Source of the DNA: a virus
Strand: one strand, 5' to 3'
IMG/VR virus record: IMGVR_UViG_3300045242_000006
Coordinates: 33,287-97,286 of that record
DNA: 64,000 bases
Shown: piece by piece, positions 1 to 64,000 of the stretch
How the letters are laid out: each line of letters begins with the position of its first letter
Position numbering within the stretch: position 1 is the stretch's first letter
Program-made: the position numbers and the translations under genes
The notes under the pieces: model-generated
Told to the model about the DNA's origin: nothing
The model's input: only the letters and a program-made list of their open reading frames with translations
Database searches by the model: none

Positions 1-1157
1 TCAACAGTTGGAGCTGGAGAAGGAGCAAGACCACCAACGCGGATACCATCGTTAAGTTGAGCACGAATCTCAGCTTCGATGATAGCAGCACCAGCCGCTG
101 TGTAAGGGATTTTCTTGCTGTTAACCATACGGCTCCACAGACGTTCTTTCATACGCTGTTCTAGCCAGTCTACGAAGATCATAACGTCGATCCACTCACC
201 ACCAAACATCTTGGCACCAATAGTGCTGTTCAATCCACCAACAGTTTCGTAGGTAGTGCCAGCTTTGGTTTGGATGTTTTTAGATTCAGTATCAGACAGA
301 CTCGAAACAGTAACACCGCTAAGAGCTTTGTAGGCCCAAGTGTTAGAGCCCGGTTGTTCTTGTAGTTGGTAGCCAACCCAAGCCGCTTCAGGGTACTGAG
401 CATCAGCTGTGGCGCTGTATAGACCAAAGGTACGTTGATACCCAAGAGCTTGCAGTTTAGAGAACACATCTGTTGTTGCAGTTGTTTTGATTGTAGGGTC
501 TTGAGAAGAGGTAGCGAAAACTTTCTTCATACCTTCAATCTGACCAGCTACAGCAAGGATGTCTGCATCTACGTGGGATTCAATCATAACGGCATACCAA
601 GTGTTGTTCACTACGGTGATGGCATTGATTACGTCAACCCAAGATTCTGTCGATGGGGCGTTAGAGTAAGACATGTTTGCAGTGACTTTAAGAGAGTAGC
701 CAACAGCAGACGCAACAGTCAGAGTGCCGTCAAGGTTGTCAGTAACAGTCACACCAGTGATTGGAGTAACGTTATAGGCAGTCTTGATACCAGCAGCAAT
801 TGTAATGGTAGTTGGAGAACCTGTAGCAACATACGTGAACGGCACGTCATCGATTGTCAGTGTGTATGTCCCAGTGGTAGCGCTGCTGATGTTTACAGTA
901 GAGCTTGGAACCAGACGACGACCAATTACGATCTGAGCTGGTGTCAATGTTTGACCGAACAAACGTTGAGCAGCAATGTAAGCAGTGTCAGTTGGAGCAA
1001 AGTCATTTGCAACAGCAAGGAGACTAGAGTAAGAACGAGCACGTTCGGCAAACTTAGTGTGAGCAGAGACGAACAGAGGCACGTTGAAGTTTGTTTGAGC
1101 AACAGCAGCAGTTTCGCGGCTGATGTTGATTTCAATAATATCCGTAAGAACGGTCAT
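1..1157 (-). CDS. Tail sheath protein (DUF3383-like), 3' end outside window
   Basis: Open frame from ATG 1157 with AGGAG RBS: MTVLTDIIEINISRETAAVAQTNFNVPLF...QPGSNTWAYKALSGV...GEWIDVMIFVDWL...KIPYT. Not in the ORF track because it is truncated. Confidence 0.85.
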   Translation of the reverse strand, partial: MTVLTDIIEINISRETAAVAQTNFNVPLFVSAHTKFAERARSYSSLLAVANDFAPTDTAYIAAQRLFGQTLTPAQIVIGRRLVPSSTVNISSATTGTYTLTIDDVPFTYVATGSPTTITIAAGIKTAYNVTPITGVTVTDNLDGTLTVASAVGYSLKVTANMSYSNAPSTESWVDVINAITVVNNTWYAVMIESHVDADILAVAGQIEGMKKVFATSSQDPTIKTTATTDVFSKLQALGYQRTFGLYSATADAQYPEAAWVGYQLQEQPGSNTWAYKALSGVTVSSLSDTESKNIQTKAGTTYETVGGLNSTIGAKMFGGEWIDVMIFVDWLEQRMKERLWSRMVNSKKIPYTAAGAAIIEAEIRAQLNDGIRVGGLAPSPAPTV

Positions 1158-1167
1158 ACGTTATCTC

Positions 1168-1737
1168 CTAAATAGGTAGAGTGATTTCAAATTGAGTCGT
1201 GATTGTATAATCAGGTGGCTCGTTTGCATCGTGATAAACACCGTTGCCTTTGATAGCAGTGGTGTATTCTTGTTCTGTTGTAACAGACGCTGTGTACGCA
1301 AAGATGCAATCAAGTTGATAGATCATGTACATATCAGTTTCCCGTTTCAACGGTAGCCTACGCAACGTGGTTTTGTTGTAGAGGCTCAGCCTATTGCTAG
1401 CCTGTAACTCATAACCAGTTGGCGACCTCAACTCATATTGAAGCTGTTGTGCCATTTCGGCTACAGAGGTTTGATCATCGTATTTACCAATGAACTCAAA
1501 TCGAACAGTTGCTTCATTATCTTGAGTTGTAGTTTGAATCAGTTTCATTCCATCCTCCCCAATGGTTGGGACAGAACTATACTCACGGCCACATGGGTGC
1601 AGCTTCCTAACATCAATAACCATGTAAGGGTTTACTGGTTCAGCAGCGTTCGTATATGCAAACAGAATGTTCCAATCAGGATGCAATTCGCTCACAATGT
1701 TGTACAGAGAGTCTTCTAGGTCTTGATAAATATTCAT
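1168..1737 (-). CDS. Neck/tail terminator protein
   Basis: Lies between head-completion genes and sheath; start moved to MNIYQDL (TGATG coupling). Confidence 0.6.
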   Translation of the reverse strand: MNIYQDLEDSLYNIVSELHPDWNILFAYTNAAEPVNPYMVIDVRKLHPCGREYSSVPTIGEDGMKLIQTTTQDNEATVRFEFIGKYDDQTSVAEMAQQLQYELRSPTGYELQASNRLSLYNKTTLRRLPLKRETDMYMIYQLDCIFAYTASVTTEQEYTTAIKGNGVYHDANEPPDYTITTQFEITLPI

Positions 1738-2105
1738 CAGGTCAATTCCACTCTTGTGCACAGTGCTTTATAGTGGTTGAGGATTCCCATATCGTATTCA
1801 ATGACTTTCATAACTTCATACAGCTCACCTTTCCAGTAGAAACGATCAGCGGAATATCCGTTAACTCCTTCTTTCAGCTGTCTGATTTCAGCACCCTTGG
1901 AATACACTTTAAGTGTTGCACGTGAGCGGTCAGCTTCTGGAAGTAGGTAAGTGTCTGTGGATTTCAACACCGGTTGAACATTGCATTCAACAGGAACAAT
2001 ACTCTCAGCTCCGGGGCTTGGACGCCCACGAACGATTATCTCTGCTTCGCGGCGGATAATCTCAAGCGTTGTGTGCCCAGTTAGGAGCAATGGTGGATTT
2101 CTCAT
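1737..2105 (-). CDS. Head-tail adaptor/head closure protein
   Basis: 122 aa, NVQP...D.F.W.G..YEV pattern; synteny. Confidence 0.65.
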   Translation of the reverse strand: MRNPPLLLTGHTTLEIIRREAEIIVRGRPSPGAESIVPVECNVQPVLKSTDTYLLPEADRSRATLKVYSKGAEIRQLKEGVNGYSADRFYWKGELYEVMKVIEYDMGILNHYKALCTRVELT

Positions 2106-2115
2106 TTAACACTCC

Positions 2116-2580
2116 TTATGGGATGATTTCGAATTGAACCGATTGAAGCATCAAGCTTGTGTCGATTAGTGGTGTATCTCTTCCGCCTTTAGATTTAATT
2201 GTAGAGGCACTGTTACCTCCAGCAGCAGCGTACTGGTGGATACTATATCTCATCATTTCAGCAGATATCTCTCCGAGGGTTTTGAGTTCAGCCATAGGCG
2301 ACCCACCTTTTAATACCTTCTCAAAGATCTTAGCCATAGTCGATGCCATGAATAGTTGATTCGCTTTATCAGAGAATGTATCACTCATGAATGGTCGTTC
2401 TGGGTTGAAGCTAGTACCGAACTCGTTGTATGCAGCAACTGTAGCTACAGGCAAGTTATGATTCTCTGAGCCATATCGACTTTCTTCAAAGAAACCAACT
2501 TCGACTTCCATACCATTTAATTTGTCCAGCCTCTTTATGAGAGCTGGGATTTTTGTTTCGTACTTAATACTGAAGCCCAT
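2116..2580 (-). CDS. Tail completion/neck protein
   Basis: VAAYNEFGT...PERPFM...PLIDT motif typical of myophage neck proteins. Confidence 0.7.
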   Translation of the reverse strand: MGFSIKYETKIPALIKRLDKLNGMEVEVGFFEESRYGSENHNLPVATVAAYNEFGTSFNPERPFMSDTFSDKANQLFMASTMAKIFEKVLKGGSPMAELKTLGEISAEMMRYSIHQYAAAGGNSASTIKSKGGRDTPLIDTSLMLQSVQFEIIP

Positions 2581-3046
2581 GTCCACCACCTGTACTATGG
2601 CAATTCAACGTTTCATAGTTGTACTGCCAGTTACCACAGCCAAGGCGGAGGTGGTTACGTTCAGTGGCGATAATAACAGAATTATTATCAACGTTGATTC
2701 TGTTGGCGTGCATCTCTGATCTAGAGATACCACCAGCATAAGGCATAGCCGCACTGATTGCAGCGTTTGGATCTTTCAGCATCAGTCTCAAGGCTTCGTA
2801 GTAATGAGTGAAGATATCACCACCATATACTTCGATATCACCTGTACGTTCACGTGTGTAGCGAGACAGAGTAAACATCAAAGACCTTGCAGCATCTAGT
2901 GTTGCACGGTTTTCATTGCCTTTATATTTGTCGATGAAGTATTGATAATCTTCATCATGCAGCAGTTCCATATCAGGCCAGATATCACCAACGTTCAAAC
3001 GAACTCTGTCAGTGGCAGACCCTGATGGGTTATTTGAATATGGCAT
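2564..3046 (-). CDS. Head-tail connector protein
   Basis: DRVRLNVGD...L.DEDY motif; follows the major capsid gene. Confidence 0.65.
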   Translation of the reverse strand: MPYSNNPSGSATDRVRLNVGDIWPDMELLHDEDYQYFIDKYKGNENRATLDAARSLMFTLSRYTRERTGDIEVYGGDIFTHYYEALRLMLKDPNAAISAAMPYAGGISRSEMHANRINVDNNSVIIATERNHLRLGCGNWQYNYETLNCHSTGGGHGLQY

Positions 3047-3068
3047 TCTAGGCTCCTAAGCAAAGAAT

Positions 3069-3092
3069 GGGGAGCTGTGAAAAGCTCCCCAT
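3069..3092 (-). terminator. Intrinsic terminator after major capsid gene
   Basis: GGGGAGCT-TTTCAC-AGCTCCCC followed by ATTCTTT. Confidence 0.7.
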
Positions 3093-3097
3093 TTCAA

Positions 3098-4150
3098 TTA
3101 GGCACCAACGATGCCTTTGATAACCAACTGCGGACGACGCATAACGTTGAGGAAGTTGGACTCAGTTTGGATTTCGATCATCTGACCACGGTTATCACCG
3201 AACTCGAAAGCGTACAGCTCTTGACCTTGAGTGTTAACATAGTCGAAGTGATCTGCTGGACCGAAGTATTGAACGAAGTTATCACCCATATCGGTTGGCA
3301 GGAAGTAAGCTTCACCTGTTGGGATGTAGCGAACGCCTTCTGGAGACACACCACGGTATTCTACGTAGGTGATGTTACCGATTGTGAATTCACGGTAACG
3401 AGCATCGTAGCCCTTGGATTGCAGACGATCACGAAGGATCTGTGGAGACTGCTGGTAGGCCAGCCATAGAGCTTTAACGCTTGGGTGAGTGATCAGCTTG
3501 CTGAAGAACTCTGGAGAAGCGATAGCCCAGATATCACCACGAACGCTACCATCACGAGCGTTATCTTGCATTGCTGCGAAGACTAGTTCAGTTTTGGCGA
3601 TGATGTCGGTTGTAGCTGTGTTCAGTTCGAAGTCTACTACTACGCGAGACGCACCGAACTCAGTGTACCAGTCGTAGCTCACGTTGCCGTTAGGGGCGTA
3701 TGCTTGACCAGTTGTAATTGTGTGCCACAGAGCTGTTTCGTGAGTAGCAGCCCAAGACTTACGGATTACTTCAAGCTTACGTGCACGCACGGCAGCCAGA
3801 GTTTCCAGTTCATCTACACCGAATGCACGCTTACCTTGGATATCACGTGGAGTGATAGAAGCATCAAGTGTGAAGTGTGGAATGGAGAAGGCAGACATTT
3901 TGCGAGTTGGATCGCTAACTACGGTGTGACGAGCGCCACGGTGAACGTCTTTAATCAGACCGTAACCAGCTGTGATTTCTTCAATAGTGATTGTCTCTTG
4001 GTTTGTGGTATCTTTTTCGAAGATTCCCAGTTGTTCACCAAGGAACCAACTGTTAGGGACGATCAGCAATGGAGCCGACAGGTCTGTGTATTCATAGTTG
4101 TTGTTACCAAAACTACGAGTAGCCTGCTTAGCAAGTTGTACTTGAGACAT
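3098..4150 (-). CDS. Major capsid protein
   Basis: 350 aa, lambda-E-like; order portal-protease-scaffold-decoration-MCP. Confidence 0.9.
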   Translation of the reverse strand: MSQVQLAKQATRSFGNNNYEYTDLSAPLLIVPNSWFLGEQLGIFEKDTTNQETITIEEITAGYGLIKDVHRGARHTVVSDPTRKMSAFSIPHFTLDASITPRDIQGKRAFGVDELETLAAVRARKLEVIRKSWAATHETALWHTITTGQAYAPNGNVSYDWYTEFGASRVVVDFELNTATTDIIAKTELVFAAMQDNARDGSVRGDIWAIASPEFFSKLITHPSVKALWLAYQQSPQILRDRLQSKGYDARYREFTIGNITYVEYRGVSPEGVRYIPTGEAYFLPTDMGDNFVQYFGPADHFDYVNTQGQELYAFEFGDNRGQMIEIQTESNFLNVMRRPQLVIKGIVGA

Positions 4151-4175
4151 TAGTGTTCTCCTGTGTTATTGTGGA

Positions 4176-4553
4176 TTAGTAGGTAATCTGATCAACTGCG
4201 AAGATATTCTTCAGAGCCAGTTTATCAGTAGCGGTTTTACGTTGAGCGTCAGTAGTAACGTCAGATCCGAAAACCAATTTAGCCTTACCTACTTTCGCAT
4301 GACCACGGGCCAGCACCAATACTTTTGTGTATTCAGCAGCAGACGGACGAGTCAGGTCGTCGATAAGAATGTAAGTAGCGTCAGCCAGAGTAGCAGCAAC
4401 AACTAGAGCACCAGTGCTGTCAAGAACAGAACCTGTGATCGTTGCGTTTACAGCAGACTTCGCCAACACTTCACGTGTTACGCCAGTACCCGGTTCGTCT
4501 TCAAAGAACAACCAGTTACTCAGACGTTGTACATCAGCAGCATATTGTGCCAT
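4176..4553 (-). CDS. Head decoration protein
   Basis: 125 aa between scaffold and MCP; VLARG motif. Confidence 0.7.
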   Translation of the reverse strand: MAQYAADVQRLSNWLFFEDEPGTGVTREVLAKSAVNATITGSVLDSTGALVVAATLADATYILIDDLTRPSAAEYTKVLVLARGHAKVGKAKLVFGSDVTTDAQRKTATDKLALKNIFAVDQITY

Positions 4554-4577
4554 TATGTGTATCTCCTATAAGATAAA

Positions 4578-5531
4578 TTATTTAACGCCGTAACGGGCTT
4601 TAAGAATTGCAGTGGTACGATCAACTTCTTCTTTCGATTCAGCGCCTGCACCAGCAATACCGGTTTCAGTCATCAGGTCGGAATTATCAACGGCAGAAGC
4701 CATTGCTTTTAGCAGATCAACTTGGACACCAAACGATTCGTCATCAAGTGCGGCCAAAGATTTTAGAACAGCTTCCAGTTTTTCAGCAGGAACTTTTGCA
4801 GCTGTGAGTTCAGATTTACGAACTTCAACTTTAGCAGCAACAGCAATAGCTTCGAACTCGGCCAGTTTGTCGTGGGCAGCTTTCAACAGAACAGCCTGTT
4901 CAGCAAACGCGGCTTTCTCGATAGCAACAGCAGCATCAACTGCTTTAGTGATTTCTTCTTGCAATTTAATTACTCCAGAATGTTTGTGTTCGAACATTTT
5001 CTTCAAGTGTTCTACAGTGGAAGGGTTTGTTGTGCAGGACTTGACCAGTGTATAAACACCTTCTTCAAGTTTATCCTCTGCATCATCAGACAACATAATG
5101 TCGCCATTTGTTTCTGTATATGTTACAGAAGCTGTAACAGGAGTGGCGATGTCGCCAAGTGTTGCTACAGTCCCATTGTCGCTGATCTTATACGTTGCAA
5201 CGAACAAGCCGTCTTGCGTACAGAACACAACAGTAGTATCGTCAAAGTCTTCTACGTAAGCGTATTCATCCCAATCGTCGCCACCGAACTGATCAGTTAC
5301 AGCAGACTGGAGTACATTACGAATCTGGCCGTAGAAAGCAGCCTTTACGACATTACCCTCAAGGCCAAGACCTTCAAGAGCTTTTTCAATTGCTTCAGAC
5401 ATTTCAGCACTTTTCATAAGCAGAGAGATATTACGACCGTTGGCCGCACCACCTTGCAGTTCATTGTGTGTCATTGCCAGATGCGGGGTGACTTTTTCGT
5501 CGTCTTCAGATTTGATTACGAGTCCCATCAA
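4578..5531 (-). CDS. Capsid scaffolding protein
   Basis: Acidic, Ala/Glu/Lys-rich helical C-terminus; synteny. Confidence 0.65.
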   Translation of the reverse strand: MMGLVIKSEDDEKVTPHLAMTHNELQGGAANGRNISLLMKSAEMSEAIEKALEGLGLEGNVVKAAFYGQIRNVLQSAVTDQFGGDDWDEYAYVEDFDDTTVVFCTQDGLFVATYKISDNGTVATLGDIATPVTASVTYTETNGDIMLSDDAEDKLEEGVYTLVKSCTTNPSTVEHLKKMFEHKHSGVIKLQEEITKAVDAAVAIEKAAFAEQAVLLKAAHDKLAEFEAIAVAAKVEVRKSELTAAKVPAEKLEAVLKSLAALDDESFGVQVDLLKAMASAVDNSDLMTETGIAGAGAESKEEVDRTTAILKARYGVK

Positions 5532-6025
5532 TCTTCTCCGTCAAATGTTACGTTAGTGATTTCACCAGTCTCTTTGTCGATAGACCCTTTACCACCAATA
5601 CTGACACCACCAATCACACCCTCTTTCTTGAGTGTCCAGAGGTCTTCATCGTGATATTTAATCTTACAAACCCAAGCACCGGCTTTGATCTTCTCACCAG
5701 TTGCATCAACAACAACATCAAATTCTTTTTGAATCCATGTAGATTCAATGGTAAACTTGTCAGTGTTCTGCAAGTGAAATAGGTTGGATTGTACAATACC
5801 TTTCTCAAGGTTTACATTGAAGTTATCACAAGCAAGTTGCAATGTTTCTTCAGACATCCACTCACCGTGAGCATCCTTAACAAGAGGCTCATATACAATC
5901 TCATAACTAATCATTTCCTCAGTGACAACTTCAGGCTTTTCTTCCTGAGAGTTGTCACCAAAACTTTTAATGATCACGCTTGTAATCGCATTAGTTAGTG
6001 CATCCTTAATACTTTTCAGGTTCAT
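5528..6025 (-). CDS. Prohead protease (XkdF-like)
   Basis: VYEP..KDAHGEW, H, G.W, GVSIGG motifs. Confidence 0.8.
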   Translation of the reverse strand: MNLKSIKDALTNAITSVIIKSFGDNSQEEKPEVVTEEMISYEIVYEPLVKDAHGEWMSEETLQLACDNFNVNLEKGIVQSNLFHLQNTDKFTIESTWIQKEFDVVVDATGEKIKAGAWVCKIKYHDEDLWTLKKEGVIGGVSIGGKGSIDKETGEITNVTFDGED

Positions 6026-6034
6026 GATAACTCC

Positions 6035-7501
6035 TTATGCGTTATTTGCAGCAGCATTGTCTCTACCAGAAGCTGTCTTACTTGCACCATTACCACCACC
6101 TGCTGCCATTCCGTCACCTGCTTGGCTATCGCCTCCCATGATTTCTTTCTTGTCAACTGGTTCGTCGTCTTTCTTAGGTACAACTTTGATTGCTTCACGG
6201 ATCTTGTTCGCCATTGGACGGTCAAGCTCAAGAGCACCAACACTACCCATACGTTGAATAGCTTTAGAGAACTCATCCAAATCAACTTCGTCAAGATCAC
6301 CATACTGCAACTTAGGCAGTTCTTTTGCTGTCAGGATTTCTCCATTCAATGCAAAGAGTTGTGGGACAAGATCGTTGTTGAGTGTGTCTTGAATCTCTTT
6401 AAGGCGGGCTTCAATAGCCATCGCCATAATGTTTGTTTTAGCACCAGCTAGAGAGTAACTACCAACTTGATCTTGACCCATCTTCAACATATCAGCAAAC
6501 AGCACCATCAGGATTTTGTTATCCCAACGCTTAATGATTGTATCAGTGTCGTACATCTTCCCACCTTGGGTGGAAGTCAGTTCAAACTTGAAGAGAGGTT
6601 GACGGCTTTCTGGGTCGAAAGCTTGTGGCAAAATCAAACCAGATTGCTCGTTCATTTGGATGTTACGAATGACGTTCTTGTAATACTCAAAGATTGCCTT
6701 CTCAGAATCACTAGCGTCTTCGCTCATATAGCGTGGTGGGAGATACAAGGTTGGCATACCGTTCATGTCACGTGTGACACCAATAGCTTCTTGTTCTTCA
6801 ATCTGTCTACGGAAGAGCCAAGCATTGTAGCAACCACGAAGAGGGCTGTTGCCTTCTGGGTTGTCACGCTTTGCATCTACACGGAACAGCATAAACTTCT
6901 TACGTGGGATCTGGATAATACCATCAGAATTCAATGTGACGACATTCATGTAGCGGTCACCGTTCTGGATGCCCGCCAGATTCTGCTCACAGCCAATTAG
7001 GTCACGCCCGTCATCACTGAACACCCAGCGGGAGATTGTGTCCTGAGAGCGAACAGGGAGCTTCTTGATGCCAATCTTGTTGTCATTGTAAGAAGAGCCA
7101 GCATCAAAGGTACGACGACGATAAACCTTTTCATGAACAGAGAAGCCATATGTGTACATGCTTGTCACTTCACGAATGAAGTCTTCGAAGCTGTGGTCCA
7201 TGTCGTGGATAACAGACTCAAGGAATGCACCACGGGCTTTCATTGCTGCATCAGGCTCTACGCCCAGATCAACAGTCCAATCAACTCTTGCAATCATCAT
7301 CTCAACGAGAGAGATAGCAGCTTTGATTGTAGCGTCTTGTGCCATAGTGCGGAAGGTGTGACATGCTTGTGGGAATCGAAGCTCACGTCTGTTCTCTTCA
7401 GCAATAAAACCACTGTATTGTTTTAGTCCGACTGTCCCCATTTCTCCAAGACGAAGACGCGGCATCGGAGCAGCAACTTTCTCAACTTTTCTCTTAGCCA
7501 T
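6035..7501 (-). CDS. Portal protein
   Basis: 488 aa after TerL; YGFSVHEKVY and NPEGNSPLR motifs. Confidence 0.9.
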   Translation of the reverse strand: MAKRKVEKVAAPMPRLRLGEMGTVGLKQYSGFIAEENRRELRFPQACHTFRTMAQDATIKAAISLVEMMIARVDWTVDLGVEPDAAMKARGAFLESVIHDMDHSFEDFIREVTSMYTYGFSVHEKVYRRRTFDAGSSYNDNKIGIKKLPVRSQDTISRWVFSDDGRDLIGCEQNLAGIQNGDRYMNVVTLNSDGIIQIPRKKFMLFRVDAKRDNPEGNSPLRGCYNAWLFRRQIEEQEAIGVTRDMNGMPTLYLPPRYMSEDASDSEKAIFEYYKNVIRNIQMNEQSGLILPQAFDPESRQPLFKFELTSTQGGKMYDTDTIIKRWDNKILMVLFADMLKMGQDQVGSYSLAGAKTNIMAMAIEARLKEIQDTLNNDLVPQLFALNGEILTAKELPKLQYGDLDEVDLDEFSKAIQRMGSVGALELDRPMANKIREAIKVVPKKDDEPVDKKEIMGGDSQAGDGMAAGGGNGASKTASGRDNAAANNA

Positions 7502-7515
7502 TAATATCCGCCTTC

Positions 7516-8985
7516 TTATCTATAAAATGCAAATGGGTTTGCCTGTGTCATTACTGGGATGGAGAAGTCAGGAAGATATTGTTCAGAAGACAATGCATGG
7601 AATGCATCAGACGTGGCGTCTACTTGGTCATCTTTAATATTCTTGCTACCATCGAAACGTTCAAGTTCCATTAGATAGTCCTTAGTCCAGTCAGCCTCAA
7701 TAACCTCAACTGACCCAGCTTCACATGTTGCAGCGAAGGGAGCGAATCGAGTGACTTTGGATTTGTTTGTTTGTTTCATACGAGCATAGAAACCATGATC
7801 AGCCAAGTCACGAATGAGTTGAGCAGCATAAGCTTTACCGGCAGCACCGGGATCGCATGGAACGATAATTTGAACATCATCACCATCGTGTCTTGCAGTT
7901 TCAAGAATCATATCGAATACACCACCATGGCGGCGGCGATCACGAACAACATCTTCAACTGTAAAAATTCCCATCTTATTTCTGCTCATGAGAACACCAG
8001 CAGTCCAGTCAGGGTTACGATTGGTTTCAGATTCGACAGTGCCGCTGATATCCCATGCACGGACACGCTTAATAGAAGCAATGTCTCGTTGAGTTACCAT
8101 ATTGCACCAACTAGATTTGAAGTAGCCTGTGCCTTCAGCACGTGCTAACCAGCTTCCATATAGTAGACGTTCTTTCTCAACACGACCAAGACCTTCTAAC
8201 CAACCAACATATTCAGGTTGAGCATTACAAAGGATTGGGTTATCGTAAACGTTGGCTGCAATGAATTTGAAGCTGAGGGGTTTAACTTGGTTCTTATGAT
8301 CTATAGATAGATGCGGCTTACCATACTTCTCAATCAGTTCCTCTCTCGACTCACCCCACATCATCTTACCATCTTGTTTCAGGAAGTAGCGCATAACACC
8401 ATCACGTTCAGGAATAGGAATTCCTGTTTCTGGGTCAAGCCACCAATCCAACCAATGACGTAGGAAACTACCATAGTCAGGGTTACAAGTGATTTTCATA
8501 TGAGGTTTAACTTCAGGACATTTAGGATTACGCATACGAGAAGTGAGGTATTCAACCATCATCTCTTCGAACTGTTGTCCCTCGTCCACGAGGAATTGAC
8601 TTACTTCCCAACCCTGAAAGTTTTCTTGGTCTTTTGGGTTTTCGAAGTGACGGAGATAAATCTTAGCTCCGTTAGAGAAGGCGAAGTGGTGTTCTTTATC
8701 ACGCCATCTTACCTTTGGATCAATGAGCTTAAAGAGTTCTTCGGCTTTCTCTTGGAGTCCGCCCGGACCTTTAAGTTGTGGTGTAGTACGTCTTACCATA
8801 CAACCACGGAATTTTGGATATTGGACATGTTTAAGGAAGTCCATAACTCCTAAGTAACTTTTACCAGCTCCAGCAGCTCCACCAAATACTGTGATGTCCG
8901 CTTCGCTGTGCATGAAGTCATATTGTTTCTGCGACTTTGGCCCGATAACGTTAGGGTCCAAGTCAAAGACCATATCGTCAGCCAT
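7516..8985 (-). CDS. terL: Terminase large subunit
   Basis: Walker A GGAAGAGKS, VDE, TCNP, nuclease DDQVDA; start moved to MADDMVF (GAGG RBS). Confidence 0.95.
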   Translation of the reverse strand: MADDMVFDLDPNVIGPKSQKQYDFMHSEADITVFGGAAGAGKSYLGVMDFLKHVQYPKFRGCMVRRTTPQLKGPGGLQEKAEELFKLIDPKVRWRDKEHHFAFSNGAKIYLRHFENPKDQENFQGWEVSQFLVDEGQQFEEMMVEYLTSRMRNPKCPEVKPHMKITCNPDYGSFLRHWLDWWLDPETGIPIPERDGVMRYFLKQDGKMMWGESREELIEKYGKPHLSIDHKNQVKPLSFKFIAANVYDNPILCNAQPEYVGWLEGLGRVEKERLLYGSWLARAEGTGYFKSSWCNMVTQRDIASIKRVRAWDISGTVESETNRNPDWTAGVLMSRNKMGIFTVEDVVRDRRRHGGVFDMILETARHDGDDVQIIVPCDPGAAGKAYAAQLIRDLADHGFYARMKQTNKSKVTRFAPFAATCEAGSVEVIEADWTKDYLMELERFDGSKNIKDDQVDATSDAFHALSSEQYLPDFSIPVMTQANPFAFYR

Positions 8986-9073
8986 TGCCTGTCCTCGTTT
9001 TAAATAAGAGAAAGGGCGTGGCCGAAGCCACATCCCTGTTTTTCTATCTAGAGAATTGCTCTCTGTGTATATT

Positions 9074-9101
9074 ATTGTACATCGGAATTGTCAGTTGTCA
9101 A
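9074..9101 (-). promoter_or_regulatory. sigma70-type promoter upstream of terL
   Basis: TTGACA-N16-TACAAT. Confidence 0.65.
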
Positions 9102-9132
9102 CCCTTTAGCATACATTTATTAAAAATAGATG

Positions 9133-9351
9133 TCAAGCTTTTAGTGCAGCAATAATTGCGTTAATTGCGACCTTGTTAGCGTTAGCCAAAGCTTCTGCTG
9201 TAGGAAGGTCTGTAGCGTTTGGCGTAGTTACCAAAGCAAGTGCGGAAACGGCTGTAGCTTGAGCAGGAGACGGTTGTAGCAATCCTGCAACGATCCCTTC
9301 GATAAGACCAAGTTGAGCTGCCAGACGGTATTGTTGATCAATAGTAAGCAT
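9133..9351 (-). CDS. Small head-fibre-like protein
   Basis: C-terminal ATDLPTA.ALANANKVAINAIIAALKA is typical of head fibre proteins. Confidence 0.5.
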   Translation of the reverse strand: MLTIDQQYRLAAQLGLIEGIVAGLLQPSPAQATAVSALALVTTPNATDLPTAEALANANKVAINAIIAALKA

Positions 9352-9404
9352 TTAAGTTTTCCTTCTAATTAGGATAGGTGGGATTGGGATTAAATTACAG
9401 AAAC

Positions 9405-9427
9405 AGGAAAACCCTCAAAGAGAGGGT
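9405..9427 (-). terminator. Terminator closing the tRNA operon
   Basis: ACCCTC-TCTTT-GAGGGT followed by TTTCCTGTTT. Confidence 0.6.
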
Positions 9428-9493
9428 CATCATGACAAGACAGACTGCAATGATTGCACGTAGCAATGTCTGAGTGGGTCAGTCGTCTGTGTT

Positions 9494-9567
9494 TGGTCGC
9501 CTTCGTGGAGTTGCACCACATCTTCCGCAGCTTATCCACGGAGCTTTACTGTTTAAGCTATAGGGCG
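9494..9567 (-). ncRNA. Atypical tRNA-like RNA (loop GAUAAGC, T-loop UGCAACU, ends ACCA)
   Basis: Acceptor, D, anticodon and T stems pair, but U33 and the TTC motif are missing. Confidence 0.55.
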
Positions 9568-9572
9568 TTATT

Positions 9573-9647
9573 TGGAGCGGATAGGGAATTTCGAAATCCC
9601 GACGAACAGCTTGGAAGGCTGACACTCTGCCTCTGAGTTATACCCGC
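9573..9647 (-). tRNA. tRNA-Gly(TCC)
   Basis: GCGGGTATAACTCAG...CTTCCAA...TCCA. Confidence 0.9.
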
Positions 9648-9654
9648 TTTAATT

Positions 9655-9743
9655 TGGTGCCCCTAGTGAGATTCGAACTCACAACACCTTCCGGCGTGCT
9701 GGCTTCTAAGACCAGTGCGTACTGCCAATACCGCCACAGGGGC
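9655..9743 (-). tRNA. tRNA-Leu(TAG)
   Basis: Loop CTTAGAA, long variable arm, ACCA. Confidence 0.9.
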
Positions 9744-9753
9744 AAAACTTTTT

Positions 9754-9826
9754 TGGTGTGAGGCTGGGTACTGACCCCAATCCTTCGTTTCACAGACGAA
9801 GTTCCTAACCATCGAACTACCTCACC
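9754..9826 (-). tRNA. tRNA-His(GTG), degenerate T arm
   Basis: TTCGT-CTGTGAA-ACGAA; ends CCA. Confidence 0.7.
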
Positions 9827-9835
9827 ATTGTTTCT

Positions 9836-9985
9836 TTAAATCCATTCTTCTTCAGAGTGAATTTCTTCAAGTGCTTCTTTGAGGGTCTGTTTATCTAGAC
9901 TCCTCTCTTTAAAGTAAACCCTTTCACAACAACCACAAGGCATCACAGCAAACTTCTTCTTGGTTTGTTTTACTCGGACTTTCAT
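9836..9985 (-). CDS. Small 49-aa protein (MKVRVKQTKKKFAVMPCGCCERVYF...)
   Basis: AGGAG RBS; fills the gap between tRNA-Ala and tRNA-His. Confidence 0.6.
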   Translation of the reverse strand: MKVRVKQTKKKFAVMPCGCCERVYFKERSLDKQTLKEALEEIHSEEEWI

Positions 9986-10003
9986 TTCTACACTCCTATA
10001 ATT

Positions 10004-10077
10004 TGGTGGACCGTCAGGGAGTCAAACCCTGCCTTTCGCCGTGCAAGGGCGACGAACTATCGAAATTCTTACAGCCC
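10004..10077 (-). tRNA. tRNA-Ala(TGC)
   Basis: TCGCC-CTTGCAC-GGCGA, G3:U70, ACCA. Confidence 0.85.
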
Positions 10078-10186
10078 ATTATCGCGTCTACTGCCAGATG
10101 TTCCACTCCTACGCCGTAAGTGGTCGTGCTTGTGGCTGGAACGATAAGCTTGGGTATAAGCCCATATGCCACCTTTACAGTAAAAT

Positions 10187-10260
10187 TGGTCACTCGGGGT
10201 GGAGTCGAACCACCGCCACTTCGTTCCAAACAAAGTACGCTACCGTAACGCTTCCGAGAG
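10187..10260 (-). tRNA. tRNA-Pro(TGG)
   Basis: Loop TTTGGAA, GTTCGAC, ACCA. Confidence 0.88.
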
Positions 10261-10282
10261 ATAAATCATTTACATCTTAAAT

Positions 10283-10371
10283 TGGTCCCGCTTGGTCGGA
10301 ATCGAACCACGCAGCCAGAGGCAAGGCGTTTACAGCGCCCCGTAGCATCCCAGTGCTACTAGTCAATCGGG
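10283..10371 (-). tRNA. Atypical tRNA with GTA (Tyr) anticodon
   Basis: GGCG-CTGTAAA-CGCC; 6-bp D stem, ~8-bp acceptor with C1:G72. Confidence 0.65.
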
Positions 10372-10377
10372 TTTGTT

Positions 10378-10454
10378 TGGCAGGCAATAGAGGATTCGAA
10401 CCTCCCATCTTGTGATTAACAGTCACAGACCAACACCTAGTCAGATCATTGCCT
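10378..10454 (-). tRNA. tRNA-Asn(GTT)
   Basis: TGTGA-CTGTTAA-TCACA, GCCA. Confidence 0.88.
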
Positions 10455-10522
10455 ATAATTCTGATAGAGATTATATTTATACAGCACACTCTATCTGGCT
10501 GTACACGTGGGGAGCACATGTT

Positions 10523-10602
10523 TGGTAGGCCGAGTTGTTGGATTCGAACCAACGTCACCACATCTTACGTGCGGTATCCTGAGCCTCTAGACGAAACTCG
10601 AC
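10523..10602 (-). ncRNA. Atypical tRNA-like RNA (Glu-type D arm, loop CGUAAGA, extended 3' CUACCA)
   Basis: TTCGTCTAGAGGCTCAGGA D arm and canonical T arm, but G instead of U at position 33. Confidence 0.6.
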
Positions 10603-10607
10603 ATGTT

Positions 10608-10689
10608 TGGTAGCGAGTCCGTGAATCGAACACGTAAGCACTGGGATATGAACCCAGAGACAACACCAGTCAGTCTTAGCCGACTCGCC
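10608..10689 (-). tRNA. tRNA with CAT anticodon (Met/Ile2), 8/4-type fold
   Basis: GGCGAGTC/GACTCGCT acceptor, CGTG/CACG T stem, loop TTCATAT. Confidence 0.7.
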
Positions 10690-10696
10690 ATTTATT

Positions 10697-10770
10697 TGGT
10701 TGCTCGTAAGTGAATTGAACACCTCTCACTCGGTTATCAGCCGAACGCATTACCACTATGCTAACGAGCA
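10697..10770 (-). tRNA. tRNA-Ile(GAT)
   Basis: Loop CTGATAA, ACCA. Confidence 0.88.
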
Positions 10771-10906
10771 ATTTGTTTGTATCCCTGCTGGCTCTCAACT
10801 GCTTTATCTTGAGCCATTACCATCCGATCAAAGATGTATCACCTTCGTTTCCCGCAACCTTTTAAAAGCAGTAAAAGGAAGCTTCGTATCCGGCTCACAG
10901 GCGATT

Positions 10907-10981
10907 TGGTAGTCACTAGTGGGATCGAACCACTCTAAAAGGCTTCGTAGACCTTTGCCTAATCCAATCGGCCAAGCGACT
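10907..10981 (-). tRNA. tRNA-Arg(ACG)
   Basis: Loop CTACGAA. Confidence 0.88.
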
Positions 10982-10987
10982 ATTATT

Positions 10988-11061
10988 TGGTGCCCCATCA
11001 CAGAATCGAACTGCGTTCTCAGCGTTACAAAGGCCGAGTAATACCAATATACTAAAAGGGC
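10988..11061 (-). tRNA. tRNA-Thr(TGT)
   Basis: Loop TTTGTAA; C:C mismatch at the base of the anticodon stem. Confidence 0.8.
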
Positions 11062-11128
11062 GGAATTCTTAGGAGCTATAACGTGCCCGAGACGTACAGT
11101 ATTTAGGGGCTACTGTAAAGGCCAGCTT

Positions 11129-11203
11129 TGGCGGTCCTACGGAGAATCGAACTCCGTTCCCTCGCTAGACAGGCGAGTATAATAACCGTTATACGATAAG
11201 ACC
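11129..11203 (-). tRNA. tRNA-Asp(GTC)
   Basis: CTCGC-CTGTCTA-GCGAG, GCCA. Confidence 0.88.
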
Positions 11204-11207
11204 AAAT

Positions 11208-11283
11208 TGGAGCAGTTGACCGGATTCGAACCGGCGTCTTCTTGGTTGAAAGCCAAGCATCCTATCCGCTAGACGACAACTGC
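11208..11283 (-). tRNA. tRNA-Glu(TTC)
   Basis: CTTGG-CTTTCAA-CCAAG. Confidence 0.9.
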
Positions 11284-11690
11284 AAAATTCCTGCATGTAC
11301 CTTCCGATGGCAATTAGAGCAAAGGATGACACATTTTCTAATCTCTGCCTTTAACGTGTTTGTTGAGTACGTTAATAGGTTACTTGGGTTTGCATCTTTG
11401 CCAGATGGATCAGTGTGATGAAGGTCCAAAGCTACTGGCTCTTTCTCACAGCAAACCAAACATCCGAAAAATGACTTGAACCGTCTCATTAAGTTTCTGT
11501 TGTACTCTCTTGTCTCGGCATTTCTTGCTTTGATAGAGCTTCTACGATTCTCGTTTGTGACGTAACCACTATTATTCTGTGCTTTCTGACAATCACGACA
11601 CCTTGTCTGTAGTCCATCAGGCTTAACCTTATTCTTATTGAACTCAGACCGAGGCTTTAACTCATCACAGACTTTGCAGTGTTTTGTCAT
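11262..11690 (-). CDS. HNH endonuclease
   Basis: CxxC pairs, LDLHH, C.ILCSNCHRKVH. Confidence 0.85.
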   Translation of the reverse strand: MTKHCKVCDELKPRSEFNKNKVKPDGLQTRCRDCQKAQNNSGYVTNENRRSSIKARNAETREYNRNLMRRFKSFFGCLVCCEKEPVALDLHHTDPSGKDANPSNLLTYSTNTLKAEIRKCVILCSNCHRKVHAGILQLSSSG

Positions 11691-11812
11691 TTGCCGCTGA
11701 CAGGGTGTTTGTCTTTGCGGGCTTTGTTCGGATGACGACCTTTGCTATCTTTCAAGCGAGTCTTATCAACCGGAGTGTGTTCTTTTGTTGCATCGTATGG
11801 ACGTTGTGCCAT
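11687..11812 (-). CDS. Small basic 41-aa protein (MAQRPYDATKEH...)
   Basis: AAGGAG RBS; ATGA overlap with the HNH gene; TTGACA promoter at ~11846-11874. Confidence 0.6.
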   Translation of the reverse strand: MAQRPYDATKEHTPVDKTRLKDSKGRHPNKARKDKHPVSGK

Positions 11813-11904
11813 TTCGTTTCTCCTTAATGTCTAGTTCATATGAGTATTTAAACACGACAATTGTACATTGTCAAGCGTTTATTTAAAATTATTTGCACTA
11901 TCTT

Positions 11905-11979
11905 TGGTAGACCTGCTTGGGATCAAACCAAGACTAACTCTTTAGAAGAGAGTTGTGCGATTCACTACACTACAAGTCC
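11905..11979 (-). tRNA. tRNA-Arg(TCT)
   Basis: ACTCT-CTTCTAA-AGAGT. Confidence 0.85.
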
Positions 11980-11985
11980 AATGTT

Positions 11986-12058
11986 TGGCGGGCACCCTTC
12001 GATTCGAACGAAGCTGGAAGTGATTTGGAGTCACGACTGGTCGCCAAGACCGACACCC
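11986..12058 (-). tRNA. tRNA-Trp(CCA), atypical D arm
   Basis: GTGA-CTCCAAA-TCAC, GCCA. Confidence 0.7.
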
Positions 12059-12065
12059 CTTAATA

Positions 12066-12195
12066 CGGTTGCAAGTGAGGAAGGATTTGAACCTTCTCAT
12101 TGTGAGGCGCATGCTTCCTCAGTGACGAAATCAAACAGAAATCCTTACCTCTATTCCGGGTTACGCTCCCGCTCTACTCCCATAGTCACTTGCAA
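12066..12195 (-). ncRNA. Expanded-cloverleaf tRNA-like RNA
   Basis: 10-bp terminal stem TTGCAAGTGA/TCACTTGCAA, T arm GAAGG-TTCAAAT-CCTTC, four further hairpins; promoter TTGACG-N17-TATAAA just upstream. Confidence 0.6.
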
Positions 12196-12295
12196 ATTCG
12201 AAGGAGACATTTATAACACGCAGTCTCCAGTGCGTCAATCAGAGAGTTGGTTTCTCTGTCACATCCCAAGGCGCTTGAAGCTTCAGGTTGTTCTG

Positions 12296-12850
12296 TTAGT
12301 AACCGTATCCATCGAATGGATTAGCGGTTACAGCTAAAGGTGCAAAGCCCATGCTCTGGAATTTATCAGTTGTAATCTTCCAGCCGAGACGCACCCTCAA
12401 ATCTTTCGTATCAGACCAAGGCTTAACAAGGTAGTACTCAAATCCTACAAGCTTGTCTCCATCTTTGAGCTTGGAGAGCATATACCCCGGCACTTTAACC
12501 TTATCAGAGATATCAGGGTTTCCTGTCGTCTCAATTGTAAACGACTCTGACCAAGATAGTCCAGTCATTTTTGAATATCCGTACAAGGGATTCCTGAACA
12601 TCCAGAATACTCTATTTACGTAACCTTTGATGCCAGTCGTTTCATTTACGAACGGTGCACGCGTAGTGACATATCCTTCATCACCTTGTGGTGGGTTGTC
12701 ATAGGTTCCCCAGATCCAGCCCCACGTGTACTCAGACTTATCATGGTCTTGCTCTCTTGTAAAGGCAGCAATGACTGGTGCTGTAAATGGTACAGTAAGT
12801 GTTAGGATAATGTCCAGTACAGAAAGTACAAACCACTTCAGATAAATCAT
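12296..12850 (-). CDS. Hypothetical membrane-associated protein in tRNA cluster
   Basis: Start MIYLKWF (GAGG RBS); the longer track ORF runs through tRNA-Gln; W.FRNP.YG motif. Confidence 0.75.
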   Translation of the reverse strand: MIYLKWFVLSVLDIILTLTVPFTAPVIAAFTREQDHDKSEYTWGWIWGTYDNPPQGDEGYVTTRAPFVNETTGIKGYVNRVFWMFRNPLYGYSKMTGLSWSESFTIETTGNPDISDKVKVPGYMLSKLKDGDKLVGFEYYLVKPWSDTKDLRVRLGWKITTDKFQSMGFAPLAVTANPFDGYGY

Positions 12851-12865
12851 AAATACCTCTTTGTT

Positions 12866-12940
12866 TGGCAGCGGGTGAAAGGATCGAACTTTCGTAACTG
12901 GATTCAAAGTCCAGCGCCTGTGCCACTCGGCCAACCCGCA
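12866..12940 (-). tRNA. tRNA-Gln(TTG)
   Basis: CTGGA-CTTTGAA-TCCAG. Confidence 0.9.
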
Positions 12941-12946
12941 ATTAAT

Positions 12947-13020
12947 TGGTGCTCAATGAAGGAATTGAACCTCCGTCTGCTGCGTGTAAAGCAGCGGCCC
13001 TACCATTAGACGAATCGAGC
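12947..13020 (-). tRNA. tRNA-Val(TAC)
   Basis: GCTGC-TTTACAC-GCAGC. Confidence 0.9.
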
Positions 13021-13026
13021 TTTGTA

Positions 13027-13103
13027 TGGTTGGCCCTCTGAGATTCGAACTCAGAACATTCTCCTTTTGAGAGAGACGCGACTACCAATTGCGCCAAGGG
13101 CCA
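13027..13103 (-). tRNA. tRNA-Leu(CAA) lacking the long variable arm
   Basis: TCTCT-CTCAAAA-GGAGA. Confidence 0.8.
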
Positions 13104-13123
13104 TCTGTTTGGTGTTTCTAATT

Positions 13124-13236
13124 TGGTACGACAAGTAGGAATCGAACCTACTATACATCAGCCGCTAAGCTGATCTTAATGAGCAAAAGACCTATACCAC
13201 GCCTATAGGAAGTTTCGAACCCTCCACAACTTGTGT
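13124..13236 (-). ncRNA. Expanded-cloverleaf tRNA-like RNA ending ACCA
   Basis: T arm GTAGG-TTCGATT-CCTAC plus four hairpins. Confidence 0.6.
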
Positions 13237-13255
13237 CTCATCTTGCCGTATTGTT

Positions 13256-13349
13256 TGGCGGGTAGCAGAGGAGTCGAACCCCATCCGGCTCTCGCCAGAA
13301 CCTAGTTTTCAAGACTAGTCGCAGGACCAACCCCGCTGCATTACTACCC
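13256..13349 (-). tRNA. tRNA-Ser(TGA), 8/4 fold
   Basis: GGGTAGTA/TGCTACCC acceptor, 4-bp T stem, loop CTTGAAA, long variable arm, G73. Confidence 0.85.
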
Positions 13350-13473
13350 ATAAATTTTAGAGGTTCAACTTGGGACTTGTACCCCTGCCGGACTAATGCG
13401 TCATTCCGAGTGCGACCAGACCGCGAACCCTCACGTCTGTGCAGTTTTCTTATGGGTTGCGACCCCATCATCT

Positions 13474-13561
13474 TGGCAGTAGATACAGGATTCGAACCTG
13501 TGGGACTTTTACATCCTATGGTTTAGCAAACCACTGCAATCGGCCTCTCTGCCAATCTACT
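13474..13561 (-). tRNA. tRNA-Ser(GCT)
   Basis: Loop TTGCTAA, variable arm, GCCA. Confidence 0.9.
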
Positions 13562-13566
13562 ATATT

Positions 13567-13641
13567 TGGTTGGACGACTGGGAATCGAACCCAGCATGTT
13601 CGGATTAAAAGTCCGATGCCTGACCGCTTAGCTTCCGTCCA
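13567..13641 (-). tRNA. tRNA-Lys(TTT)
   Basis: TCGGA-CTTTTAA-TCCGA. Confidence 0.9.
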
Positions 13642-13645
13642 ATTA

Positions 13646-13963
13646 TTACTTAGCGAAATTAAAGACTGGAGCCAGCGGCTTATCTTCAAGTTCATCTGGA
13701 GCATCACTACCTTTTGCTAACTGCATCTTAATAGCGATGTCAGATTTATACAGCATATGGTACATGTTTACAAGCTCTTGTTTCATTCTAAATCTTTCTT
13801 TGATTGTCAGGGATGTATCATCGCTGATTGTGATCATCGTGTCAATAGCGCTTCCAAAAATCTTTTTAAGAATCCTCAATGCCACATCAAGTTCTGTCTT
13901 GGTAATACCACGTGCTGCCATTTCAGCCTTCGTAGGACGACCACCTTTATTCTTCTGTTCCAT
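13646..13963 (-). CDS. Probable terminase small subunit
   Basis: N-terminal KGGRPTK motif; heads the transcription unit leading to terL. Confidence 0.55.
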   Translation of the reverse strand: MEQKNKGGRPTKAEMAARGITKTELDVALRILKKIFGSAIDTMITISDDTSLTIKERFRMKQELVNMYHMLYKSDIAIKMQLAKGSDAPDELEDKPLAPVFNFAK

Positions 13964-14075
13964 TGCTTTCTCCAATTAATTGTGAGTGGTAGGCTTACTA
14001 CCCGAAAGGAGGAGGAAACAGGTATGCTCCACTCACGTAACTTGTTTAACAGACTGTTTCTGTCTAAGTACCGTA

Positions 14076-14103
14076 AGTATAACACGATTACACTATCTGT
14101 CAA
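14076..14103 (-). promoter_or_regulatory. sigma70-type promoter for terS/tRNA cluster
   Basis: TTGACA-N16-TATACT with TGn. Confidence 0.65.
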
Positions 14104-14127
14104 GCCCCTGTCAAACTATATTTTAAA

Positions 14128-14325
14128 TTAATTTTCTTTAATTGGCATTGGACCAGTCACACCATTAACTGGATATCGTCCGCACACATATTCTCTTTCT
14201 GTATATGAATTGTATACAAGATTTCTGCACACACTACAAAGGTCTTCTTCTTTATGTGCGAGCTTATTCCAAGAGGGTGTATCATTATTTAGTAAAGGTA
14301 CATCGCAAGCTTTGCAACGACTCAT
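14128..14325 (-). CDS. Small Zn-ribbon protein
   Basis: CKAC...CSVC. Confidence 0.65.
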   Translation of the reverse strand: MSRCKACDVPLLNNDTPSWNKLAHKEEDLCSVCRNLVYNSYTEREYVCGRYPVNGVTGPMPIKEN

Positions 14326-14409
14326 TATTAGGGTTTCCTTGTATTGGTTATTTATTCATACAATCTCCTTATATTCATTAGGTTAGGTGGTTGTATGTGT
14401 TGGTTAGTG

Positions 14410-14731
14410 TACTTGATCTGCTCATGACGCTGAGTTTCGTATTGGAAGATAGAATTACCCTAAGAAACGCCATACAGAAAAATCTGCCTAAGACGTAACT
14501 AAGGTTCTATCTTCCACACATCTCATGACGCTTGAGATCGTGATTGGCCTGCATGGGCAGGAGTCGATTGCTCGACAGATTCTGATCATTCCACCTTTCG
14601 GCGTCACCGCTACGCTTTAACCAGATTAGAACTCAGCTTGCCCAGTAGCACTCTCTTCATAGGCGTCCATCCCGAGGGACTTCCTGATGGCCGGTGAGTG
14701 GTGCTTTCGCAGACATATCTCTCCATCAGTT
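14410..14731 (-). ncRNA. Large structured non-coding RNA candidate
   Basis: No ORF; three GNRA hairpins, a 12-bp helix, duplicated loop motif; promoter immediately upstream. Confidence 0.6.
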
Positions 14732-14736
14732 TTTCC

Positions 14737-14797
14737 ATACTATCATGACAAATCTACCAAGTCAACCCCTTGACAAAAGCGGATTGTATGGTACTAT
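14737..14797. promoter_or_regulatory. Back-to-back divergent sigma70 promoters
   Basis: Minus: TTGACT-N17-TAGTAT. Plus: TTGACA-N16-TACTAT. Marks the strand switch. Confidence 0.75.
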
Positions 14798-14828
14798 CCA
14801 AACTTAATCAATTAACAAGGAGAACCTT

Positions 14829-15248
14829 ATGACTGACTACGTTGATGTAGTTGAACATAACCCAATCGTCTTCGTCAAGGCAATCTGTGAAAAGATTGCA
14901 GAAGGCTACGCAGTCCATAATACAATTGCTGGTTACCCAGATTTTGGTTTGTATGGGTGCAGGGTGCGGCTCTACAAGGAGCGTAAAGGTGCCACAGTCG
15001 TTGGTGGTGTAGGTGAGTCTAACCTCGTTGAGCAATATGACCCTATGGGCTTCCTGCTGAGTCTGGAGGCTGCTATGCTCGCAGGTTACACACTAAAGGA
15101 TAGCGGTAGACACTTGCTTCAGCCTGATGGTTTGAAGAGTGTGGAAATGGAGCTTGTCAAAAGCGAGCCAGCAACACCAGCAAAGAAAGCTCCTGCAAAG
15201 AAAGCTTTGAAGGCTGAACCAACAATTAATGAAATGGAGACTGAATAA
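14829..15248 (+). CDS. Hypothetical protein
   Basis: AAGGAG RBS, 139 aa. Confidence 0.8.
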   Translation: MTDYVDVVEHNPIVFVKAICEKIAEGYAVHNTIAGYPDFGLYGCRVRLYKERKGATVVGGVGESNLVEQYDPMGFLLSLEAAMLAGYTLKDSGRHLLQPDGLKSVEMELVKSEPATPAKKAPAKKALKAEPTINEMETE

Positions 15249-15250
15249 TT

Positions 15251-15607
15251 ATGGCAAAACTAACTAAAGCACAACGTGAATTCTTCGCAGACTTCGCTCG
15301 TAATGATATCAGCAACTCGCTATTTCCTATTCTGCATGCTCAAGGGCTGGAGTTTACGGAAGAGATTGCTAACGAGTTCTTGGACTTGGTTAATCTAGAT
15401 GCTTATACAGAAATTGTAGCTCAAGCGTTCCTTGAGCGTGTTGACTTCGTCACTATCAAGAAAATTGATAAGATCATGAAGAGTGATGAATTCCAAAATG
15501 TGATTGTCGCTTCTCATCAAGTGTCTGACGTTGTTCACGAAGAACGTATTCGAATCCTTACAGGTTTGATTCCAACTGAGGAAGGGTTTGGCGAAGAAGC
15601 AGAGTAA
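15251..15607 (+). CDS. Hypothetical protein
   Basis: GGAG RBS, coupled. Confidence 0.8.
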   Translation: MAKLTKAQREFFADFARNDISNSLFPILHAQGLEFTEEIANEFLDLVNLDAYTEIVAQAFLERVDFVTIKKIDKIMKSDEFQNVIVASHQVSDVVHEERIRILTGLIPTEEGFGEEAE

Positions 15608-15654
15608 TTCTCTTGAGGGCGAAAGCCCTCTCTTTCATGGAGGTGTTGTAAACT

Positions 15655-16419
15655 ATGGCAAAGCGTAATCAAGCAAAGGTGATTGGAAAGCGTTGGGAAG
15701 AAAAAGAAACTAAAGGTCGTGAAGTCAAACCTAAGTTTGAAGCAGCCCGTGAAGAAGGCCGCACACAACACGATACAAAGCCGCTACGCCCACGTAATGA
15801 TAAACAAGCACGCTACATCCAGTCTATCAACGAAAACCCTCTGACGATTGCCACAGGCTACGCAGGGACTTCTAAGACGTACATCCCAACTGTCATGGCA
15901 TGTGATGCCTACCTCAAAGGTGAGATTGACAAGATTGTGTTTGTTCGTCCTAATATTTCCAATAGTAAATCTCTTGGCATGTTTAAAGGGTCAGCTGTTG
16001 AGAAGATGGAAATGTGGCTGATGCCTGTAATCAACATCCTGAAAGATCGTCTGACTCCGGGTGGACTTGAAACAGCCATTGAGAATGGTAACATTCAGTA
16101 TGTTCCACTTGAGGTGCTGAAAGGCTTCTCTGCTGAACGTTGTTTCTTTATTGTTGACGAAGGCGAGGACATTAACCAAGAAGAAGCCAAGAATATCGTT
16201 ACCCGTCAAGGTAAAGATTGCAAGATGGTGATTAGTGGTGATGTAAGCCAGAGTGCATTGAAGTCTCATAGCGGTCTGAAGATGCTTACAAATATGGCGG
16301 AACGCCACAGCAATTTGCAGATTGGTTTTATCGACTTCAACCATGTAAATGACATCGAACGATCTGAGGCTTGCAAGCAATGGATCATCGCCTTTGAGAA
16401 AGATGAACGGGAGGTATAA
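15655..16419 (+). CDS. phoH: PhoH-like ATPase
   Basis: GYAGTSKT, VDEG, SGD..QS motifs. Confidence 0.9.
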   Translation: MAKRNQAKVIGKRWEEKETKGREVKPKFEAAREEGRTQHDTKPLRPRNDKQARYIQSINENPLTIATGYAGTSKTYIPTVMACDAYLKGEIDKIVFVRPNISNSKSLGMFKGSAVEKMEMWLMPVINILKDRLTPGGLETAIENGNIQYVPLEVLKGFSAERCFFIVDEGEDINQEEAKNIVTRQGKDCKMVISGDVSQSALKSHSGLKMLTNMAERHSNLQIGFIDFNHVNDIERSEACKQWIIAFEKDEREV

Positions 16420-17027
16420 TGAGCGAAGAAATGAATAGCAACAAGCCAAATCGCATCATGGTTAATCAACATGTTGCAAGTGAATACCACCTGAGACTGG
16501 CTCGCCCTATCACAGAAGTTGATGACTTCGAAGATGAGTTCCAGTTGTTCGCTGGTGCTGGAGAACGAGATGTTATCAAGATTGATATTGTTACGCCGGG
16601 TGGCTCCGTGGATACGGCACACATGTTGTGTCGTGCTATTGCTCGCACTGCTGCCCACACAATCGCCTACATCGGGCCAACGTGTGCAAGTGCTGGTACA
16701 GCCATCGCCCTTGCCTGTGAAGAGTGGGAGATTGACGATATGTCCTCTTTCATGGTACACACAGGAAGCTATGGCTACTACGGGATGGCGCCCCACGTCA
16801 AGGCCAACGTCGCTCACAACGATAAGATGATTGAGCGTTATGTGCGTTTGTCTTACACTGGATTCCTAACAGAAGAAGAAATCCTCAAGGTGTTGGATGC
16901 CAAAGAGATTTACTTCGAAGGTGAAGAGCTTGCACAGCGCCTGTCTGCGTACAGCCAATACCGTGAAGCAATGCGTGAAGCCTACGCTGCTGAAGAAGGG
17001 GTTGACACAGACCCATTTAGTGATTAA
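16419..17027 (+). CDS. ClpP-like protease
   Basis: TPGGSV, CASAG, FMVH motifs. Confidence 0.85.
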   Translation: MSEEMNSNKPNRIMVNQHVASEYHLRLARPITEVDDFEDEFQLFAGAGERDVIKIDIVTPGGSVDTAHMLCRAIARTAAHTIAYIGPTCASAGTAIALACEEWEIDDMSSFMVHTGSYGYYGMAPHVKANVAHNDKMIERYVRLSYTGFLTEEEILKVLDAKEIYFEGEELAQRLSAYSQYREAMREAYAAEEGVDTDPFSD

Positions 17028-17096
17028 GATTCACCCCATGAGCCAGCCGCCTAACACGTAGCTGGCCATTTTTATGCCTGTTGATTGGAGGGATTG

Positions 17097-17366
17097 ATGA
17101 GTAAGCAGAAGGTTACGGTAGTTGATTACGCAGAGTTTTCACGTTGGGATTTCATTCCTCCTGCCACGTTTTACATCAAGAATGCGATGGGTGCTTACAT
17201 TTTCATCCACACAGCAAAACGTCAAGTAGCCCAAGAATGGGTTGATGAAGAGTTTGGCAAAGGGCGTTATACAGTAAACACAAGCCGCTTACAGAAGGGT
17301 AAACCACTTGGGGAAGACAGCAAACCTGCCTTCGGAACCGCTACTAGAAGGGGTCAAAAACGATGA
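17097..17366 (+). CDS. Hypothetical protein
   Basis: GGAGG RBS. Confidence 0.7.
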   Translation: MSKQKVTVVDYAEFSRWDFIPPATFYIKNAMGAYIFIHTAKRQVAQEWVDEEFGKGRYTVNTSRLQKGKPLGEDSKPAFGTATRRGQKR

Positions 17367-17596
17367 AAGCTACTAAACTTGCACAACTGCTGTTGAAAAC
17401 TGTTGAAGATGAGGGTGGTGATTTTGATGTGGTGTGCCCCGGCGACCACCAAATGTTGTACAAGGTTCAAGGTGTAGAAGTCGGCTTTGTTGAGGACATT
17501 CGAGAGTACCAGATGGAAGAGAAGCACATTGACGATGTAGAGGATTATATCGCTGAGGGTGGCAATCCTACTAAAGTATTTGTGGTGTACGGTTAA
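17363..17596 (+). CDS. Hypothetical protein
   Basis: ATGA coupling. Confidence 0.7.
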   Translation: MKATKLAQLLLKTVEDEGGDFDVVCPGDHQMLYKVQGVEVGFVEDIREYQMEEKHIDDVEDYIAEGGNPTKVFVVYG

Positions 17597-17997
17597 TGAA
17601 CTATGACGATGCCCATATGCAAACTGCTGAAGCTTTCGCTGACAAGAGCCAATGTCCTCGCACAAAGGTGGGGTGTGCTTTGGTATTGGCAAGCGGGATC
17701 GTATCTCCCGGCCTCAACGGCCATGCAAGTGGTGGACCTAATCAATGGGACTTCTCACCTGACGGGAATCCCGAGGTTGTACACGCCGAACTTAATTCGT
17801 TGGGAAAATGTTTGGAGCAAGGACTTAGCACGAGAGGGGCGACAATGTATGTTACGTTATCTCCATGCCTCGAATGCTCAAAGTTGCTGGTTAGAGCGGG
17901 GGTCAGGCGCGTCGTTTATCGGGATGAATATCGCTTGACAACTGGGCTTGATTATTTGAAGAAGTATGGTGTGGAGGTGGAACAATATGCATTATAA
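17596..17997 (+). CDS. dCMP deaminase
   Basis: HAE...SPCLEC motif. Confidence 0.92.
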   Translation: MNYDDAHMQTAEAFADKSQCPRTKVGCALVLASGIVSPGLNGHASGGPNQWDFSPDGNPEVVHAELNSLGKCLEQGLSTRGATMYVTLSPCLECSKLLVRAGVRRVVYRDEYRLTTGLDYLKKYGVEVEQYAL

Positions 17998-18370
17998 TGA
18001 GGCGTTTGCTGACAAGCAGGGTATCTCGGCGGTTGATCGTCAACGTTTGGATTCGAAGTATGAAGAACTATTCGCCGTGCTGGAGAATCCAAGTGAGTGG
18101 AATTCGCCAGAGGCACAAGTGAGGAAGATTGAATTTGATCTACAGAAGCTCTGGAAGTTTCCACAAGACCCTAAGTTCCATCGTTACCAGTTGGAAATCA
18201 AAGGTTGTACTTGCCCAAGGCTTGACAACTTTGAACTGTTCGGGCACACTGCTGACCGATATCGTGTAAGTGATTGCCCTTGGCATTGGAAACCAGAAGA
18301 TGACATTCGTGTGCAAAACGCTTGGGCTGATCGTCAGAAACTGATGGAAGAACGGAGGAATGAAGTATGA
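17987..18370 (+). CDS. Conserved phage hypothetical protein
   Basis: LQKLWKF..D..FH...GCTCP..DN...CPWH. Confidence 0.75.
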   Translation: MHYNEAFADKQGISAVDRQRLDSKYEELFAVLENPSEWNSPEAQVRKIEFDLQKLWKFPQDPKFHRYQLEIKGCTCPRLDNFELFGHTADRYRVSDCPWHWKPEDDIRVQNAWADRQKLMEERRNEV

Positions 18371-18597
18371 CAATTATCGCTGTAGCAATGAGAACTGAAT
18401 CTGGTGACGACTACCTGTCGATGTTCACGGGTGTTGTGAGTCCACAAGACTTTGTAGCACGTGTGGAGAATGAAATGGGAGAAGAACTTGCTTACGTCTA
18501 CCACACTAAAATCGTAGCTGACGGTGAAGCCACTAACATCTACAAACATGCTTTGCAAGAGCGTATCGAACAGTTGATGGAGGAACATTATGATTAA
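18367..18597 (+). CDS. Hypothetical protein
   Basis: Coupled ORF, TESGDDY. Confidence 0.7.
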   Translation: MTIIAVAMRTESGDDYLSMFTGVVSPQDFVARVENEMGEELAYVYHTKIVADGEATNIYKHALQERIEQLMEEHYD

Positions 18598-19780
18598 AAC
18601 TCTATATGGCCTTGACAAGAAAGGCGAGATGAAGGTTTGGACTATTAAAGTTGAGAGAGTTTTCTGTGCACCTAACCCAGAGTCATCCATCACCATTACA
18701 CATGGTAAGCTTGGCGGTAAGCTGACTGAAAAGATTGATTTCATCACTGAGGGTAATCAAGGTCGTGATGCCTATGAGCAAGCTGTGCTTGAGGCTAAAG
18801 CTCGCATCAAGAAGCAAGAAGACAAGAACTACCGTGAGAACAAGGCTGATCTGGAACACCTTGACATTCTGGCTATGCTCGCTGCTGACTATCGTAAGCG
18901 TAGCAAGAGTATTGTGTATCCATGTTACGGCTCTGATAAGTATGATGGTGTCCGTGCTTTGGCGAAGAAACGTGATGGCGTTGTAACCATCGAGTCTCGC
19001 ACATCGCAGATTTACGATATCCCTCACATCCATGAAGCCCTTGTGATTCACATGCAAGATGGCGACATCTGGGATGGCGAAATCTACCTGCATGGTGAAG
19101 CACTTCAAGACATTACGTCTGCTGTTGGTCGTACTGACCCTCAGGCGAAGATTGATGCTGCCAAGCGTAAGGTTGAAAAACTCTCTCAGCCGGGTAGTGA
19201 CTATGAGAAGTTTGAGCTTGCCCAGCAAGAGCTGGAAGAAGCTAAGCTGATTGCATATATCCGTCCACGTCTTGAGTTCCATATCTTTGACGTGCATTCG
19301 GATAAAACGTTCGATGAGCGTGTAAAAGACCTTGACACGTTGACAGGTATTCCGGTAGTATCGCCTTGTATTAAGATCACCCAGTACGTTTGGGTTGCTG
19401 ATGCGGCTGATATGAAAGTCAAGCACGACGATTCTGTGGATCGTGGCTACGAAGGTTTGATGCTCCGTAATTTCAAGGGTGTGTATGAATCTGGCAAACG
19501 CTCTACAGACTTGCAGAAGTACAAAGAGTTTGTGGATGCTGAGTTTGAAATCCTTGATGTAATCCCAGACAAAGAGGATGGCAGTCGATTCGTTGTAAGA
19601 AACAACTTGAACGACCGTACGTTCACTGTGACACTGGGCTCAATGGCTCAACGAGCTGAGTATCTGGCTAACAAAAAGCTTTACATCGGTAAGATGATTA
19701 CTGTAAGCTACCAGTCTCGCTACAAGAAGACTAAGCTACCTCAGTTCCCAACTGGCGTAGTAATTCGTGATTATGAATAA
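18590..19780 (+). CDS. ATP-dependent DNA ligase
   Basis: KYDGVR, DGEIY, EGLMLR, FP motifs. Confidence 0.92.
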   Translation: MIKTLYGLDKKGEMKVWTIKVERVFCAPNPESSITITHGKLGGKLTEKIDFITEGNQGRDAYEQAVLEAKARIKKQEDKNYRENKADLEHLDILAMLAADYRKRSKSIVYPCYGSDKYDGVRALAKKRDGVVTIESRTSQIYDIPHIHEALVIHMQDGDIWDGEIYLHGEALQDITSAVGRTDPQAKIDAAKRKVEKLSQPGSDYEKFELAQQELEEAKLIAYIRPRLEFHIFDVHSDKTFDERVKDLDTLTGIPVVSPCIKITQYVWVADAADMKVKHDDSVDRGYEGLMLRNFKGVYESGKRSTDLQKYKEFVDAEFEILDVIPDKEDGSRFVVRNNLNDRTFTVTLGSMAQRAEYLANKKLYIGKMITVSYQSRYKKTKLPQFPTGVVIRDYE

Positions 19781-19790
19781 GGAGAAAGAT

Positions 19791-20234
19791 ATGACTGATG
19801 CAAACGCTGTAGTAGATGCTGTTCTGGACGCTGTGAAAGATTTCGAAGCGTTGGATACCACTGTTGTACAAGTGCGAAGTGTTCTGAACTTCATGTACGC
19901 TCTGGGATACACTCTGGATATGGGTTCTAAAACTGGCCGTTTTGTAACTGAACAACGTGTGCATCAAGGCAACCGCTTTCTAAGCTTCAGCACTGCGGCA
20001 AAAATGCACAACCTACAAGATGAGCACTGGATCGTAGATCAGGAAACAGGGTCTGCATCTCCAACTTGTGTTCATCTTGTTGTAGGTTTCTCTACGCTCG
20101 GCGTTCGACTTGCACAGGCTTCTAAGCTTGTTAAACAAGTGAAGCTGAGCGTAACTAAGCATGGCCAAGTGCTGACTCTTGACCCAATGGTTGTTCCTCT
20201 GAACAAAGTTGTTGAATCCCTTATCGGAGTTTGA
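19791..20234 (+). CDS. Hypothetical protein
   Basis: AAGGAG RBS; terminator GCCCGCC-ACAA-GGCGGGC-TTCTTT follows. Confidence 0.75.
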   Translation: MTDANAVVDAVLDAVKDFEALDTTVVQVRSVLNFMYALGYTLDMGSKTGRFVTEQRVHQGNRFLSFSTAAKMHNLQDEHWIVDQETGSASPTCVHLVVGFSTLGVRLAQASKLVKQVKLSVTKHGQVLTLDPMVVPLNKVVESLIGV

Positions 20235-20289
20235 CATGAACGCCCGCCCACAAGGCGGGCTTCTTTATCACTAAATTTAGGAGAATACT

Positions 20290-20733
20290 ATGCTTGATCT
20301 GGAAAAACGTGCTGAAGCCTTCGCCACTGAACGCCACAAGGGTCAGAAGTATGGCGATGAAGACTACACATACCACCTTCGTCAGGTTGTAGAGAACGTA
20401 ATCAAGCGTAATCAAGGCCATCCGTTGTTGTCCACTCTGGTTGCCATCGCATGGTTGCACGACGTTCTAGAGGACACTGACACAGAATACCGCGTGGTTG
20501 AGCGTGAGTTTGGTACTGCTGTTGCATACTCGGTCTTAGGTCTGACCAAGCGTGATGGCCTCTCCTACAAAGAGTACATGGAAACAATTGTGAGTGCTGC
20601 TCTTGTACGTGAAGTGAAGATCTGCGATACTATGGCGAATATGGTGGAGAGCATCAAGAGTGGCAACACTAAAGGTTTGATTAAGTACCCACGTCAACTG
20701 ACTATTTTGGTAACAGGAGTTTATTATGAGTGA
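20290..20733 (+). CDS. HD-domain hydrolase (Mesh1/SpoT-like small alarmone hydrolase fold)
   Basis: H.GQ....Y..H, LHDVLEDT, VKI.D...N. Confidence 0.85.
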   Translation: MLDLEKRAEAFATERHKGQKYGDEDYTYHLRQVVENVIKRNQGHPLLSTLVAIAWLHDVLEDTDTEYRVVEREFGTAVAYSVLGLTKRDGLSYKEYMETIVSAALVREVKICDTMANMVESIKSGNTKGLIKYPRQLTILVTGVYYE

Positions 20734-21295
20734 GATTTGGTTTACAAGTGACCTGCACTTTGGTCACGCGAACATCGTTAAATACTGCAACCGTCCTTGG
20801 ACTGTAGAAGACCAAGAGGAAGAGCTTATCACTCGTTGGAATAGCCGTGTTGGGCTGCTGGATGATGTTTATCATCTGGGTGACTTCACTTTTGCTGGTC
20901 GTAAGAAAGCCGACAAGATTGTTGAAATCATCAAACAATTGAATGGTCAAATCACATTCATTAGGGGTAACCATTGTCAAGATGGCCTGTGGGAAGAGAT
21001 TGCTAAACACAATCTGGCTCATATTGTAGATGTCTGCCACTACAAAGAGATTACCATTGACCGCACAAAGGTTTGCATGTTCCACTATCCAATGGAAACT
21101 TGGAATAAAGCACACCACGGTGCATGGCATCTGCATGGCCACTGTCACGCTTCCATGGCTCCACGTGGAAAGCGACTCGATGTAGGGATCGATAATCATC
21201 CTGATCATCAGGTATTCTCGCTAGCTGAAGTCAAGATTCATATGGCTAAACAAGAATTTGTGATTGTAGATCACCATGACGGAGGACGTGAATAA
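20726..21295 (+). CDS. Calcineurin-like metallophosphoesterase
   Basis: SDLH, LGD, GNH, HGHCH. Confidence 0.9.
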   Translation: MSEIWFTSDLHFGHANIVKYCNRPWTVEDQEEELITRWNSRVGLLDDVYHLGDFTFAGRKKADKIVEIIKQLNGQITFIRGNHCQDGLWEEIAKHNLAHIVDVCHYKEITIDRTKVCMFHYPMETWNKAHHGAWHLHGHCHASMAPRGKRLDVGIDNHPDHQVFSLAEVKIHMAKQEFVIVDHHDGGRE

Positions 21296-21516
21296 TGGCA
21301 AAGATGATTGTTGATACCGAGATGAAAGTGGTGCCTGACGTAGTTCCGGGTACTCTCATGATCCATGAAGACCTCCCGCCATACATCGTAATGGCAACAA
21401 GTATTGTTATTGGGGATGAGTTTGCTGGTGTGTCCCTCTCTGATGGTGTGTATGGTGAGCAGTGGGTTATCAGCGAGTACAGTGTATTTCAAGGCAAGTT
21501 ATCACTGGAGCAATAG
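21295..21516 (+). CDS. Hypothetical protein
   Basis: Coupled ORF. Confidence 0.65.
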   Translation: MAKMIVDTEMKVVPDVVPGTLMIHEDLPPYIVMATSIVIGDEFAGVSLSDGVYGEQWVISEYSVFQGKLSLEQ

Positions 21517-21517
21517 T

Positions 21518-22420
21518 ATGTTTGAAGAATTGATAGCTCAAGGGCTTGTAAAACAAAAGCGTTATGAAAACGGCCTGTCTGTGTTCAAGTACGCACGTAA
21601 GGTCTTCTATGATAAGCTCTGGGAGACTGACCCTCTGCTATTGGAAGCACGTGGTATGGTGTTGGATGACGCTGGTAACAAGGTGATCTGGCCCTTCACA
21701 AAGGTGTTCAACTACTTTGAAAACAACGCTGGTGCTGAGTTGCGTCCATCAACTCCAATCATTGCCCCACGTAAGGTGAACGGATTTATGGCTGCTTGCC
21801 GTTACTGGAAAGGTGAGTTGATTGTCTCTACAACTGGCTCTCTCGACTCTGAATTCGCCGTGTTGGCTCGCACGCACATTGAGAAGCTTCAGGGTATTGA
21901 AATCATGGCCTGTAACATGACCGTGTTGTTTGAAATCTGTGATCCATCTGACCCTCACATTGTTGAGGAAGAGGCCGGAGCTTATCTGATCGGTGCACGC
22001 CTCATGCAGAACTGTGCCTACGAGTATGAGATGCTTAACGAAGCTCAGCTTGATGGATACGCTGAGTTGATTGGTGCCAAGCGGCCAGAGACTTTCCGTG
22101 GAACATTTGGTGAGCTTTGGGAGATGGTACGTGAGTGTCGTCATGAAGGTTGGATGGTGATTGACGCTGCCACTCGACAGACAGTGATGAAAATCAAGTC
22201 TCCACACTACCTGTCGAAGAAATTCCTCATGCGAATGGGCGACAAGAAAGTGACTCAGATGTTCACCAACAAGGATGAATTTCTGAAGACGATTGACGAA
22301 GAGTTCTACGCTATCGTACACTACATCACTCGCTGGTGGGGTGAGGATAAGTGGAAAGCAACAACTGAGGGTGATCGCCGTTCGGTCATCGAAAAATACT
22401 TTGAAATGGAGGCACAATAA
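21518..22420 (+). CDS. RNA ligase (Rnl1-like)
   Basis: EARG, PF.K.FN, KVNG, FE, HEGW, KIKSPHY. Confidence 0.88.
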   Translation: MFEELIAQGLVKQKRYENGLSVFKYARKVFYDKLWETDPLLLEARGMVLDDAGNKVIWPFTKVFNYFENNAGAELRPSTPIIAPRKVNGFMAACRYWKGELIVSTTGSLDSEFAVLARTHIEKLQGIEIMACNMTVLFEICDPSDPHIVEEEAGAYLIGARLMQNCAYEYEMLNEAQLDGYAELIGAKRPETFRGTFGELWEMVRECRHEGWMVIDAATRQTVMKIKSPHYLSKKFLMRMGDKKVTQMFTNKDEFLKTIDEEFYAIVHYITRWWGEDKWKATTEGDRRSVIEKYFEMEAQ

Positions 22421-22836
22421 TGAGCAATATGACCTTGAGACTCGACACGGCTGGACTGCGATCTTTGATTGCTGAGAACCCAGCTTTTTCTGTTGAAATC
22501 CAACAAGCTGTACTGAACAACATCCGAAACGACAATATTCAGCAAGCAGTGGTTGATCGTGTCAACGGTTGTCTGGATAAAATGGCTCCACGTGAGAGTT
22601 ACTACGGCTCTGCACGTATCATCAAGGATCAAAAGCTGTTGGAAGTGATTCATGCCACTGTTCGTGCAGAGGTGAGCGAGAGCCTAAAACAAGCCGTTGA
22701 AGATGCTGTGTCGTCCGCGACCAACTCCATTGACCTTCGTATTCGCCAAGAGGTGAAGAAGCTTGCCAAGGAAATCATTCTGGAGTCTTTGACCTCTGCT
22801 GATGCCAGAGCTATTCTGCTGGAGAAGTTGGTATAG
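22420..22836 (+). CDS. Hypothetical protein
   Basis: Coupled ORF. Confidence 0.75.
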   Translation: MSNMTLRLDTAGLRSLIAENPAFSVEIQQAVLNNIRNDNIQQAVVDRVNGCLDKMAPRESYYGSARIIKDQKLLEVIHATVRAEVSESLKQAVEDAVSSATNSIDLRIRQEVKKLAKEIILESLTSADARAILLEKLV

Positions 22837-23228
22837 TGAATCTCTACTTAATTCGTGGCTTGCCGGGTTCCGGCAAGTCTACATTCGCCGCTACATTAGC
22901 TGAGTCTTTGGATTGTCCTCATTACGAGCATGACCAATATCTGTACACAGAAGAAGGTGAATACCTTTGGACGGAAGGGCGTATGGCTTTTGCTTATCGT
23001 CAATGTCTGTTGGACACTGAATCTGTAATGTTACTTGGATCTGACGTTGTTGTATCGAACGTCTTCCCCAAAGGCAAGAGCATGCGTAGCTATCGTAAAC
23101 TGGCTGAGCAGCACGGCTATCGTATCACGTACATTGTTGTAGAGAACCGTCGTGGAGGTGTCAACATCCACGACGTTCCTGCTGATGTGTTGGATAGCAT
23201 GCGTTCTGCATTTCAAATCGAATTATAA
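22836..23228 (+). CDS. P-loop kinase (AAA_33, polynucleotide kinase-like)
   Basis: RGLPGSGKST, VVSN, HDVP. Confidence 0.85.
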   Translation: MNLYLIRGLPGSGKSTFAATLAESLDCPHYEHDQYLYTEEGEYLWTEGRMAFAYRQCLLDTESVMLLGSDVVVSNVFPKGKSMRSYRKLAEQHGYRITYIVVENRRGGVNIHDVPADVLDSMRSAFQIEL

Positions 23229-23237
23229 GGAGGGTCT

Positions 23238-23690
23238 ATGATCAAAGGTAATGAGCTGGCACAACGCGTTAAGGATGCTGTAGAGCAAATGCGGCAGACT
23301 GTGAAGGAAGTGAAACACGACTTCGAAACGTTCATTGTTGATAAGTCGGTGCCGCTTGACGAGCGTTGGAGTGTATGGGAAGACGCCCCAAACGAGTTGA
23401 AAGATCACCAGAGCTGGATCGTCCGCTTCAAGAATCTGCACGATGATGCCATTGGGTATGATGCACTCATTCGCCATGCAGAACGTCATGAAACAGTGCA
23501 CATCACTGACTTGTTCGAAAGCCTTGAAGAGTGTTTTGCAGAATACCAAGAAGGTGAGCCAGATGGCGCCAGTGAGTGGTCACTGCGTTGGTACAAAAAC
23601 AAAGAGAAAGTTTTCGAAAACTTCGACATGGATGCCCTGAAGGAAGAGATTCTTGAGATGAATTTAGGGTCTTTTGAGTACGATTGGTAA
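23238..23690 (+). CDS. Hypothetical protein
   Basis: GGAGG RBS; DKSVPLDERW. Confidence 0.75.
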   Translation: MIKGNELAQRVKDAVEQMRQTVKEVKHDFETFIVDKSVPLDERWSVWEDAPNELKDHQSWIVRFKNLHDDAIGYDALIRHAERHETVHITDLFESLEECFAEYQEGEPDGASEWSLRWYKNKEKVFENFDMDALKEEILEMNLGSFEYDW

Positions 23691-23757
23691 ACCTAAAGGT
23701 TGACAGCATGGGCCACTCGTTATAGAATGGCCCCACACAAACAAAGGAGGGTCTACA

Positions 23758-24627
23758 ATGACCGAGTTTAACGAAAATCTGTTCTACGCTCTCAACCAGA
23801 AACACAGCCAGCGTGTGTCGATTTCCACCATGAAGTTTCCGGGTGGCGAGGTTGGCGTGAATGTCAATACTGGCTCAATCGATGCCTTCACCACACAAGC
23901 TCAGGGTATCATCACTATCACTCTGACTGCAAAAATTCAGAACAGTGACCACCTGATGCAAATGTTCATGGCAACTGACGCCCTGAAGCGTGTCTACCCA
24001 TTTGCAAACATCGACCTTCTGATCCCATACTTCCCGTATGCCCGTCAGGACCGCGTGTGCAACGCTGGAGAGGCTTTGAGCGTGAAGGTGGTAGCTCAGC
24101 TCATCAATGCTATGAAGTACGCCACAGTGACGGTTGTAGACCCTCACAGCCCTGTTCTCGTAGCTGCTCTAGACAATTGTTACGTCATTGAACAATCTGA
24201 TGCCTTTAAACGTATCAAACAGGATTGGCACAACTGGACTATCGTTGCTCCTGACGCTGGTGCAGCCAAAAAGACTGAAGAGTTTGCCAAGCTGGTTGGA
24301 GCTAAGGATGTACTCTACTTCACAAAGAGTCGAGAGCTGTCCACTGGCCGTATTACTGGAATGAAGATGCTCAATCCAGAGATTCTAACTGGTGAGAACA
24401 AGCTTTTGGTGTTGGATGACATCTGTGATGGCGGTCGCACGTTCGTAGAGTTGTATCAGGCGTTTGACGTTCCTGTACACTTCAATTATGATCGTCTGGA
24501 GTTGGCCGTTACTCACGGTATCTTCTCGAAAGGTGTTACGGTGTTGACAGCGGTATACGATCACGTATACACTACAGACACATTGCCACAAGGCGAAAAC
24601 TCTAAACTCACTGTTATCAAACTGTAA
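23758..24627 (+). CDS. prs: Ribose-phosphate pyrophosphokinase-like (Adps candidate)
   Basis: FPGGE, PYARQDR, DPHS, PDAGA, DDICDGGRT, THG. Confidence 0.92.
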   Translation: MTEFNENLFYALNQKHSQRVSISTMKFPGGEVGVNVNTGSIDAFTTQAQGIITITLTAKIQNSDHLMQMFMATDALKRVYPFANIDLLIPYFPYARQDRVCNAGEALSVKVVAQLINAMKYATVTVVDPHSPVLVAALDNCYVIEQSDAFKRIKQDWHNWTIVAPDAGAAKKTEEFAKLVGAKDVLYFTKSRELSTGRITGMKMLNPEILTGENKLLVLDDICDGGRTFVELYQAFDVPVHFNYDRLELAVTHGIFSKGVTVLTAVYDHVYTTDTLPQGENSKLTVIKL

Positions 24628-24637
24628 GGAGATGTAC

Positions 24638-25444
24638 ATGAAAAAGATTATGGCTGGTTTGTTTGGCTTCTTGATGATCGGCGTAATGGCTGTTGATGCA
24701 GGTGCGGCCAGCCGTGTCTCTTCATCTTCATCCCGTTCAAGCTCAAGCTTTTCACGTCCGAGTGTGTCTGCCCCAAAGTCGTATTCGGCTCCGAGTTCTT
24801 CGGGGTCGGGATCGAGCAACGCTGGTCTGAAAGCTTTGGGCTTCAGTCGTCCTGCTTCAAGTCAAACGGTAAAGACACCAAGCGTGAGTGCGAGCCAATC
24901 GCCTAGTCGTGTTACGTCTGCCCCACAGAAGACCACTTCCACCTCTGGTGGTTGGTTCTCTCGCAAGACTGTAAGCTCTACACCAGCAACCACTTATCGT
25001 GCTCCTGTACGTCAAGTGAACAGCCCCGTGGCTTACCGTTCCACTACACGTAATGTTACAGTAGTGCACAACAACTATAGCAGCTACGGTGGAGGATATG
25101 GTGGTCATTATTATGGCGGGTACGGCTACGGTTATCACCCAATGGATGATATGCTCACTGGTATGATGATTGGTTCTATGATGTCTTCCCACCACAACTA
25201 TGGTGGAGGATATAATTCTGGGGCAACTGCTGTACAGATTGAACAGGCAAAGCAAGACCAGCGTATCGAGGATAAGCTGGACGCACTGAAAGAGGACCAG
25301 AATCGGCTGGCGTATAACAACTCCCCAATGGTGCAAACTGGGCAAACAGTTGCTGCACTGCCTGTAGCCCAGCCTCAATGTTTCTTGCCTCAAGATGCAC
25401 CACTGATGATGAACACAAGTTTTTATTGCCAACCGCAAAAATAA
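24638..25444 (+). CDS. Secreted/membrane low-complexity Ser- and Gly/Tyr-rich protein
   Basis: Signal-peptide-like N-terminus, S/R tract, YGGGY repeats. Confidence 0.7.
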   Translation: MKKIMAGLFGFLMIGVMAVDAGAASRVSSSSSRSSSSFSRPSVSAPKSYSAPSSSGSGSSNAGLKALGFSRPASSQTVKTPSVSASQSPSRVTSAPQKTTSTSGGWFSRKTVSSTPATTYRAPVRQVNSPVAYRSTTRNVTVVHNNYSSYGGGYGGHYYGGYGYGYHPMDDMLTGMMIGSMMSSHHNYGGGYNSGATAVQIEQAKQDQRIEDKLDALKEDQNRLAYNNSPMVQTGQTVAALPVAQPQCFLPQDAPLMMNTSFYCQPQK

Positions 25445-25508
25445 AGCTTGACTGAAAGGGCCACTCTGCTAAGATGGCCCCACACAAACGAACAAGAGGA
25501 CGGTAATA

Positions 25509-25709
25509 ATGCACACAGTAATCAAGACTTCTGAAGGGCTGCAATCAACTTTGAGTATTGAAGTTCTTCCAGTGATGGAAGAAACTCCGCAGTGGAAGAA
25601 GGTAGTTATTGCCTGTGAAGATAAAGGTGTCGCTATCCACGTCTTCGACGATGAGATTAGTGAGCTGATTACCGCACTACAACAAGCACAAAAGGAGATG
25701 AATGTATGA
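25509..25709 (+). CDS. Hypothetical protein
   Basis: Follows promoter, coupled to NAMPT. Confidence 0.7.
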   Translation: MHTVIKTSEGLQSTLSIEVLPVMEETPQWKKVVIACEDKGVAIHVFDDEISELITALQQAQKEMNV

Positions 25710-27529
25710 GCAACTTTCTGATGCAACTGGCTACCGATGGCTACAAACTGGGCCATGGTCCAATGTACCGTAAAGGCACCACTCAAGTTGGTAGCAACCT
25801 GACACCACGTTCTGAAAAGATTCACCGCCGTAACTGCACTGCATTCTACGATGGCAAACTGGTTTGGGTTGGTGGTCAAGCAGCAGTACAAGAGCTGCAC
25901 GAAAACTGGGAACGCACTTTCTTCTCTCAACCTAAATCGAAAGTGATGCCTGAGTACGAAGAATTCCTGATGGGCTATTTGGGTCGTGAACTTCCAACTG
26001 TTGCCCAAATGGATACTCTGCACGATCTGGGTTATCTGCCTCTGGAGTTCCGTTCTCTGCCTGAAGGCTCGCTGGTTCCGATGGGTATTCCTGTCCTGAC
26101 CATCACCAACACTCTGGATGATTTCTTCTGGCTGGTGAACTACCACGAAACTCCGCTGTCCACTTCCACTTGGAAGACAGCAACTAACGCAACTATTGCA
26201 CGTGAGTATCGTAAGATTTGTGAACACTACACCAAGCTGACTGGCTGCTACGATGCCTTCACTGTTTCGGTAATGTGTCACGACTTCTCGATGCGTGGCA
26301 TGAGCGGTATTGAAGACGCTGCACGTAGCGGTATTGGCCACTTGACTCAGTTCATCGGTACTGACACCCTGCCAGCAATCACCTACGCGAAGGGTTACTA
26401 CGATGCAACTGGTTTGATTGGTGTCAGTGTTCCAGCAACTGAACACGCTGTAACTTCGAACAACATTCTGTCGATCTTGGCAGAGTTGCAAAATGGTACT
26501 TACGAATTCTTGTCCCGAGAGCAGGCAGCGATTGCATCTCAAATGAGTTACGACGGACAAGAAGAGCGTTTGATCGCTGAAGTGATGTTCGTGTATGACC
26601 TGATTACCCGCATTGTACCTAACGGTATCGTGTCTAACGTGTCGGACACCTACGACTTCTGGGGTATGCTGAGCCGTGGTTATCCGTACCTGAAAGATGT
26701 AATCATGCGTCGTGAGGGAATGGGTCCACAACCGGGTAAACTGGTGGTGCGTCCAGACTCTGGTGATCCTGTTGAAGTGATCTGCGGTGCTATCGCTCTG
26801 AATGTTGACGACTCTGAAGACTTCGGTGAGATTGAGTTCCAAGCTGTTCGCTGGATGGAGAAACACCAAGACCGCTTCAAGGTTAATGAAGGCTACGAAT
26901 TCACCTTCGTGTGTAACGATGGCGTGTACGCAACTCTGCAAATCTCTTCGTATCCGGGTGAAGAACACGGCAACGGTGATGATCTGTACTTTGAAGTGCA
27001 CTGCGGTTGGTACGAGACTGACGTGACCCCAGAAATGAAGGGTGCGATTCGTGTCCTGTTCGAAACCTTCAGTGGTACTATCACTGAGACTGGCCACAAA
27101 ATACTTGACTCGCACATGGGCTTGATTTATGGTGACTCGATCACTGCCAAGCGTGCTCTGGAGATTCTGGATCGTTTGATGGAGAACGGCTACGCTGCTG
27201 CAAACGTTGTGTTTGGTGTTGGTAGTTTTACATACCAGTGCAACACACGTGATACCTTTGGCTTTGCGGTTAAGGCTACTAACTCTGTCATCAATGGTGA
27301 TGAGGTGGCAATCTACAAAGATCCGAAGACTGACAGCAAGAAGAAAAGTGCCAAAGGTCGTCTGTTTGTCGATCTGGACCACGAACTGGATGGCTACCCA
27401 TTCTCGCTGCAAGATAACGTGTCTGCTGAGAAGGAAGCAAGCCCAGAGAACATGCTGAAAGTGTTCTACCGTGATGGCGTTTTCCTGAGCCGTGTAACGC
27501 TTGATGAGATTCGTCAACGTTCAATCTGA
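25706..27529 (+). CDS. nadV: Nicotinamide phosphoribosyltransferase-like (Namat candidate)
   Basis: TDGYK, HDFSMRG, PATEHAV, RPDSGDP, IYGD, KKSAKG. Confidence 0.93.
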   Translation: MSNFLMQLATDGYKLGHGPMYRKGTTQVGSNLTPRSEKIHRRNCTAFYDGKLVWVGGQAAVQELHENWERTFFSQPKSKVMPEYEEFLMGYLGRELPTVAQMDTLHDLGYLPLEFRSLPEGSLVPMGIPVLTITNTLDDFFWLVNYHETPLSTSTWKTATNATIAREYRKICEHYTKLTGCYDAFTVSVMCHDFSMRGMSGIEDAARSGIGHLTQFIGTDTLPAITYAKGYYDATGLIGVSVPATEHAVTSNNILSILAELQNGTYEFLSREQAAIASQMSYDGQEERLIAEVMFVYDLITRIVPNGIVSNVSDTYDFWGMLSRGYPYLKDVIMRREGMGPQPGKLVVRPDSGDPVEVICGAIALNVDDSEDFGEIEFQAVRWMEKHQDRFKVNEGYEFTFVCNDGVYATLQISSYPGEEHGNGDDLYFEVHCGWYETDVTPEMKGAIRVLFETFSGTITETGHKILDSHMGLIYGDSITAKRALEILDRLMENGYAAANVVFGVGSFTYQCNTRDTFGFAVKATNSVINGDEVAIYKDPKTDSKKKSAKGRLFVDLDHELDGYPFSLQDNVSAEKEASPENMLKVFYRDGVFLSRVTLDEIRQRSI

Positions 27530-27692
27530 TCTATCGCCCCTCTTCGGAGGGGCTTCTTTTCAAAGGAGGATTTATGGAATTTGTGATATTTGTTCTTGGT
27601 ATTCTGGCTATTGCTGCCCTCTCTGATGCACATGATAAATGGCACGAACGTCAGATGACACAACCAAAGCACTTCAAGGAGACGATTTACGT

Positions 27693-27917
27693 ATGAAGCT
27701 ACTCTGCACTTACTTTGCAGCTGGAATTCGATACAACTGGGGCCAAGAGAGTTCATTCCACAGAGTCTTTAAAGTTACTTGTGGAGCACCCTATGATGCT
27801 GTATGGGCTGCTGACTGGATTCAAAAACAGATTGAAAGCAAAGGTGGTAATGTGGTGTTTACGCAATTCAATATGGTGGGTGCTCCACAGGAGGTGAGTG
27901 ATGACTTTGAAGTATAA
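27693..27917 (+). CDS. Hypothetical protein
   Basis: Start at MKLLCTY, coupled to a 40-aa membrane ORF at 27574-27696. Confidence 0.6.
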   Translation: MKLLCTYFAAGIRYNWGQESSFHRVFKVTCGAPYDAVWAADWIQKQIESKGGNVVFTQFNMVGAPQEVSDDFEV

Positions 27918-28416
27918 GGTTGGTGATATTTGCGATGCTCTGCAATCTGGTGAAGTGAGTGCAATTGGGCACCAAGCAAACTGCTTCAACACTATGAACT
28001 CTGGGGTTGCCAAGGCTATCCGTGCACGCTTCCCAGATGCTTACGATGCTGACTGTGAAACAGTTAAAGGTGACATCACAAAGTTTGGTGATAGCTCTAT
28101 AGGGACTATGTACAATGATACGCACAATATGGGTTTGATCTACAACTTGTATGGCCAGTACAATTATGGTTATGACGCAAAAGGTTATACCAGTTATCCT
28201 AAGTTGAAACAGGCTCTTGAGAGTATGCGTGACGACCTGCTGAGTGCAACCGATTACCACCCACATTACTTCAAAGTAGGTTTCCCTAAAATTGGTGCTG
28301 GACTTGGAGGTGGGGATTGGGATACAATCGCTGAAATCATCGACCAAGTGTTCGACGAACGTTTCAGTGTCACAATCTACGTACTAAGGGAAGACGATGT
28401 ACCGGGACGCGGTTGA
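27901..28416 (+). CDS. Macrodomain (ADP-ribose binding/hydrolase) protein
   Basis: GDI, HQANC...MNSGVA, NLYGQ, PKIGAGLGGGDW. Confidence 0.92.
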   Translation: MTLKYKVGDICDALQSGEVSAIGHQANCFNTMNSGVAKAIRARFPDAYDADCETVKGDITKFGDSSIGTMYNDTHNMGLIYNLYGQYNYGYDAKGYTSYPKLKQALESMRDDLLSATDYHPHYFKVGFPKIGAGLGGGDWDTIAEIIDQVFDERFSVTIYVLREDDVPGRG

Positions 28417-28546
28417 GTACAAACCGGGGCATTGGCTTGCTCCGGGTAGTGAAACCTTAGAGCTTTACAAAGCTAAAAAATTCAAGGAGCTTGAAGCTCT
28501 ACTTAAACAAACTGACGCCGCTTGGCGTAAACTGGAGGGACGATAA

Positions 28547-28849
28547 ATGATTGCTTCTGCACTGGAATTCTTGTTAAACAACTGGTTGATCATCGCTACT
28601 GCATACGGTATCGTGTATGCCACCTACGTGTTCTACTACCTGTACAGTATCCGTTTCAAAGAGGTGCGTCGTGTCACCACACGTGACTTCAGTGAAGCCT
28701 GTGGTGAAGCTGTGTTCGGTCCATTCATCCTGCCATGCTGTGTCATCGGTGACGCACTGTCCACTGTCAAAGTGAGTATTCTGGCAATGGTGAACATCGG
28801 TTTGCCGAAGGAAGAGCCTAAGAAAGGTTCTGATCGTTCGGTAGTCTGA
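28547..28849 (+). CDS. Hypothetical membrane protein
   Basis: N-terminal TM segment. Confidence 0.65.
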   Translation: MIASALEFLLNNWLIIATAYGIVYATYVFYYLYSIRFKEVRRVTTRDFSEACGEAVFGPFILPCCVIGDALSTVKVSILAMVNIGLPKEEPKKGSDRSVV

Positions 28850-29421
28850 TGAAATTCTACACTGGCGTTGGAAGTCGCGAATCACCAAGTGAAATCCTGA
28901 AGTTGATGGAAAACATTGGTGAAAAGCTTGCCAGTCAGGGTTGGACTCTACGCTCGGGCGGTGCCGTTGGTGCCGACCAAGCTTTTGAGAAAGGGATGTT
29001 CAAGTTTGCAGGATATGACCAACCCTACAGTTGGTTGCCTGCTGAAATCTACCTTCCTTGGAGCGGTTATGAAGACCATTATAAGGATACCCACGGTGGA
29101 TTGAACATCCTTCCCAGCCAAATCAAGCTTGACGACGAACGTATTGCTGAGGGTATGGCAATGGCGATTCACCCAGCTTGGGAAGCATGCAAACAAGGTG
29201 CAAAGAAGATGCACACTCGTAATGTGTTCCAAGTGCTGGGAAGAACGCTTGACGCACCATCCAAAATGCTGATAGCATGGACTCGTCTTGATAATCGCGG
29301 CAACCCTAAAGGTGGGACAGCCACAGCGATCAATCTGGCAAATGAAAATGGTGTCTCAACCTTCAACTTGAACAAGCCTGAAGATTTTGAACGCGTTAAT
29401 AAGTGGATTGGAGGCTTGTGA
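28849..29421 (+). CDS. SLOG/DprA-like protein
   Basis: YTGVGSR, RSGGA.GAD, TRN, GGT..A. Confidence 0.8.
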   Translation: MKFYTGVGSRESPSEILKLMENIGEKLASQGWTLRSGGAVGADQAFEKGMFKFAGYDQPYSWLPAEIYLPWSGYEDHYKDTHGGLNILPSQIKLDDERIAEGMAMAIHPAWEACKQGAKKMHTRNVFQVLGRTLDAPSKMLIAWTRLDNRGNPKGGTATAINLANENGVSTFNLNKPEDFERVNKWIGGL

Positions 29422-29585
29422 TTGCTAATGAAAGATATCTCTAAGTGCGTTGGCACTGATTGCAAGAAACGTGAAACGTGTGTAAGATTCACACACCCAG
29501 CACGTGAAAAGTATCAGTCATACATTAACATGTGCGTCTCTGTTAAAGATGTTGACAACTGTAGATTTTATGCGGAGGATTTAGT

Positions 29586-29828
29586 ATGTCTCACGGCGGT
29601 ATGACCAGAGAACAGGGCGAGGAATACAAAGCTTACCTTGCACGCCTAAAAGAGCAAATCGTTCAAGGTGTTCATCTACTTGATGACAATGATAAACTCT
29701 ACCTGCTTGATAAGGTGGAAGAGTCTCGCTGGGAAACGGGTGCAACCTACAATCGTGGTGTACATATCCTGATGGACGTGATACAATATATTGTGGAAGC
29801 GAGCTACGCTTCTCCTAATAAGAGGTGA
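29586..29828 (+). CDS. Hypothetical protein
   Basis: GGAGG RBS. Confidence 0.65.
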   Translation: MSHGGMTREQGEEYKAYLARLKEQIVQGVHLLDDNDKLYLLDKVEESRWETGATYNRGVHILMDVIQYIVEASYASPNKR

Positions 29829-29831
29829 CAA

Positions 29832-30152
29832 ATGACACAAAGAGTTATGGTTTACATTATCTGCCGTTTGATCGAGGTTAGTAACCAAGGGGCTGGATCA
29901 ATCGTTGACGACTGGTGGGTTGATTGCACAACCAATGGAAGCAGCGACATCACTGCAATCAAGGCAGCCAGAAACGCAGCGGGCAACAACACTAAAACAT
30001 CTGTAGTGCAGTATCACGTTTACTACGCTGATGGTGGGCACGCTCGCTTCAAAGAGAGCTACTACCTTGCGGAAGAGAAGGCTCTGTGGCCTTCTGACGC
30101 GTCTCTGCGTCCAGATCCACTGGTTCCTACACCGGAACTACTACCTGCGTAA
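29832..30152 (+). CDS. Hypothetical protein
   Basis: GAGG RBS; hairpin follows. Confidence 0.65.
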   Translation: MTQRVMVYIICRLIEVSNQGAGSIVDDWWVDCTTNGSSDITAIKAARNAAGNNTKTSVVQYHVYYADGGHARFKESYYLAEEKALWPSDASLRPDPLVPTPELLPA

Positions 30153-30208
30153 CCTTATGGGCGTCCAGCGATGGGCGCCTATTTTATTGTCCGAAAAAGG
30201 AGAGAAAT

Positions 30209-30598
30209 ATGGAATTGTCTAACAAAATTGAAGGTGCACTGTGGTACGAGTTTGATCAGAACAACTCTGGTGGCTACTTCGAACGTGATGATTTTGTGGC
30301 TGACGTCGTGTTCATTCAAGCGATGAATTATGATCAAGCTGAAGATATCATGCGTGATATGATTGACGAGGCTGATGCTTGGAGTTACTGCGATTGCTGC
30401 GGGGAGCGTTGGAGTCTTTGGGGAGATGTCAAGGGTTTTGAAATGCCAACTCGTTATAGTAAGGACGTGACCAAAGAAGGTCTTGAGTTGTACAGTAGTG
30501 ATGGTTATGCACTATTCCACGGTTTAAATGGTCGCACCTTGAAGTGGAATGGCAAAGATACTCCTACTGAACTGGGGAAACTGAGTCATGGCCTGTGA
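30209..30598 (+). CDS. Conserved phage hypothetical protein
   Basis: QNNSGG.F...C.CCGERW motif. Confidence 0.75.
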   Translation: MELSNKIEGALWYEFDQNNSGGYFERDDFVADVVFIQAMNYDQAEDIMRDMIDEADAWSYCDCCGERWSLWGDVKGFEMPTRYSKDVTKEGLELYSSDGYALFHGLNGRTLKWNGKDTPTELGKLSHGL

Positions 30599-30800
30599 AT
30601 GTCAACTCTGCAAAGACCTACGACACCTTAAAGATTGTGGTGTCTCAGAGGAATTTATGGATCACTATCTCGATGAAGGTCTTGATGCAGAATACCGAAA
30701 AGCAGTCCTTGACGGCTCTTGGCCTTCTAGCGTAGAATTGCTCACATCAGCACTAGAGCGTGCTATCAAACGGAGAGAAGAAAATGAGCATATTCGATAA
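30588..30800 (+). CDS. Hypothetical protein
   Basis: Coupled ORF, LDGSWP. Confidence 0.65.
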   Translation: MACECQLCKDLRHLKDCGVSEEFMDHYLDEGLDAEYRKAVLDGSWPSSVELLTSALERAIKRREENEHIR

Positions 30801-31920
30801 AGCTGGCGTAGGTACAACAGTCCGTGACCTGCCAATAAAAGGAGCAACACCCGGTCATGCACCAGCCTTCGTTGGTGTGATTGAACCTCTACGACCAAGT
30901 GCGTTTCCAGCCACCCTTCGGCAGAACACACTACCAGCACGTCAGTTGATTGTGTCTGATGATGATATTGACCGCATTGGTGAGAATGTCTCACGTGATC
31001 TGGGCAACACCACTCAGAAGATCATCACCAAGATGTCTGTTGGTAAGTTCGATGAGTTGGGTGCGATCCTGACTGTGATTGCCGCTGAGGCTGACAAACT
31101 TGATCCTGCATCACTCCAGAAAGGTGGTGTGGTGGGTTGGTTCCAGAATAAATTCAGCGATCTGAAGGCAACCCTAACCATGCGTCTTGTGTCCGCTCAG
31201 GAAGTGTTCGGTGACTTGGAGAACAAAATCTCCATGAACATTACTGTCCAGCAGCAGTGGATCACTGACATGGAAGGTTTGTATGGCGAGAACTACAACC
31301 ACTATGGTAAGATCGTAGCTGAGATGCGTGAAGTGGAAGGACTGATTTCGAATTGTGAATCTCAAGTAGCCGCTTGGCCTGCCATTGACATGGATAGCCC
31401 AAACGCTGCTATGGAAGCACAAATGGTTCGTGACGCTGAGTCCAAGATTCACCGTCTAAAGCTTAAACTGGACACACTATTGCGTCTGAAAACTATGACT
31501 GAAATTAATAGTCCTCGTATTCGCCAACAACAAGAGTCGAGCCGTACAGCCGTCTCTACACTGAAAGGTATTATGATGAACATCCCAGTCATCATGATGG
31601 AATTCGCACTGTTCAAGCAAACCTTGGACGTGAACAGCAGCATTCAGCTTGTGAGTAATGTTCGTGATTTGACTGAAAAGTCTTTGCTTCAAGGATCTGC
31701 TGGTGCTAAACTTGCTGCTATCTCAAGTGCTAAGGCACTAGGCACAGCAACCATCTCCACTGAGACTTTGAGTACCTTGCGTAACCGAGTTTTGGAGACT
31801 GTAACTGAGGTGCGTCAGATTGAGCGGGATGATGTTGTCCGCTGCACAAATGATGCGAAACAACTTGTAGATGGTCAGAAAACACTGTTGACAGCACTAC
31901 AACAAACGGGTAGTATTTGA
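30784..31920 (+). CDS. TelA/KlaA-like toxic anion resistance protein
   Basis: ~378-aa coiled-coil helical protein next to vWA/TerC/TerD. Confidence 0.7.
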   Translation: MSIFDKAGVGTTVRDLPIKGATPGHAPAFVGVIEPLRPSAFPATLRQNTLPARQLIVSDDDIDRIGENVSRDLGNTTQKIITKMSVGKFDELGAILTVIAAEADKLDPASLQKGGVVGWFQNKFSDLKATLTMRLVSAQEVFGDLENKISMNITVQQQWITDMEGLYGENYNHYGKIVAEMREVEGLISNCESQVAAWPAIDMDSPNAAMEAQMVRDAESKIHRLKLKLDTLLRLKTMTEINSPRIRQQQESSRTAVSTLKGIMMNIPVIMMEFALFKQTLDVNSSIQLVSNVRDLTEKSLLQGSAGAKLAAISSAKALGTATISTETLSTLRNRVLETVTEVRQIERDDVVRCTNDAKQLVDGQKTLLTALQQTGSI

Positions 31921-31943
31921 TCCACAAACAAAGGAGGCTATAC

Positions 31944-32603
31944 ATGAACTTGCTAGACCTGAGTAAATCCCTTGAGCTGAATCTGGCCAAGGCTGAGATT
32001 TTTAATGTACCTGTCATGGCAGTAAAACTGCTGGTTGATAAATCTGGCAGTATGGAGACAGAGTATCGCACTGGCTGGGTACAAAACACCATTGACCTGT
32101 TCTTGGTAGCAGCAATGAAGTTTGATGACGACGGCGTTCTGCAAATTGGGTTCTTCAATACCTCGTTTGATCAGACCCAAGATGTTACTGAAGTTGACGC
32201 TGGTAGCTATATCAAACGTAATGGCATCTACCCACACGGCGGTACATCGTTTGCTGGTGGTATCCAAGCGTTCAAAGGGGCTTCTGGTACAACTAAACCG
32301 GGTCTGTTCGGTAAGTTGATGGGTAAGAAGGAAGTGTCGAACACTCCAGTATACCTTGCCATGATCACTGATGGTGAGAATAACGATAAAGCTGCTTTCG
32401 AGCGTGAACTGGCTCAATTGGACAACACTTTTGTACAAATCGTTGGTATTGGTCGTGGAGTTGATAAGAATTACCTTGACAAGGTGGCTAAAAACTACAA
32501 TAATGTCTCCGTCATCTACTTGGACAACCCACAGAACGTGACGCCAGACGAGTTTTACGAGAAACTTCTCAACACCGACCTCAAAGCATTTATTAAGGAG
32601 TAA
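31944..32603 (+). CDS. vWA domain protein (Ter-associated)
   Basis: MIDAS DKSGSM, FDDDG, GGT, ITDG. Confidence 0.88.
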   Translation: MNLLDLSKSLELNLAKAEIFNVPVMAVKLLVDKSGSMETEYRTGWVQNTIDLFLVAAMKFDDDGVLQIGFFNTSFDQTQDVTEVDAGSYIKRNGIYPHGGTSFAGGIQAFKGASGTTKPGLFGKLMGKKEVSNTPVYLAMITDGENNDKAAFERELAQLDNTFVQIVGIGRGVDKNYLDKVAKNYNNVSVIYLDNPQNVTPDEFYEKLLNTDLKAFIKE

Positions 32604-32607
32604 CACA

Positions 32608-33273
32608 TTGGAATTCTTAGCTCATATTGACTTCGCAGCGATCTTCAAGATCGTAATGATTGACCTGCTACTGGGTCTGGACAATGCGATTGTCATTGCA
32701 CTAGCCTGTGCTACCCTTGCTGTAAGTGTACGTGGTAAAGCGATCCTCTTAGGCACTGCTGGAGCCATTGCACTGCGAGCTATCCTGCTGGTCTTTGCAA
32801 CCTTCCTCCTCGGGATTCCATTCTTGAAGTTGATTGCGGGTGCTTACCTTGTCTTCATCGGTTACAAGTTGCTGACTGCACATGAAGAAGACCCAGACGT
32901 TGCACAGAAAGATACAATTTGGGGTGCGGTATGGACCATCATTGTAGCTGACTTTATGCTCTCGCTGGATAACGTAATGGGTGTTGCTGGAGCTGCAAGT
33001 GGCACTGCTCACGCTACAATCTACGCTGTGTTGGGTATTGTTGTAAGTATTCCAGTGATCGTCTACGGTGCGAAGTATCTGACTGGTTGGATGGATAAGT
33101 TCCCGATTATCATCTGGATTGGTGCTGCAATGTTAGGTGTTGTTGGTGCAGAAATGTTCATCACTGACCCGTTCATCGCTAGCCACATTGAAATCAACCA
33201 CATTCTGGCTAAAGTTGTAGGAGGTGCACTTGTTCTCATTGCTGCGTTCACTAACAAACAAATCACTAAATAA
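32608..33273 (+). CDS. terC: TerC/YjbE family membrane protein
   Basis: DLLLGLDNAIVIALA, IIVAD.MLSLDNV. Confidence 0.92.
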   Translation: MEFLAHIDFAAIFKIVMIDLLLGLDNAIVIALACATLAVSVRGKAILLGTAGAIALRAILLVFATFLLGIPFLKLIAGAYLVFIGYKLLTAHEEDPDVAQKDTIWGAVWTIIVADFMLSLDNVMGVAGAASGTAHATIYAVLGIVVSIPVIVYGAKYLTGWMDKFPIIIWIGAAMLGVVGAEMFITDPFIASHIEINHILAKVVGGALVLIAAFTNKQITK

Positions 33274-33283
33274 GGGGAATATT

Positions 33284-33835
33284 ATGGAACTCAATCTGTC
33301 GAAAACAACCGCTCTGCTAGACCTGACCAAAGTAGCACCAAGCCTTGTAGAAGTACGTGGTGAACTGAGCTGGGGCATGCACCCAATCAAAGGTCAAGAG
33401 TTTGACCTCGATATCTTCGCCTTCATCACCTCGAATGGTAAGATTGGTAGCACTGCTGATGTGGTCTTCTTCAACAACAAGACTGCCTATAACGGTGCGG
33501 TAGTTTACCCACGTGATAGCCGTGATGGTGGTGACGTTGAAGAGGTTACTGTTAAACTCGGTAGCGTGCCTGCTGACAAAGACAGCATTGAAATCTTCGT
33601 ATTCATCCACGAAGGTGTGCAACGTCAACAAGACTTCAGCATGGTTCAAAGTGGCTCCTTCAAACTCTTTGATGAGAAGGGCACACTGATCCAAGACTAC
33701 AAGCTGCAACAGTTTGTCAATGGTACTGCACTGCATATTGGTAGCCTGATCCGTAACCCTTCTGGCTGGGGTTTCCAACCAGTAGGTGAGTCGGCAGTAG
33801 CCAACCCTAACGAAGTGCTTAGCGCTTTCGTGTAA
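33284..33835 (+). CDS. terD: TerD family protein
   Basis: FDLD, VFFNN, D.RDG, W.F.P.G. Confidence 0.88.
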   Translation: MELNLSKTTALLDLTKVAPSLVEVRGELSWGMHPIKGQEFDLDIFAFITSNGKIGSTADVVFFNNKTAYNGAVVYPRDSRDGGDVEEVTVKLGSVPADKDSIEIFVFIHEGVQRQQDFSMVQSGSFKLFDEKGTLIQDYKLQQFVNGTALHIGSLIRNPSGWGFQPVGESAVANPNEVLSAFV

Positions 33836-33913
33836 TACAAAGAGCCTCCCTTGTGGAGGCTTTCTTTATGTGTTATCATACCAGCTACATTAAACCTATA
33901 CAGGAGATACAAA

Positions 33914-34261
33914 ATGTTCTACGGATGCGATAGTTATGGTGACTACAGACCGGGTGGTAAAGTCAGTGATTACAGCTTGGCAGAGCCAATCAAATCGAGA
34001 AGCCTCAACTTCTATGTACAAGACCTTCCAATGATTCTAGCTGAAGCTACAATGCACAATGCACTGGTATTCAAGCTTCCAGTTGGGCTGCCTTACGGTG
34101 TGAGAGTACGTGTCTGGAGCCAGTGGTTCCCTGACACAGCCTTCCTTGGTGAGATGGTGAGTTATTCGATCTACGATGAGTCTGGAGCTGCTGTAGAAGT
34201 GATGGCAGCCTACGCGGATTTCGATGTGAATACTGTTCCATGGCTTGATATTATTGCTTGA
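33914..34261 (+). CDS. Hypothetical protein
   Basis: AGGAG RBS. Confidence 0.7.
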   Translation: MFYGCDSYGDYRPGGKVSDYSLAEPIKSRSLNFYVQDLPMILAEATMHNALVFKLPVGLPYGVRVRVWSQWFPDTAFLGEMVSYSIYDESGAAVEVMAAYADFDVNTVPWLDIIA

Positions 34262-34320
34262 CGCGGATGAAAAATTAGGCGATAGTGCATCGCCTTCTCA
34301 CACACTACAAAGGAGAATAC

Positions 34321-34710
34321 ATGAAAATTACATCTATTGAAGAAGCATCTTGGAGCCGTTCGTCTTGGAGCGGATATGATGGTTTCATCATCACACTTGA
34401 AGACAATACACAAATCAAACTGGGCATCTCTAATGGTCAAGGTTGCTGTGAACAGTGGGGTTACCTGATGTCGCAAGACGACTTCTCAGATTTTATTGGT
34501 GCGGCTGTTCTCAATATCGAGGGTGTAGACTCTGAGCGTGCCAGCATTGACCTTGGGCGTGAGCTTTATGAAGGCAATGCGATGTTCATCAACGTCTATA
34601 CCACTGCTGGTTTGCTACAGTTTGTAGCTTACAATGAGCACAATGGTTACTACTCTCACGAAGCTGTGGTGATTGAGAATGGAACAGTTACAATCTCCGA
34701 GAGTTTGTAA
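34321..34710 (+). CDS. Conserved phage hypothetical protein
   Basis: Q.CCE.WGY...YNEHNGYYSH. Confidence 0.75.
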   Translation: MKITSIEEASWSRSSWSGYDGFIITLEDNTQIKLGISNGQGCCEQWGYLMSQDDFSDFIGAAVLNIEGVDSERASIDLGRELYEGNAMFINVYTTAGLLQFVAYNEHNGYYSHEAVVIENGTVTISESL

Positions 34711-34866
34711 TCTCTGCGGTGCGGAAGAACCACTCCCTTGGTTTGACGCTCCAATGAACTATACTATAGTGGGCTACGCTCGCACCTACACTTCCCCAGT
34801 GAAGCAATATTACCCTTCACTGTGGGATGCCATTGATGTTTGGGGAAACACGGAGGGGCTGGACAG

Positions 34867-35310
34867 GTGATTGTATTCTGGAAGAAGAAGGACATCAACA
34901 ATGGCGAACAGAATGTCACAGAGCTAACCATTCTAGAGTGGAAGAAGCTGTTCAGCATCAAATTGTTTCACTTTCACAAGACCACAGGTGATCAAGACCG
35001 ATTCCACACCCACTCTTTCAATGCTGTTAGCTTTCTACTGAAAGGGAATTACATTGAAGAAGTGATTGTAGGAAAGAAGGTGTTGCCACTTCCGAGGAAT
35101 CGGAGTAAGATTCTTTACATTCCAAAGGGTGAATTCCATAGAATCACCAAGAGTGACGGGTGCAGAACGCTCCTAATCACTGGCCCTTGGGAACCCGAGT
35201 GGACTGAGCTGAGAGAGCTTGGCAACTCTAAATATCAGGAAGTATTTTGCGGATCTGGACGAACCGATCTTAGGGTTGGACACATTGTTGAATTGGAGGG
35301 TTTAGAATGA
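34867..35310 (+). CDS. Cupin-fold protein
   Basis: FHTH...G.Y.E...FHRI...TLLITGP. Confidence 0.7.
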   Translation: MIVFWKKKDINNGEQNVTELTILEWKKLFSIKLFHFHKTTGDQDRFHTHSFNAVSFLLKGNYIEEVIVGKKVLPLPRNRSKILYIPKGEFHRITKSDGCRTLLITGPWEPEWTELRELGNSKYQEVFCGSGRTDLRVGHIVELEGLE

Positions 35311-35549
35311 CAGCAGTACAAGTGGTAAAGATTGAAACACGTAGTGAACGTCAAGCACGGGAACGTCTTGTCTGGATTGATGATGCTGTAGCATATCTAA
35401 TTGCCATTGGTGTCTACGCACCAGATGAATTTGAAGGTGCGAAAGATCTGGCAGAGAATCTGCATTGTAACTTGGTTGACGAGGATGGAGAAATTGATTA
35501 CACTCCACAAGAATCTGTAGATGAAGAACTGACCTACTGGGGTGATTAA
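35307..35549 (+). CDS. Hypothetical protein
   Basis: Coupled ORF. Confidence 0.65.
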   Translation: MTAVQVVKIETRSERQARERLVWIDDAVAYLIAIGVYAPDEFEGAKDLAENLHCNLVDEDGEIDYTPQESVDEELTYWGD

Positions 35550-35767
35550 TGGATTTATCTATGGCAGTAGCAGAGAAGGCCAGTCCGCGTGGTCGTCACC
35601 TTATCATTGCTGATCTTGAGAAGATGGTGAGACCTGAATTCCACCCTCGCATTTGGGAATTAATTAATGAATTAGAAAATTCTGCTTGGGAAGCTGGTGC
35701 AGATGAAGGTTATGACCACGGCCACCAAGATGCTGCATCCACTGAATATGCACACATAGGAGTTTGA
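35549..35767 (+). CDS. Hypothetical protein
   Basis: Coupled ORF. Confidence 0.65.
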   Translation: MDLSMAVAEKASPRGRHLIIADLEKMVRPEFHPRIWELINELENSAWEAGADEGYDHGHQDAASTEYAHIGV

Positions 35768-36359
35768 CATGACAATGTACAGAGATTACAATGGCGACCT
35801 CTGGGATAGTGAGGCTGAGACAATGACAGATTGGGAATACTTGGAAAGGCGAGAGCACATTGAGAATGTCCGCCACTGGGAAGGTGATGAAGACACTGAC
35901 CACATGCTAAGCCAACTGAACAAGGAGTATGGGAATTGACTTTAGGAGCGCCTGTTGTAGAAGTGGTATGGTTGATCCCAACCTTCTTTGCTGGTATGCT
36001 GTTCGCTGCAATCACAATTAGTTTTGAGCTTTGGTTGAGGAAAGGAAAATGACTGAACATGAACTTGAACTACAAGAGAAAACCAAGTACAACACCTTCT
36101 ACGATGCTCTTGCTGAGTGCGGAGAGCTTTGCCCTAATGGTGCAAGTCGTTGGTTTAACGATGTACTAGAAATGTTTGGCAATGAGTTCGAAGAAATACT
36201 CGACTACGGCGACTAACCTACGGAGAAGATTAATGAATTGGAAATGCTTCTTGGGTCTGCACGATCTGAAGACAAAACTGATAACTAATGGTGATCGTAA
36301 GGGCTTCACAGTCCAGAAATACATCGTCATACAATGCACTAGATGCAAGGAGAGCTTTA

Positions 36360-36878
36360 ATGCTTGACCTACAAGATATCCGAGTAACATCCTACCTTCC
36401 TCAGTCTGGATATGGACATGGAGGGATGACAGTTGGACTCAGCCTCAGTGGCATCATCGTACACCACCTTCCAACTGGGCTTGGTGTAAGCTGTGACAGT
36501 GAGCGGAGTCAGCATGCCAATAAAGAGAAGGCTATCGCACTACTGGAAGCTCTTCTGCTCGCCATTGAGAGTGAGAAACACTACACACCAATACCGCCTC
36601 CAACACCCTATGTAACAGGTAAAGTCATGGCTATCAAGAATGTGCGGGAAAGGACTGGATGTGGCCTGAAAGAAGCCAAAGAGGCTATAGACCATGTTCT
36701 TGACCTCTACCCAAACATGGATATTAAGGTTGCTGAAGAGTTTGCAATCCCTTATGTGAAGACCTCTACAAGAGATAATCTTGGTGGAGAGTGCCGTATG
36801 GGTGATAACTGTCTCTGTGGTGGTGACGTTCCTGCTATCCGTGAAGGCTGTTTTGAGTGGATATGGAGATACACCTGA
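36360..36878 (+). CDS. Release-factor (RF-1 domain)-like protein fused to a bL12 CTD-like domain
   Basis: HLPTG...C..ERSQHANKEKA; KVMAIKNVRERTGCGLKEAKEAID. Confidence 0.75.
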   Translation: MLDLQDIRVTSYLPQSGYGHGGMTVGLSLSGIIVHHLPTGLGVSCDSERSQHANKEKAIALLEALLLAIESEKHYTPIPPPTPYVTGKVMAIKNVRERTGCGLKEAKEAIDHVLDLYPNMDIKVAEEFAIPYVKTSTRDNLGGECRMGDNCLCGGDVPAIREGCFEWIWRYT

Positions 36879-37102
36879 AGAGGCTTATAATGATTGGGTG
36901 TATAACTACAGGAGCAAATAATGAAACAATTTGAGTACAGGGAGAACAGGGGTTACTGTCGTCTATGCGAGACAGCCTCCTATAAAAAGGACATCGTATT
37001 CGGGTGCAAGCTTGCTGGTAAGAGTGTTCAAATCATCCTGTGCGATGAGTGTATTGCTCACCTTAAGGCTCACATAGACACAGTTAAAATGGAGTCGAAT
37101 CA

Positions 37103-37363
37103 ATGAAAGCAGCGACTGAACCTTGGGATGTAAGGTTTCTATATCTATCCCCAAAAGAAGAACGCAAGATGTGGCTCAAGATATTGGAGAGTTACCCATC
37201 TGGGATGGCTGTCAACTGTCGGCATATGCCAAGCCTTGATCGCACACCACAATTACGAAGACTCATCAAAGATGGCCTCATTCTGCGTAGCAGAGAGTGT
37301 AGAGGTAGAATGTGTTTTCGTACTGTATTAAAACTCCCTGAGAAATTCACCCCCGCCGTATAG
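37103..37363 (+). CDS. Hypothetical protein (last gene of plus-strand block)
   Basis: Followed by terminator. Confidence 0.6.
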   Translation: MKAATEPWDVRFLYLSPKEERKMWLKILESYPSGMAVNCRHMPSLDRTPQLRRLIKDGLILRSRECRGRMCFRTVLKLPEKFTPAV

Positions 37364-37369
37364 AAAACA

Positions 37370-37395
37370 GCCTCCTTTATTGGGGGCTTTTCTTT
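37370..37395 (+). terminator. Terminator ending the plus-strand block
   Basis: GCCTCC-TTTATT-GGGGGC-TTTTCTTT. Confidence 0.7.
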
Positions 37396-37731
37396 GTCCG
37401 TAGAAATATAATTCACAAGGGATCGTTACACTCACAAGGGGTTATCCTCTTTGACATGTTTTCCAACTGGGGTTTTGTGCGGGAGGTGTTTAACGTCGAA
37501 CAACGCCCCCAGAGCTGGCCACCCGTAAAATGAAAATAAGCACGAACGATTCGCATTCAGATGAAAACCAACCCTCATGCAAGCCCTATGCCAAAGGGTA
37601 CTACCCCTCAAAGGGTGAAGCGGACACACCTACAGAGAGAACACTCACTCAAGCTGCCACCACGTCTTTAGACTACTCACAAGGGGACAGCACACATACA
37701 CACTCAATGTAGTATGTCAATGGTCAACCCT

Positions 37732-37745
37732 TTGATGAGAATCAA
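37732..37745. promoter_or_regulatory. FNR/Anr-type box
   Basis: TTGAT-GAGA-ATCAA, perfect consensus. Confidence 0.5.
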
Positions 37746-37867
37746 TGTTATTGATAGTTGCTCACACTGAGATGTACTCCATTGAGAGTGCTACCACTAT
37801 GGAGGAGGACATACTGACACATGTACACCACTCACAAGGCGAGCATACACCATGTACAGAGGGACAA

Positions 37868-37883
37868 TGTTCCATGTGGAACA
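37868..37883. promoter_or_regulatory. parS-like site
   Basis: TGTTCCATGTGGAACA, one mismatch to TGTTCCACGTGGAACA. Confidence 0.6.
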
Positions 37884-37945
37884 CTTTATAGGGGTCCGCC
37901 TATGAGGTGGTGAAATGTTTTAACGTAGTTAATATGGTGAGTACT

Positions 37946-37978
37946 TGGCATGTGTTTTGCTAGGCTAGATGTGTGCCA
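37946..37978. promoter_or_regulatory. Two facing sigma54 (-24/-12)-like sites
   Basis: Plus: TGGCAT-GTGTT-TTGCT. Minus: TGGCAC-ACATC-TAGC. Confidence 0.45.
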
Positions 37979-38616
37979 ACGTGGGACAGGATGTCCATTG
38001 AATGTTACTATGAGGGGTAGAGCTATGATAGGAATATATATTGAGATTATGCTTGACATATTAGGAGGGTTGTGAGCGCTTCGCTTAGCATCAGAGCACC
38101 TATCGGAGCTCTTCCACTCACTCAGCTATCAGGAAAGGGGTTTAGAGTCATTTTGACTACAATTCATAACGTCCGTTATGAGCTAGACAACAACTCTCAA
38201 AGCCATGTATTACGTGGCCTGTAGGGCCAATTAGAGACGCTTTGAACGACAGTTCAAGGGGTAATGACACTCTATCCGTAGGATAGGTTTGTAGAACGTT
38301 TTAGAAGGGTTTTACTATAGTATTTATTAATCAATATACAAACAAAGCTATCGCTTTTGCTATGGTGCGAAAGATGACCTACGGTCAGGGCAAAGCGTAA
38401 GCTTTGAGTGGGATTACTCTCTAACCGTAGGTTAGGTGTTTACTTCTATTTTAGTTTTTGTTACTATATTTATGTATTTGTCTAGTATCACTTAAAGCTT
38501 ACGCTTTGAGGGTAAAGCCCTTAGAGTATTGTATCGTGCAAAGCAACACCTGTCAAATTGATTGTATCGATAGATGAGGTGTGTATTATCGATTCTATTG
38601 ATAGTGTGAATGAAGA

Positions 38617-38643
38617 CAAAGAAAAGCCCCAAGGAAGGGGCTT
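38617..38643 (-). terminator. Terminator ending the minus-strand early block
   Basis: AAGCCCC-TTCCTT-GGGGCTT-TTCTTT. Confidence 0.75.
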
Positions 38644-38660
38644 GAGGTGGGCGACGTTGG

Positions 38661-38927
38661 TTAGTAGATGTTACGGCCAATCAACTTGTTAAGGTCAAGG
38701 CCGGCATCCTCAGCACGAAAGCTAGCAGCATCGACAGCAGCTCTGTACATTTCACCCCACAACTCTTCTGACATATGACCAGACCAAATAGCAAGCTTTT
38801 CTTCTTGTGTCTTACCTTCACAAACGTTCTGGCAGTCAATCGAACCATCTGCAAGGTAAACTTTAGTGGCACGCTCGATCACTTCCAACTCAGCTTGAAG
38901 GGTTTGATATTTCTCTTTGTTGGTCAT
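38661..38927 (-). CDS. Early-type hypothetical protein
   Basis: Own promoter TTGCAG-N17-TACAAT and AAGGAG RBS. Confidence 0.7.
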   Translation of the reverse strand: MTNKEKYQTLQAELEVIERATKVYLADGSIDCQNVCEGKTQEEKLAIWSGHMSEELWGEMYRAAVDAASFRAEDAGLDLNKLIGRNIY

Positions 38928-38996
38928 GTCGGCATTCTCCTTGGGTGTGACTGCATTGTACATCTGCAATCAACACCCTGCAAGCGGTTTATTCGA

Positions 38997-39254
38997 TCAA
39001 GACGAAACTATTTTACAGAGCATACCCTTAGGCATGATGAACTGTAAAGCGTATTGCTGAGCATCCTCAAGCTCTATAAAGCTTTGGAATGTCCAAGCTA
39101 TATCAATGCCACCTGAGTTAGTGGACACCTCATAGGTGGGCTTGTAGAGGGCTAGAACATCATCAGACAAACCCTTTTGAGGCATTGTCTGGAATATGTG
39201 AGCTGTCTTGTTAAGCTCAAGGTTGGCATTGGTGAAGGTTTGAATCTTTTTCAT
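38997..39254 (-). CDS. Early-type hypothetical protein
   Basis: AAGGAG RBS. Confidence 0.7.
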   Translation of the reverse strand: MKKIQTFTNANLELNKTAHIFQTMPQKGLSDDVLALYKPTYEVSTNSGGIDIAWTFQSFIELEDAQQYALQFIMPKGMLCKIVSS

Positions 39255-39271
39255 GGTGCAGGCTCCTTTGA

Positions 39272-39472
39272 TTACTTATTCAGGTCAGCGACAGCAGCGT
39301 CAATTGCAGCTTGAGCGTCAGCAGTGCGAATGATTTTCAGCTTGGCTTTAGGATCGCTATCCTTGACATCAGCTTTTTCATCCTCTACCACTTCCTTGTC
39401 GTAGTCACCAAAATGGATGTACCACTTGCCAGCTTCAAGGATCAAGAGGGTGTAGTAGGATTTAGTTTTCAT
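39272..39472 (-). CDS. Early-type hypothetical protein
   Basis: Promoter TTGATG-N17-TAGAAT; W...FGDYD. Confidence 0.7.
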   Translation of the reverse strand: MKTKSYYTLLILEAGKWYIHFGDYDKEVVEDEKADVKDSDPKAKLKIIRTADAQAAIDAAVADLNK

Positions 39473-39582
39473 GATGCATTACCTTGTTTGGGTTGACACC
39501 TTGTGTCGGGTTAGCCTTTCGGCTGGTGTAAATCCATTCTACACAAACAACAAAGCCCCATCAAGGGGCTATTGTGATTTAT

Positions 39583-39828
39583 TTAAGGAATGTCACTATC
39601 TGGGATGAATTCGCATTTGTAGTCGTAGTCTGTAAGCAGCTCTACAGGCTCTCTGACGTTGTACTGTTTGAGGAACAGATATGTACCCTTACCACTATCC
39701 CAAACGTCTGCAAGACGCTCAGATTGGTGTGTGAGGTTGATTGTACAGTCAGCTTGTGTCTCAGCATGATCTGTATAGTAGCTATTGCAGGCTGCATAGG
39801 TGCAGAGAGTGAGGATCGTGGCGAACAT
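39583..39828 (-). CDS. Small secreted Cys-containing protein
   Basis: RBS; hydrophobic N-terminus with CxxxxC. Confidence 0.6.
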   Translation of the reverse strand: MFATILTLCTYAACNSYYTDHAETQADCTINLTHQSERLADVWDSGKGTYLFLKQYNVREPVELLTDYDYKCEFIPDSDIP

Positions 39829-40204
39829 GTTATTTGCTCCCTTGAGCTAGGTGTAGCATTGTGATGAGGATGTATGCTGACAGCACTATCATAGCACAAT
39901 CGATTAGAATGTCCATCAAGACTCCTTAGGAACAGGTATTAGCTTAATAGTGTAGCGATAACCACCATAGGCGTTATCAAGCTTGTCAACACGGTTAGAA
40001 GCTCTTGAGCGGGATTTGTAAGGACCGCCCACTTGGCAACCTGTCTTACGATCAATGATGATGTACATTAGAAGATGCTCCACAGAGTGAAGAGACTGAC
40101 AACACCAGCAACATAGAACAGGATGAATTTTGTTGGTAGCATGATGGCGTGTCCTTGAGTGTGTGAGAGCATTCTACCCTAGCAATGCTCTCTTGTACAA
40201 CTGT

Positions 40205-40462
40205 TTATCGAACAATTTTGAAGCATTCGATAACACTTTCAGCGCCGTACAGAGTCAGGTACAAATCTTGCTTGCTGAAACCATTCTGGTTATTCATGTA
40301 GTAGGCTGCATCGTTTTCCATCTTCATTTCACTACCAGAGGATTCACCAACATGAACAGTGATACCTTCACTGACCACAGTGCCGGTGATGCTGTAGCCT
40401 GTAGCATCAAAGTAGTCATTTGCCAGAGTAGAAGCGATTGCGTTGATTTTGATAGTGTTCAT
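40205..40462 (-). CDS. Early-type hypothetical protein
   Basis: Own promoter TTGCGT...TAGAAT. Confidence 0.65.
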   Translation of the reverse strand: MNTIKINAIASTLANDYFDATGYSITGTVVSEGITVHVGESSGSEMKMENDAAYYMNNQNGFSKQDLYLTLYGAESVIECFKIVR

Positions 40463-40907
40463 GCTGTCACCTGTCTGAGTGGTGGGAAGCTGTTTGCTTT
40501 CCCTTGTGTTTTATTCTATACCAACCAAACAGGAACGCAAGCATTTTATTTAGATTTTGACAGCTTACCATCCAAGCCCATAATGACGCCAAATACGTAG
40601 GGTGCGAACGGCATAGGCTTTCTAGCTACCTCAAAGCAGTTCCAAACACAAGCTAACACGAAACCCCAAGGAGTGAACTTATAGAATTTGGCTACCGGCC
40701 ACATGAAACGTTTTGGCTTATTCATGTTACACCCACCTCTTTAGGTATCCTTTGGCTCATACGGCCAGCCTTGTTTATCCCAAGCTTTGAAGCGCTTTTC
40801 TACAGCTCGAAAGTGTGGCATATTGAAGACAAGGCCAGTTGAGAATGTTTTACCATTGCGACTGATTTCTACTTTCTTTGTGGTCCTGTTAAGGATAATC
40901 TCTATAC

Positions 40908-41321
40908 TCACAGCCAACCACTCAGGACAGTGACAAGCGTTGTCATTCCACCACTGGCTTGACAGCCTGTAATCAACACTCCTAGAGTGGACAAGGCGAG
41001 TGCTTTAGCAAGCTTGTCTTTGATGGATGGGCTAGATCCAAATTGACGTGGTTTTACACGGTTAGCAGAACAGCCACGCTGTAGCGCTTCTTTGACAATC
41101 TCAGTGATGTCGGTACGGCCCCAGTCAGCACCACCATAGGCAATGAATTTGCCTTGACCCTTCCAATCAATACGTAAGATGTTATGACCTTTACGGTTTT
41201 GAATGTACACACGATTAGCGTGTCCGCCCATCTCATGCCCTTTACCTTTAGCAGCAAGGGTAATGCCTTTGCGAATCTTAGCAATCATGGTTGGGTGTGT
41301 AAGGCTGGTGATAGTGAGCAT
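40908..41321 (-). CDS. Early-type hypothetical protein
   Basis: Promoter TTGCAT-N17-TAGAAT. Confidence 0.7.
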   Translation of the reverse strand: MLTITSLTHPTMIAKIRKGITLAAKGKGHEMGGHANRVYIQNRKGHNILRIDWKGQGKFIAYGGADWGRTDITEIVKEALQRGCSANRVKPRQFGSSPSIKDKLAKALALSTLGVLITGCQASGGMTTLVTVLSGWL

Positions 41322-41396
41322 GGTGGCATGTCCTTTTGTTTATGTGTAGGCATTCTAACGAAGGGCTCGAAACAATGCAAGCCCTTAAATAGAAAT

Positions 41397-41735
41397 CTAC
41401 AATCCTTGACTGATCAGCTTTGCAATGTGAGCATTCCACCACTGGACACGATAGTTAAAGGCACATTTGGCACCATGGCCATAGCGTCTAACTTTAGCAT
41501 TGTACACCTTGTCAGTGCGGAACAGTGCAACCATCAGAGTGATGGCCCCTGCATCACGGATGAAGTCTGCGAAAGAACCTCTAGCCACACTGAGTGCATA
41601 TAGGTCTGCATTCAACTCGTTTAGAGCAATAGGCAGGGCGTGGCACATGTAAGGTGACTTCTTAACATAACTACTTTCTTCCAAGTTAGAGTAGTTGTTG
41701 TCTAGGGCATATTGCAAAAGGGCTGAAGCTTTCAT
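41397..41735 (-). CDS. Hypothetical protein
   Basis: YMC.A...R..W motif. Confidence 0.65.
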   Translation of the reverse strand: MKASALLQYALDNNYSNLEESSYVKKSPYMCHALPIALNELNADLYALSVARGSFADFIRDAGAITLMVALFRTDKVYNAKVRRYGHGAKCAFNYRVQWWNAHIAKLISQGL

Positions 41736-41743
41736 TTTGAGTC

Positions 41744-42010
41744 TCACTTCCAAATCAGGTCAATGATAAATGCATAGCCAGAGTTGTCTGGCATGCTGCC
41801 ACCACTCACGATACGCCACTCAAGGCTTTCAAGATCGCGGTCCTTATTAAGCCACAGCAGGTATTCACCCACTGCCAAAGCATGATTGTCAGACACATCG
41901 ACATTGTTGCACCACTCTACCATCTTGTTACCCATCCAACCCATCACTTTAATGCGTTGGGCTTTAGTGTCGGTGGGGCTGACCCATTTGGTGATGATTG
42001 CCTGTGCCAT
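41744..42010 (-). CDS. Early-type hypothetical protein
   Basis: MAQAIITKW..PT....RIK; promoter TTGACA-N16-TAGAAT. Confidence 0.7.
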   Translation of the reverse strand: MAQAIITKWVSPTDTKAQRIKVMGWMGNKMVEWCNNVDVSDNHALAVGEYLLWLNKDRDLESLEWRIVSGGSMPDNSGYAFIIDLIWK

Positions 42011-42250
42011 GATGCTTTCCTTTTGATTGTGAGGCTGTTTGCCTCTTGTGTGGTTGATTCTACAGGGTGTGACATCCTTGTCAACAAGAGTTTTAGGCCA
42101 AACTGACGTATAGGAACACAACCGAAGCAATCCACAGGACGAACAGAAAACCACAGGTTGCTAGCAGAATCTTTTCAGAACGTGTCATCATGCTACACCT
42201 CAGAAACCAAAGAGAAAGCCCCGCTCTAGGCGGGGCGAAGGGTAGCCTTA

Positions 42251-43708
42251 TCAGGCAGCGTCTTGCTTCAGAGCTGTACGACTTGGAAGCTTGAGCATCC
42301 AACGTATCATGTCAGCAATGATTGGATAGATGTCATTGTGGCGTGTGCCGAATTTCATCCAGTTGTTTTGTGTGTCAAACATCCCAATGTCACGGTTAAC
42401 ACCACCACCATCAGGAAGGTAGTCACGAAGGCCGTTCAGCTTCTCCTTGACACGTTGCTGTTCAGTCATTTCATAGAACCGCCATACAGGGTTAGTGTGG
42501 CTGAAATTGACTTGAGACAGGTTGTGTAGCAGCTTCTCAAGGTCTTCCGCTGCTGTCTCATCCCGACGACGACCGAAGCCTAAGTCGTATACCAGTTTAG
42601 CGATGGCCTTGACTACAACAGGCTGAGCCAACACTGTCTGACTCTTTGCACCCACCTTACCAAAGCCGGGAACGTTTGCAATCGCTGCCCACATTCTATA
42701 TGCTACGGCCTGCTTTTGTTCAACATCGAGGGGCGTAGCACTGGCAATGCTGGTTTTGTTCAGGAACAGAATGGCGTTAGTTGCTGCCAAATCTCTGAAT
42801 GTCCACCGTCCAGTGTCTTTTGCCCAGTTGGATTGATCACCGTCCACAACATCATCCCAATCAAGGATGTTAGGCAGCAATTCATTCTGGATGAACTGGT
42901 TAACAGGGTTAGCTGAGTCAAACCGTAAGGCCAAACTCTTTTCCACCTTTTTTGCAAGGTTATTCAGGTCGTGAAACAGTTGCTGCTCTTCCCGAACACC
43001 CAACCCTAGATGGATTTCCACGGCAATTTTGCAGTAGCCTCGGGCCATCTCATCGCATTCGTCCCATGCTGCCAGCACATCAGCTTCTAGGGTAGCTTTG
43101 AAGTCACCTTCAAACAGTTTAGGTTTACGTGGGTATTTACGATTGAGCCTCACTTCAGAAAGGAACTCAAACACCAGATCCATTGCGTAACGACGATGTT
43201 GTCCGTCAATCACATACAGCAGGTCACGTTGTCCAAGGAACACTTTAAAGCAGGCTGTCTCACCTTCGCTTTCCATACGACGGCCCACAATGCCAGTACC
43301 ACCAGGCTCAACAGTACGAAGGTTGGCGACGATAGGCTGTAACGACATGTAGGTTTGTGGCCCCATGATGCGTTGAAGCTCGTTCAAGGCTGCTGATTCA
43401 GGCTTACCGAAGTTACGACGATATTCAATTGCAGAGGCCAGCAGGCCGCGAAGGATGTACTTTGCCAACCCTGTAGCGTGAGCCTCATTGAGTGGGCGTT
43501 GAGTGGCTGGAGAGCCATCAGGTTGACGCTCGTTGGCCACCTTTGACATGGCGTAGAAGTCTTTCATTGGAATCAGGGTCATGAAAGTGCGATGACCGAG
43601 GTTGTGACCAATGAACACCTTCTCAGGGCGAGCGGTGCTGTCAGCTTCTTTCAGCAGGTTGTCGACAGAAGTGAGTGGGGTTGGCAGACCTTCGTTTTGT
43701 GCGAACAT
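42251..43708 (-). CDS. DndB-like DGQHR domain protein
   Basis: QRPLN, IDGQHR, QQLFHDLN; own promoter (43772-43799) and terminators on both sides. Confidence 0.85.
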   Translation of the reverse strand: MFAQNEGLPTPLTSVDNLLKEADSTARPEKVFIGHNLGHRTFMTLIPMKDFYAMSKVANERQPDGSPATQRPLNEAHATGLAKYILRGLLASAIEYRRNFGKPESAALNELQRIMGPQTYMSLQPIVANLRTVEPGGTGIVGRRMESEGETACFKVFLGQRDLLYVIDGQHRRYAMDLVFEFLSEVRLNRKYPRKPKLFEGDFKATLEADVLAAWDECDEMARGYCKIAVEIHLGLGVREEQQLFHDLNNLAKKVEKSLALRFDSANPVNQFIQNELLPNILDWDDVVDGDQSNWAKDTGRWTFRDLAATNAILFLNKTSIASATPLDVEQKQAVAYRMWAAIANVPGFGKVGAKSQTVLAQPVVVKAIAKLVYDLGFGRRRDETAAEDLEKLLHNLSQVNFSHTNPVWRFYEMTEQQRVKEKLNGLRDYLPDGGGVNRDIGMFDTQNNWMKFGTRHNDIYPIIADMIRWMLKLPSRTALKQDAA

Positions 43709-43867
43709 GGCATTTCTCCTAGACGGGTATTTGCTACGTTTTCAGCAGGCTGTTTGCCTTGCTTGATTGATAGATTAGCACCCTAGGCGAGCATGTCAAG
43801 CATTTATTTTAAGAAAAAGAAAAAGGCCCCGAAGGGCCTTTAACATCAGGGTGTTACGGCCTCTTGC

Positions 43868-44179
43868 CTATTGGTGAAACTCGATATCAACGTCGTTGCC
43901 TTCAAGAATTTGAGACTGCAAGGTCATTTGCAACTCTTCTTGATACTCTCCTTTGATGCTGTTAAACATCATTGGACAAAGCATTTGTAAGGCGCCCCCC
44001 GGCTTTACATTGATGTTACAAATCACCACTTCACTGTAAGTGTCGTCAAGGTGCTTTACCACATCATCATCACTAATGCTAACAACACCGCCTGTAACGC
44101 CGTAACCCCGGAAAGATTTAACACTGCCCAGTGCCATAACAACCTGACGTACAGCAAAAACTTGATTCTGAATGCCCAT
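43868..44179 (-). CDS. Hypothetical protein
   Basis: AAGGAG RBS, promoter, terminator. Confidence 0.7.
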   Translation of the reverse strand: MGIQNQVFAVRQVVMALGSVKSFRGYGVTGGVVSISDDDVVKHLDDTYSEVVICNINVKPGGALQMLCPMMFNSIKGEYQEELQMTLQSQILEGNDVDIEFHQ

Positions 44180-44246
44180 GTTTCGTTTCTACTCCTTGGT
44201 GTGTGGCCTAGGACTCATGTCTTAGGCCGTTGTTATGGCTCGCATT

Positions 44247-44627
44247 TTACAGACTTGCTTGCCCCTGTAAAGGGGTATTTAAACAATCTTTCATCTTGTA
44301 ACAAGCGGCGCCAGCATCAGTTAGCAACTCGCTACGATACCATGCCACACCCCATAGTGTCAACAGGGCTTGTAAGCTTCTTGTAAGCCCGTTACCTTGG
44401 GCAAATGGCGCAGTCTGCTTATAGTAAACCTCACCGTCAGACTGTACAATCACACCGCTTATACCACTGTCAAGCGCATCAGATTCAAACAACACAATTC
44501 GATGCCATCCTTTATGGTCCTTGTAAAGCTCAGCCCGCTTGCCGTCTGGGAAATTCATACAGGCAACGAGATGTTCTAAACCAGTGGTTGTACACTGATT
44601 CAGCGCATTGTATATTGTTGAGTTCAA
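44247..44627 (-). CDS. Hypothetical protein
   Basis: TTG start ORF in block orientation. Confidence 0.55.
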   Translation of the reverse strand: MNSTIYNALNQCTTTGLEHLVACMNFPDGKRAELYKDHKGWHRIVLFESDALDSGISGVIVQSDGEVYYKQTAPFAQGNGLTRSLQALLTLWGVAWYRSELLTDAGAACYKMKDCLNTPLQGQASL

Positions 44628-44679
44628 ACGATACCCTTAACAGAGTGGGCGCCAAGCCTAGAAGCTGGCGCCATTATTG

Positions 44680-44961
44680 TTAGTTTTTGGAAGGATACAC
44701 ACGACGGAAATTGTCTTTAGCGAAGTAGACGCTATCTTTCAAACCATGCTTAACAGCGCGTTTGCGGTAGAGTTCCCACACTTCAACCTCTACACCACCC
44801 TCAGTAACATACTCATCTTCAGCGTTATAGCTGGTAGCCACTACAGCAGAACGAACACCATAGTTTGCCATAGTGTCGCCAAAGAACTTCATAGACGAAC
44901 GATCAAAGTAGTGACTGTCGCCGCGTTCTTGAACGTTGTATTTCAGGTCTGAAGGTGTCAT
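44680..44961 (-). CDS. Early-type hypothetical protein
   Basis: SHYFDRSSMKFFGD motif; promoter TTGACC-N16-TACAAT. Confidence 0.75.
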   Translation of the reverse strand: MTPSDLKYNVQERGDSHYFDRSSMKFFGDTMANYGVRSAVVATSYNAEDEYVTEGGVEVEVWELYRKRAVKHGLKDSVYFAKDNFRRVYPSKN

Positions 44962-45030
44962 GGTGCTTGTCCTTTGGTTGAGTAGGCTTGTCGCCTTGAT
45001 GTGATCATTGTACAGCGTTGGATATGTAGG

Positions 45031-45426
45031 TCAAGGCTTAAATGAAAATATTTTGAATACCACGATTGCACAGAACACTAGCATAGCTTTCACTTGCCAC
45101 GGCTTCCACTTATGTACATGAGAACGTTTCACAGCCTTTGTGTAGATATGAATAGTTTTCTGAGGCTTGACATAACGGCCTGTGGCCTTCTGAATGCCCA
45201 CCTTAGCCTTGGCTTCACGGATGTCCAAAGCCTCACAGCAATCCAGATAAGTGTCGTACTCAATCTGGTCAAGGCTGTAGGCTTTCTCAAGCTCCAGCCT
45301 CAAGTCGTCAATTGTGTCAAGCTCAGTAGCCCCACGACCTAAGATGCGACGGTGCAAGGGTGCAACTGGCTTAACCACAGCCACCTTAACAGTTCTTTGC
45401 TTTGGTGCCCTTCTTAATGCGGCCAT
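45031..45426 (-). CDS. Hypothetical protein with C-terminal TM segment
   Basis: ORF track. Confidence 0.6.
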   Translation of the reverse strand: MAALRRAPKQRTVKVAVVKPVAPLHRRILGRGATELDTIDDLRLELEKAYSLDQIEYDTYLDCCEALDIREAKAKVGIQKATGRYVKPQKTIHIYTKAVKRSHVHKWKPWQVKAMLVFCAIVVFKIFSFKP

Positions 45427-45998
45427 TTTAGTTCAACTCAACCCACCACAAACCATCATGCTGATACAGCTTGCAACGTTGCCCACTCTCAGCATAGGCA
45501 ATGGCGGATTTGAAAGCAAACTCTTGATAGTGGAAAAACGTTTTCACTGCACTCGCCTTGTTCAAGTTGGTATGGACGTATTGTAGACCAATAGAAACCC
45601 ATGTCAAGGGAAATGTTTGATGTTCTCAATCATCCAGTCATCAATTAGAATCGACTCATTAGGACCAATCCGAACATCTGGTACAGTGTACCTATCGACA
45701 TTCAAATCAGTACACAACATCTCAAAGATACCGCAACTGCCATGATTGCCCGCCATGTTGCCCGTGAGGATCAGTAGGATTTTAGCTTGCTTGTCAGTTA
45801 GCTTTAAGGTAGTCATGTTATTCAGCCTCGTTCCAAATGCCCCATGCTTGCGTCCCACGTCGGCCAGACCGACGCCCTATATCTATCTTTCTAGCTTGCT
45901 TTTTAGCAGCTTGGTATTCACGGTCGTTTTGAAACATAGCTGCCTTCAATGCTCGCATTTAATACCCTTACTTTACAATGTTAGACTTGATTGCCTGC

Positions 45999-46092
45999 AA
46001 TGTACACTGATCTAGTAGGAATCGAACCTACATTTCAAGGGACTAAACGCCCAAGTGTCCTACCATATTAGACGAGTCAGCCAATGTACATT
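45999..46092 (-). ncRNA. Isolated tRNA-like element with extended acceptor stem, no CCA
   Basis: D arm GTCT-AATATGGT-AGGAC, T arm GTAGG-TTCGATT-CCTAC, terminal stem AATGTACATTGG/TCAGTGTACATT. Confidence 0.6.
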
Positions 46093-46100
46093 ACAAACGT

Positions 46101-46430
46101 TTAGTCTTCAAAGATGTACTCTGTACCGTCAATCTTAGCACGGGTCATCTTGGAGAGGGTGACGTTAACCCATGGGAATTTTTCACCCTTCGCCATCTTG
46201 ACAGGATCTGCCGCCGTGTAGTTGTCTGGATTGTGAGCCGCTGGATTGGCCTGCACAACCTCATTAGTACCACTCGCTAAAGCTTTGTTCATCCATTGCT
46301 TTAGCACACGTTCGGTGGTGGTGCCGTCCTTCTTCTGCCATGTTACCGCAAACATCTGACCTTTGTTAGCATCCAGAATCTCACGTTTACGTTCAATGGT
46401 AGCGCCTTTGATAACGATAGTAGTGCCCAT
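46101..46430 (-). CDS. Hypothetical protein (SH3/WYL-like)
   Basis: F.VTW.KKDGT..ER; promoter TTGACA-N17-TAGAAT. Confidence 0.7.
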   Translation of the reverse strand: MGTTIVIKGATIERKREILDANKGQMFAVTWQKKDGTTTERVLKQWMNKALASGTNEVVQANPAAHNPDNYTAADPVKMAKGEKFPWVNVTLSKMTRAKIDGTEYIFED

Positions 46431-46499
46431 GATTGCAACCCTCTGTGGTGTGGCCTCTCTGGCCCTGTACTAACATTCTAGGATAGGCTGAACAGCCTG

Positions 46500-46733
46500 T
46501 CAAGCTTTGTTGTTCAATTTTTTCAGTTCGTCATGAATGCCCGAAAGCACACACCACAACCCGCTACCGATTGCCCAGAAGATGAACCCAATCAAGCCAT
46601 AGACAAGGCCGATGAGCCAACCCGAGCTGACAACGACTAACGTCATCATCAGCGCCACACCGATCAGGCCAACTGCCACTAACACATCATTGGTCTTGAT
46701 TGCAAGGCGTTTCATGCTATTAATTTCGCTCAT
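46500..46733 (-). CDS. Membrane protein
   Basis: Two TM segments. Confidence 0.7.
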   Translation of the reverse strand: MSEINSMKRLAIKTNDVLVAVGLIGVALMMTLVVVSSGWLIGLVYGLIGFIFWAIGSGLWCVLSGIHDELKKLNNKA

Positions 46734-46884
46734 TTCATCAATCCTCTGAGTCAGGGACTACGACTGTTTGAAAGTCGTAATCATCCTGAGTAGCTTCGAT
46801 AACATCCTCAATTGACATTGTAGACGGAAACCAAAGACTGTCAACCATTACCGCCCCACCATGCCGCCAAATTTTGTAATACAT

Positions 46885-48000
46885 TTAGATCCGCTTCACA
46901 CCGTGTTGCTTAGCAAGGTAGAAATCATTCAGGTTTATCTGGCTTGCAACTTCTTTCAAAAGCCTGCTCTGCTCTGCAATGGTACGCTGAATTTCAGCCT
47001 TCTGCAACTCAAGTGCTTTGATCTTTTCAAGATACTCAGACACCTGCAATTGAGGTAGAGCCTCGACAGGCATTTTAGTCATCTTGTCTATATCTTTCCA
47101 GCTATAGACGCTAATGTCAGAGCCAATAGGACCGAAACCCGGAGAGGATGAGTCATCGTCATAGTTCAGAACATACAGCTCACCATCGTCCTTGTATTGG
47201 AAAATGTCACCTACTTTATAGCCCATCCGTCGGCATGGTGTCAAGCTTCCAACCAAACTATCATCCCACTCGGTTTTGATAGCGTGTACCAGCTCACCCA
47301 GTTGCAGCATACGATTTGCACCATACTCACCGCCCCACTTATCAGTGATGCTACCAAAACTTTCAGTCGGGCTCTGCCCATTAACGCCTTTGACAGGGTA
47401 GTGGTATTCACCGCTGTAGCTTGGAACCCTGCGGATCAAGTTTTCTTTGACCCAAGCCATTTGGCTATAATCAGCACCAGCCTTTCGAGCAAAAGTTTCA
47501 ATGTTGTCACAAATCCCGTAACTATAAGTCAGACCGTTAGGACGTGGATTGGCTATTGGAGCAGCACGGTAGAGTGTGACAGCTTCCAACATAGCTTCAA
47601 AGGTGTCAACAGCATTCTTCTGTAGTGGCGTGTAAATCACTTCACCGGGCCACGGCGATCTTGCTGGCGTGGGGAGCACTTTGCGGTAGTCAGTAGCCAT
47701 CATGGCTGCAACACTCTCTGGCGGTAGCATGGGCACAGGCAACGGCACCTGAGGGGAATCTACTGCGATGGCAACTCGCGGCTGTTCTGGGATGATTTCC
47801 AAATCCTCAATAAGGAAACACTTGCATCCAACAGTGCCGCACTCAGACTTAAAGAAAGGTAAGCGGGATTTATCGTCGTCGATAAGAATGAAGACCAAAT
47901 CACGTAGAGCCTCTGAGTACCCCTCACCTACCAAACGCAAACGGGTGACGTCTTCAATGAAGCCTTTCTCTTGTGCTGGTGTGAGTGTGGACGTTGTCAT
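46885..48000 (-). CDS. Hypothetical multidomain protein
   Basis: Start moved to MTTSTL; C-terminal coiled coil. Confidence 0.7.
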   Translation of the reverse strand: MTTSTLTPAQEKGFIEDVTRLRLVGEGYSEALRDLVFILIDDDKSRLPFFKSECGTVGCKCFLIEDLEIIPEQPRVAIAVDSPQVPLPVPMLPPESVAAMMATDYRKVLPTPARSPWPGEVIYTPLQKNAVDTFEAMLEAVTLYRAAPIANPRPNGLTYSYGICDNIETFARKAGADYSQMAWVKENLIRRVPSYSGEYHYPVKGVNGQSPTESFGSITDKWGGEYGANRMLQLGELVHAIKTEWDDSLVGSLTPCRRMGYKVGDIFQYKDDGELYVLNYDDDSSSPGFGPIGSDISVYSWKDIDKMTKMPVEALPQLQVSEYLEKIKALELQKAEIQRTIAEQSRLLKEVASQINLNDFYLAKQHGVKRI

Positions 48001-48282
48001 TGCTCTGTTTTCCCTTGCCTTAATGGCGTTCTGTTTAAGTGGGACCATCTTATCAAGTGTGGCCGGCCAGTCAAGCACTATTTTAAAAGAATTTTTCATT
48101 GGATGCGAATGATTCTACCTCTTATCCAGTGGGACATTGACGTGCTTCACGAAAAAGCTGTAGCACGTCGTTTTCCATTAACCAACCACTCTCTATAGAT
48201 TTACACCAATCTCTGTAAAAAACTGGCCGGGGATTTTCCCCCAAAGAGATGCCCGTTTCTGTGAAAACCTGTCCGGGGACTT

Positions 48283-48507
48283 TTAATCCCAGCTGAAGAT
48301 GCTACCTACCACATCGAGTGCCACGTCAGCAGCAGACTCAATCAGAGAGCCCGTGGCATAGCCTATAGCCACGCCAACCGCAACGTCGAGCACGGTTTCA
48401 ATGAAGTCAGTGTCACGACTGGAGCAAGAGTAGGACGTACACTTACCACTTCGGTGGTCGGATACAAAGGTATTGTGGCAAGAGTTGCAACGAAGACGGT
48501 AAGACAT
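48283..48507 (-). CDS. Small Zn-ribbon protein
   Basis: CNSC...C...C; AGGAG RBS and promoter. Confidence 0.65.
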   Translation of the reverse strand: MSYRLRCNSCHNTFVSDHRSGKCTSYSCSSRDTDFIETVLDVAVGVAIGYATGSLIESAADVALDVVGSIFSWD

Positions 48508-48693
48508 AAAGATTCTCCTATTGTTTAATGAGCAGTGAATGTATACTCTCTTATCGTTTCTGTCAAGAATCTTATAAGAAAAATATCCAGACGAATTTGC
48601 CTAGCGAACATCGCAGCGAAAAGTTTTGGCGACAGCAAATAATCCATAAAAGTAAGGCCAGCGAAAAGTTTTTGGCTGGAAGTAAATCTGGGA

Positions 48694-49293
48694 TTAAATA
48701 AGGGAACGACTAACCTCTAAGGCTTTAACAACCAGTGGATACTTCTTGTACACCTTTCTCATATTATCAATATGACGCAGCTTCTCCACTCTCCATGCTT
48801 GGTGGGCTTCATCCTCAGTTTCGTAAATCCCTAAGTACTTACCTCCAAATGGCGTAGTACACTTGGCAATAAATCTAACACCATCATACTTATAAAGCTC
48901 TACACCAGCTTTATACTCAGACACTTTACGTTCTCTGAGTACACTATTCACCACTACTGGAACGAACACACAAGTTTCCGGTGAATATATTTTATTACCC
49001 GGTACTAATAAATCTTTGTCCAACTGCCAAAACCTGCCACTCTCAACTTCCATATAACCCTTCTGAGAGTGGCACCACTCGACAAAAGTTTGGAAGTCTG
49101 TGAAGCTATTACTAGTCCCTTCGTAAGCGGGCTGCCTCTTCCATAGTGATGGTAAACATCTTGAGTTTACATTGTTCCAAAGCTTACCAGCTCTTGTGTG
49201 GTACACAATACCATCCTGACCATAACTTTTAAGCCACAGGCCGAAGCTACCTTTAACGTCCTCTTTAATTACGGACTGGTCTCGACTAGCCAA
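48694..49293 (-). CDS. HNH homing endonuclease (AP2-like C-terminus)
   Basis: LDKDLL..GNKIYSPETCVFVP..VN; YLG.Y.T..EAH.AW. Confidence 0.85.
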   Translation of the reverse strand: MASRDQSVIKEDVKGSFGLWLKSYGQDGIVYHTRAGKLWNNVNSRCLPSLWKRQPAYEGTSNSFTDFQTFVEWCHSQKGYMEVESGRFWQLDKDLLVPGNKIYSPETCVFVPVVVNSVLRERKVSEYKAGVELYKYDGVRFIAKCTTPFGGKYLGIYETEDEAHQAWRVEKLRHIDNMRKVYKKYPLVVKALEVSRSLI

Positions 49294-49472
49294 ACATTAA
49301 CCTCCTTCTATGTATTGTTTCAATTGACGTAAACTGAGGAATGGATCACTCACCACCAATCCATCACAACCTCTTGGCTTATATACCCAGCCGTTCTGCT
49401 CATGATAGATACGACCTATCTGCATCTTCTTCCACTTGACAGCGATATACCCTTCCTTCTGATCGTAGTTAA

Positions 49473-49709
49473 TCACTCTTCATCCTCGAAATCATCTTCC
49501 AGTGTATACGAGATGCCAAGATCAGCATAGGTCATTGCTTCAGGCACCATGATACAGTCAGGACCACTGTCCATACCACCATAAGACTCAGGGTCTTCCT
49601 CAATGGCACGTTCAGCCAACTCCTTGTTGAAGGTATATTGGATGGAAGTATAGCCGTCAGTGCCGCCAGCGATCAGGTATAGTGGTTTCAGCTTAACTAC
49701 GATGGTCAT
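49473..49709 (-). CDS. Hypothetical protein
   Basis: Coupled ORF. Confidence 0.65.
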   Translation of the reverse strand: MTIVVKLKPLYLIAGGTDGYTSIQYTFNKELAERAIEEDPESYGGMDSGPDCIMVPEAMTYADLGISYTLEDDFEDEE

Positions 49710-50050
49710 TTAAACTCCCCCTTCAAAAGTGCGATTTCTTCTGGTGTAAGCTTAGCCATTGCTGCTTCAACTCTGGCCTTACGTTCAGCTTCACGTTGAG
49801 CTGTGACATCGGCAAAACATGTAGGAGTGTAGCCCTCAAGGATGTACAAGTCAGGGCCATCTTCAATAGCGTGTTTTTGCTTTACATCTCCGGGTCCACC
49901 ATACCATCCTTTGTTCTTGGCTGCAAACTCTGCTTCGTGTTTATGACGATGTACACTGAGCATGCTTCTACAGCGTCCGAACTCATCATGAACTTCGTAG
50001 GCAACGAATACTGTAACGATTGCACTCTGAATATCAGTAAGACCTTTCAT
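49706..50050 (-). CDS. Hypothetical protein
   Basis: AKLTPEE..LL C-terminus; promoter TTGACA-N16-TAGAAT. Confidence 0.7.
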   Translation of the reverse strand: MKGLTDIQSAIVTVFVAYEVHDEFGRCRSMLSVHRHKHEAEFAAKNKGWYGGPGDVKQKHAIEDGPDLYILEGYTPTCFADVTAQREAERKARVEAAMAKLTPEEIALLKGEFK

Positions 50051-50185
50051 TTGATTCTCCGTTGTTTGTCTTGATGTGGCCCATTCTACAGTAACCAGAC
50101 TTCCTGTCAACCACTAAATCACTTTACTATAGGCAAACAAAAGCCCTCCGAAGAGGGCTCTTAATACCACATACCAGCAGTGTAT

Positions 50186-50380
50186 TCAGTAACGAATGCC
50201 TGTGCGTTCGAACAGTGCAGTAGCCAGCTCGTTAATCCTACCTTCCAACCACATCTTATGACTAGGGATTGTGCAAGCTTTCAGGCTCACTCGAAAGGCT
50301 TCTAGCTTAACGCGGAGAATCCTAAGCTGTTCTTTAGCGTAGTATGCTTCTCTTACAGCGGGGATTGTTGTATCGGCCAT
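50186..50380 (-). CDS. Hypothetical protein
   Basis: AAGGAG RBS; terminator at 50141-50160. Confidence 0.6.
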   Translation of the reverse strand: MADTTIPAVREAYYAKEQLRILRVKLEAFRVSLKACTIPSHKMWLEGRINELATALFERTGIRY

Positions 50381-50598
50381 TCGTTGGCTCCTTATGTGAG
50401 AGAATCCATCCTAGCTTAGTATAGCACCGTTCGTCGGCTGTGTCTACTAATACTTACTCATCAGCTGGTTTCGCTTCCCAAATCCCACGACCAGAGCGAC
50501 GACGTTCACGAGTGTTACGAGTCTTCTTACGCTCTTCACGCTTGGCCTTGTCGTATTCGTAGTCCTTATTATACTCTTCTGCTTTAAAACTTCTCAAA

Positions 50599-50820
50599 CT
50601 ACATCCCTCTCACTGTTAAATTACGTTTCACTTGCATTACCACTTCAATATCCTCACTGATGCTACGGAATTGATCAGTAGTGATAGTCATATCAGCATG
50701 CCACGCTGCAAGCAACCCTCGTACAAAGGTAGCATGTGACACAGCATCACGGTATGTTTGTGCAGCGACAACCAGCTTATAGAAGCTCTGGATGTATTTA
50801 ATCTTTTGATCTGTGGTCAT
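50599..50820 (-). CDS. Hypothetical protein
   Basis: Coupled ORF. Confidence 0.6.
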   Translation of the reverse strand: MTTDQKIKYIQSFYKLVVAAQTYRDAVSHATFVRGLLAAWHADMTITTDQFRSISEDIEVVMQVKRNLTVRGM

Positions 50821-51077
50821 GCACCTTTAACTCCAATCTGTAGAATAAAACCATCTTTGTCTTTAGACAGCTCAAAGCGGTTGCCATAGATATATTCAAC
50901 CTCAGAGGTATCGCCTATATCCTTCCATTGCTGGTATTCAATAGTGGTGTAGAAGTCCTCTACACTGCAAGTACCGCCTTGTTGGTAATATCCTCCACCA
51001 TCATAGTGTACCAGAGTTTGCACTCTAGCATCTTGTGGCATTGTCTTCAACCATTCAATCAGTTCAGATACGATCAT
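50817..51077 (-). CDS. Hypothetical protein
   Basis: M.VSELIE.LK.MPQDA N-terminus. Confidence 0.65.
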   Translation of the reverse strand: MIVSELIEWLKTMPQDARVQTLVHYDGGGYYQQGGTCSVEDFYTTIEYQQWKDIGDTSEVEYIYGNRFELSKDKDGFILQIGVKGA

Positions 51078-51490
51078 ACCCTGCCGCCCAATCTTGCAAA
51101 CAGGTAGTGGTCGGGCGTAATACCGTCTTGAGCCAACCTTGCGTTGATTCGATACTGGATCAGATCACTAGCATTCTGTTCGCCCATCTTCTCACGAACA
51201 ACATCTTGGCAATCCCAGTGACACTTTAACAGGCCATTGAAGGTTTGTCCATTAATCATTGGGAGGTTACAGCCGGGGCAGTTAGACATGACTGATAACG
51301 CCCTTTTGCCCACGTTTAAGGTCAGTTTTGCTGTGACTTAACCGGTAGAATGCTGTAATTTGTTTGGTGTCAGGTTCATAGAAACTGTACTCCAGCTTTG
51401 TGTACTCAGCTGTTGCCTGCTGTCCGACGAGCCAGTTTTGGTAATCTTCTTCAGTTTCAGCCCTTCCGCACCGCTGTTTGATAACATTAC

Positions 51491-51865
51491 TCACTTCTGT
51501 TTCTCCATACGCTTGATAGCCTTGTCAAAGATGCCACGACCAATCTTCATACCCTTAACACCCAAAGCTTCAAACTGACCCTTCATCTGGTTAGCACCAT
51601 GGCAGCACGCTACAACATTTCCAGCGATATAGCCCTTGGAGCCGTCGATACGGTCAATGGTGGCGTCTGAGAGACGCATTTCACTTTTACCATCGCTCTT
51701 AGTGAGTGGCAAGCCAGTATAGTAGCAACGCTTGGCACCCATCAGATTCTTCATCGACTGGAATGTCAGAGTGAATTCGATGCCACGTTTCTTGGCGTTC
51801 TCTGCTTTCCAAGCCAAATGCTTGGCACAGTACAGGTCGAATTCAGCTTTGGTGAAGTTGCTCAT
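51491..51865 (-). CDS. HNH-fold protein
   Basis: CYYTG...TIDRIDGSKGY..GNVVACC..AN.MK. Confidence 0.8.
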   Translation of the reverse strand: MSNFTKAEFDLYCAKHLAWKAENAKKRGIEFTLTFQSMKNLMGAKRCYYTGLPLTKSDGKSEMRLSDATIDRIDGSKGYIAGNVVACCHGANQMKGQFEALGVKGMKIGRGIFDKAIKRMEKQK

Positions 51866-52203
51866 CTTTATTGTTCCTTAACGACGAAAGGCGATGGAAA
51901 TAACAAGTGCACCAATAATGGTGGTTACGATATTTTGTGTTGCATCTAATCCGAATGCTGGTGTGATTGCGATAGCAGTAAACAGACCCCAAACGCCAGA
52001 CCAAATCATAGCTTCTACATTCATATTAGACTCCAACCTTGTGGCAGATATAATTTAGTCCAGACACCAGACCAGCCCACAATGCTACGTTATTCTGTTC
52101 AGTCAAGAGGGCCATCACTGCAATGACGCCAGCGAACAGTGCGATTTCTTTACGATAATCTACAAGCATTAATATGTCTCTCCGTTGTTTAATGTGTCAG
52201 ATA

Positions 52204-52719
52204 TTATAGGACTTGCTTCAGATCGTCAAGCGTTAACCCTTTTGCTTTCAGAATAACATCCAAAGAAGCTTTCGTTTCTTTTGCAAGATCGAATTTCTTC
52301 CTGTCAAGTGCCTGTGCGAACAGGCTTTCAACTTCAGCGAACGTTCTGCCCTCGACACCAACAAGAAAGTCAAAAACCTTATGAAAGGGGTTCTCTACTT
52401 TATGTGCAACGGCAACAGGGGTCTTTCTTTGAACTGCAACAGCCTCTTCAAAGTTCAACTTACCTTTGTTATCTGCCATGATCCAATTACTGATTCGGGT
52501 TGCCCAAGTCCAGTAGCGTTCACCAGTTGCATCAGACAATGCTGATGCAATTTTTGTATTCATCACTTTTGATCCCTTGATCATATTAACAATCATCTTT
52601 TTATCTCGGATCAAAAATACTTTTCGTACTGTGCTGTATTCTTCGTTTGCTTCGCCAGTCGTGGTCGCACGTTTACAAGCTTCAAGAACGAAGTCTACAA
52701 TTTGAGGCAAGGTGAACAT
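52204..52719 (-). CDS. Hypothetical protein
   Basis: TAATG-coupled to the NTase gene. Confidence 0.75.
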   Translation of the reverse strand: MFTLPQIVDFVLEACKRATTTGEANEEYSTVRKVFLIRDKKMIVNMIKGSKVMNTKIASALSDATGERYWTWATRISNWIMADNKGKLNFEEAVAVQRKTPVAVAHKVENPFHKVFDFLVGVEGRTFAEVESLFAQALDRKKFDLAKETKASLDVILKAKGLTLDDLKQVL

Positions 52720-53723
52720 TAGTATGTCTCTCCAGTGTAAGGTTTCAGAAGATGTTGGTTCTTGTTGAACCGTTCGATATAGTCATTCTCGCCTAGTTCA
52801 TTGTACAGGTCAAGCACTTTTTGATAATTTTCCCAAGCATATTCCCTAAACCAGCCTGACGTAATACTTGTGCACACCTTCATCAGAGCCATCTCAAAGC
52901 TCCACCGAGCACTTGGCCCACCTTCCTTACCCAAACCATGGGGAATCTGCGAACGCTCAAGGGCGAGCACGCACGCCTCTTCATAGACGCCATAAAGACG
53001 TACTTGTTCCGGTACTGACATGAATTTCTCCTTAGAGGTCATCACCTCAGAACCGTCTTTCATGTAATAGGTATAGGCTGGTGTTGGTTTGCCCCAATTG
53101 CCACCCATCTGCTCATACAGCCAATCACGCTCCACACTCAAAGCCACAGCCAAGTGGATGCTATCGTGATCGTACACGTAATTCACACCATCACCATTGA
53201 AGAAGTCTTTAGAACTGACGTTCAGCTTTGGGTGTTTGTAGGTGTAGCTTTCACTCTCACGAAGCTTGAGTAGCGCCAAATTAGCGGGATTCTGTGTTAA
53301 CCAATACTTCACATCCCCGGACCCAATCTTCTCACGCAGGAAGTGGATATCTCCCATAGTTTTCAAGAAGTGTGGACTGTTCTTTTTATAACGATGACTC
53401 TGCTTGATTAGCAACAGATCTTCGTTGACAGCGATAGCAGGCTCAAGCATCACAATGTCTTTGATGCCGTAGTGCTCAAGCAGAGACTCAGCAGACGTAC
53501 CTTCCCAAGCAATCTCAAACTCGTAGTTCATGCCATCTTTATCACGGCAGTGATAGTATTTACCACCTTCAGTTGGGACAGCAAACTTCAGCATTCCTTT
53601 GTTGGCCTTGTGCCAAGCAGTGAACTGTTCGATGGTGCAGATATAATCCCAGTCAATGCACTTACGTGTCTCTGCAATTTCTGGGTTGTTTGCCACGAGG
53701 GCGCGAGAGCCTACAAGAAGCAT
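52719..53723 (-). CDS. Pol-beta-family nucleotidyltransferase-like protein
   Basis: LVGSRA...IDWDY (hGS...DxD); C-terminal YDHDSIH, EEA.V.ALER, CTSITSGWFR. Confidence 0.75.
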   Translation of the reverse strand: MLLVGSRALVANNPEIAETRKCIDWDYICTIEQFTAWHKANKGMLKFAVPTEGGKYYHCRDKDGMNYEFEIAWEGTSAESLLEHYGIKDIVMLEPAIAVNEDLLLIKQSHRYKKNSPHFLKTMGDIHFLREKIGSGDVKYWLTQNPANLALLKLRESESYTYKHPKLNVSSKDFFNGDGVNYVYDHDSIHLAVALSVERDWLYEQMGGNWGKPTPAYTYYMKDGSEVMTSKEKFMSVPEQVRLYGVYEEACVLALERSQIPHGLGKEGGPSARWSFEMALMKVCTSITSGWFREYAWENYQKVLDLYNELGENDYIERFNKNQHLLKPYTGETY

Positions 53724-53734
53724 GATGAATCCCC

Positions 53735-54082
53735 TTAGATGAATTTGATACCGGCTTTTTGCATAATCAGATTATAAACCATTGCTTGTTGTTCAAGCTC
53801 TTTGATTTGAGCGTAGATATCTTTGCAGTTTCTAACTGCTTCGTCAAGACTTATTTCAGTGGTTTCCACACCAACAGGTGGGTAGGTTTTAGCAGCTTCA
53901 ATATAAAGTTTGAATTTAGACTCATCGTAAGTGTAAGCACTCAGATCATTACCCTCCGTATCACACAGATATAGGTAGTCAAAATCTTCATGGTTTTTGA
54001 CCAAGTAGACACCACCCTTTTTAGTGCCTCTAAAGTCACCTTGAATCCTTATGACCTTGTCACCTTTTTGAAATTGTGGCAC
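53735..54082 (-). CDS. Hypothetical protein (SH3-like N-terminus, coiled-coil C-terminus)
   Basis: GTG start with GAGGA RBS; promoter TTGACA at 54137-54142. Confidence 0.65.
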   Translation of the reverse strand: MPQFQKGDKVIRIQGDFRGTKKGGVYLVKNHEDFDYLYLCDTEGNDLSAYTYDESKFKLYIEAAKTYPPVGVETTEISLDEAVRNCKDIYAQIKELEQQAMVYNLIMQKAGIKFI

Positions 54083-54160
54083 TTCTAAATCCTCGTTTGT
54101 TTGTGTGGAATAGATGATATAGAAACGCCCCGGAGCTGTCAACCCCGAGGCGTAATCATT

Positions 54161-54400
54161 TTAGCAATTTTGGCTAGAGGCTCGCCAGAAGCTCTGGCCT
54201 TCATCAAGGCCGTGGTGATCACGGTCGTCTTCATCCACTTCAGAAGCAGGTACGTAGTAGCCACCCATACCGTAACCACCAAGATTCATAGTGAATCCAA
54301 GGTCATGTTCATCAGCGATGCTTTCAGCTTCCCACACAAGCTTCTGGGCTTGGTCAAGCAGAACTCCAATCTGTTTCAACACTTCACGTTTATCAGTCAT
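54161..54400 (-). CDS. WxSSxC-tail protein 1
   Basis: AAGGAG RBS; ends FWRASSQNC*. Confidence 0.75.
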   Translation of the reverse strand: MTDKREVLKQIGVLLDQAQKLVWEAESIADEHDLGFTMNLGGYGMGGYYVPASEVDEDDRDHHGLDEGQSFWRASSQNC

Positions 54401-54410
54401 TTCATTCTCC

Positions 54411-54875
54411 TTAGCAGCGGGAACTATTCCAGTCAGAGTTTTCATCAAGGTCGGCAACACCCATAGGCATACGGCAGGAGTACGGTAATGCCGCATCATG
54501 GCTTAGTGTGATTGCTTCTTGTACAGCATTGAAGGCAACCTCATTCAACTCAGCGATACGCTTCACAGCATTCTCACGCTTGGCTTTGATATCAGCAACA
54601 TACGTTGGGTTTTCAGTGATGAACTTTTCATAGTCATCACGTGTGCATGTCTGCCCTTCGTCATACTCTTCAAGGTATTTGAACACACCATCACAATCAA
54701 AGCCAAGATCAAGCGCAACCTGTTCGCCATTCCAACGTTCCCAAGTTTGTCCAGTCTTCCAGCCTTCAAAATGCACTTCACAGTTGTCCTGAGAAGCTTC
54801 TACAGCTTCAGGCCATTGACGCCAGTCAATATTTTCTTCTGCGAATTTCAGTGCCAGATATTTTACCAGTTCCAT
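54411..54875 (-). CDS. WxSSxC-tail protein 2
   Basis: Start MELVKY; ends DWNSSRC*. Confidence 0.75.
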   Translation of the reverse strand: MELVKYLALKFAEENIDWRQWPEAVEASQDNCEVHFEGWKTGQTWERWNGEQVALDLGFDCDGVFKYLEEYDEGQTCTRDDYEKFITENPTYVADIKAKRENAVKRIAELNEVAFNAVQEAITLSHDAALPYSCRMPMGVADLDENSDWNSSRC

Positions 54876-55279
54876 TAGACGTTCCACCCATAGTCGTAGC
54901 CTTCCTGAGCAGAGGTTTCCCACTCACAACCACCAGACGATTCCCACAGAGAAGCTGGGGTGTATGTGTTGACAAAGCCATCACGATCTTCAAAAGTGAA
55001 TGGTACTTCAGCCGATTCAGCAGTCTCAGAAGCCCACTCTTTAATCAGGTCGTACAGCGCATCATAGTCCAGATCGAGTGCACCCTCTTCAGGCAGATCC
55101 TTCAAAACCAAGGCCAGCTTGGCAAGGTTGGCCATTTCATTGCTGGACAGGCCGTCCAGATCGTAAGTGTTGTACGAACCTGTGGCGCCATTGTGATAGG
55201 TGTAGGTTACAGTTTGAGCAACCAGATCAATACCAGCACCGATGTGTTTACGTGCATTTTCAACAGTAGTAGAAGCCAT
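54875..55279 (-). CDS. WxSSxC-motif protein 3 (tandem sub-terminal motifs)
   Basis: AAGGAG RBS; ...LWESSGGCEWETSAQEGYDYGWNV*. Confidence 0.75.
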   Translation of the reverse strand: MASTTVENARKHIGAGIDLVAQTVTYTYHNGATGSYNTYDLDGLSSNEMANLAKLALVLKDLPEEGALDLDYDALYDLIKEWASETAESAEVPFTFEDRDGFVNTYTPASLWESSGGCEWETSAQEGYDYGWNV

Positions 55280-55330
55280 TTGTTTCTCCTTTATTAAGAA
55301 AATTATTTTACTTGGTGGAAATATTGCCAC

Positions 55331-55771
55331 TTAGCAATACATCGAACTGGAATCCCAATCAACGCTGTCAATCAGACGGAAGTCATTAGTGTGTCGGCCA
55401 ACTTTGATATCCGCTGGAATGTTGTATTCATTTGCCAGTGCCAACAGTTCATTCATAGCTGGACCCACTTGAGCAACAAGCTCAGCAACACGTTCTACAG
55501 CTTCCCGCCGTGCCTTATTGTAAGCCATGTGCTCTTCAGCAAAAGGGCCATCAATGTAGGCCAACACTTCTTCTACAGAGAAGGTATTACACTCCAGTTC
55601 GAAATCATATCTATCTGGACCCAGACGCTCGCTGTCCAGATAATGCTCATCCAGATATTTATTACCATCCATTACGTTGATATCTTGATAACTTGTTACG
55701 ACAGTCTTACCATCTTCCAAGCTCAACTTACCATTTACCACTTGCATCGCAACATACAGAAGAGTTTTCAT
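55331..55771 (-). CDS. WxSSxC-tail protein 4
   Basis: Ends DWDSSSMYC*. Confidence 0.78.
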   Translation of the reverse strand: MKTLLYVAMQVVNGKLSLEDGKTVVTSYQDINVMDGNKYLDEHYLDSERLGPDRYDFELECNTFSVEEVLAYIDGPFAEEHMAYNKARREAVERVAELVAQVGPAMNELLALANEYNIPADIKVGRHTNDFRLIDSVDWDSSSMYC

Positions 55772-56184
55772 TACGCTTTCTTTCCTCCTTCAGCGAGACG
55801 ATTCTCGATTTTATGGTCTGCCCGTTGGGCATTGTAATATAGCTTATCCACGATTGCACCAGCCAAATCCCAACCTTCGTGACCAGCTAGGTCCAATAGG
55901 CGAATCATTGCGTCAGCAGCTTCAACCTCAGCCATTGGACGATCCTTCAAGTGGTCATCCATCAGACCCTTGCGAACACCCTCGACAGCCTCACTCACTT
56001 CAGAGTGTACCAATGCCAGCTTGGACAGAATCAAAGTGATATCGTTCTTCGGATGCGGCACACCTGTAACGATATTATGCCACCAGCCAGCTTCTACATT
56101 ACCATTATAGATGGTGTGTTGCAAGTGACCCAGTGCCTGATGGATACGTGCTACTTCAAATACTTCTAGATTGTTAATGCTCAA
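55771..56184 (-). CDS. MazG-like NTP pyrophosphohydrolase
   Basis: LALVHSEVSEAVEG.RK...E.ADA.IR.LD; TTG start with AAGGAG. Confidence 0.85.
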   Translation of the reverse strand: MSINNLEVFEVARIHQALGHLQHTIYNGNVEAGWWHNIVTGVPHPKNDITLILSKLALVHSEVSEAVEGVRKGLMDDHLKDRPMAEVEAADAMIRLLDLAGHEGWDLAGAIVDKLYYNAQRADHKIENRLAEGGKKA

Positions 56185-56194
56185 TGTTTTCTCC

Positions 56195-56392
56195 TTAGCA
56201 AGTGCCGTAACTAGACGACCAATGGTCAGGCTGATACTCAGCCGTGGTATTATATGCTCGACCACCTTCGAATGTGATATCGAAGACAATGTTGTGTTCG
56301 TCAGCAACAACCCGAGCCTGTGCGTGCAGCACTTGGATAGCTTCTACCATGCTTGCGACATATTGAGTTGCTTCGTGGTTGGACATACTCAT
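56195..56392 (-). CDS. WxSSxC-tail protein 5
   Basis: Ends HWSSSYGTC*. Confidence 0.75.
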   Translation of the reverse strand: MSMSNHEATQYVASMVEAIQVLHAQARVVADEHNIVFDITFEGGRAYNTTAEYQPDHWSSSYGTC

Positions 56393-56625
56393 TTGATTTC
56401 TCCAATTGTGTTGAAAGTGAAACCTTGCCCATTCTGCACAATCAGAGGGAAGGTGCGGAAGCCCATCATACCGAGTTCTTCCAGTTTGTCCATTAAATCT
56501 TCCATGTGATAATCCTTATCAAGGACAAGGACATCGAATTCAATGCCGCGAGACTTTAGCACAGCTTTAGCTTGTTCGCAAGATGTGCAAGGGATTTTAC
56601 TGTAAATCACCACTTTGTTGCCCAT
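56389..56625 (-). CDS. Glutaredoxin
   Basis: CTSC, RTFP. Confidence 0.9.
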   Translation of the reverse strand: MGNKVVIYSKIPCTSCEQAKAVLKSRGIEFDVLVLDKDYHMEDLMDKLEELGMMGFRTFPLIVQNGQGFTFNTIGEIK

Positions 56626-56752
56626 TAATAGTGCTCCTCATTATCAACCAATAAATCTTCGTCATCATAGAAAAACTCTTCATCCAGAAAACTATCACAT
56701 TCTGGGCACCATACATCTTCATCATCAACGAAAGCATCGCAGATCGGACACA

Positions 56753-56938
56753 TCATACTAATCTACCCTCCAGTTTGTCAATACGTTTTTGCATGCGTTC
56801 AATGCGCTTTTCTAGCTTGATCGCTTCGCAGGCCTTCACCCACTCACCTTTGCTGTGCTCCTTCACTTCCAGACTATGCCAGCTGTAGTCGCTCCAGCGG
56901 TCGTATTCCTTCTCAAGTGTCACATTATACCTTTTCAT
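56753..56938 (-). CDS. Hypothetical protein
   Basis: Follows promoter TTGCAG-N17-TAGAAT. Confidence 0.6.
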   Translation of the reverse strand: MKRYNVTLEKEYDRWSDYSWHSLEVKEHSKGEWVKACEAIKLEKRIERMQKRIDKLEGRLV

Positions 56939-56987
56939 AAAAACGCCCTCGATCGTTATGATGAGGGCGATTCTACGCTTCTATTTG

Positions 56988-57338
56988 TTAAACTGCAAGC
57001 CCTTTTTGGTAAGAATCGAAAGCAATCCTTGTCACAGCTTGGGTGTACATCTTCGTCACAGCATCCTTCGTCAGAGCTTGGCTGTTGAAGGCAATCAGCT
57101 CAGCACCCATATCAGTTTCAAATTGAGCCTGTAGGGCCATCAGGTTCTCAAGGTCACGTACATCCTCAGCCGAGTCAAGGAACGTAGCGTAGACGCGATC
57201 CTGAGCTGGTGTGAGGTGAATGGTGAAATCTGGTGCAACGGTGTCGCCCGTGAGGACAAGAGTCGCCCCAGCGTTGTCTACGGTCGTTACCAGCGATCCG
57301 CCTGTTGTCAGGACGGTAGTATTAGTTACAGGTGTCAT
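56988..57338 (-). CDS. Hypothetical protein
   Basis: GGAG RBS. Confidence 0.7.
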   Translation of the reverse strand: MTPVTNTTVLTTGGSLVTTVDNAGATLVLTGDTVAPDFTIHLTPAQDRVYATFLDSAEDVRDLENLMALQAQFETDMGAELIAFNSQALTKDAVTKMYTQAVTRIAFDSYQKGLAV

Positions 57339-57399
57339 TTTATTTCTCCATTAAAATGGGGCGTTGCCGCCCCTTCGCCATTATTGGCATGCGGTCAGT

Positions 57400-59133
57400 T
57401 TACTGACACATTTCGCAAGACTCAACACGGGTGATTTCCCCGGCGCCTCGCATACTGTAGATATAGTATAGGGACAAGATGTTAGGATCGTTGAAAGCAA
57501 GCCTGTGGATCTTACCGATGTACTCCGGTGTATCGTTCGACGTGAAGTAGAGGTTGATGCTCTGACCTTGGTCGATGTAGTTTTGACGCTGAGAGCACAG
57601 ACGCAAGTGGTCTTCCATTGGAATTTCAAACGCTGTACGGAACACCGCTTTCTCTTCGTCTGTCAGCCATGTCACGTGTTGAACAGAACCCTTACGTTCG
57701 TTCATATCCTTAACACATTGCTCGATATCCAAACCTTTCAGCTTGATTAGGTTCAACAGCACTTTGTTGATGCGGAAGAACTCACCACCAGCAGATTGTT
57801 TGGTGAAGCACATGGCAACGTCCAGACCAACACCCTCAGAAGCTCCTGCCATCAACTCAGCGGTCGATTTGGTAGGTGGCATCATCAGCATAGTGGCATT
57901 GCGTTGCCCAAGCCCTACACAGCCGTCTGGCTCGCCCATGGTGACAGCCAACCAAGAGTTTGCGGCAGTTGCGTCTTTGTGAATACCACGGAAGATTTTG
58001 GTGTTCAACATCATAGCTTCCATGCTCGACACAGACATCATCTCAGCTTGTAACAGAGTGTGGAACCCTAGAACGCCACTACCCAGTGCACGAAACTCTT
58101 TGGTGAAGCGTAGAATCTTCTCCATTGCACGTAGGTCCTTCTTAGACAATGTTGTTTCCATCGTCTCAATGTATTCACTGATGTTGCAGTCACTCATAAC
58201 TTGACCAACAAACACAAGGTGTTCAGGCCAGCTACGGTACAACTCTAAGTTGTAGTTGAGGATCACACAACTGAAAGTGTAGTCGTCATCTGCTGGCAAG
58301 TTGGTTTCTTGACACAAGTTGGAAGCTCTTGCTCGTAGTCCAGCACGTTTAAATGCCTTAGCCAACTTGCGATTCATCTTGTCAATGAATGTGAAATATC
58401 CCTTGCCACGTGGCATCTTAATGCCCAGCATCTTAGCAAACTTGCGAAGTGCTTCAGGATCTTCGTTGTTCATCCAATCAACAAACTCATCGTCGATCAA
58501 CCAACCAACGTTGTTACTCTCTGTACGTTCGTACAGGAAGTCTGCAACTTTATCAAAGTCACCGTGTTGAGGACGCAGGCTGTAAGCACACGATCCACGG
58601 CGTGGCCCTTGAGCCACCTCTTCCATTACGTTAATGATGTCTCTTACCAGCGGCATAAGCCCCTGAGAGTGTCCACCTCGAATCTTATCACCTTCAGCAG
58701 GCCAATCATCCAAGCAGTAACTAGTTCCATGGCTGTGCTTTGTCAGGATCGCCGCTTCTGTCAGGAAGTCATAACGATCAAATAGGCTGTTGCCAACATT
58801 ACCACCAGCACAGCTTACAGTCGTACCACGTTGACGCAGGCCACCGTTCGCCAGTAGTGGAGTAGATGGGCTCACGAAACCGTCCCACATCGTCTGGAAG
58901 AATGCATCTTCCCAAGTCTTGCCTGTCCAGTATGGATGTTGATTCCACCACTCAGGGTACACTTCAGGAGCGTGCTTCGCCATAGCTTGAGCTACAGTGC
59001 GGAAGCGAGACTTAACTGTCTCATTGTTGTACGAGTATTTATCGTAGAACAGTTGGATACCGCCCGAAGTGTACCACGATGGGCACACGCCGTCTTCAAT
59101 TTGTTTCTTTCTTAATGCAGAGTAGTTAATCAT
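57400..59133 (-). CDS. nrdA: Ribonucleotide reductase class I alpha subunit (no ATP cone)
   Basis: STP.LANG, SC, SNLCQE, LG.GV.G, PT, DQGQS, LYY, C-terminal CEMC. Confidence 0.93.
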   Translation of the reverse strand: MINYSALRKKQIEDGVCPSWYTSGGIQLFYDKYSYNNETVKSRFRTVAQAMAKHAPEVYPEWWNQHPYWTGKTWEDAFFQTMWDGFVSPSTPLLANGGLRQRGTTVSCAGGNVGNSLFDRYDFLTEAAILTKHSHGTSYCLDDWPAEGDKIRGGHSQGLMPLVRDIINVMEEVAQGPRRGSCAYSLRPQHGDFDKVADFLYERTESNNVGWLIDDEFVDWMNNEDPEALRKFAKMLGIKMPRGKGYFTFIDKMNRKLAKAFKRAGLRARASNLCQETNLPADDDYTFSCVILNYNLELYRSWPEHLVFVGQVMSDCNISEYIETMETTLSKKDLRAMEKILRFTKEFRALGSGVLGFHTLLQAEMMSVSSMEAMMLNTKIFRGIHKDATAANSWLAVTMGEPDGCVGLGQRNATMLMMPPTKSTAELMAGASEGVGLDVAMCFTKQSAGGEFFRINKVLLNLIKLKGLDIEQCVKDMNERKGSVQHVTWLTDEEKAVFRTAFEIPMEDHLRLCSQRQNYIDQGQSINLYFTSNDTPEYIGKIHRLAFNDPNILSLYYIYSMRGAGEITRVESCEMCQ

Positions 59134-60185
59134 TCAATTTCTCCAGTTTCAACATAACCACGAATAAAGCCGCTTTCATCCCAGCCGCTTTCATACTCCA
59201 TGCCCATGCCCGGAGTGAAGAAGTCAACCATCTTGTAAGAGTCAGTGCCTAATTCAAACCACTTTGTAATTGGGGAGGTTGCTTCAGGGAATGGCAAATC
59301 CAATCCTAGACGTTCAGCAAACACGTTCAACCTTACTTTGATGTAACTCTTGAAGTCATCCTTAGTCATGCCATTCAATGTATCTTCAAGGAACGCCAGA
59401 TCAATAATCAAACATTCATGTTCGTATGCATATTGAATCGCCTTGTAAATCTGTTCAACACGTTTAGTGTCTTCACGTAGGGGACGGCCCAGCTCTTTGT
59501 AATGTTGGTTGATCGCCCAAGCAGCGGCGAGTCCATGCAAGTCTTCATCAATGGCAGATTGGTTAGTACCACGCACAACTACTGGAAGTTTGTTATATCC
59601 ATTAGACTGGAAGCTCTTCAAGATTGCAAAGCTGGCAAACAGTAGTGCAGTTTCAGTCATCGAGAATACAATACAAGACAACAGTTTGTCTTCACCAGAC
59701 AACACCTTCTCAAGCCATTCAACACGTGCAGCCAACTCAGGGTTTGCCGCGTACGCACGGTAGTCTTCGTCTTTATCTAGCCCAAGTTGTGTATTTAGTT
59801 GGTTGTAGAAGCGTGCATGAACTTGAAGTTCGAAGGCAGCAAATGCAGCAGCCATTGCTTTAGCTTCTGGAGTTGGGAACACTTTAATAAACAAGCCATT
59901 CCAGAACTCTTCTCCAACAATCAACTCATATTTGAGGAACAGTTGAAGAACAAACTTTACAGCATGGAGCTGTGTAGGTGTTAAATCAAATAGAAGTTGC
60001 ATTCTGTCTAGTTCAACTTTCATTTCTGTATTAGTCCAGAACTGTTTGTCAAACTGTTGATCAGCAAACTCATAGAACTGTGGGTAGACAGTGGCGTAAC
60101 TGTCTGTCTCTGTCATGATGCGTGTCTTGGCATCAAAATCGAACGGTAGCCCCATTGCTACCGCTTCTGGTTGGTTAATCGGCAT
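59130..60185 (-). CDS. nrdB: Ribonucleotide reductase beta subunit
   Basis: E..VH...Y, DEDLH, DFF. Confidence 0.92.
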   Translation of the reverse strand: MPINQPEAVAMGLPFDFDAKTRIMTETDSYATVYPQFYEFADQQFDKQFWTNTEMKVELDRMQLLFDLTPTQLHAVKFVLQLFLKYELIVGEEFWNGLFIKVFPTPEAKAMAAAFAAFELQVHARFYNQLNTQLGLDKDEDYRAYAANPELAARVEWLEKVLSGEDKLLSCIVFSMTETALLFASFAILKSFQSNGYNKLPVVVRGTNQSAIDEDLHGLAAAWAINQHYKELGRPLREDTKRVEQIYKAIQYAYEHECLIIDLAFLEDTLNGMTKDDFKSYIKVRLNVFAERLGLDLPFPEATSPITKWFELGTDSYKMVDFFTPGMGMEYESGWDESGFIRGYVETGEIE

Positions 60186-60187
60186 TA

Positions 60188-60529
60188 TTAATCCTTGTCA
60201 ACTGGTGTGATCGTACCTTGATAAGACATAGTACGAAGTGTGTGTCTCAAACTCTTATCGGTGGTTGCTTCAATTTGAGCGTCCATAGATGCACAGCCAG
60301 TAGCCAGCCATGCTTTATCAATACGTTCAAAGCCTTCAACCCGAATACCGTAGTATTCAATCTTGTTGATTGTGCGATGGTTGCACGCTACAAGTTCATA
60401 GCCTAGGGCTACGTCCATACCATTCGTAAACAGAATGGACTCAAAGATTTTCTTATTCTCAATTTCAACAGCTTCTTGGAAGCCATCAACCATGTTTAGA
60501 TCATGGAAACTCAGTGCGTAATCAGCCAT
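60188..60529 (-). CDS. Hypothetical protein
   Basis: Between thyX and nrdB. Confidence 0.75.
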   Translation of the reverse strand: MADYALSFHDLNMVDGFQEAVEIENKKIFESILFTNGMDVALGYELVACNHRTINKIEYYGIRVEGFERIDKAWLATGCASMDAQIEATTDKSLRHTLRTMSYQGTITPVDKD

Positions 60530-61466
60530 TTTTATATTCCTTGCATACGTTATTCGGGATCAATTGGCGGTGTTGAATCCAATTGACAAAATTACCACTC
60601 CAAAGATTACCTTTGCGGTCAGCATGGGTGATACCCTCTTCCCAAGTTTCTGGAAGCGCTGGCGAGTTGACTTCAAAGTCATACGCGAATCCATGTTGGT
60701 ATTTATATGGAGCCATAGGTGACGCCTGATGCTCAAAAGGACTGGCATGTACCGGCTCACTCTCCACAAGGCGCTTATACACCATCTGAGCCTTCTCAAG
60801 TGTATCATCCAGTTTACGGTAGCTCACTTGAGCACAGCAGCTAGAAGAGATTGCCAGAGCGTTTGCAAGGGTCTTTTCTGGGTCTACCTTCTCCATGTAC
60901 GGATTCCAGTAACCATACTCTGTGTATGGAGTATGCCACCAACCCGGTTGCAGTTGAATAGGCGTACTCTCCTGCAAAACTTCCCACATCAAACGAGCAA
61001 GCTCTTTGATTTCAGGTTGTGCATCTTCATGGTTACGTAGCCAGAAGAAGTTATCCATACATGTAGCTGTCATGACAGTCTTCATTGTCTGGAATGGTTC
61101 AAGGATTCGGTTTGCTGTTTGTTTGTGAAGCCCGTGAAAGTCTAATTCCTCTGCAAATTTAGCAGCTTGATTTGCAGCAGCAACCCACACAGTTTTAACG
61201 GCACTCAGTTTCAGACCTGTTAACTGTTCTTTAGCTTGCATTCCCGGCTGATTAACACCCCAATGAAGTGGCATAGCCTCATGTCTGCGAACTGCTGCAA
61301 TGATATTCTTTACAGGAATTGCCCGCGAAGAGGCAGCATTACGTGAGAACAGACGGTGCGTCATGAACTCTCCGTGAATGAAACGTTGATACTCCAACTC
61401 CCACGTAACGATCTGTTGGCCGTTAGGTGCGATGGAGTGAGCGATGATTTTAGCAGTAATTGTCAT
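60522..61466 (-). CDS. thyX: Flavin-dependent thymidylate synthase
   Basis: EFMTHR.FSRNAASSRAIP, AQPEI, HASPFEH. Confidence 0.92.
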   Translation of the reverse strand: MTITAKIIAHSIAPNGQQIVTWELEYQRFIHGEFMTHRLFSRNAASSRAIPVKNIIAAVRRHEAMPLHWGVNQPGMQAKEQLTGLKLSAVKTVWVAAANQAAKFAEELDFHGLHKQTANRILEPFQTMKTVMTATCMDNFFWLRNHEDAQPEIKELARLMWEVLQESTPIQLQPGWWHTPYTEYGYWNPYMEKVDPEKTLANALAISSSCCAQVSYRKLDDTLEKAQMVYKRLVESEPVHASPFEHQASPMAPYKYQHGFAYDFEVNSPALPETWEEGITHADRKGNLWSGNFVNWIQHRQLIPNNVCKEYKNG

Positions 61467-61567
61467 TTTCTCTCCTTAAAGACAAAGGGAAGCCTTTTAG
61501 TGGGCTTCCCTTAATAAGTGTGATTGCCTGTGTAGGATGGTATTATCGCATCTTTTACACTATCGTG

Positions 61568-62149
61568 TCAAGCCCTCAATAGAAGAGAATCAGTATCTTT
61601 TGAGGCTGTTGGACGGTCATCAATCAATACACTTTGGGCTTGAGCATCAATGATGATTGCCAGAGAAGCCATGGCATGACCAAGGTTGTGCACTGTACTA
61701 TCAGACGCATCCTCTTGACCTTCTTGCCACTGTGCGATATGCCGCAATGCCGCGTCAATGTAGACAGACGCCTTGACGTTGGTATCACGCCAGTTGCACA
61801 GACCATATTTATCTGCACCATTCTCCAAAGCTCGGTTCACTTCGATATTAGCTGACAAAGGCAAGTATCGTAAAGAGTACTTCTTGCTAGCTGCTCCAAC
61901 TTTTGGGTTGCCAATCTCTGGAGGGCTTGTTTGTCCAGTGTGAACAGAGGACATCAGATGATCAGAAAGGCTCACCTCACGACGCCATATATCCCTTTGG
62001 ATATAGTCCTTAACTTGTTGGGTCGTGTACCCGCCAGCGGTGCCAGCTCCATTACCCTGATCTTCCCAAGACAATGTACAGTAATCACCATCTTCATGAA
62101 TGGTGTAAATTGCCCCAGTTTTCATGTTCTTAACTTTGTAAGACATCAC
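61568..62149 (-). CDS. dATP/dGTP diphosphohydrolase-like (DUF5664-type)
   Basis: GA.KYG..NWR, Y.DAA.RH..W..G.D..S..H.LGHA. Confidence 0.8.
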   Translation of the reverse strand: MMSYKVKNMKTGAIYTIHEDGDYCTLSWEDQGNGAGTAGGYTTQQVKDYIQRDIWRREVSLSDHLMSSVHTGQTSPPEIGNPKVGAASKKYSLRYLPLSANIEVNRALENGADKYGLCNWRDTNVKASVYIDAALRHIAQWQEGQEDASDSTVHNLGHAMASLAIIIDAQAQSVLIDDRPTASKDTDSLLLRA

Positions 62150-62361
62150 TCTTCTTCATCCTTATGCAGCTTAGCTACAAGTGGTTCATCCAGACCAAGT
62201 GCATCCTCAAGGATAGCTTTGGCTGTAGTAATCTTGACAAGCAACACCATCAATTGATCGGCTGTTTCACCATGAGCATCCAATAGGCCACTCATGAATT
62301 CATGAAACTCAACTGGATCGAGTAGGTCTTTCGCATTTACAGCGTTAATTAGGTCACTCAC
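62146..62361 (-). CDS. Hypothetical protein
   Basis: Coupled ORF. Confidence 0.6.
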   Translation of the reverse strand: MSDLINAVNAKDLLDPVEFHEFMSGLLDAHGETADQLMVLLVKITTAKAILEDALGLDEPLVAKLHKDEEE

Positions 62362-62514
62362 AGTGCTTCCTCCAACAGGGATTCAGTAATGGATTCCAGC
62401 AACACCATCAAGACTGGAATGTTCTTTGGGATGTCTTCCACTTCAGGGAATGTTTTCTCCATCAACTCCAGAATATCAAATGCGAGAGTTGCTTGTTCCA
62501 AGCTCAGTTGAATT

Positions 62515-62742
62515 TTATCCGACATTTTGTTCTCCTTTTTCATTCAATTTATTAAAGTATCGACGGATAGTATAACCACGTCCAATACTCCACACTGTAC
62601 AACCAATGGTTGCCACAGTAGCAGATATTACAGGGTTTGACCAGAGGGATAGACAACCTACTGTAATCAACCAGCTACCAACCATGCCAACGCCTGTGTT
62701 GGTCATAGTTTCTTTGAGAGATTGTTTCTTACTCTGTGTCAT
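62515..62742 (-). CDS. Small membrane protein
   Basis: QS..QSL.E..TN..VG...SI.RGY.IRR.FN. Confidence 0.7.
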   Translation of the reverse strand: MTQSKKQSLKETMTNTGVGMVGSWLITVGCLSLWSNPVISATVATIGCTVWSIGRGYTIRRYFNKLNEKGEQNVG

Positions 62743-63034
62743 CAGGTTTTTGCCCCCAAGTCCATTCAACGTCTTCGCCGTCATTATCATCAGTTGAAAT
62801 GTTATTCATCTGCATCAATATCCACCTCAATGCGAACTCTGAACGTAGCTTTCATGCAAGCAGCTTCACCATACTCTTTCAAGAGAGCTGGGCCAGTACT
62901 ATCAAAAGCCATCTGTACATAAAACTCAAGGTCTTCAATTTGATTTACATTGTAAGTATTATCAAGAATCACGATAGACATTTTTGTTCCTCCTGTGTTG
63001 AGAGGGGCCATTCTATAACAGCCCCTTCTTCATG

Positions 63035-63814
63035 TCAACCCTTGTAACGTTCTTTCAGGTAGTCGAGGGAGATAGGCATTGGCAAACCAAAACCATCTTG
63101 AACCTCATTCAACACCATCAAGCCCCTGAAGTGCTGATTTCCCTGATAACCTTTGTAGGCTTCGTCGTGAGGGTAACATGCTCCGTTGATAATGCCGATG
63201 CGATATTTACCGTCAAGTTGATTGTCAGCGATTGCAATGTCCAGCACTTGCTTATGCCCAACTACAAACGAACCACCTACAGCCTTAAGTTGACCAGCAG
63301 CATTACCAGCACGTGGACGGCCATTCATCGGGTTCATCAGATAGTGAACATAATGGATACCATCAACTTCAACAGGCTTCAGGAATGGAAAAACTTCCCA
63401 ACCAAATTGTTCCAGATTAAGTGTTGCAGTACCAACAAAACCATCAAGCTCTGGATTATCGTTTGCCATCCGATCAAAGCGCTCTTCGTGATTGCCCGTG
63501 CAGAATACCATGCGAGGGCTATACACCTTCTTTTTGTTCGCTCGTTGTTGCTCTTGCAGGCGTTTAGTTGGGTCAGTGAGACGACGCATACCTTCCATGC
63601 CAGCTTCGATATCCAAGACAAGGCGACGACCCTCCATAGCTTTCTTGCCCTTATCGTAAGAGCTTAGAGATTCAAAGTCAAAGTGATCACCGATGTGGAT
63701 AATCACGTCTGGTTTCTTTTCAGCGATGTATTCGCCAATGTGGGAAAGATACTCTAGAGAAGTACCCGGCTTACATTGGGTATCAGCGATCACCAAGTGT
63801 CTTTTCTTACTCAT
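63035..63814 (-). CDS. Metallophosphoesterase
   Basis: ADTQ, GDH.D, GNHE, GH. Confidence 0.88.
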   Translation of the reverse strand: MSKKRHLVIADTQCKPGTSLEYLSHIGEYIAEKKPDVIIHIGDHFDFESLSSYDKGKKAMEGRRLVLDIEAGMEGMRRLTDPTKRLQEQQRANKKKVYSPRMVFCTGNHEERFDRMANDNPELDGFVGTATLNLEQFGWEVFPFLKPVEVDGIHYVHYLMNPMNGRPRAGNAAGQLKAVGGSFVVGHKQVLDIAIADNQLDGKYRIGIINGACYPHDEAYKGYQGNQHFRGLMVLNEVQDGFGLPMPISLDYLKERYKG

Positions 63815-64000
63815 ACTACCTCCACTCTAATAGAATTGTCTGCAATGTTCGGAATTATATTAACTCTCGAACCTTTAAGTTCACTGTAAAACGCACTCTC
63901 TGCCCGTGACCGTACAATATATAATCCTTGGTCTGTCATAGGAATATTATTCATTAATATCAAACTGAACACGTAACTTTGAATAGCTGATAATAGATTC

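What the first reader, a model, noticed from the sequence alone, without database searches (positions are those of the whole stretch)
14410..14731. ~330-nt structured RNA with duplicated kissing-loop motif upstream of terS/tRNA operon
Seen (minus strand, starting right after TTGACT-N17-TAGTAT): no ORF. 5' helix CUGAUGG(14723-29)/CCAUCAG(14684-90). GNRA hairpins UGC-GAAA-GCA (14702-11), CGCC-GAAA-GGUG (14592-603) and GUCGA-GCAA-UCGAC (14563-76). Long-range UGGGCA/UGCCCA pairing and a perfect 12-bp helix (14443-54 with 14505-16). Two copies of CCAAU(C)ACGA...CUCA-(A)GCGUCA-UGAG, 100 nt apart (hairpins at 14421-34 and 14521-37). Their GCGUC(A) loops are complementary to two upstream segments, UGACGC (14601-06) and GACGC (14663-67). 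The GNRA loops read correctly only on the transcribed strand. Established: large phage RNAs near tRNA or packaging genes (GOLLD, ROOL) and phi29 pRNA assemble through loop-loop contacts. Inference: a new large ncRNA or cis-regulatory switch, possibly oligomerising. The UGACGC target overlaps a GNRA stem, which would allow two conformations.
Basis: partly seen in the sequence, partly recalled or inferred. Interest (0 to 1): 0.8.

Follow-up and report, generated by a model that had tools for sequence, protein, structure and literature searches.

The report
New pseudoknotted twin-hairpin phage RNA
This stretch encodes a real, roughly 320-base folded RNA of a family not catalogued anywhere, present twice in each related Pseudomonas phage genome examined (therapy phages such as PaP1 included), and its oddest feature is two short hairpin motifs that stay identical within each RNA while differing freely between phages.

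Summary
Window 14410-14731 (minus strand) lies just after a sigma-70-like promoter and folds into 15 helices. On 43 relatives, 88.8% of cells pair, against 74.5% when shuffled and about 40% when slid. Sixty of 86 pairs show compensatory changes.

I add a pseudoknot (14645-50 with 14608-13).

No Rfam family matches in three divergent members. No paper found describes the RNA.

The family is broad. It occurs in Otagovirus and Flaumdravirus (61 records), Pakpunavirus (over 120 records), and many viral and metagenome contigs. All 11 complete genomes checked hold exactly two copies, each behind one arm of back-to-back promoters.

The two 8-14-nt motifs flanking a long receptor-bearing hairpin are identical in 54 of 55 RNAs, yet fall into at least 20 sequence classes. 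I found no complement that covaries, in the RNA or in the genome. The adjacent zinc-ribbon protein does not track the motif.

Best reading: a new early phage RNA with a rigid pseudoknotted core and two equivalent sites for one outside partner. The mechanism is unproven.

The scan had already noted this RNA in other genomes (e1-1963376 and others).

The parts
14737..14765 (-). Sigma-70-like promoter TTGACT-N17-TAGTAT (with TG) that drives the RNA; -10 and -35 are conserved in relatives
14770..14797 (+). Divergent partner promoter TTGACA-N16-TACTAT (back-to-back pair)
14410..14731 (-). The structured RNA (A-type copy). The conserved core is about 14421-14729. The 5' end is inferred from the promoter; the 3' end is unknown
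14684..14729 (-). P1 domain: P1 14723-29/14684-90, GAG/CUC 14719-21/14696-98, invariant strands AGAGAUAUGUC (14712-22) and CACUCACCGG (14691-700), and a variable capping hairpin 14702-11
14668..14680 (-). Extra small hairpin GUCCCUCGGGAU, present only in this phage
   Evidence: gap in all 20 relatives
14581..14664 (-). Pseudoknotted core: helix a 14661-64/14640-43; pseudoknot b 14645-50/14608-13; helix c 14618-25/14581-88; hairpin d 14592-603; invariant AUGAAGAG, AAGCUGAG and GGAAUGA
14548..14576 (-). Hairpins e (14563-76) and f (14548-61), both with compensatory changes
14517..14542 (-). Twin hairpin 1; variable motif V1 = AGCGUCAUGAG (14522-32)
14443..14516 (-). Long hairpin H: the 12-bp helix, inner helices, and an internal loop resembling the 11-nt tetraloop receptor (GUC-UUAG-G / U-AU-GGC, 14487-94 and 14469-75)
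   Evidence: receptor likeness by reading, not tested
14421..14434 (-). Twin hairpin 2; V2 = (A)GCGUCAUGAG, identical to V1
14372..14420 (-). G-poor, CA-rich spacer after the RNA
14348..14370 (-). Conserved SD plus a 3-codon mini-ORF (ATG AAT AAA TAA)
14128..14325 (-). 65-aa zinc-ribbon protein (phrog_10364), the first gene after A-type copies in many relatives
9573..13641 (-). 19-tRNA array on the same arm, followed by terminase large subunit (7516-9033) and portal (6035-7501)

Best explanation
This is one of two copies per genome of an undescribed family of about 300-nt phage RNAs.

Shown:
- It has a conserved two-domain fold. The 5' part is a double-pseudoknotted core with invariant joining strands. 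The 3' part is a long hairpin H carrying a receptor-like loop, bracketed by two hairpins.
- The loop and 3' arm of those two hairpins (motif V) are identical within an RNA and vary between phages.
- Each copy lies just after the leftward promoter of a back-to-back promoter pair.

Inferred:
- Host RNA polymerase transcribes it, probably early in infection.
- It acts as an RNA.
- The core is the constant working module, for binding or catalysis.
- The two V hairpins are two equivalent sites read by one partner outside the RNA. That partner could be a protein or a short trans nucleic acid and differs between lineages.

The most likely outcome is one of two: control of read-through or expression of the operon it heads (like put or nut), or cutting at both sites to release H as a small RNA of about 100 nt.
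For: - Structure: 88.8% paired against 74.5% shuffled; 60 of 86 pairs have double changes; 0 of 500 shuffles reach this.
- Pseudoknot b-b' is kept through at least 12 different helix sequences.
- The family is broad.
- All 11 complete genomes hold two copies, each with its own V pair.
- Both copies in this genome sit at back-to-back promoters.
- V1 equals V2 in 54 of 55 RNAs, with at least 20 classes. Single-base variants appear in both copies together.
- The flanks next to V keep copy-specific differences, which argues against simple gene conversion.
- No cis complement covaries with V.
- G-U pairs show that the hairpins are RNA-level.
- The B-type copy and Pakpunavirus copy B are followed within about 10 nt by another promoter. 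The RNA is therefore a discrete module.
Against: - There is no direct evidence of a transcript or of its ends.
- No partner for V was found. The adjacent zinc-ribbon protein is identical in phiPsa374 and PE09, although their V motifs differ.
- The two copies share V in Pakpunavirus but not in Otagovirus. This weakens the idea of one reader per genome.
- In the distant subfamily V is not clearly in a hairpin.
- PAK_P4, whose record was annotated with RNA-seq, has no ncRNA feature called at this locus.
- A 300-nt double pseudoknot is far more elaborate than the known put or nut sites.
Confidence: 0.4

Rival explanations
1. Riboswitch-like sensor. The invariant pseudoknotted 5' core binds a small molecule or ion, and the 3' module with its repeated segments is the expression platform.
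For: The single-stranded stretches are invariant across very distant members. The RNA sits in a leader position before an SD and gene in A-type copies. Repeated segments are typical of switch platforms.
Against: The 3' module is as conserved as the core, unlike usual expression platforms. No terminator or SD-sequestering alternative was found. Some copies are followed by a separate promoter. No anti-V strand exists. No Rfam aptamer matches.
Confidence: 0.15
2. Self-processing ribozyme. The core cuts or joins at the two identical sites, excising or circularising H. It might be related to group I introns.
For: The fold is complex and pseudoknotted with invariant strands. AGAGAUAUGUC and GAGACUAC(A) resemble the group I S and R elements, and L025 reads UCAGAGACUACA. 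H carries a UAUGG receptor-like loop, and GNRA loops are present. Identical sites flanking a structured RNA fit excision.
Against: No Intron_gpI or other ribozyme model hits in three members. The S-like element precedes the R-like one, the reverse of the group I order. There are no exons, because the RNA starts at a promoter. An invariant core cannot read a variable V by base pairing, and no covarying guide was found.
Confidence: 0.15
3. Anti-defence decoy. The RNA mimics a host RNA substrate or antitoxin, such as a type III ToxI-like repeat or a CRISPR-repeat-like hairpin. V tracks the host system that is being countered.
For: It appears to be an early, promoter-proximal RNA. V is hypervariable and paired. 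The whole RNA module has been swapped between near-identical genomes: phiPsa374 and PE09 have flanks 94-99% identical but RNA 74-86%. Extra V copies occur in some lineages. It sits in a counter-defence neighbourhood according to scan note e1-4038250.
Against: The large core is conserved across hosts. V is only 8-14 nt. No ToxN or Csy4 family gene is in the phage, and the ToxN control did not ring. No host sequences were compared.
Confidence: 0.12
4. One reading: an intramolecular kissing-loop switch or an oligomerising RNA, as in GOLLD, ROOL or pRNA.
For: The complementary hexamers do exist in this one sequence. UCAUGA within V is a palindrome.
Against: The pairings do not exceed shuffled controls. 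The proposed targets lie in other covarying helices. Most V classes contain no palindrome. No model of those families matches.
Confidence: 0.05
5. DNA-level element. The V repeats are iteron- or operator-like protein sites at a replication origin or control region.
For: Repeats that are identical within a replicon and differ between replicons are typical of iterons. The cumulative GC-skew minimum coincides with the copy A locus. Distant members lie next to helicase genes.
Against: GC skew also follows the direction of transcription. The hairpin arms use G-U pairs and covary on one strand only. There are only two repeats. The rest of the element is clearly an RNA structure.
Confidence: 0.05

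Closest known systems
HK022 putL/putR antiterminator RNAs
   Same: Two copies per genome, each just downstream of an early promoter at the head of an operon, with structure-dependent RNA elements.
   Different: put is about 70 nt with two stem-loops, no pseudoknots and no twin variable motif. Action on RNA polymerase is untested here, and some copies are followed by their own promoter.
Lambda-family nut sites (boxA/boxB with N protein)
   Same: Hairpin loops are identical within a phage and differ between related phages, and they lie in early leaders.
   Different: There is no boxA in the RNA (by reading). The hairpins are embedded in a 300-nt fold and occur twice within one RNA. The two copies share V only in Pakpunavirus. 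No N-like reader was found.
Group I intron core
   Same: A pseudoknotted core, S- and R-like sequence strings, a UAUGG receptor-like loop and GNRA loops.
   Different: No model match, permuted order of the two strings, no exons and no identifiable P4-P6 or G-binding site.
Large phage-associated RNAs of unknown function (GOLLD, ROOL)
   Same: A large, ornate, phage-borne RNA close to tRNA genes.
   Different: No sequence or structure match. It is much smaller (about 300 nt against 500-800 nt) and has a different architecture.
PAK_P3 ncRNA1/ncRNA2 (Chevallereau 2016; PMC10914365) and T4 RNA C/D
   Same: Abundant small phage RNAs in the same kind of genomic position, near the tRNA genes and ahead of terminase.
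   Different: nhmmer finds no similarity to the PAK_P3 loci. Those RNAs are processed 3'UTR products without their own start site (PMC10914365).

Membership tests
Any Rfam 15 family | Covariance-model match at or near the gathering score | tested here: not met
   Only tRNAs reach the gathering score in the window. The best E-value hits are 0.22-0.37, to eukaryotic miRNA and scaRNA models, in three members.
GOLLD / ROOL / phi29 pRNA | Match to RF01998, RF03087 or RF00044 | tested here: not met
Group I intron | Core recognised by RF00028; P7 G-binding site; P1 guide with U-G at the splice site | tested here: not met
   No hit at E up to 10. The GUC/GAC pairing is invariant, so it cannot be tested by covariation.
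Group I intron | Interrupts a gene, with flanking exons | tested here: not met
   The RNA begins 6-8 nt after a promoter -10 element, and no ORF is split.
HK022 put | Copies downstream of both early promoters | tested here: met
   Two copies in each of 11 genomes. In this genome both lie behind back-to-back promoters.
HK022 put | About 70-nt two-stem-loop RNA that makes RNA polymerase terminator-resistant in cis | not testable with these tools
   The size and fold differ. Function needs read-through assays.
Lambda nut/N | boxA consensus next to the boxB hairpin | tested here: not met
   No CGCUCUUUA-like string in 14404-14736 (reading).
Lambda nut/N | Same hairpin in both early leaders of one phage | tested here: inconclusive
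   The two copies share V in Pakpunavirus (AUCUGCAU) but have different V in all 10 Otagovirus-like genomes.
Type III antitoxin (ToxI-like) mimic | Tandem 34-45-nt repeats processed by a ToxN-family nuclease | tested here: inconclusive
   The repeats are 8-14 nt and flank an approximately 74-nt long hairpin H (14443-14516). No ToxN gene is in the phage, but the control search rang nowhere. Host genomes were not examined.
Mini-CRISPR array / repeat mimic | 28-37-nt repeats; Cas6/Csy4-type hairpin | tested here: not met
   The repeats are too short and the 'spacer' is conserved. No Csy4 is present.

The most novel reading that the evidence does not exclude
The RNA is a self-contained programmable device. 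An invariant, catalytic or protein-free core uses the paired variable motifs as specificity elements, for example guide-like or splice-site-like sequences. These would direct excision or circularisation of hairpin H, or recognition of a trans nucleic acid. If so, this would be a new class of ribozyme or RNA-guided element spread across many phages.
Probability: 0.12. Interest if true: 0.95.

Novelty: categorically new. Interest (0 to 1): 0.78.

Why it matters
Large RNAs with intricate conserved folds and no known job are rare, and they have repeatedly led to new biochemistry. This one is present twice in every related genome checked, including widely used Pseudomonas aeruginosa therapy phages (PaP1, PAK_P1/2/4, PaoP5, K8) and kiwifruit-canker biocontrol phages (phiPsa374).

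Its position behind early-type host (sigma-70) promoters suggests it is made early in infection, though no transcript has been shown.

It also carries a feature not described for any RNA class I know of: two short motifs held identical within each RNA while diverging between phages. That feature gives a clean genetic test, namely changing one copy, both copies differently, or both the same way.

Working out its role could expose a new layer of early phage gene control, RNA processing or counter-defence. It would also improve annotation of over 200 phage genomes, where the region is left blank or filled with spurious small ORFs.

Tried and rejected
- **Rfam:** gathering and E-value scans of the window and of two distant members gave nothing meaningful.
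the kissing and long-range pairings do not exceed shuffled controls.
- **Cis complement of V:** the only recurrent signals were V itself (a palindrome in some classes) and the H apical stem in at most 8 of 21 classes.
- **Trans complement or extra V copies:** searches of this genome and of 10 other complete genomes gave only chance-level 8-9-mers.
- **Pairing between the two copies:** a 7-nt match in this genome has no counterpart in PE09, Bobbio or Kremar, whose B copies lack that hairpin.
- **Phage-encoded partners:** no reverse transcriptase, Ro60-like/DUF2828, ToxN or Csy4 in the genome. Two of these controls did not ring, so they are weak.
- **PAK_P3 ncRNA1/2 and its helicase-leader RNA:** not homologous by nhmmer.
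- **Zinc-ribbon protein as the V reader:** rejected, because the protein is identical while V differs.
- **RNA as a general divergence hot-spot:** true only for phiPsa374 against PE09. Other pairs show the RNA as conserved as its flanks or more so.
- **Sequencing runs:** only contigs were available. A relative is present at word depth about 400 in a wetland metatranscriptome run, but contigs run past the promoter, so transcription and RNA ends are not shown.
- **Literature:** searches found no description of this RNA.

Full report
**What is in the window.** On the minus strand, a sigma-70-like promoter (TTGACT-N17-TAGTAT, 14765..14737) stands back to back with a plus-strand promoter at 14770..14797.
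- About 320 nt follow without a conserved ORF.
- After that come a G-poor CA-rich spacer, a conserved SD with a 3-codon mini-ORF, and a 65-aa zinc-ribbon gene at 14128-14325 (phrog_10364).
- Further along the same arm lie small ORFs, 19 tRNA genes (9573-13641), terminase large subunit and portal.
- 'terS' as such was not found.

**Is the structure real?** The single-sequence fold is only mildly better than shuffles: z = -2.3, against -2.0 for the other strand. The comparative evidence is decisive.
- blastn finds the stretch in 61 phage records at 68-84% identity. Annotators there call nothing, or inconsistent small ORFs on either strand.
- RNAalifold on 21 sequences gives 50 pairs, 24 of them with compensatory changes.
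- I wrote a hand-curated 86-pair model onto a 43-sequence alignment that includes much more distant members.
  - It gives 88.8% paired cells, against 74.5% in shuffles and about 40% when partners are slid.
  - Sixty pairs change on both sides, and 0 of 500 shuffles reach any measure.
- Many positions are G-U pairs, which fit only the transcribed strand.

**The fold.**
- P1 (14723-29/14684-90) encloses the invariant strands AGAGAUAUGUC and CACUCACCGG, and a variable capping hairpin.
- Helix a is 14661-64/14640-43.
- Helix b (14645-50/14608-13) lies in the loop of a and pairs into the multiloop closed by helix c (14618-25/14581-88). This makes a double pseudoknot.
  - Helix b is kept through at least 12 different sequences.
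- Hairpins d, e and f follow.
- Next comes twin hairpin 1, then a long hairpin H (14443-14516), then twin hairpin 2.
  - The internal loop of H resembles the 11-nt tetraloop receptor. That is my reading and was not tested.

- UGGGCA does not pair with UGCCCA. It pairs locally with GCCU, and this pair covaries (GCC/GGC against GGG/CCC).
- The loop-target 'kissing' pairs and the long-range helix together reach 50.5% pairing, against 49.6% in shuffles.
- A scan for any segment complementary to the variable motif found none shared across its 21 classes.

**Reach of the family.** I scanned public collections with a pattern drawn from the invariant strands, then filtered the hits with nhmmer.
- Close relatives turned up, plus intermediate forms that prove to be Pakpunavirus (PaP1, PAK_P2, PAK_P4, K8, PaoP5 and others; 124-178 records).
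- A distant subfamily also appeared in viral, metagenome and a few MAG contigs. It keeps the 5' core and the scheme of 'motif, long hairpin, same motif'.
  - These copies often lie next to a DNA helicase gene.
- No Rfam family matches any of three divergent members.
- Papers on PAK_P3 and PAK_P4 transcriptomes describe other ncRNAs but not this one (PMC5563952, PMC10914365).
  - PAK_P3 ncRNA1/2 are not homologous.
  - The PAK_P4 record leaves the locus unannotated.
- Earlier notes of this scan had seen the same RNA in other genomes. One follow-up (e1-1963376) also called it an undescribed pseudoknotted leader RNA.

**Two copies per genome.**
- This genome has a second, B-type copy at G000:C1:13793-14066(-), outside the window. 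It too lies behind the minus arm of a back-to-back promoter pair.
- All 11 complete genomes assembled from fetched regions hold exactly one A-type and one B-type copy.
- The B copy here and Pakpunavirus copy B are followed within about 10 nt by another TTGACA-N17 promoter. The RNA therefore behaves as a discrete module.
- Copy A sits at the main point where transcription diverges, which is also the cumulative GC-skew minimum.

**The twin motif.**
- The 8-14 nt that form the loop and 3' arm of the two hairpins are identical within an RNA in 54 of 55 sequences (here AGCGUCAUGAG).
- They nevertheless fall into at least 20 classes.
- Single-base variants occur in both copies together: AGCGUC, AGUGUC and AGCUUC; AUCUAC and AUCUGC; AACAGA and AACACA.
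- The nucleotides just 5' of the motif keep stable copy-specific differences. Plain gene conversion is therefore unlikely, and selection for identity is the simpler reading.
- The two copies share the motif in Pakpunavirus but not in the ten Otagovirus-like genomes.
- I found no complement elsewhere in 11 genomes beyond chance, and none in the partner copy.
- The zinc-ribbon protein that follows A-type copies is identical in phiPsa374 and PE09, whose motifs differ. It is not a sequence-specific reader.
- Those two genomes are 94-99% identical in the flanks but only 74-86% in the RNA, so whole RNA modules are exchanged. This is not a general rule.

**Interpretation.**
- Firmly supported: a new, widespread structured phage RNA that works at the RNA level.
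- Inferred: early transcription by the host polymerase, a constant core as the working module, and twin hairpins as two equivalent sites for one external partner.
- The outcome could be put/nut-like control of the operon, or excision of H.
- The riboswitch, ribozyme, decoy and DNA-site readings remain open, with the weights given above.
- The kissing-loop model is disfavoured.
- No transcript evidence could be obtained. Metatranscriptome contigs hold a relative but do not show transcript ends.

Noticed in passing
window 14348-14370 (-): A strong SD (AAGGAG) with a 3-codon mini-ORF (ATG AAT AAA TAA) lies just ahead of the real SD and start of the zinc-ribbon gene. A mini-ORF of 2-4 codons is kept in most Otagovirus relatives.
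   Followed up: partly
window 14372-14420 (-): A spacer of about 50 nt that is nearly G-free and CA-rich, with AAC/ACA repeats. It resembles a Rho-loading site or an Hfq/Crc A-rich site.
   Followed up: no
G000:C1:13793-14066 (-), outside the window (L287 4794-5067): The second, B-type copy of the RNA has a different twin motif (AUUUAGGAUA). It has its own back-to-back promoters, and another promoter follows directly after it.
   Followed up: yes
window 14668-14680 (-): An extra small hairpin GUCCCUCGGGAU between P1 and helix a is found only in this phage.
   Followed up: partly
L032 8254-8603 and L272; L060/L024 (Pakpunavirus copy B): Some lineages carry an additional partial hairpin, or a third copy of the variable motif, inside or after twin hairpin 1.
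   Followed up: partly
L289 (PE09), L291 (Kremar), L197: B-type copies are followed by an ORF with a VYIGRGSxWGNPF motif (DUF4326-like by memory; not scanned).
   Followed up: no
L001 versus the PE09 genome: phiPsa374 and PE09 are 94-99% identical around the locus but only 74-86% in the RNA. This indicates modular exchange of the RNA.
   Followed up: partly
window 11262-11690 (-): An HNH endonuclease ORF sits inside the tRNA array. A PhoH-like gene lies at 15655-16419(+) on the divergent arm.
   Followed up: no
L036 6388-7833 (-): A distant family member lies about 1 kb upstream of a Ro60-like (DUF2828/DUF7788, phrog_850 'RNA-binding protein') gene. No such gene is in this genome.
   Followed up: partly
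L285 (PAK_P3 85,248-85,458): PAK_P3 ncRNA1 occupies a comparable position, ahead of the tRNAs and terminase and followed at once by a promoter. It contains a GUAUGGC string but is not detectably homologous.
   Followed up: partly

Follow-up and report, generated by a model that had tools for sequence, protein, structure and literature searches.

A 64,000-nucleotide stretch of viral DNA (hereafter the window) from a soil Pseudomonas-type phage encodes a series of small proteins that close with the same short cysteine-ending tail, upstream of a gene for a nucleotidyltransferase (NTase). This arrangement raises two questions, namely whether the tail proteins and the enzyme belong together, and what the tail is for.

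The Cys-tail array and its neighbors

The motif W-x-[SA]-S-x(1-3)-Cys-stop closes four co-oriented ORFs, named A, B, D and E, all inside 2.2 kb. When all six frames of the window were searched with the terminal-motif regex, exactly these four matches were returned, against a chance expectation from shuffles of 0.12 such endings per whole window. One family HMM aligns all four across helix and tail (E = 7e-29 to 7e-10), bearing out a shared helix before the tail as proposed in the first-pass annotation. Their C-terminal module consists of an amphipathic helix ending in A-[DN]-E-x, followed by W-x-x-S-S-x-x-Cys or W-x-S-S-x-Cys, and the pI of the tail proteins is acidic (4.05-4.75). That annotation had listed five motif-bearing ORFs, and genes are indeed present where it placed them, on the minus strand like their neighbors and the NTase. 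Four of the five have the terminal tail, but gene C ends in GWNV, has its motif copy internally and carries only the helix part of the module. In all, four genes of this phage, or arguably five, encode small acidic proteins of the Cys-tail family.

Gene A (56195..56392; 65 aa) is a minimal member ending in HWSSSYGTC, which matches the family HMM over its whole length (E = 6.5e-15) and has orthologues of 84-85% identity in other genomes. Gene B (55331..55771; 146 aa; phrog_23943) joins an N-terminal body of ~85 aa to the module (residues 86-146, E = 6.7e-10) and ends in DWDSSSMYC; the B-type ending SSSM[YI]C is kept even in loci where the NTase is only 41-55% identical. Gene D (54411..54875; 154 aa; E = 2.6e-10) combines a body of ~97 aa with a module that lacks the YGMGG loop and ends in DWNSSRC. 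Gene E (54161..54400; 79 aa; E = 7e-29) is canonical, with helix, GYGMGG loop, acidic linker and the ending FWRASSQNC. Only A (E = 1.4e-7) and E (E = 5.6e-19) match phrog_899, in its C-terminal part, while B, C and D belong to different PHROGs or to none. phrog_899 is itself chimeric, its N-terminal part matching another ORF of this genome, which is HNH/AP2-like.

Gene C (54875..55279; 134 aa; phrog_17937), whose stop overlaps the start of gene D, is a divergent member with an internal LWESSGGCEWETSA. Its match to the family HMM is weak (residues 74-132 on model positions 18-70, domain E = 3e-4) and runs up to its last GW, indicating that the Trp homologous to that of the tail is the terminal one. 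The internal WESSGGCEWETS is a linker repeat, and repeats of the WESSGGC type are found in other members too. Gp158 of phage M5.1 has the same truncated end (GWNI).

The surrounding genes, all on the minus strand, are arranged as first annotated. A glutaredoxin gene (56389-56625; PF00462) overlaps the start of gene A, and a MazG-like pyrophosphatase gene with a TTG start (55771..56184; phrog_5658, E = 9e-70; no Pfam match) lies between A and B. One 115-aa gene with a GTG start (53735..54082), lineage-specific and with only a C-terminal match to phrog_4317, lies between gene E and the NTase. Between gene E and this gene, a 13-bp hairpin (54153-54125) overlaps a sigma-70-like promoter (54142-54114), together spanning 54114..54153. 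The promoter, expected from the first annotation near 54115-54142, is putative, resting on an 11/12 consensus match only; this site and the hairpin are unique in the window.

Linkage to one nucleotidyltransferase across phage genomes

In this window, 438 nt lie between the end of the array and the start of the NTase gene downstream, which is on the same strand. Linkage of the tail genes to NTases in other genomes had been set beforehand as a test, and the outcome was strongly positive. In all 38 IMG/VR viral contigs selected by the tail, an NTase with domains DUF7277 and DUF7275 is encoded on the same strand within ~2 kb or less, downstream of the tail genes in 35 and upstream in 3. Among contigs selected by the NTase, 11 of 15 have 1-4 tail genes directly upstream; the base rate of this NTase is 731 in 50,697 phage records. 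Across 42 non-redundant loci (NTases <85% identical to one another), the NTase recurs in 42 and tail genes in 41, with every other gene cluster in 13 loci or fewer. The adjacency was found in Otagovirus, rV5-like phages, several T4-like genera, Ralstonia RSP15 and jumbo contigs. Since members of the tail family nearly always have one DUF7277+DUF7275 NTase gene beside them, the two constitute a two-part module, and their pairing as a conserved, widespread phage cassette is nearly certain.

The flanking genes do not share this conservation. Glutaredoxin and MazG recur only in an Otagovirus-like clade (8 of the 42 loci), so that their place in the system, as proposed earlier, is not supported; like RNR, they are local neighbors of the Otagovirus type rather than conserved cassette parts. 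The 115-aa gene is absent from four loci (L006, L007, L010 and L012), in which an E-type gene directly abuts the NTase; in L013 and L015 the sole tail gene is a D-type orthologue, which abuts the NTase in the same way.

Could tail genes and NTase simply be co-inherited in one accessory-gene block, without a functional link? A promoter/hairpin and an unrelated gene between array and NTase in this genome would fit such a view, as would one enzyme lineage (L016-L019) in which the only tail-like gene is divergent and sits 6 kb off on the opposite strand. However, adjacency is kept down to ~37-40% NTase identity across different phage groups while all other neighbors turn over, and presence and absence of the two parts are matched. 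RB69 has both; T4 has neither a DUF7275 match nor a tail-family match, which also leaves the parallel once drawn with T4 nrdC.11 and the mobD genes unsupported; and tail genes are absent throughout the genomes of three phages whose short-form enzymes lack residues ~31-95, the E68/E70 strand included. Mere co-inheritance is thus highly improbable.

The tail module

The family profile matches 768 representative clusters. No relatives were found in Pfam, NCBIfam or PDB, nor was any paper on the family found in the literature. The tail proteins thus represent a very large protein family of phages, not described before, whose members end in Trp-x-x-Ser-Ser-x-x-Cys. Trp, Ser and Cys of the tail are invariant, Ser and Cys being nucleophiles, and the A-D-E at the helix end, the YGMGG loop and the Ser-Ser are conserved motifs. 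The module is always C-terminal and follows differing N-terminal bodies (those of B and D; WYL_2 in locus L048), and each single enzyme is accompanied by 1-5 tail genes, whose paralogue types diverged anciently and are each maintained separately across loci. In all of the best 150 of the 768 representatives, the tail stands at the C-terminus with Cys as the last residue. The final residue is exactly Cys in 81 of 90 members, and ~8 of the 90 lack the tail or have 1-3 residues beyond the Cys; together with gene C, these members show that the terminal Cys is not absolutely required.

The confident AlphaFold2 model of gene E (pLDDT 90, pTM 0.73) combines a long helix with a small sheet and has a turn at its terminus. 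Its two most conserved motifs, in blocks 41-50 and 71-79, are the least confident (pLDDT 77-79, versus >90 elsewhere), a pattern that fits exposed, partner-dependent segments in the predicted structure. Compared with the PDB, the model gave a best Z of 3.9 or less and no Foldseek match at E ≤ 0.001, small helical proteins being hard to match.

The spacing between Ser and the C-terminal Cys resembles lanthionine/AviCys motifs. The module might have a chemistry or ligand of its own, as a metal or nucleotide 'sponge' (through its Gly-rich loop, acidic helix end and Ser-Ser...Cys), a terminal-Cys carrier or a RiPP-like Ser/Cys crosslink, with the NTase only supplying or activating it. The terminal position of the Cys in most members and the conserved A-D-E, YGMGG and Ser-Ser motifs would agree with this. 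Yet the module is predicted to be a compact folded domain rather than a disordered core peptide, the 42 loci share no conserved gene for a maturase, decarboxylase or exporter in the vicinity, the G-x-G-G loop is retained in only 38 of 90 members, and in some members the tail is missing or is followed by residues beyond the Cys. In addition, the phages appear lytic on Gram-negative hosts and the proteins carry no secretion signal, all of which makes such a chemistry quite improbable. RiPP or lanthipeptide precursors, among the options first put forward, were rejected on the predicted fold of the module (pLDDT 90), and no third gene (LanB/M/KC/L, LanD, YcaO, rSAM or exporter) is conserved with the cassette.

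The enzyme and a possible role of the tail as its tag

The partner NTase (52719..53723, minus strand; 334 aa) is assigned to the pol-beta fold by its motifs and its model. It is a clear member of DUF7277/DUF7275 (PF23942, E = 1e-21, 77.7 bits; PF23940, E = 3e-68, 229.9 bits; both above the curated cut-off of 27) and of phrog_2141 (E = 2.5e-118). The Pfam entries DUF7277/DUF7275 and the entries PHROG 2141 and PHROG 899 carry no functional annotation. The catalytic core G5-S6...D24-W-D26 is intact, and G5, S6, D24, D26, K107, H110, K121, R155, H186, D187, H190, E248, E249, E256, R257, K282 and R293 are invariant in 37 sequences, with E68 nearly so. The conservation of the G-S...D-x-D core and of many basic residues and His indicates, at the sequence level, that the NTase is catalytically intact.

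The enzyme has the pol-beta hallmark G-[GS]...[DE]-x-[DE] on an alpha/beta core, and the top of its fold list contains NTases only. Its model (pLDDT 91) is nearest to MenT1 (Z 10.4, rmsd 3.9, 150 residues, Foldseek probability 1.00), TglT/MenT3 (9.9) and ANT(2'') (9.7), followed by MenT4 (8.3) and LnuA (8.2), with only ~150 of 334 residues aligned. ANT(2'') and LnuA are effectively tied with the MenT proteins, the N-terminal NTase lobe superposing about as well on ANT(2'')-Ia and LnuA, but these act on small molecules, are ~160-180 aa long, have no partner proteins and lack the large helical domain DUF7275. Like MenA1-MenT1 of the MenT/AbiEii (DUF1814) systems, the cassette pairs a pol-beta NTase, possibly two-lobed, with a preceding short protein predicted to be built on a long helix. 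Unlike them, it is encoded by phages rather than by bacterial chromosomes, a pattern scan of 185,579 genomes having found none; its NTase is ~140 residues longer than MenT1, and its partners occur in arrays of 1-5 and come from an unrelated family, marked by a beta-sheet and an invariant tail at the C-terminus. Membership of MenT/AbiEii by sequence was rejected, as no Pfam family besides DUF7277/DUF7275, and hence no DUF1814 (PF08843), matched at E up to 0.1, no PADLOC model matched, AbiEii included, and a profile search of PDB sequences found no MenT. The tail proteins had no Pfam match; a resemblance to MenA1 (two helices) or AbiEi (wHTH plus kinase-like domain) would be hard to recognize in such small helical proteins.

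These structural relatives provide the main rival to a tag mechanism. The NTase may act on a small molecule or on RNA ends, such as the 3' ends of tRNA, with the acidic tail proteins binding its electropositive cleft and plugging the active site with the C-terminal tail. They would thereby gate its activity or set its timing, like MenA1 with MenT1, while remaining unmodified. MenT1, TglT/MenT3 and MenT4 target tRNA 3' ends, and their small upstream partners inhibit the enzyme rather than serve it (PMC10435456). MenA1 is likewise short (68 aa), upstream-encoded and based on a long helix, but its C-terminus is dispensable (PMC10435456), whereas the C-terminus is the most conserved part of the Cys-tail family. 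The acidity of the tail proteins, the upstream position of the tail gene in 35 of 38 loci and the ease with which a chain terminus mimics a polymer end would suit a pseudosubstrate, as would distant short-form homologues that adjoin tRNA arrays (OneUp) or lie between Pnk and RNA ligase (Wakanda). On the other hand, the NTase has no DUF1814/AbiEii sequence match, ANT(2'') and LnuA score about equally, and one inhibitor would be enough, whereas as many as five paralogues are retained that diverged long ago and differ in their N-terminal bodies. Such an inhibitor role is possible but rather unlikely.

Pol-beta-fold NTases are known to modify protein hydroxyls, as MntA does on HepT and GlnD on PII, and as GlnE and DrrA do. 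In the reading that we tentatively favor, the tail is the recognition and modification site of the NTase, which would dock on the helix/tail module and move a nucleotidyl (or phosphoryl) group onto the invariant Ser three residues past the Trp, or possibly onto the terminal Cys. The array consists of small acidic Cys-tail proteins that are ancient paralogues, some with unrelated N-terminal bodies, and in this reading the tail would serve several distinct small effectors, made early in infection, as a shared modification tag. A tag is suggested by the constant C-terminal position of the module behind variable bodies, the 1-5 tails per enzyme, the invariant Trp, Ser and Cys, the low model confidence at the conserved motifs and the ancient, separately kept paralogues. 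The shared docking or acceptor tag first envisaged fits the first three of these observations, and that earlier interpretation as a whole is partly supported.

Several observations speak against a tag: gene C and ~8 of 90 members depart from the tail ending, the YGMGG loop is missing from D-type members, the array and the enzyme are parted in this genome by a promoter/hairpin and one more gene, L016-L019 have only the distant divergent tail gene, and the nearest structural relatives target tRNA.

Taken one step further, the cassette could be a phage post-translational nucleotidylation system, in which a MenT/ANT-like enzyme writes a nucleotide on the Ser, or else the terminal Cys, of a universal tag that a changing set of small acidic effectors carry at their C-terminus. 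The resulting protein-nucleotide conjugates, for example mimics of RNA ends or nucleotide signals, would act on host targets or defense systems. This extension is unlikely, but if true would make enzyme plus tag a new class of system, shared by hundreds of phages, among them RB69 and genera used in phage therapy.

The logic of a tag, a pol-beta enzyme covalently marking a small partner encoded next to it, is that of HepT-MntA (type VII TA) and GlnD-PII. Membership of these systems was rejected, as MNT (PF01909), HEPN, HD, ACT, PII and GlnD-type domains were found in none of ten proteins scanned. The phage cassette further differs in that the putative acceptor is a residue of a C-terminal tail, Ser or possibly Cys, rather than a loop Tyr, and each phage enzyme has several different partners.

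The tail genes and their surroundings

The window covers the 64 kb at the right-hand end of a virus record of 97,286 bp, which bears terminal repeats and comes from a soil metagenome (three DNA sequencing runs; no RNA run listed). Its relatives are Otagovirus phages of Pseudomonas syringae, with which it shares a patchy DNA identity of 75-84%. The genes of the region studied are closely spaced and all lie on the minus strand. In transcription order, an RNR alpha subunit (57400-59133) is followed by three small ORFs, a glutaredoxin (56389-56625; PF00462), gene A (56195-56392), a MazG-like pyrophosphatase with a TTG start (55771-56184; phrog_5658), genes B (55331-55771), C (54875-55279), D (54411-54875) and E (54161-54400), a 115-aa gene (53735-54082), a nucleotidyltransferase (NTase; 52719-53723) and a 171-aa gene overlapping that of the NTase. 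Between gene E and the 115-aa gene lies a 13-bp hairpin overlapping a promoter-like TTGACA-17-TATCAT, which has no second copy in the window and is not a repeated element.

A terminal W-x-[SA]-S-x(1-3)-Cys-stop was found in the six frames of the window only in genes A, B, D and E, against 0.12 occurrences expected, and all four proteins align to the family profile over both an amphipathic helix and the tail (E 7e-29, 6.5e-15, 2.6e-10 and 6.7e-10 for E, A, D and B, respectively), confirming the shared tail noticed in the first-pass annotation. That annotation had also read LWESSGGC-EWETSA in gene C as a version of the tail; this segment is not a tail homologue and matches linker repeats in the family members P0100, P0151 and P0156. 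Gene C aligns weakly to the profile (domain E 3e-4) from the helix to its last Gly-Trp, and the protein then ends GWNV. The same shortened end is present in phage M5.1 and is therefore no error. An acidic pI (4.05-4.75) is common to all five proteins.

Several other features of the region were observed. The 115-aa gene product matches the C-terminus of phrog_4317, appears SH3-like by eye at its N-terminus, and does not significantly resemble the tail module (helix plus tail) when compared with the family profile. Its C-terminal end resembles that of a 404-aa protein encoded 6 kb away (46885-48099, minus strand), both having a long helix and then ...[KQ][AH]G[IV]K[FR]I. Sub-cut-off Pfam rows for Phage_spike_P1 on gene C and QLQ on the 115-aa gene were dismissed. 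A 124-aa ORF (51491-51865, minus strand) contains by eye an HNH-like motif, ...DRIDGSKGYIAGNVVACCHGANQMKG, and the syntenic gene of phage M5.1 carries an HNH endonuclease annotation. ARAGORN identified an array of 19 tRNA genes at 9573-13641 (minus strand), about 40 kb from the cassette of tail genes and NTase.

The Cys-tail family

A single-sequence search recovered only Otagovirus-type relatives. Profile searching of 1.84 billion representatives yielded 768 clusters at E<=0.001, including 138 at E<=1e-10. The tail is terminal in all of the best 150 matches, and six residues separate Trp from the terminal Cys in 146 of these. The consensus consists of a helix, ...EAExIADExG(L/V)xF, followed by the loop (A)YGMGGxY, an acidic linker that varies in length and the end GWx[AS]SSx[SN]C, in which Trp, Ser at W+3 and Cys are invariant. 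The family has no model in Pfam, NCBIfam or PADLOC, and the PADLOC search gave only two sub-threshold, chance-level rows. The tail module is covered by phrog_899, a PHROG that is chimeric with an HNH/AP2-like part. A 199-aa ORF of the window (48694-49293, minus strand) with an AP2-like C-terminal half matches its N-terminal part (positions 13-129); phrog_899 therefore joins two parts that have no relation to each other, one homing-endonuclease-like and the other the Cys-tail module.

The AlphaFold2 model of gene E, which is confident (99 sequences; pLDDT 90, pTM 0.73), predicts a helix at residues 4-32, strands at 36-39, 46-50 and 71-74, and short helices at 57-63 and 75-78, with the lowest confidence in the Gly-rich loop and the tail. 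No solved structure resembling this predicted fold was found in the PDB (no Foldseek match at E<=0.001; best VIA Z 3.9), and the tail protein had no match above 0.79 in the ESM Atlas. In BFVD, the fold is present only in uncharacterised phage proteins, including ORF139c of RB69, from phages of Pseudomonas, Yersinia, Aeromonas, Acinetobacter, Stenotrophomonas, Acidovorax and Escherichia. No fused longer forms of the module were found, which is weak evidence. Scanning of cellular genomes with the pattern WQASSQSC gave 47 pattern matches and 0 relatives, and since a single pattern was scanned, this supports absence from cellular genomes only weakly.

The paralogues are old: for each of genes A, B, D and E, the best matches are orthologues elsewhere, and the co-resident paralogues are never among the top nine. 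The B-type end ...SSSM[YI]C is kept in loci whose enzymes are only 41-55% identical. The D-type lacks the YGMGG loop and is the sole partner in two loci (L013 and L015), where it directly abuts the enzyme gene. One family member at the B position (L048:9134-9715, the same as L020) carries an N-terminal WYL_2 domain (PF10902), an Sm-like SH3 barrel (E 4e-8), the sole known domain among the ten N-terminal bodies tested. The bodies of B and of the 115-aa gene product have no significant similarity to this protein outside the module. The loopless D-type and the WYL_2-bearing member thus leave the helix and tail, on varied bodies, as the common denominator.

The nucleotidyltransferase and its linkage to the tail genes

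The NTase contains the Pfam domains DUF7277 and DUF7275. Among 37 sequences with identities down to 37%, the invariant residues are G5, S6, D24, D26, K107, H110, K121, T122 and R155 in the first half and, further on, H186, D187, H190, E248, E249, E256, R257, K282, S286 and R293, with E68 nearly invariant, showing that the catalytic motifs are intact. The enzyme model is confident (pLDDT 91, pTM 0.87), and its top Foldseek match is MenT1 (probability 1.00, E 2e-3). Among 48,161 chains compared by VIA-align, the matches were MenT1 (Z 10.4; rmsd 3.9 over 150 residues), TglT/MenT3 (Z 9.9), ANT(2'') (Z 9.7), MenT4 (Z 8.3) and LnuA (Z 8.2). The enzyme is therefore a pol-beta-fold NTase nearest to the MenT toxins and small-molecule ANTs. 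It has no DUF1814 sequence match and no NCBIfam match, and only DUF7275/7277 clusters were retrieved from the ESM Atlas. The pol-beta NTase RlaP, which acts in phage RNA repair (PMC7824862), was also considered; no tie between it and the enzyme came out of the literature search.

A search of IMG/VR for two peptide patterns, WQASSQSC and YGMGGxY, yielded 38 confirmed tail loci on contigs of 10-389 kb. The enzyme is encoded on the same strand within ~2 kb in all 38 (HMM E 1e-53 to 1e-183), downstream of the tail genes in 35 and upstream in 3, at a base rate of 731 enzymes in 50,697 phage records. When loci were selected by the enzyme, 11 of 15 had 1-4 tail genes immediately upstream. The linkage on which the first-pass annotation had staked its proposal thus holds in other genomes. 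The remaining four loci (L016-L019), IMG/VR contigs of one lineage of ~141-kb phages, have no adjacent tail gene; they contain a divergent 147-aa ORF ending ...YAWCSSSMEC, 6 kb off on the opposite strand. Independent tblastn searches found the same adjacency in rV5-like phages (DE16), Ralstonia phage RSP15, Edwardsiella phage PEi20, Acinetobacter T4-like phages and Pseudomonas phage Kremar.

In a set of 42 loci with enzymes <85% identical, in which same-strand ORFs within 6 kb were clustered, all 42 contained the enzyme and 41 the tail cluster, which by BLAST clustering comprises 103 stop-to-stop ORFs. RNR, the cluster next in frequency, reached 13/42, and the glutaredoxin and a MazG-size cluster 8/42 each. 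The stricter family HMM (E<=0.01) identified 90 tail genes in 41 loci, with 1-5 per locus (mean 2.2). The enzyme and the tail genes are the only two conserved parts of the cassette. Glutaredoxin, MazG and RNR are neighbours in the Otagovirus-like lineage only, and the first two, earlier suggested as parts of the system, are bystanders. As far as tested, the cassette is confined to phages, and it is tightly co-inherited. That its two parts are merely syntenic is very improbable, and we rank this below the two functional readings weighed in the next section. Four to five 'hypothetical' genes of the window are thereby brought into one family, and the NTase is brought together with its partner family.

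Short DUF7275 homologues, 248-264 aa long, are encoded by Gordonia phage OneUp (gp10), Streptomyces phage Wakanda (gp195) and Vibrio phage R11Z (gp138). They keep DUF7275 and are missing residues ~31-95, a stretch of the N-terminal lobe that includes the E68/E70 strand, and no tail gene was found in the three whole genomes with a query that detects the RB69 members. The short form is located beside a tRNA array in OneUp and between polynucleotide kinase and RNA ligase in Wakanda, at most a hint that the wider enzyme superfamily deals with RNA ends.

Possible roles and carriers of the cassette

The analysis shows the family and its predicted fold, the pairing, the intact catalytic motifs and the structural relatives of the enzyme, whereas what would pass between the two parts is inferred. 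We tentatively favor the view that the tail may serve as the docking and acceptor site of the enzyme. This view is favored because the conserved residues are nucleophiles at the chain end, the module behaves like a tag that different bodies can carry, several old paralogues share a single enzyme, and tails go only with enzymes having a complete catalytic lobe. The main alternative, that the tail proteins are MenA1-like plugs of an RNA-directed enzyme, has the best structural precedent (PMC10435456) and is considered somewhat less likely. It leaves both the paralogue arrays and the conserved C-terminus unexplained. Chemistry intrinsic to the tail, or ligand binding by it, is improbable and ranks below both the docking/acceptor and the plug readings. 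Complex prediction for the NTase and gene E scored 0.00, giving no verdict and counting neither way.

MenAT1, HepT-MntA and GlnD-PII likewise encode an NTase adjacent to a small partner, a known logic. In contrast to these systems, the cassette is phage-borne, its partners belong to an unrelated family with a unique tail and occur in arrays, and its enzyme belongs by sequence to neither the DUF1814 nor the MNT family. Neither the enzyme nor the tail family has a name, structure or paper, and the literature on either (enzyme DUFs, PHROGs, RB69 ORF139c, phage MenT-like NTases) contained no paper on the cassette. There is a real chance that its chemistry is new. Together with the tight co-inheritance and the apparent restriction to phages, the combination of an invariant nucleophile-bearing tail and an intact nucleotidyltransferase is a signature that usually hides a host-takeover or counter-defence mechanism. 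Both parts are widespread, the enzyme in at least 731 sequenced phage genomes and the tail family in its 768 representative clusters, and carriers include the laboratory phage RB69 as well as rV5-like phages and phages of Acinetobacter, Klebsiella and Pseudomonas that have been used in therapy or considered for it. Examining the cassette would be cheap, needing no more than two genes, a phage of E. coli and mass spectrometry.

A parallel with the nrdC.11/mobD region of T4, drawn in the first-pass annotation, fails because T4 has neither the enzyme nor a tail gene. In RB69, the enzyme is ORF134c, preceded by ORF136c (...GWVSSSYSC), ORF137c (AYGMGG...GGWVASSHTC) and ORF139c/138c. A family match spans the last two with internal stops (L066:2735-3041), the helix and loop lying in ORF139c and the overlapping frame of ORF138c ending ...GAWVSSPALC; this represents a family member that is split or decaying, or else a programmed frameshift.
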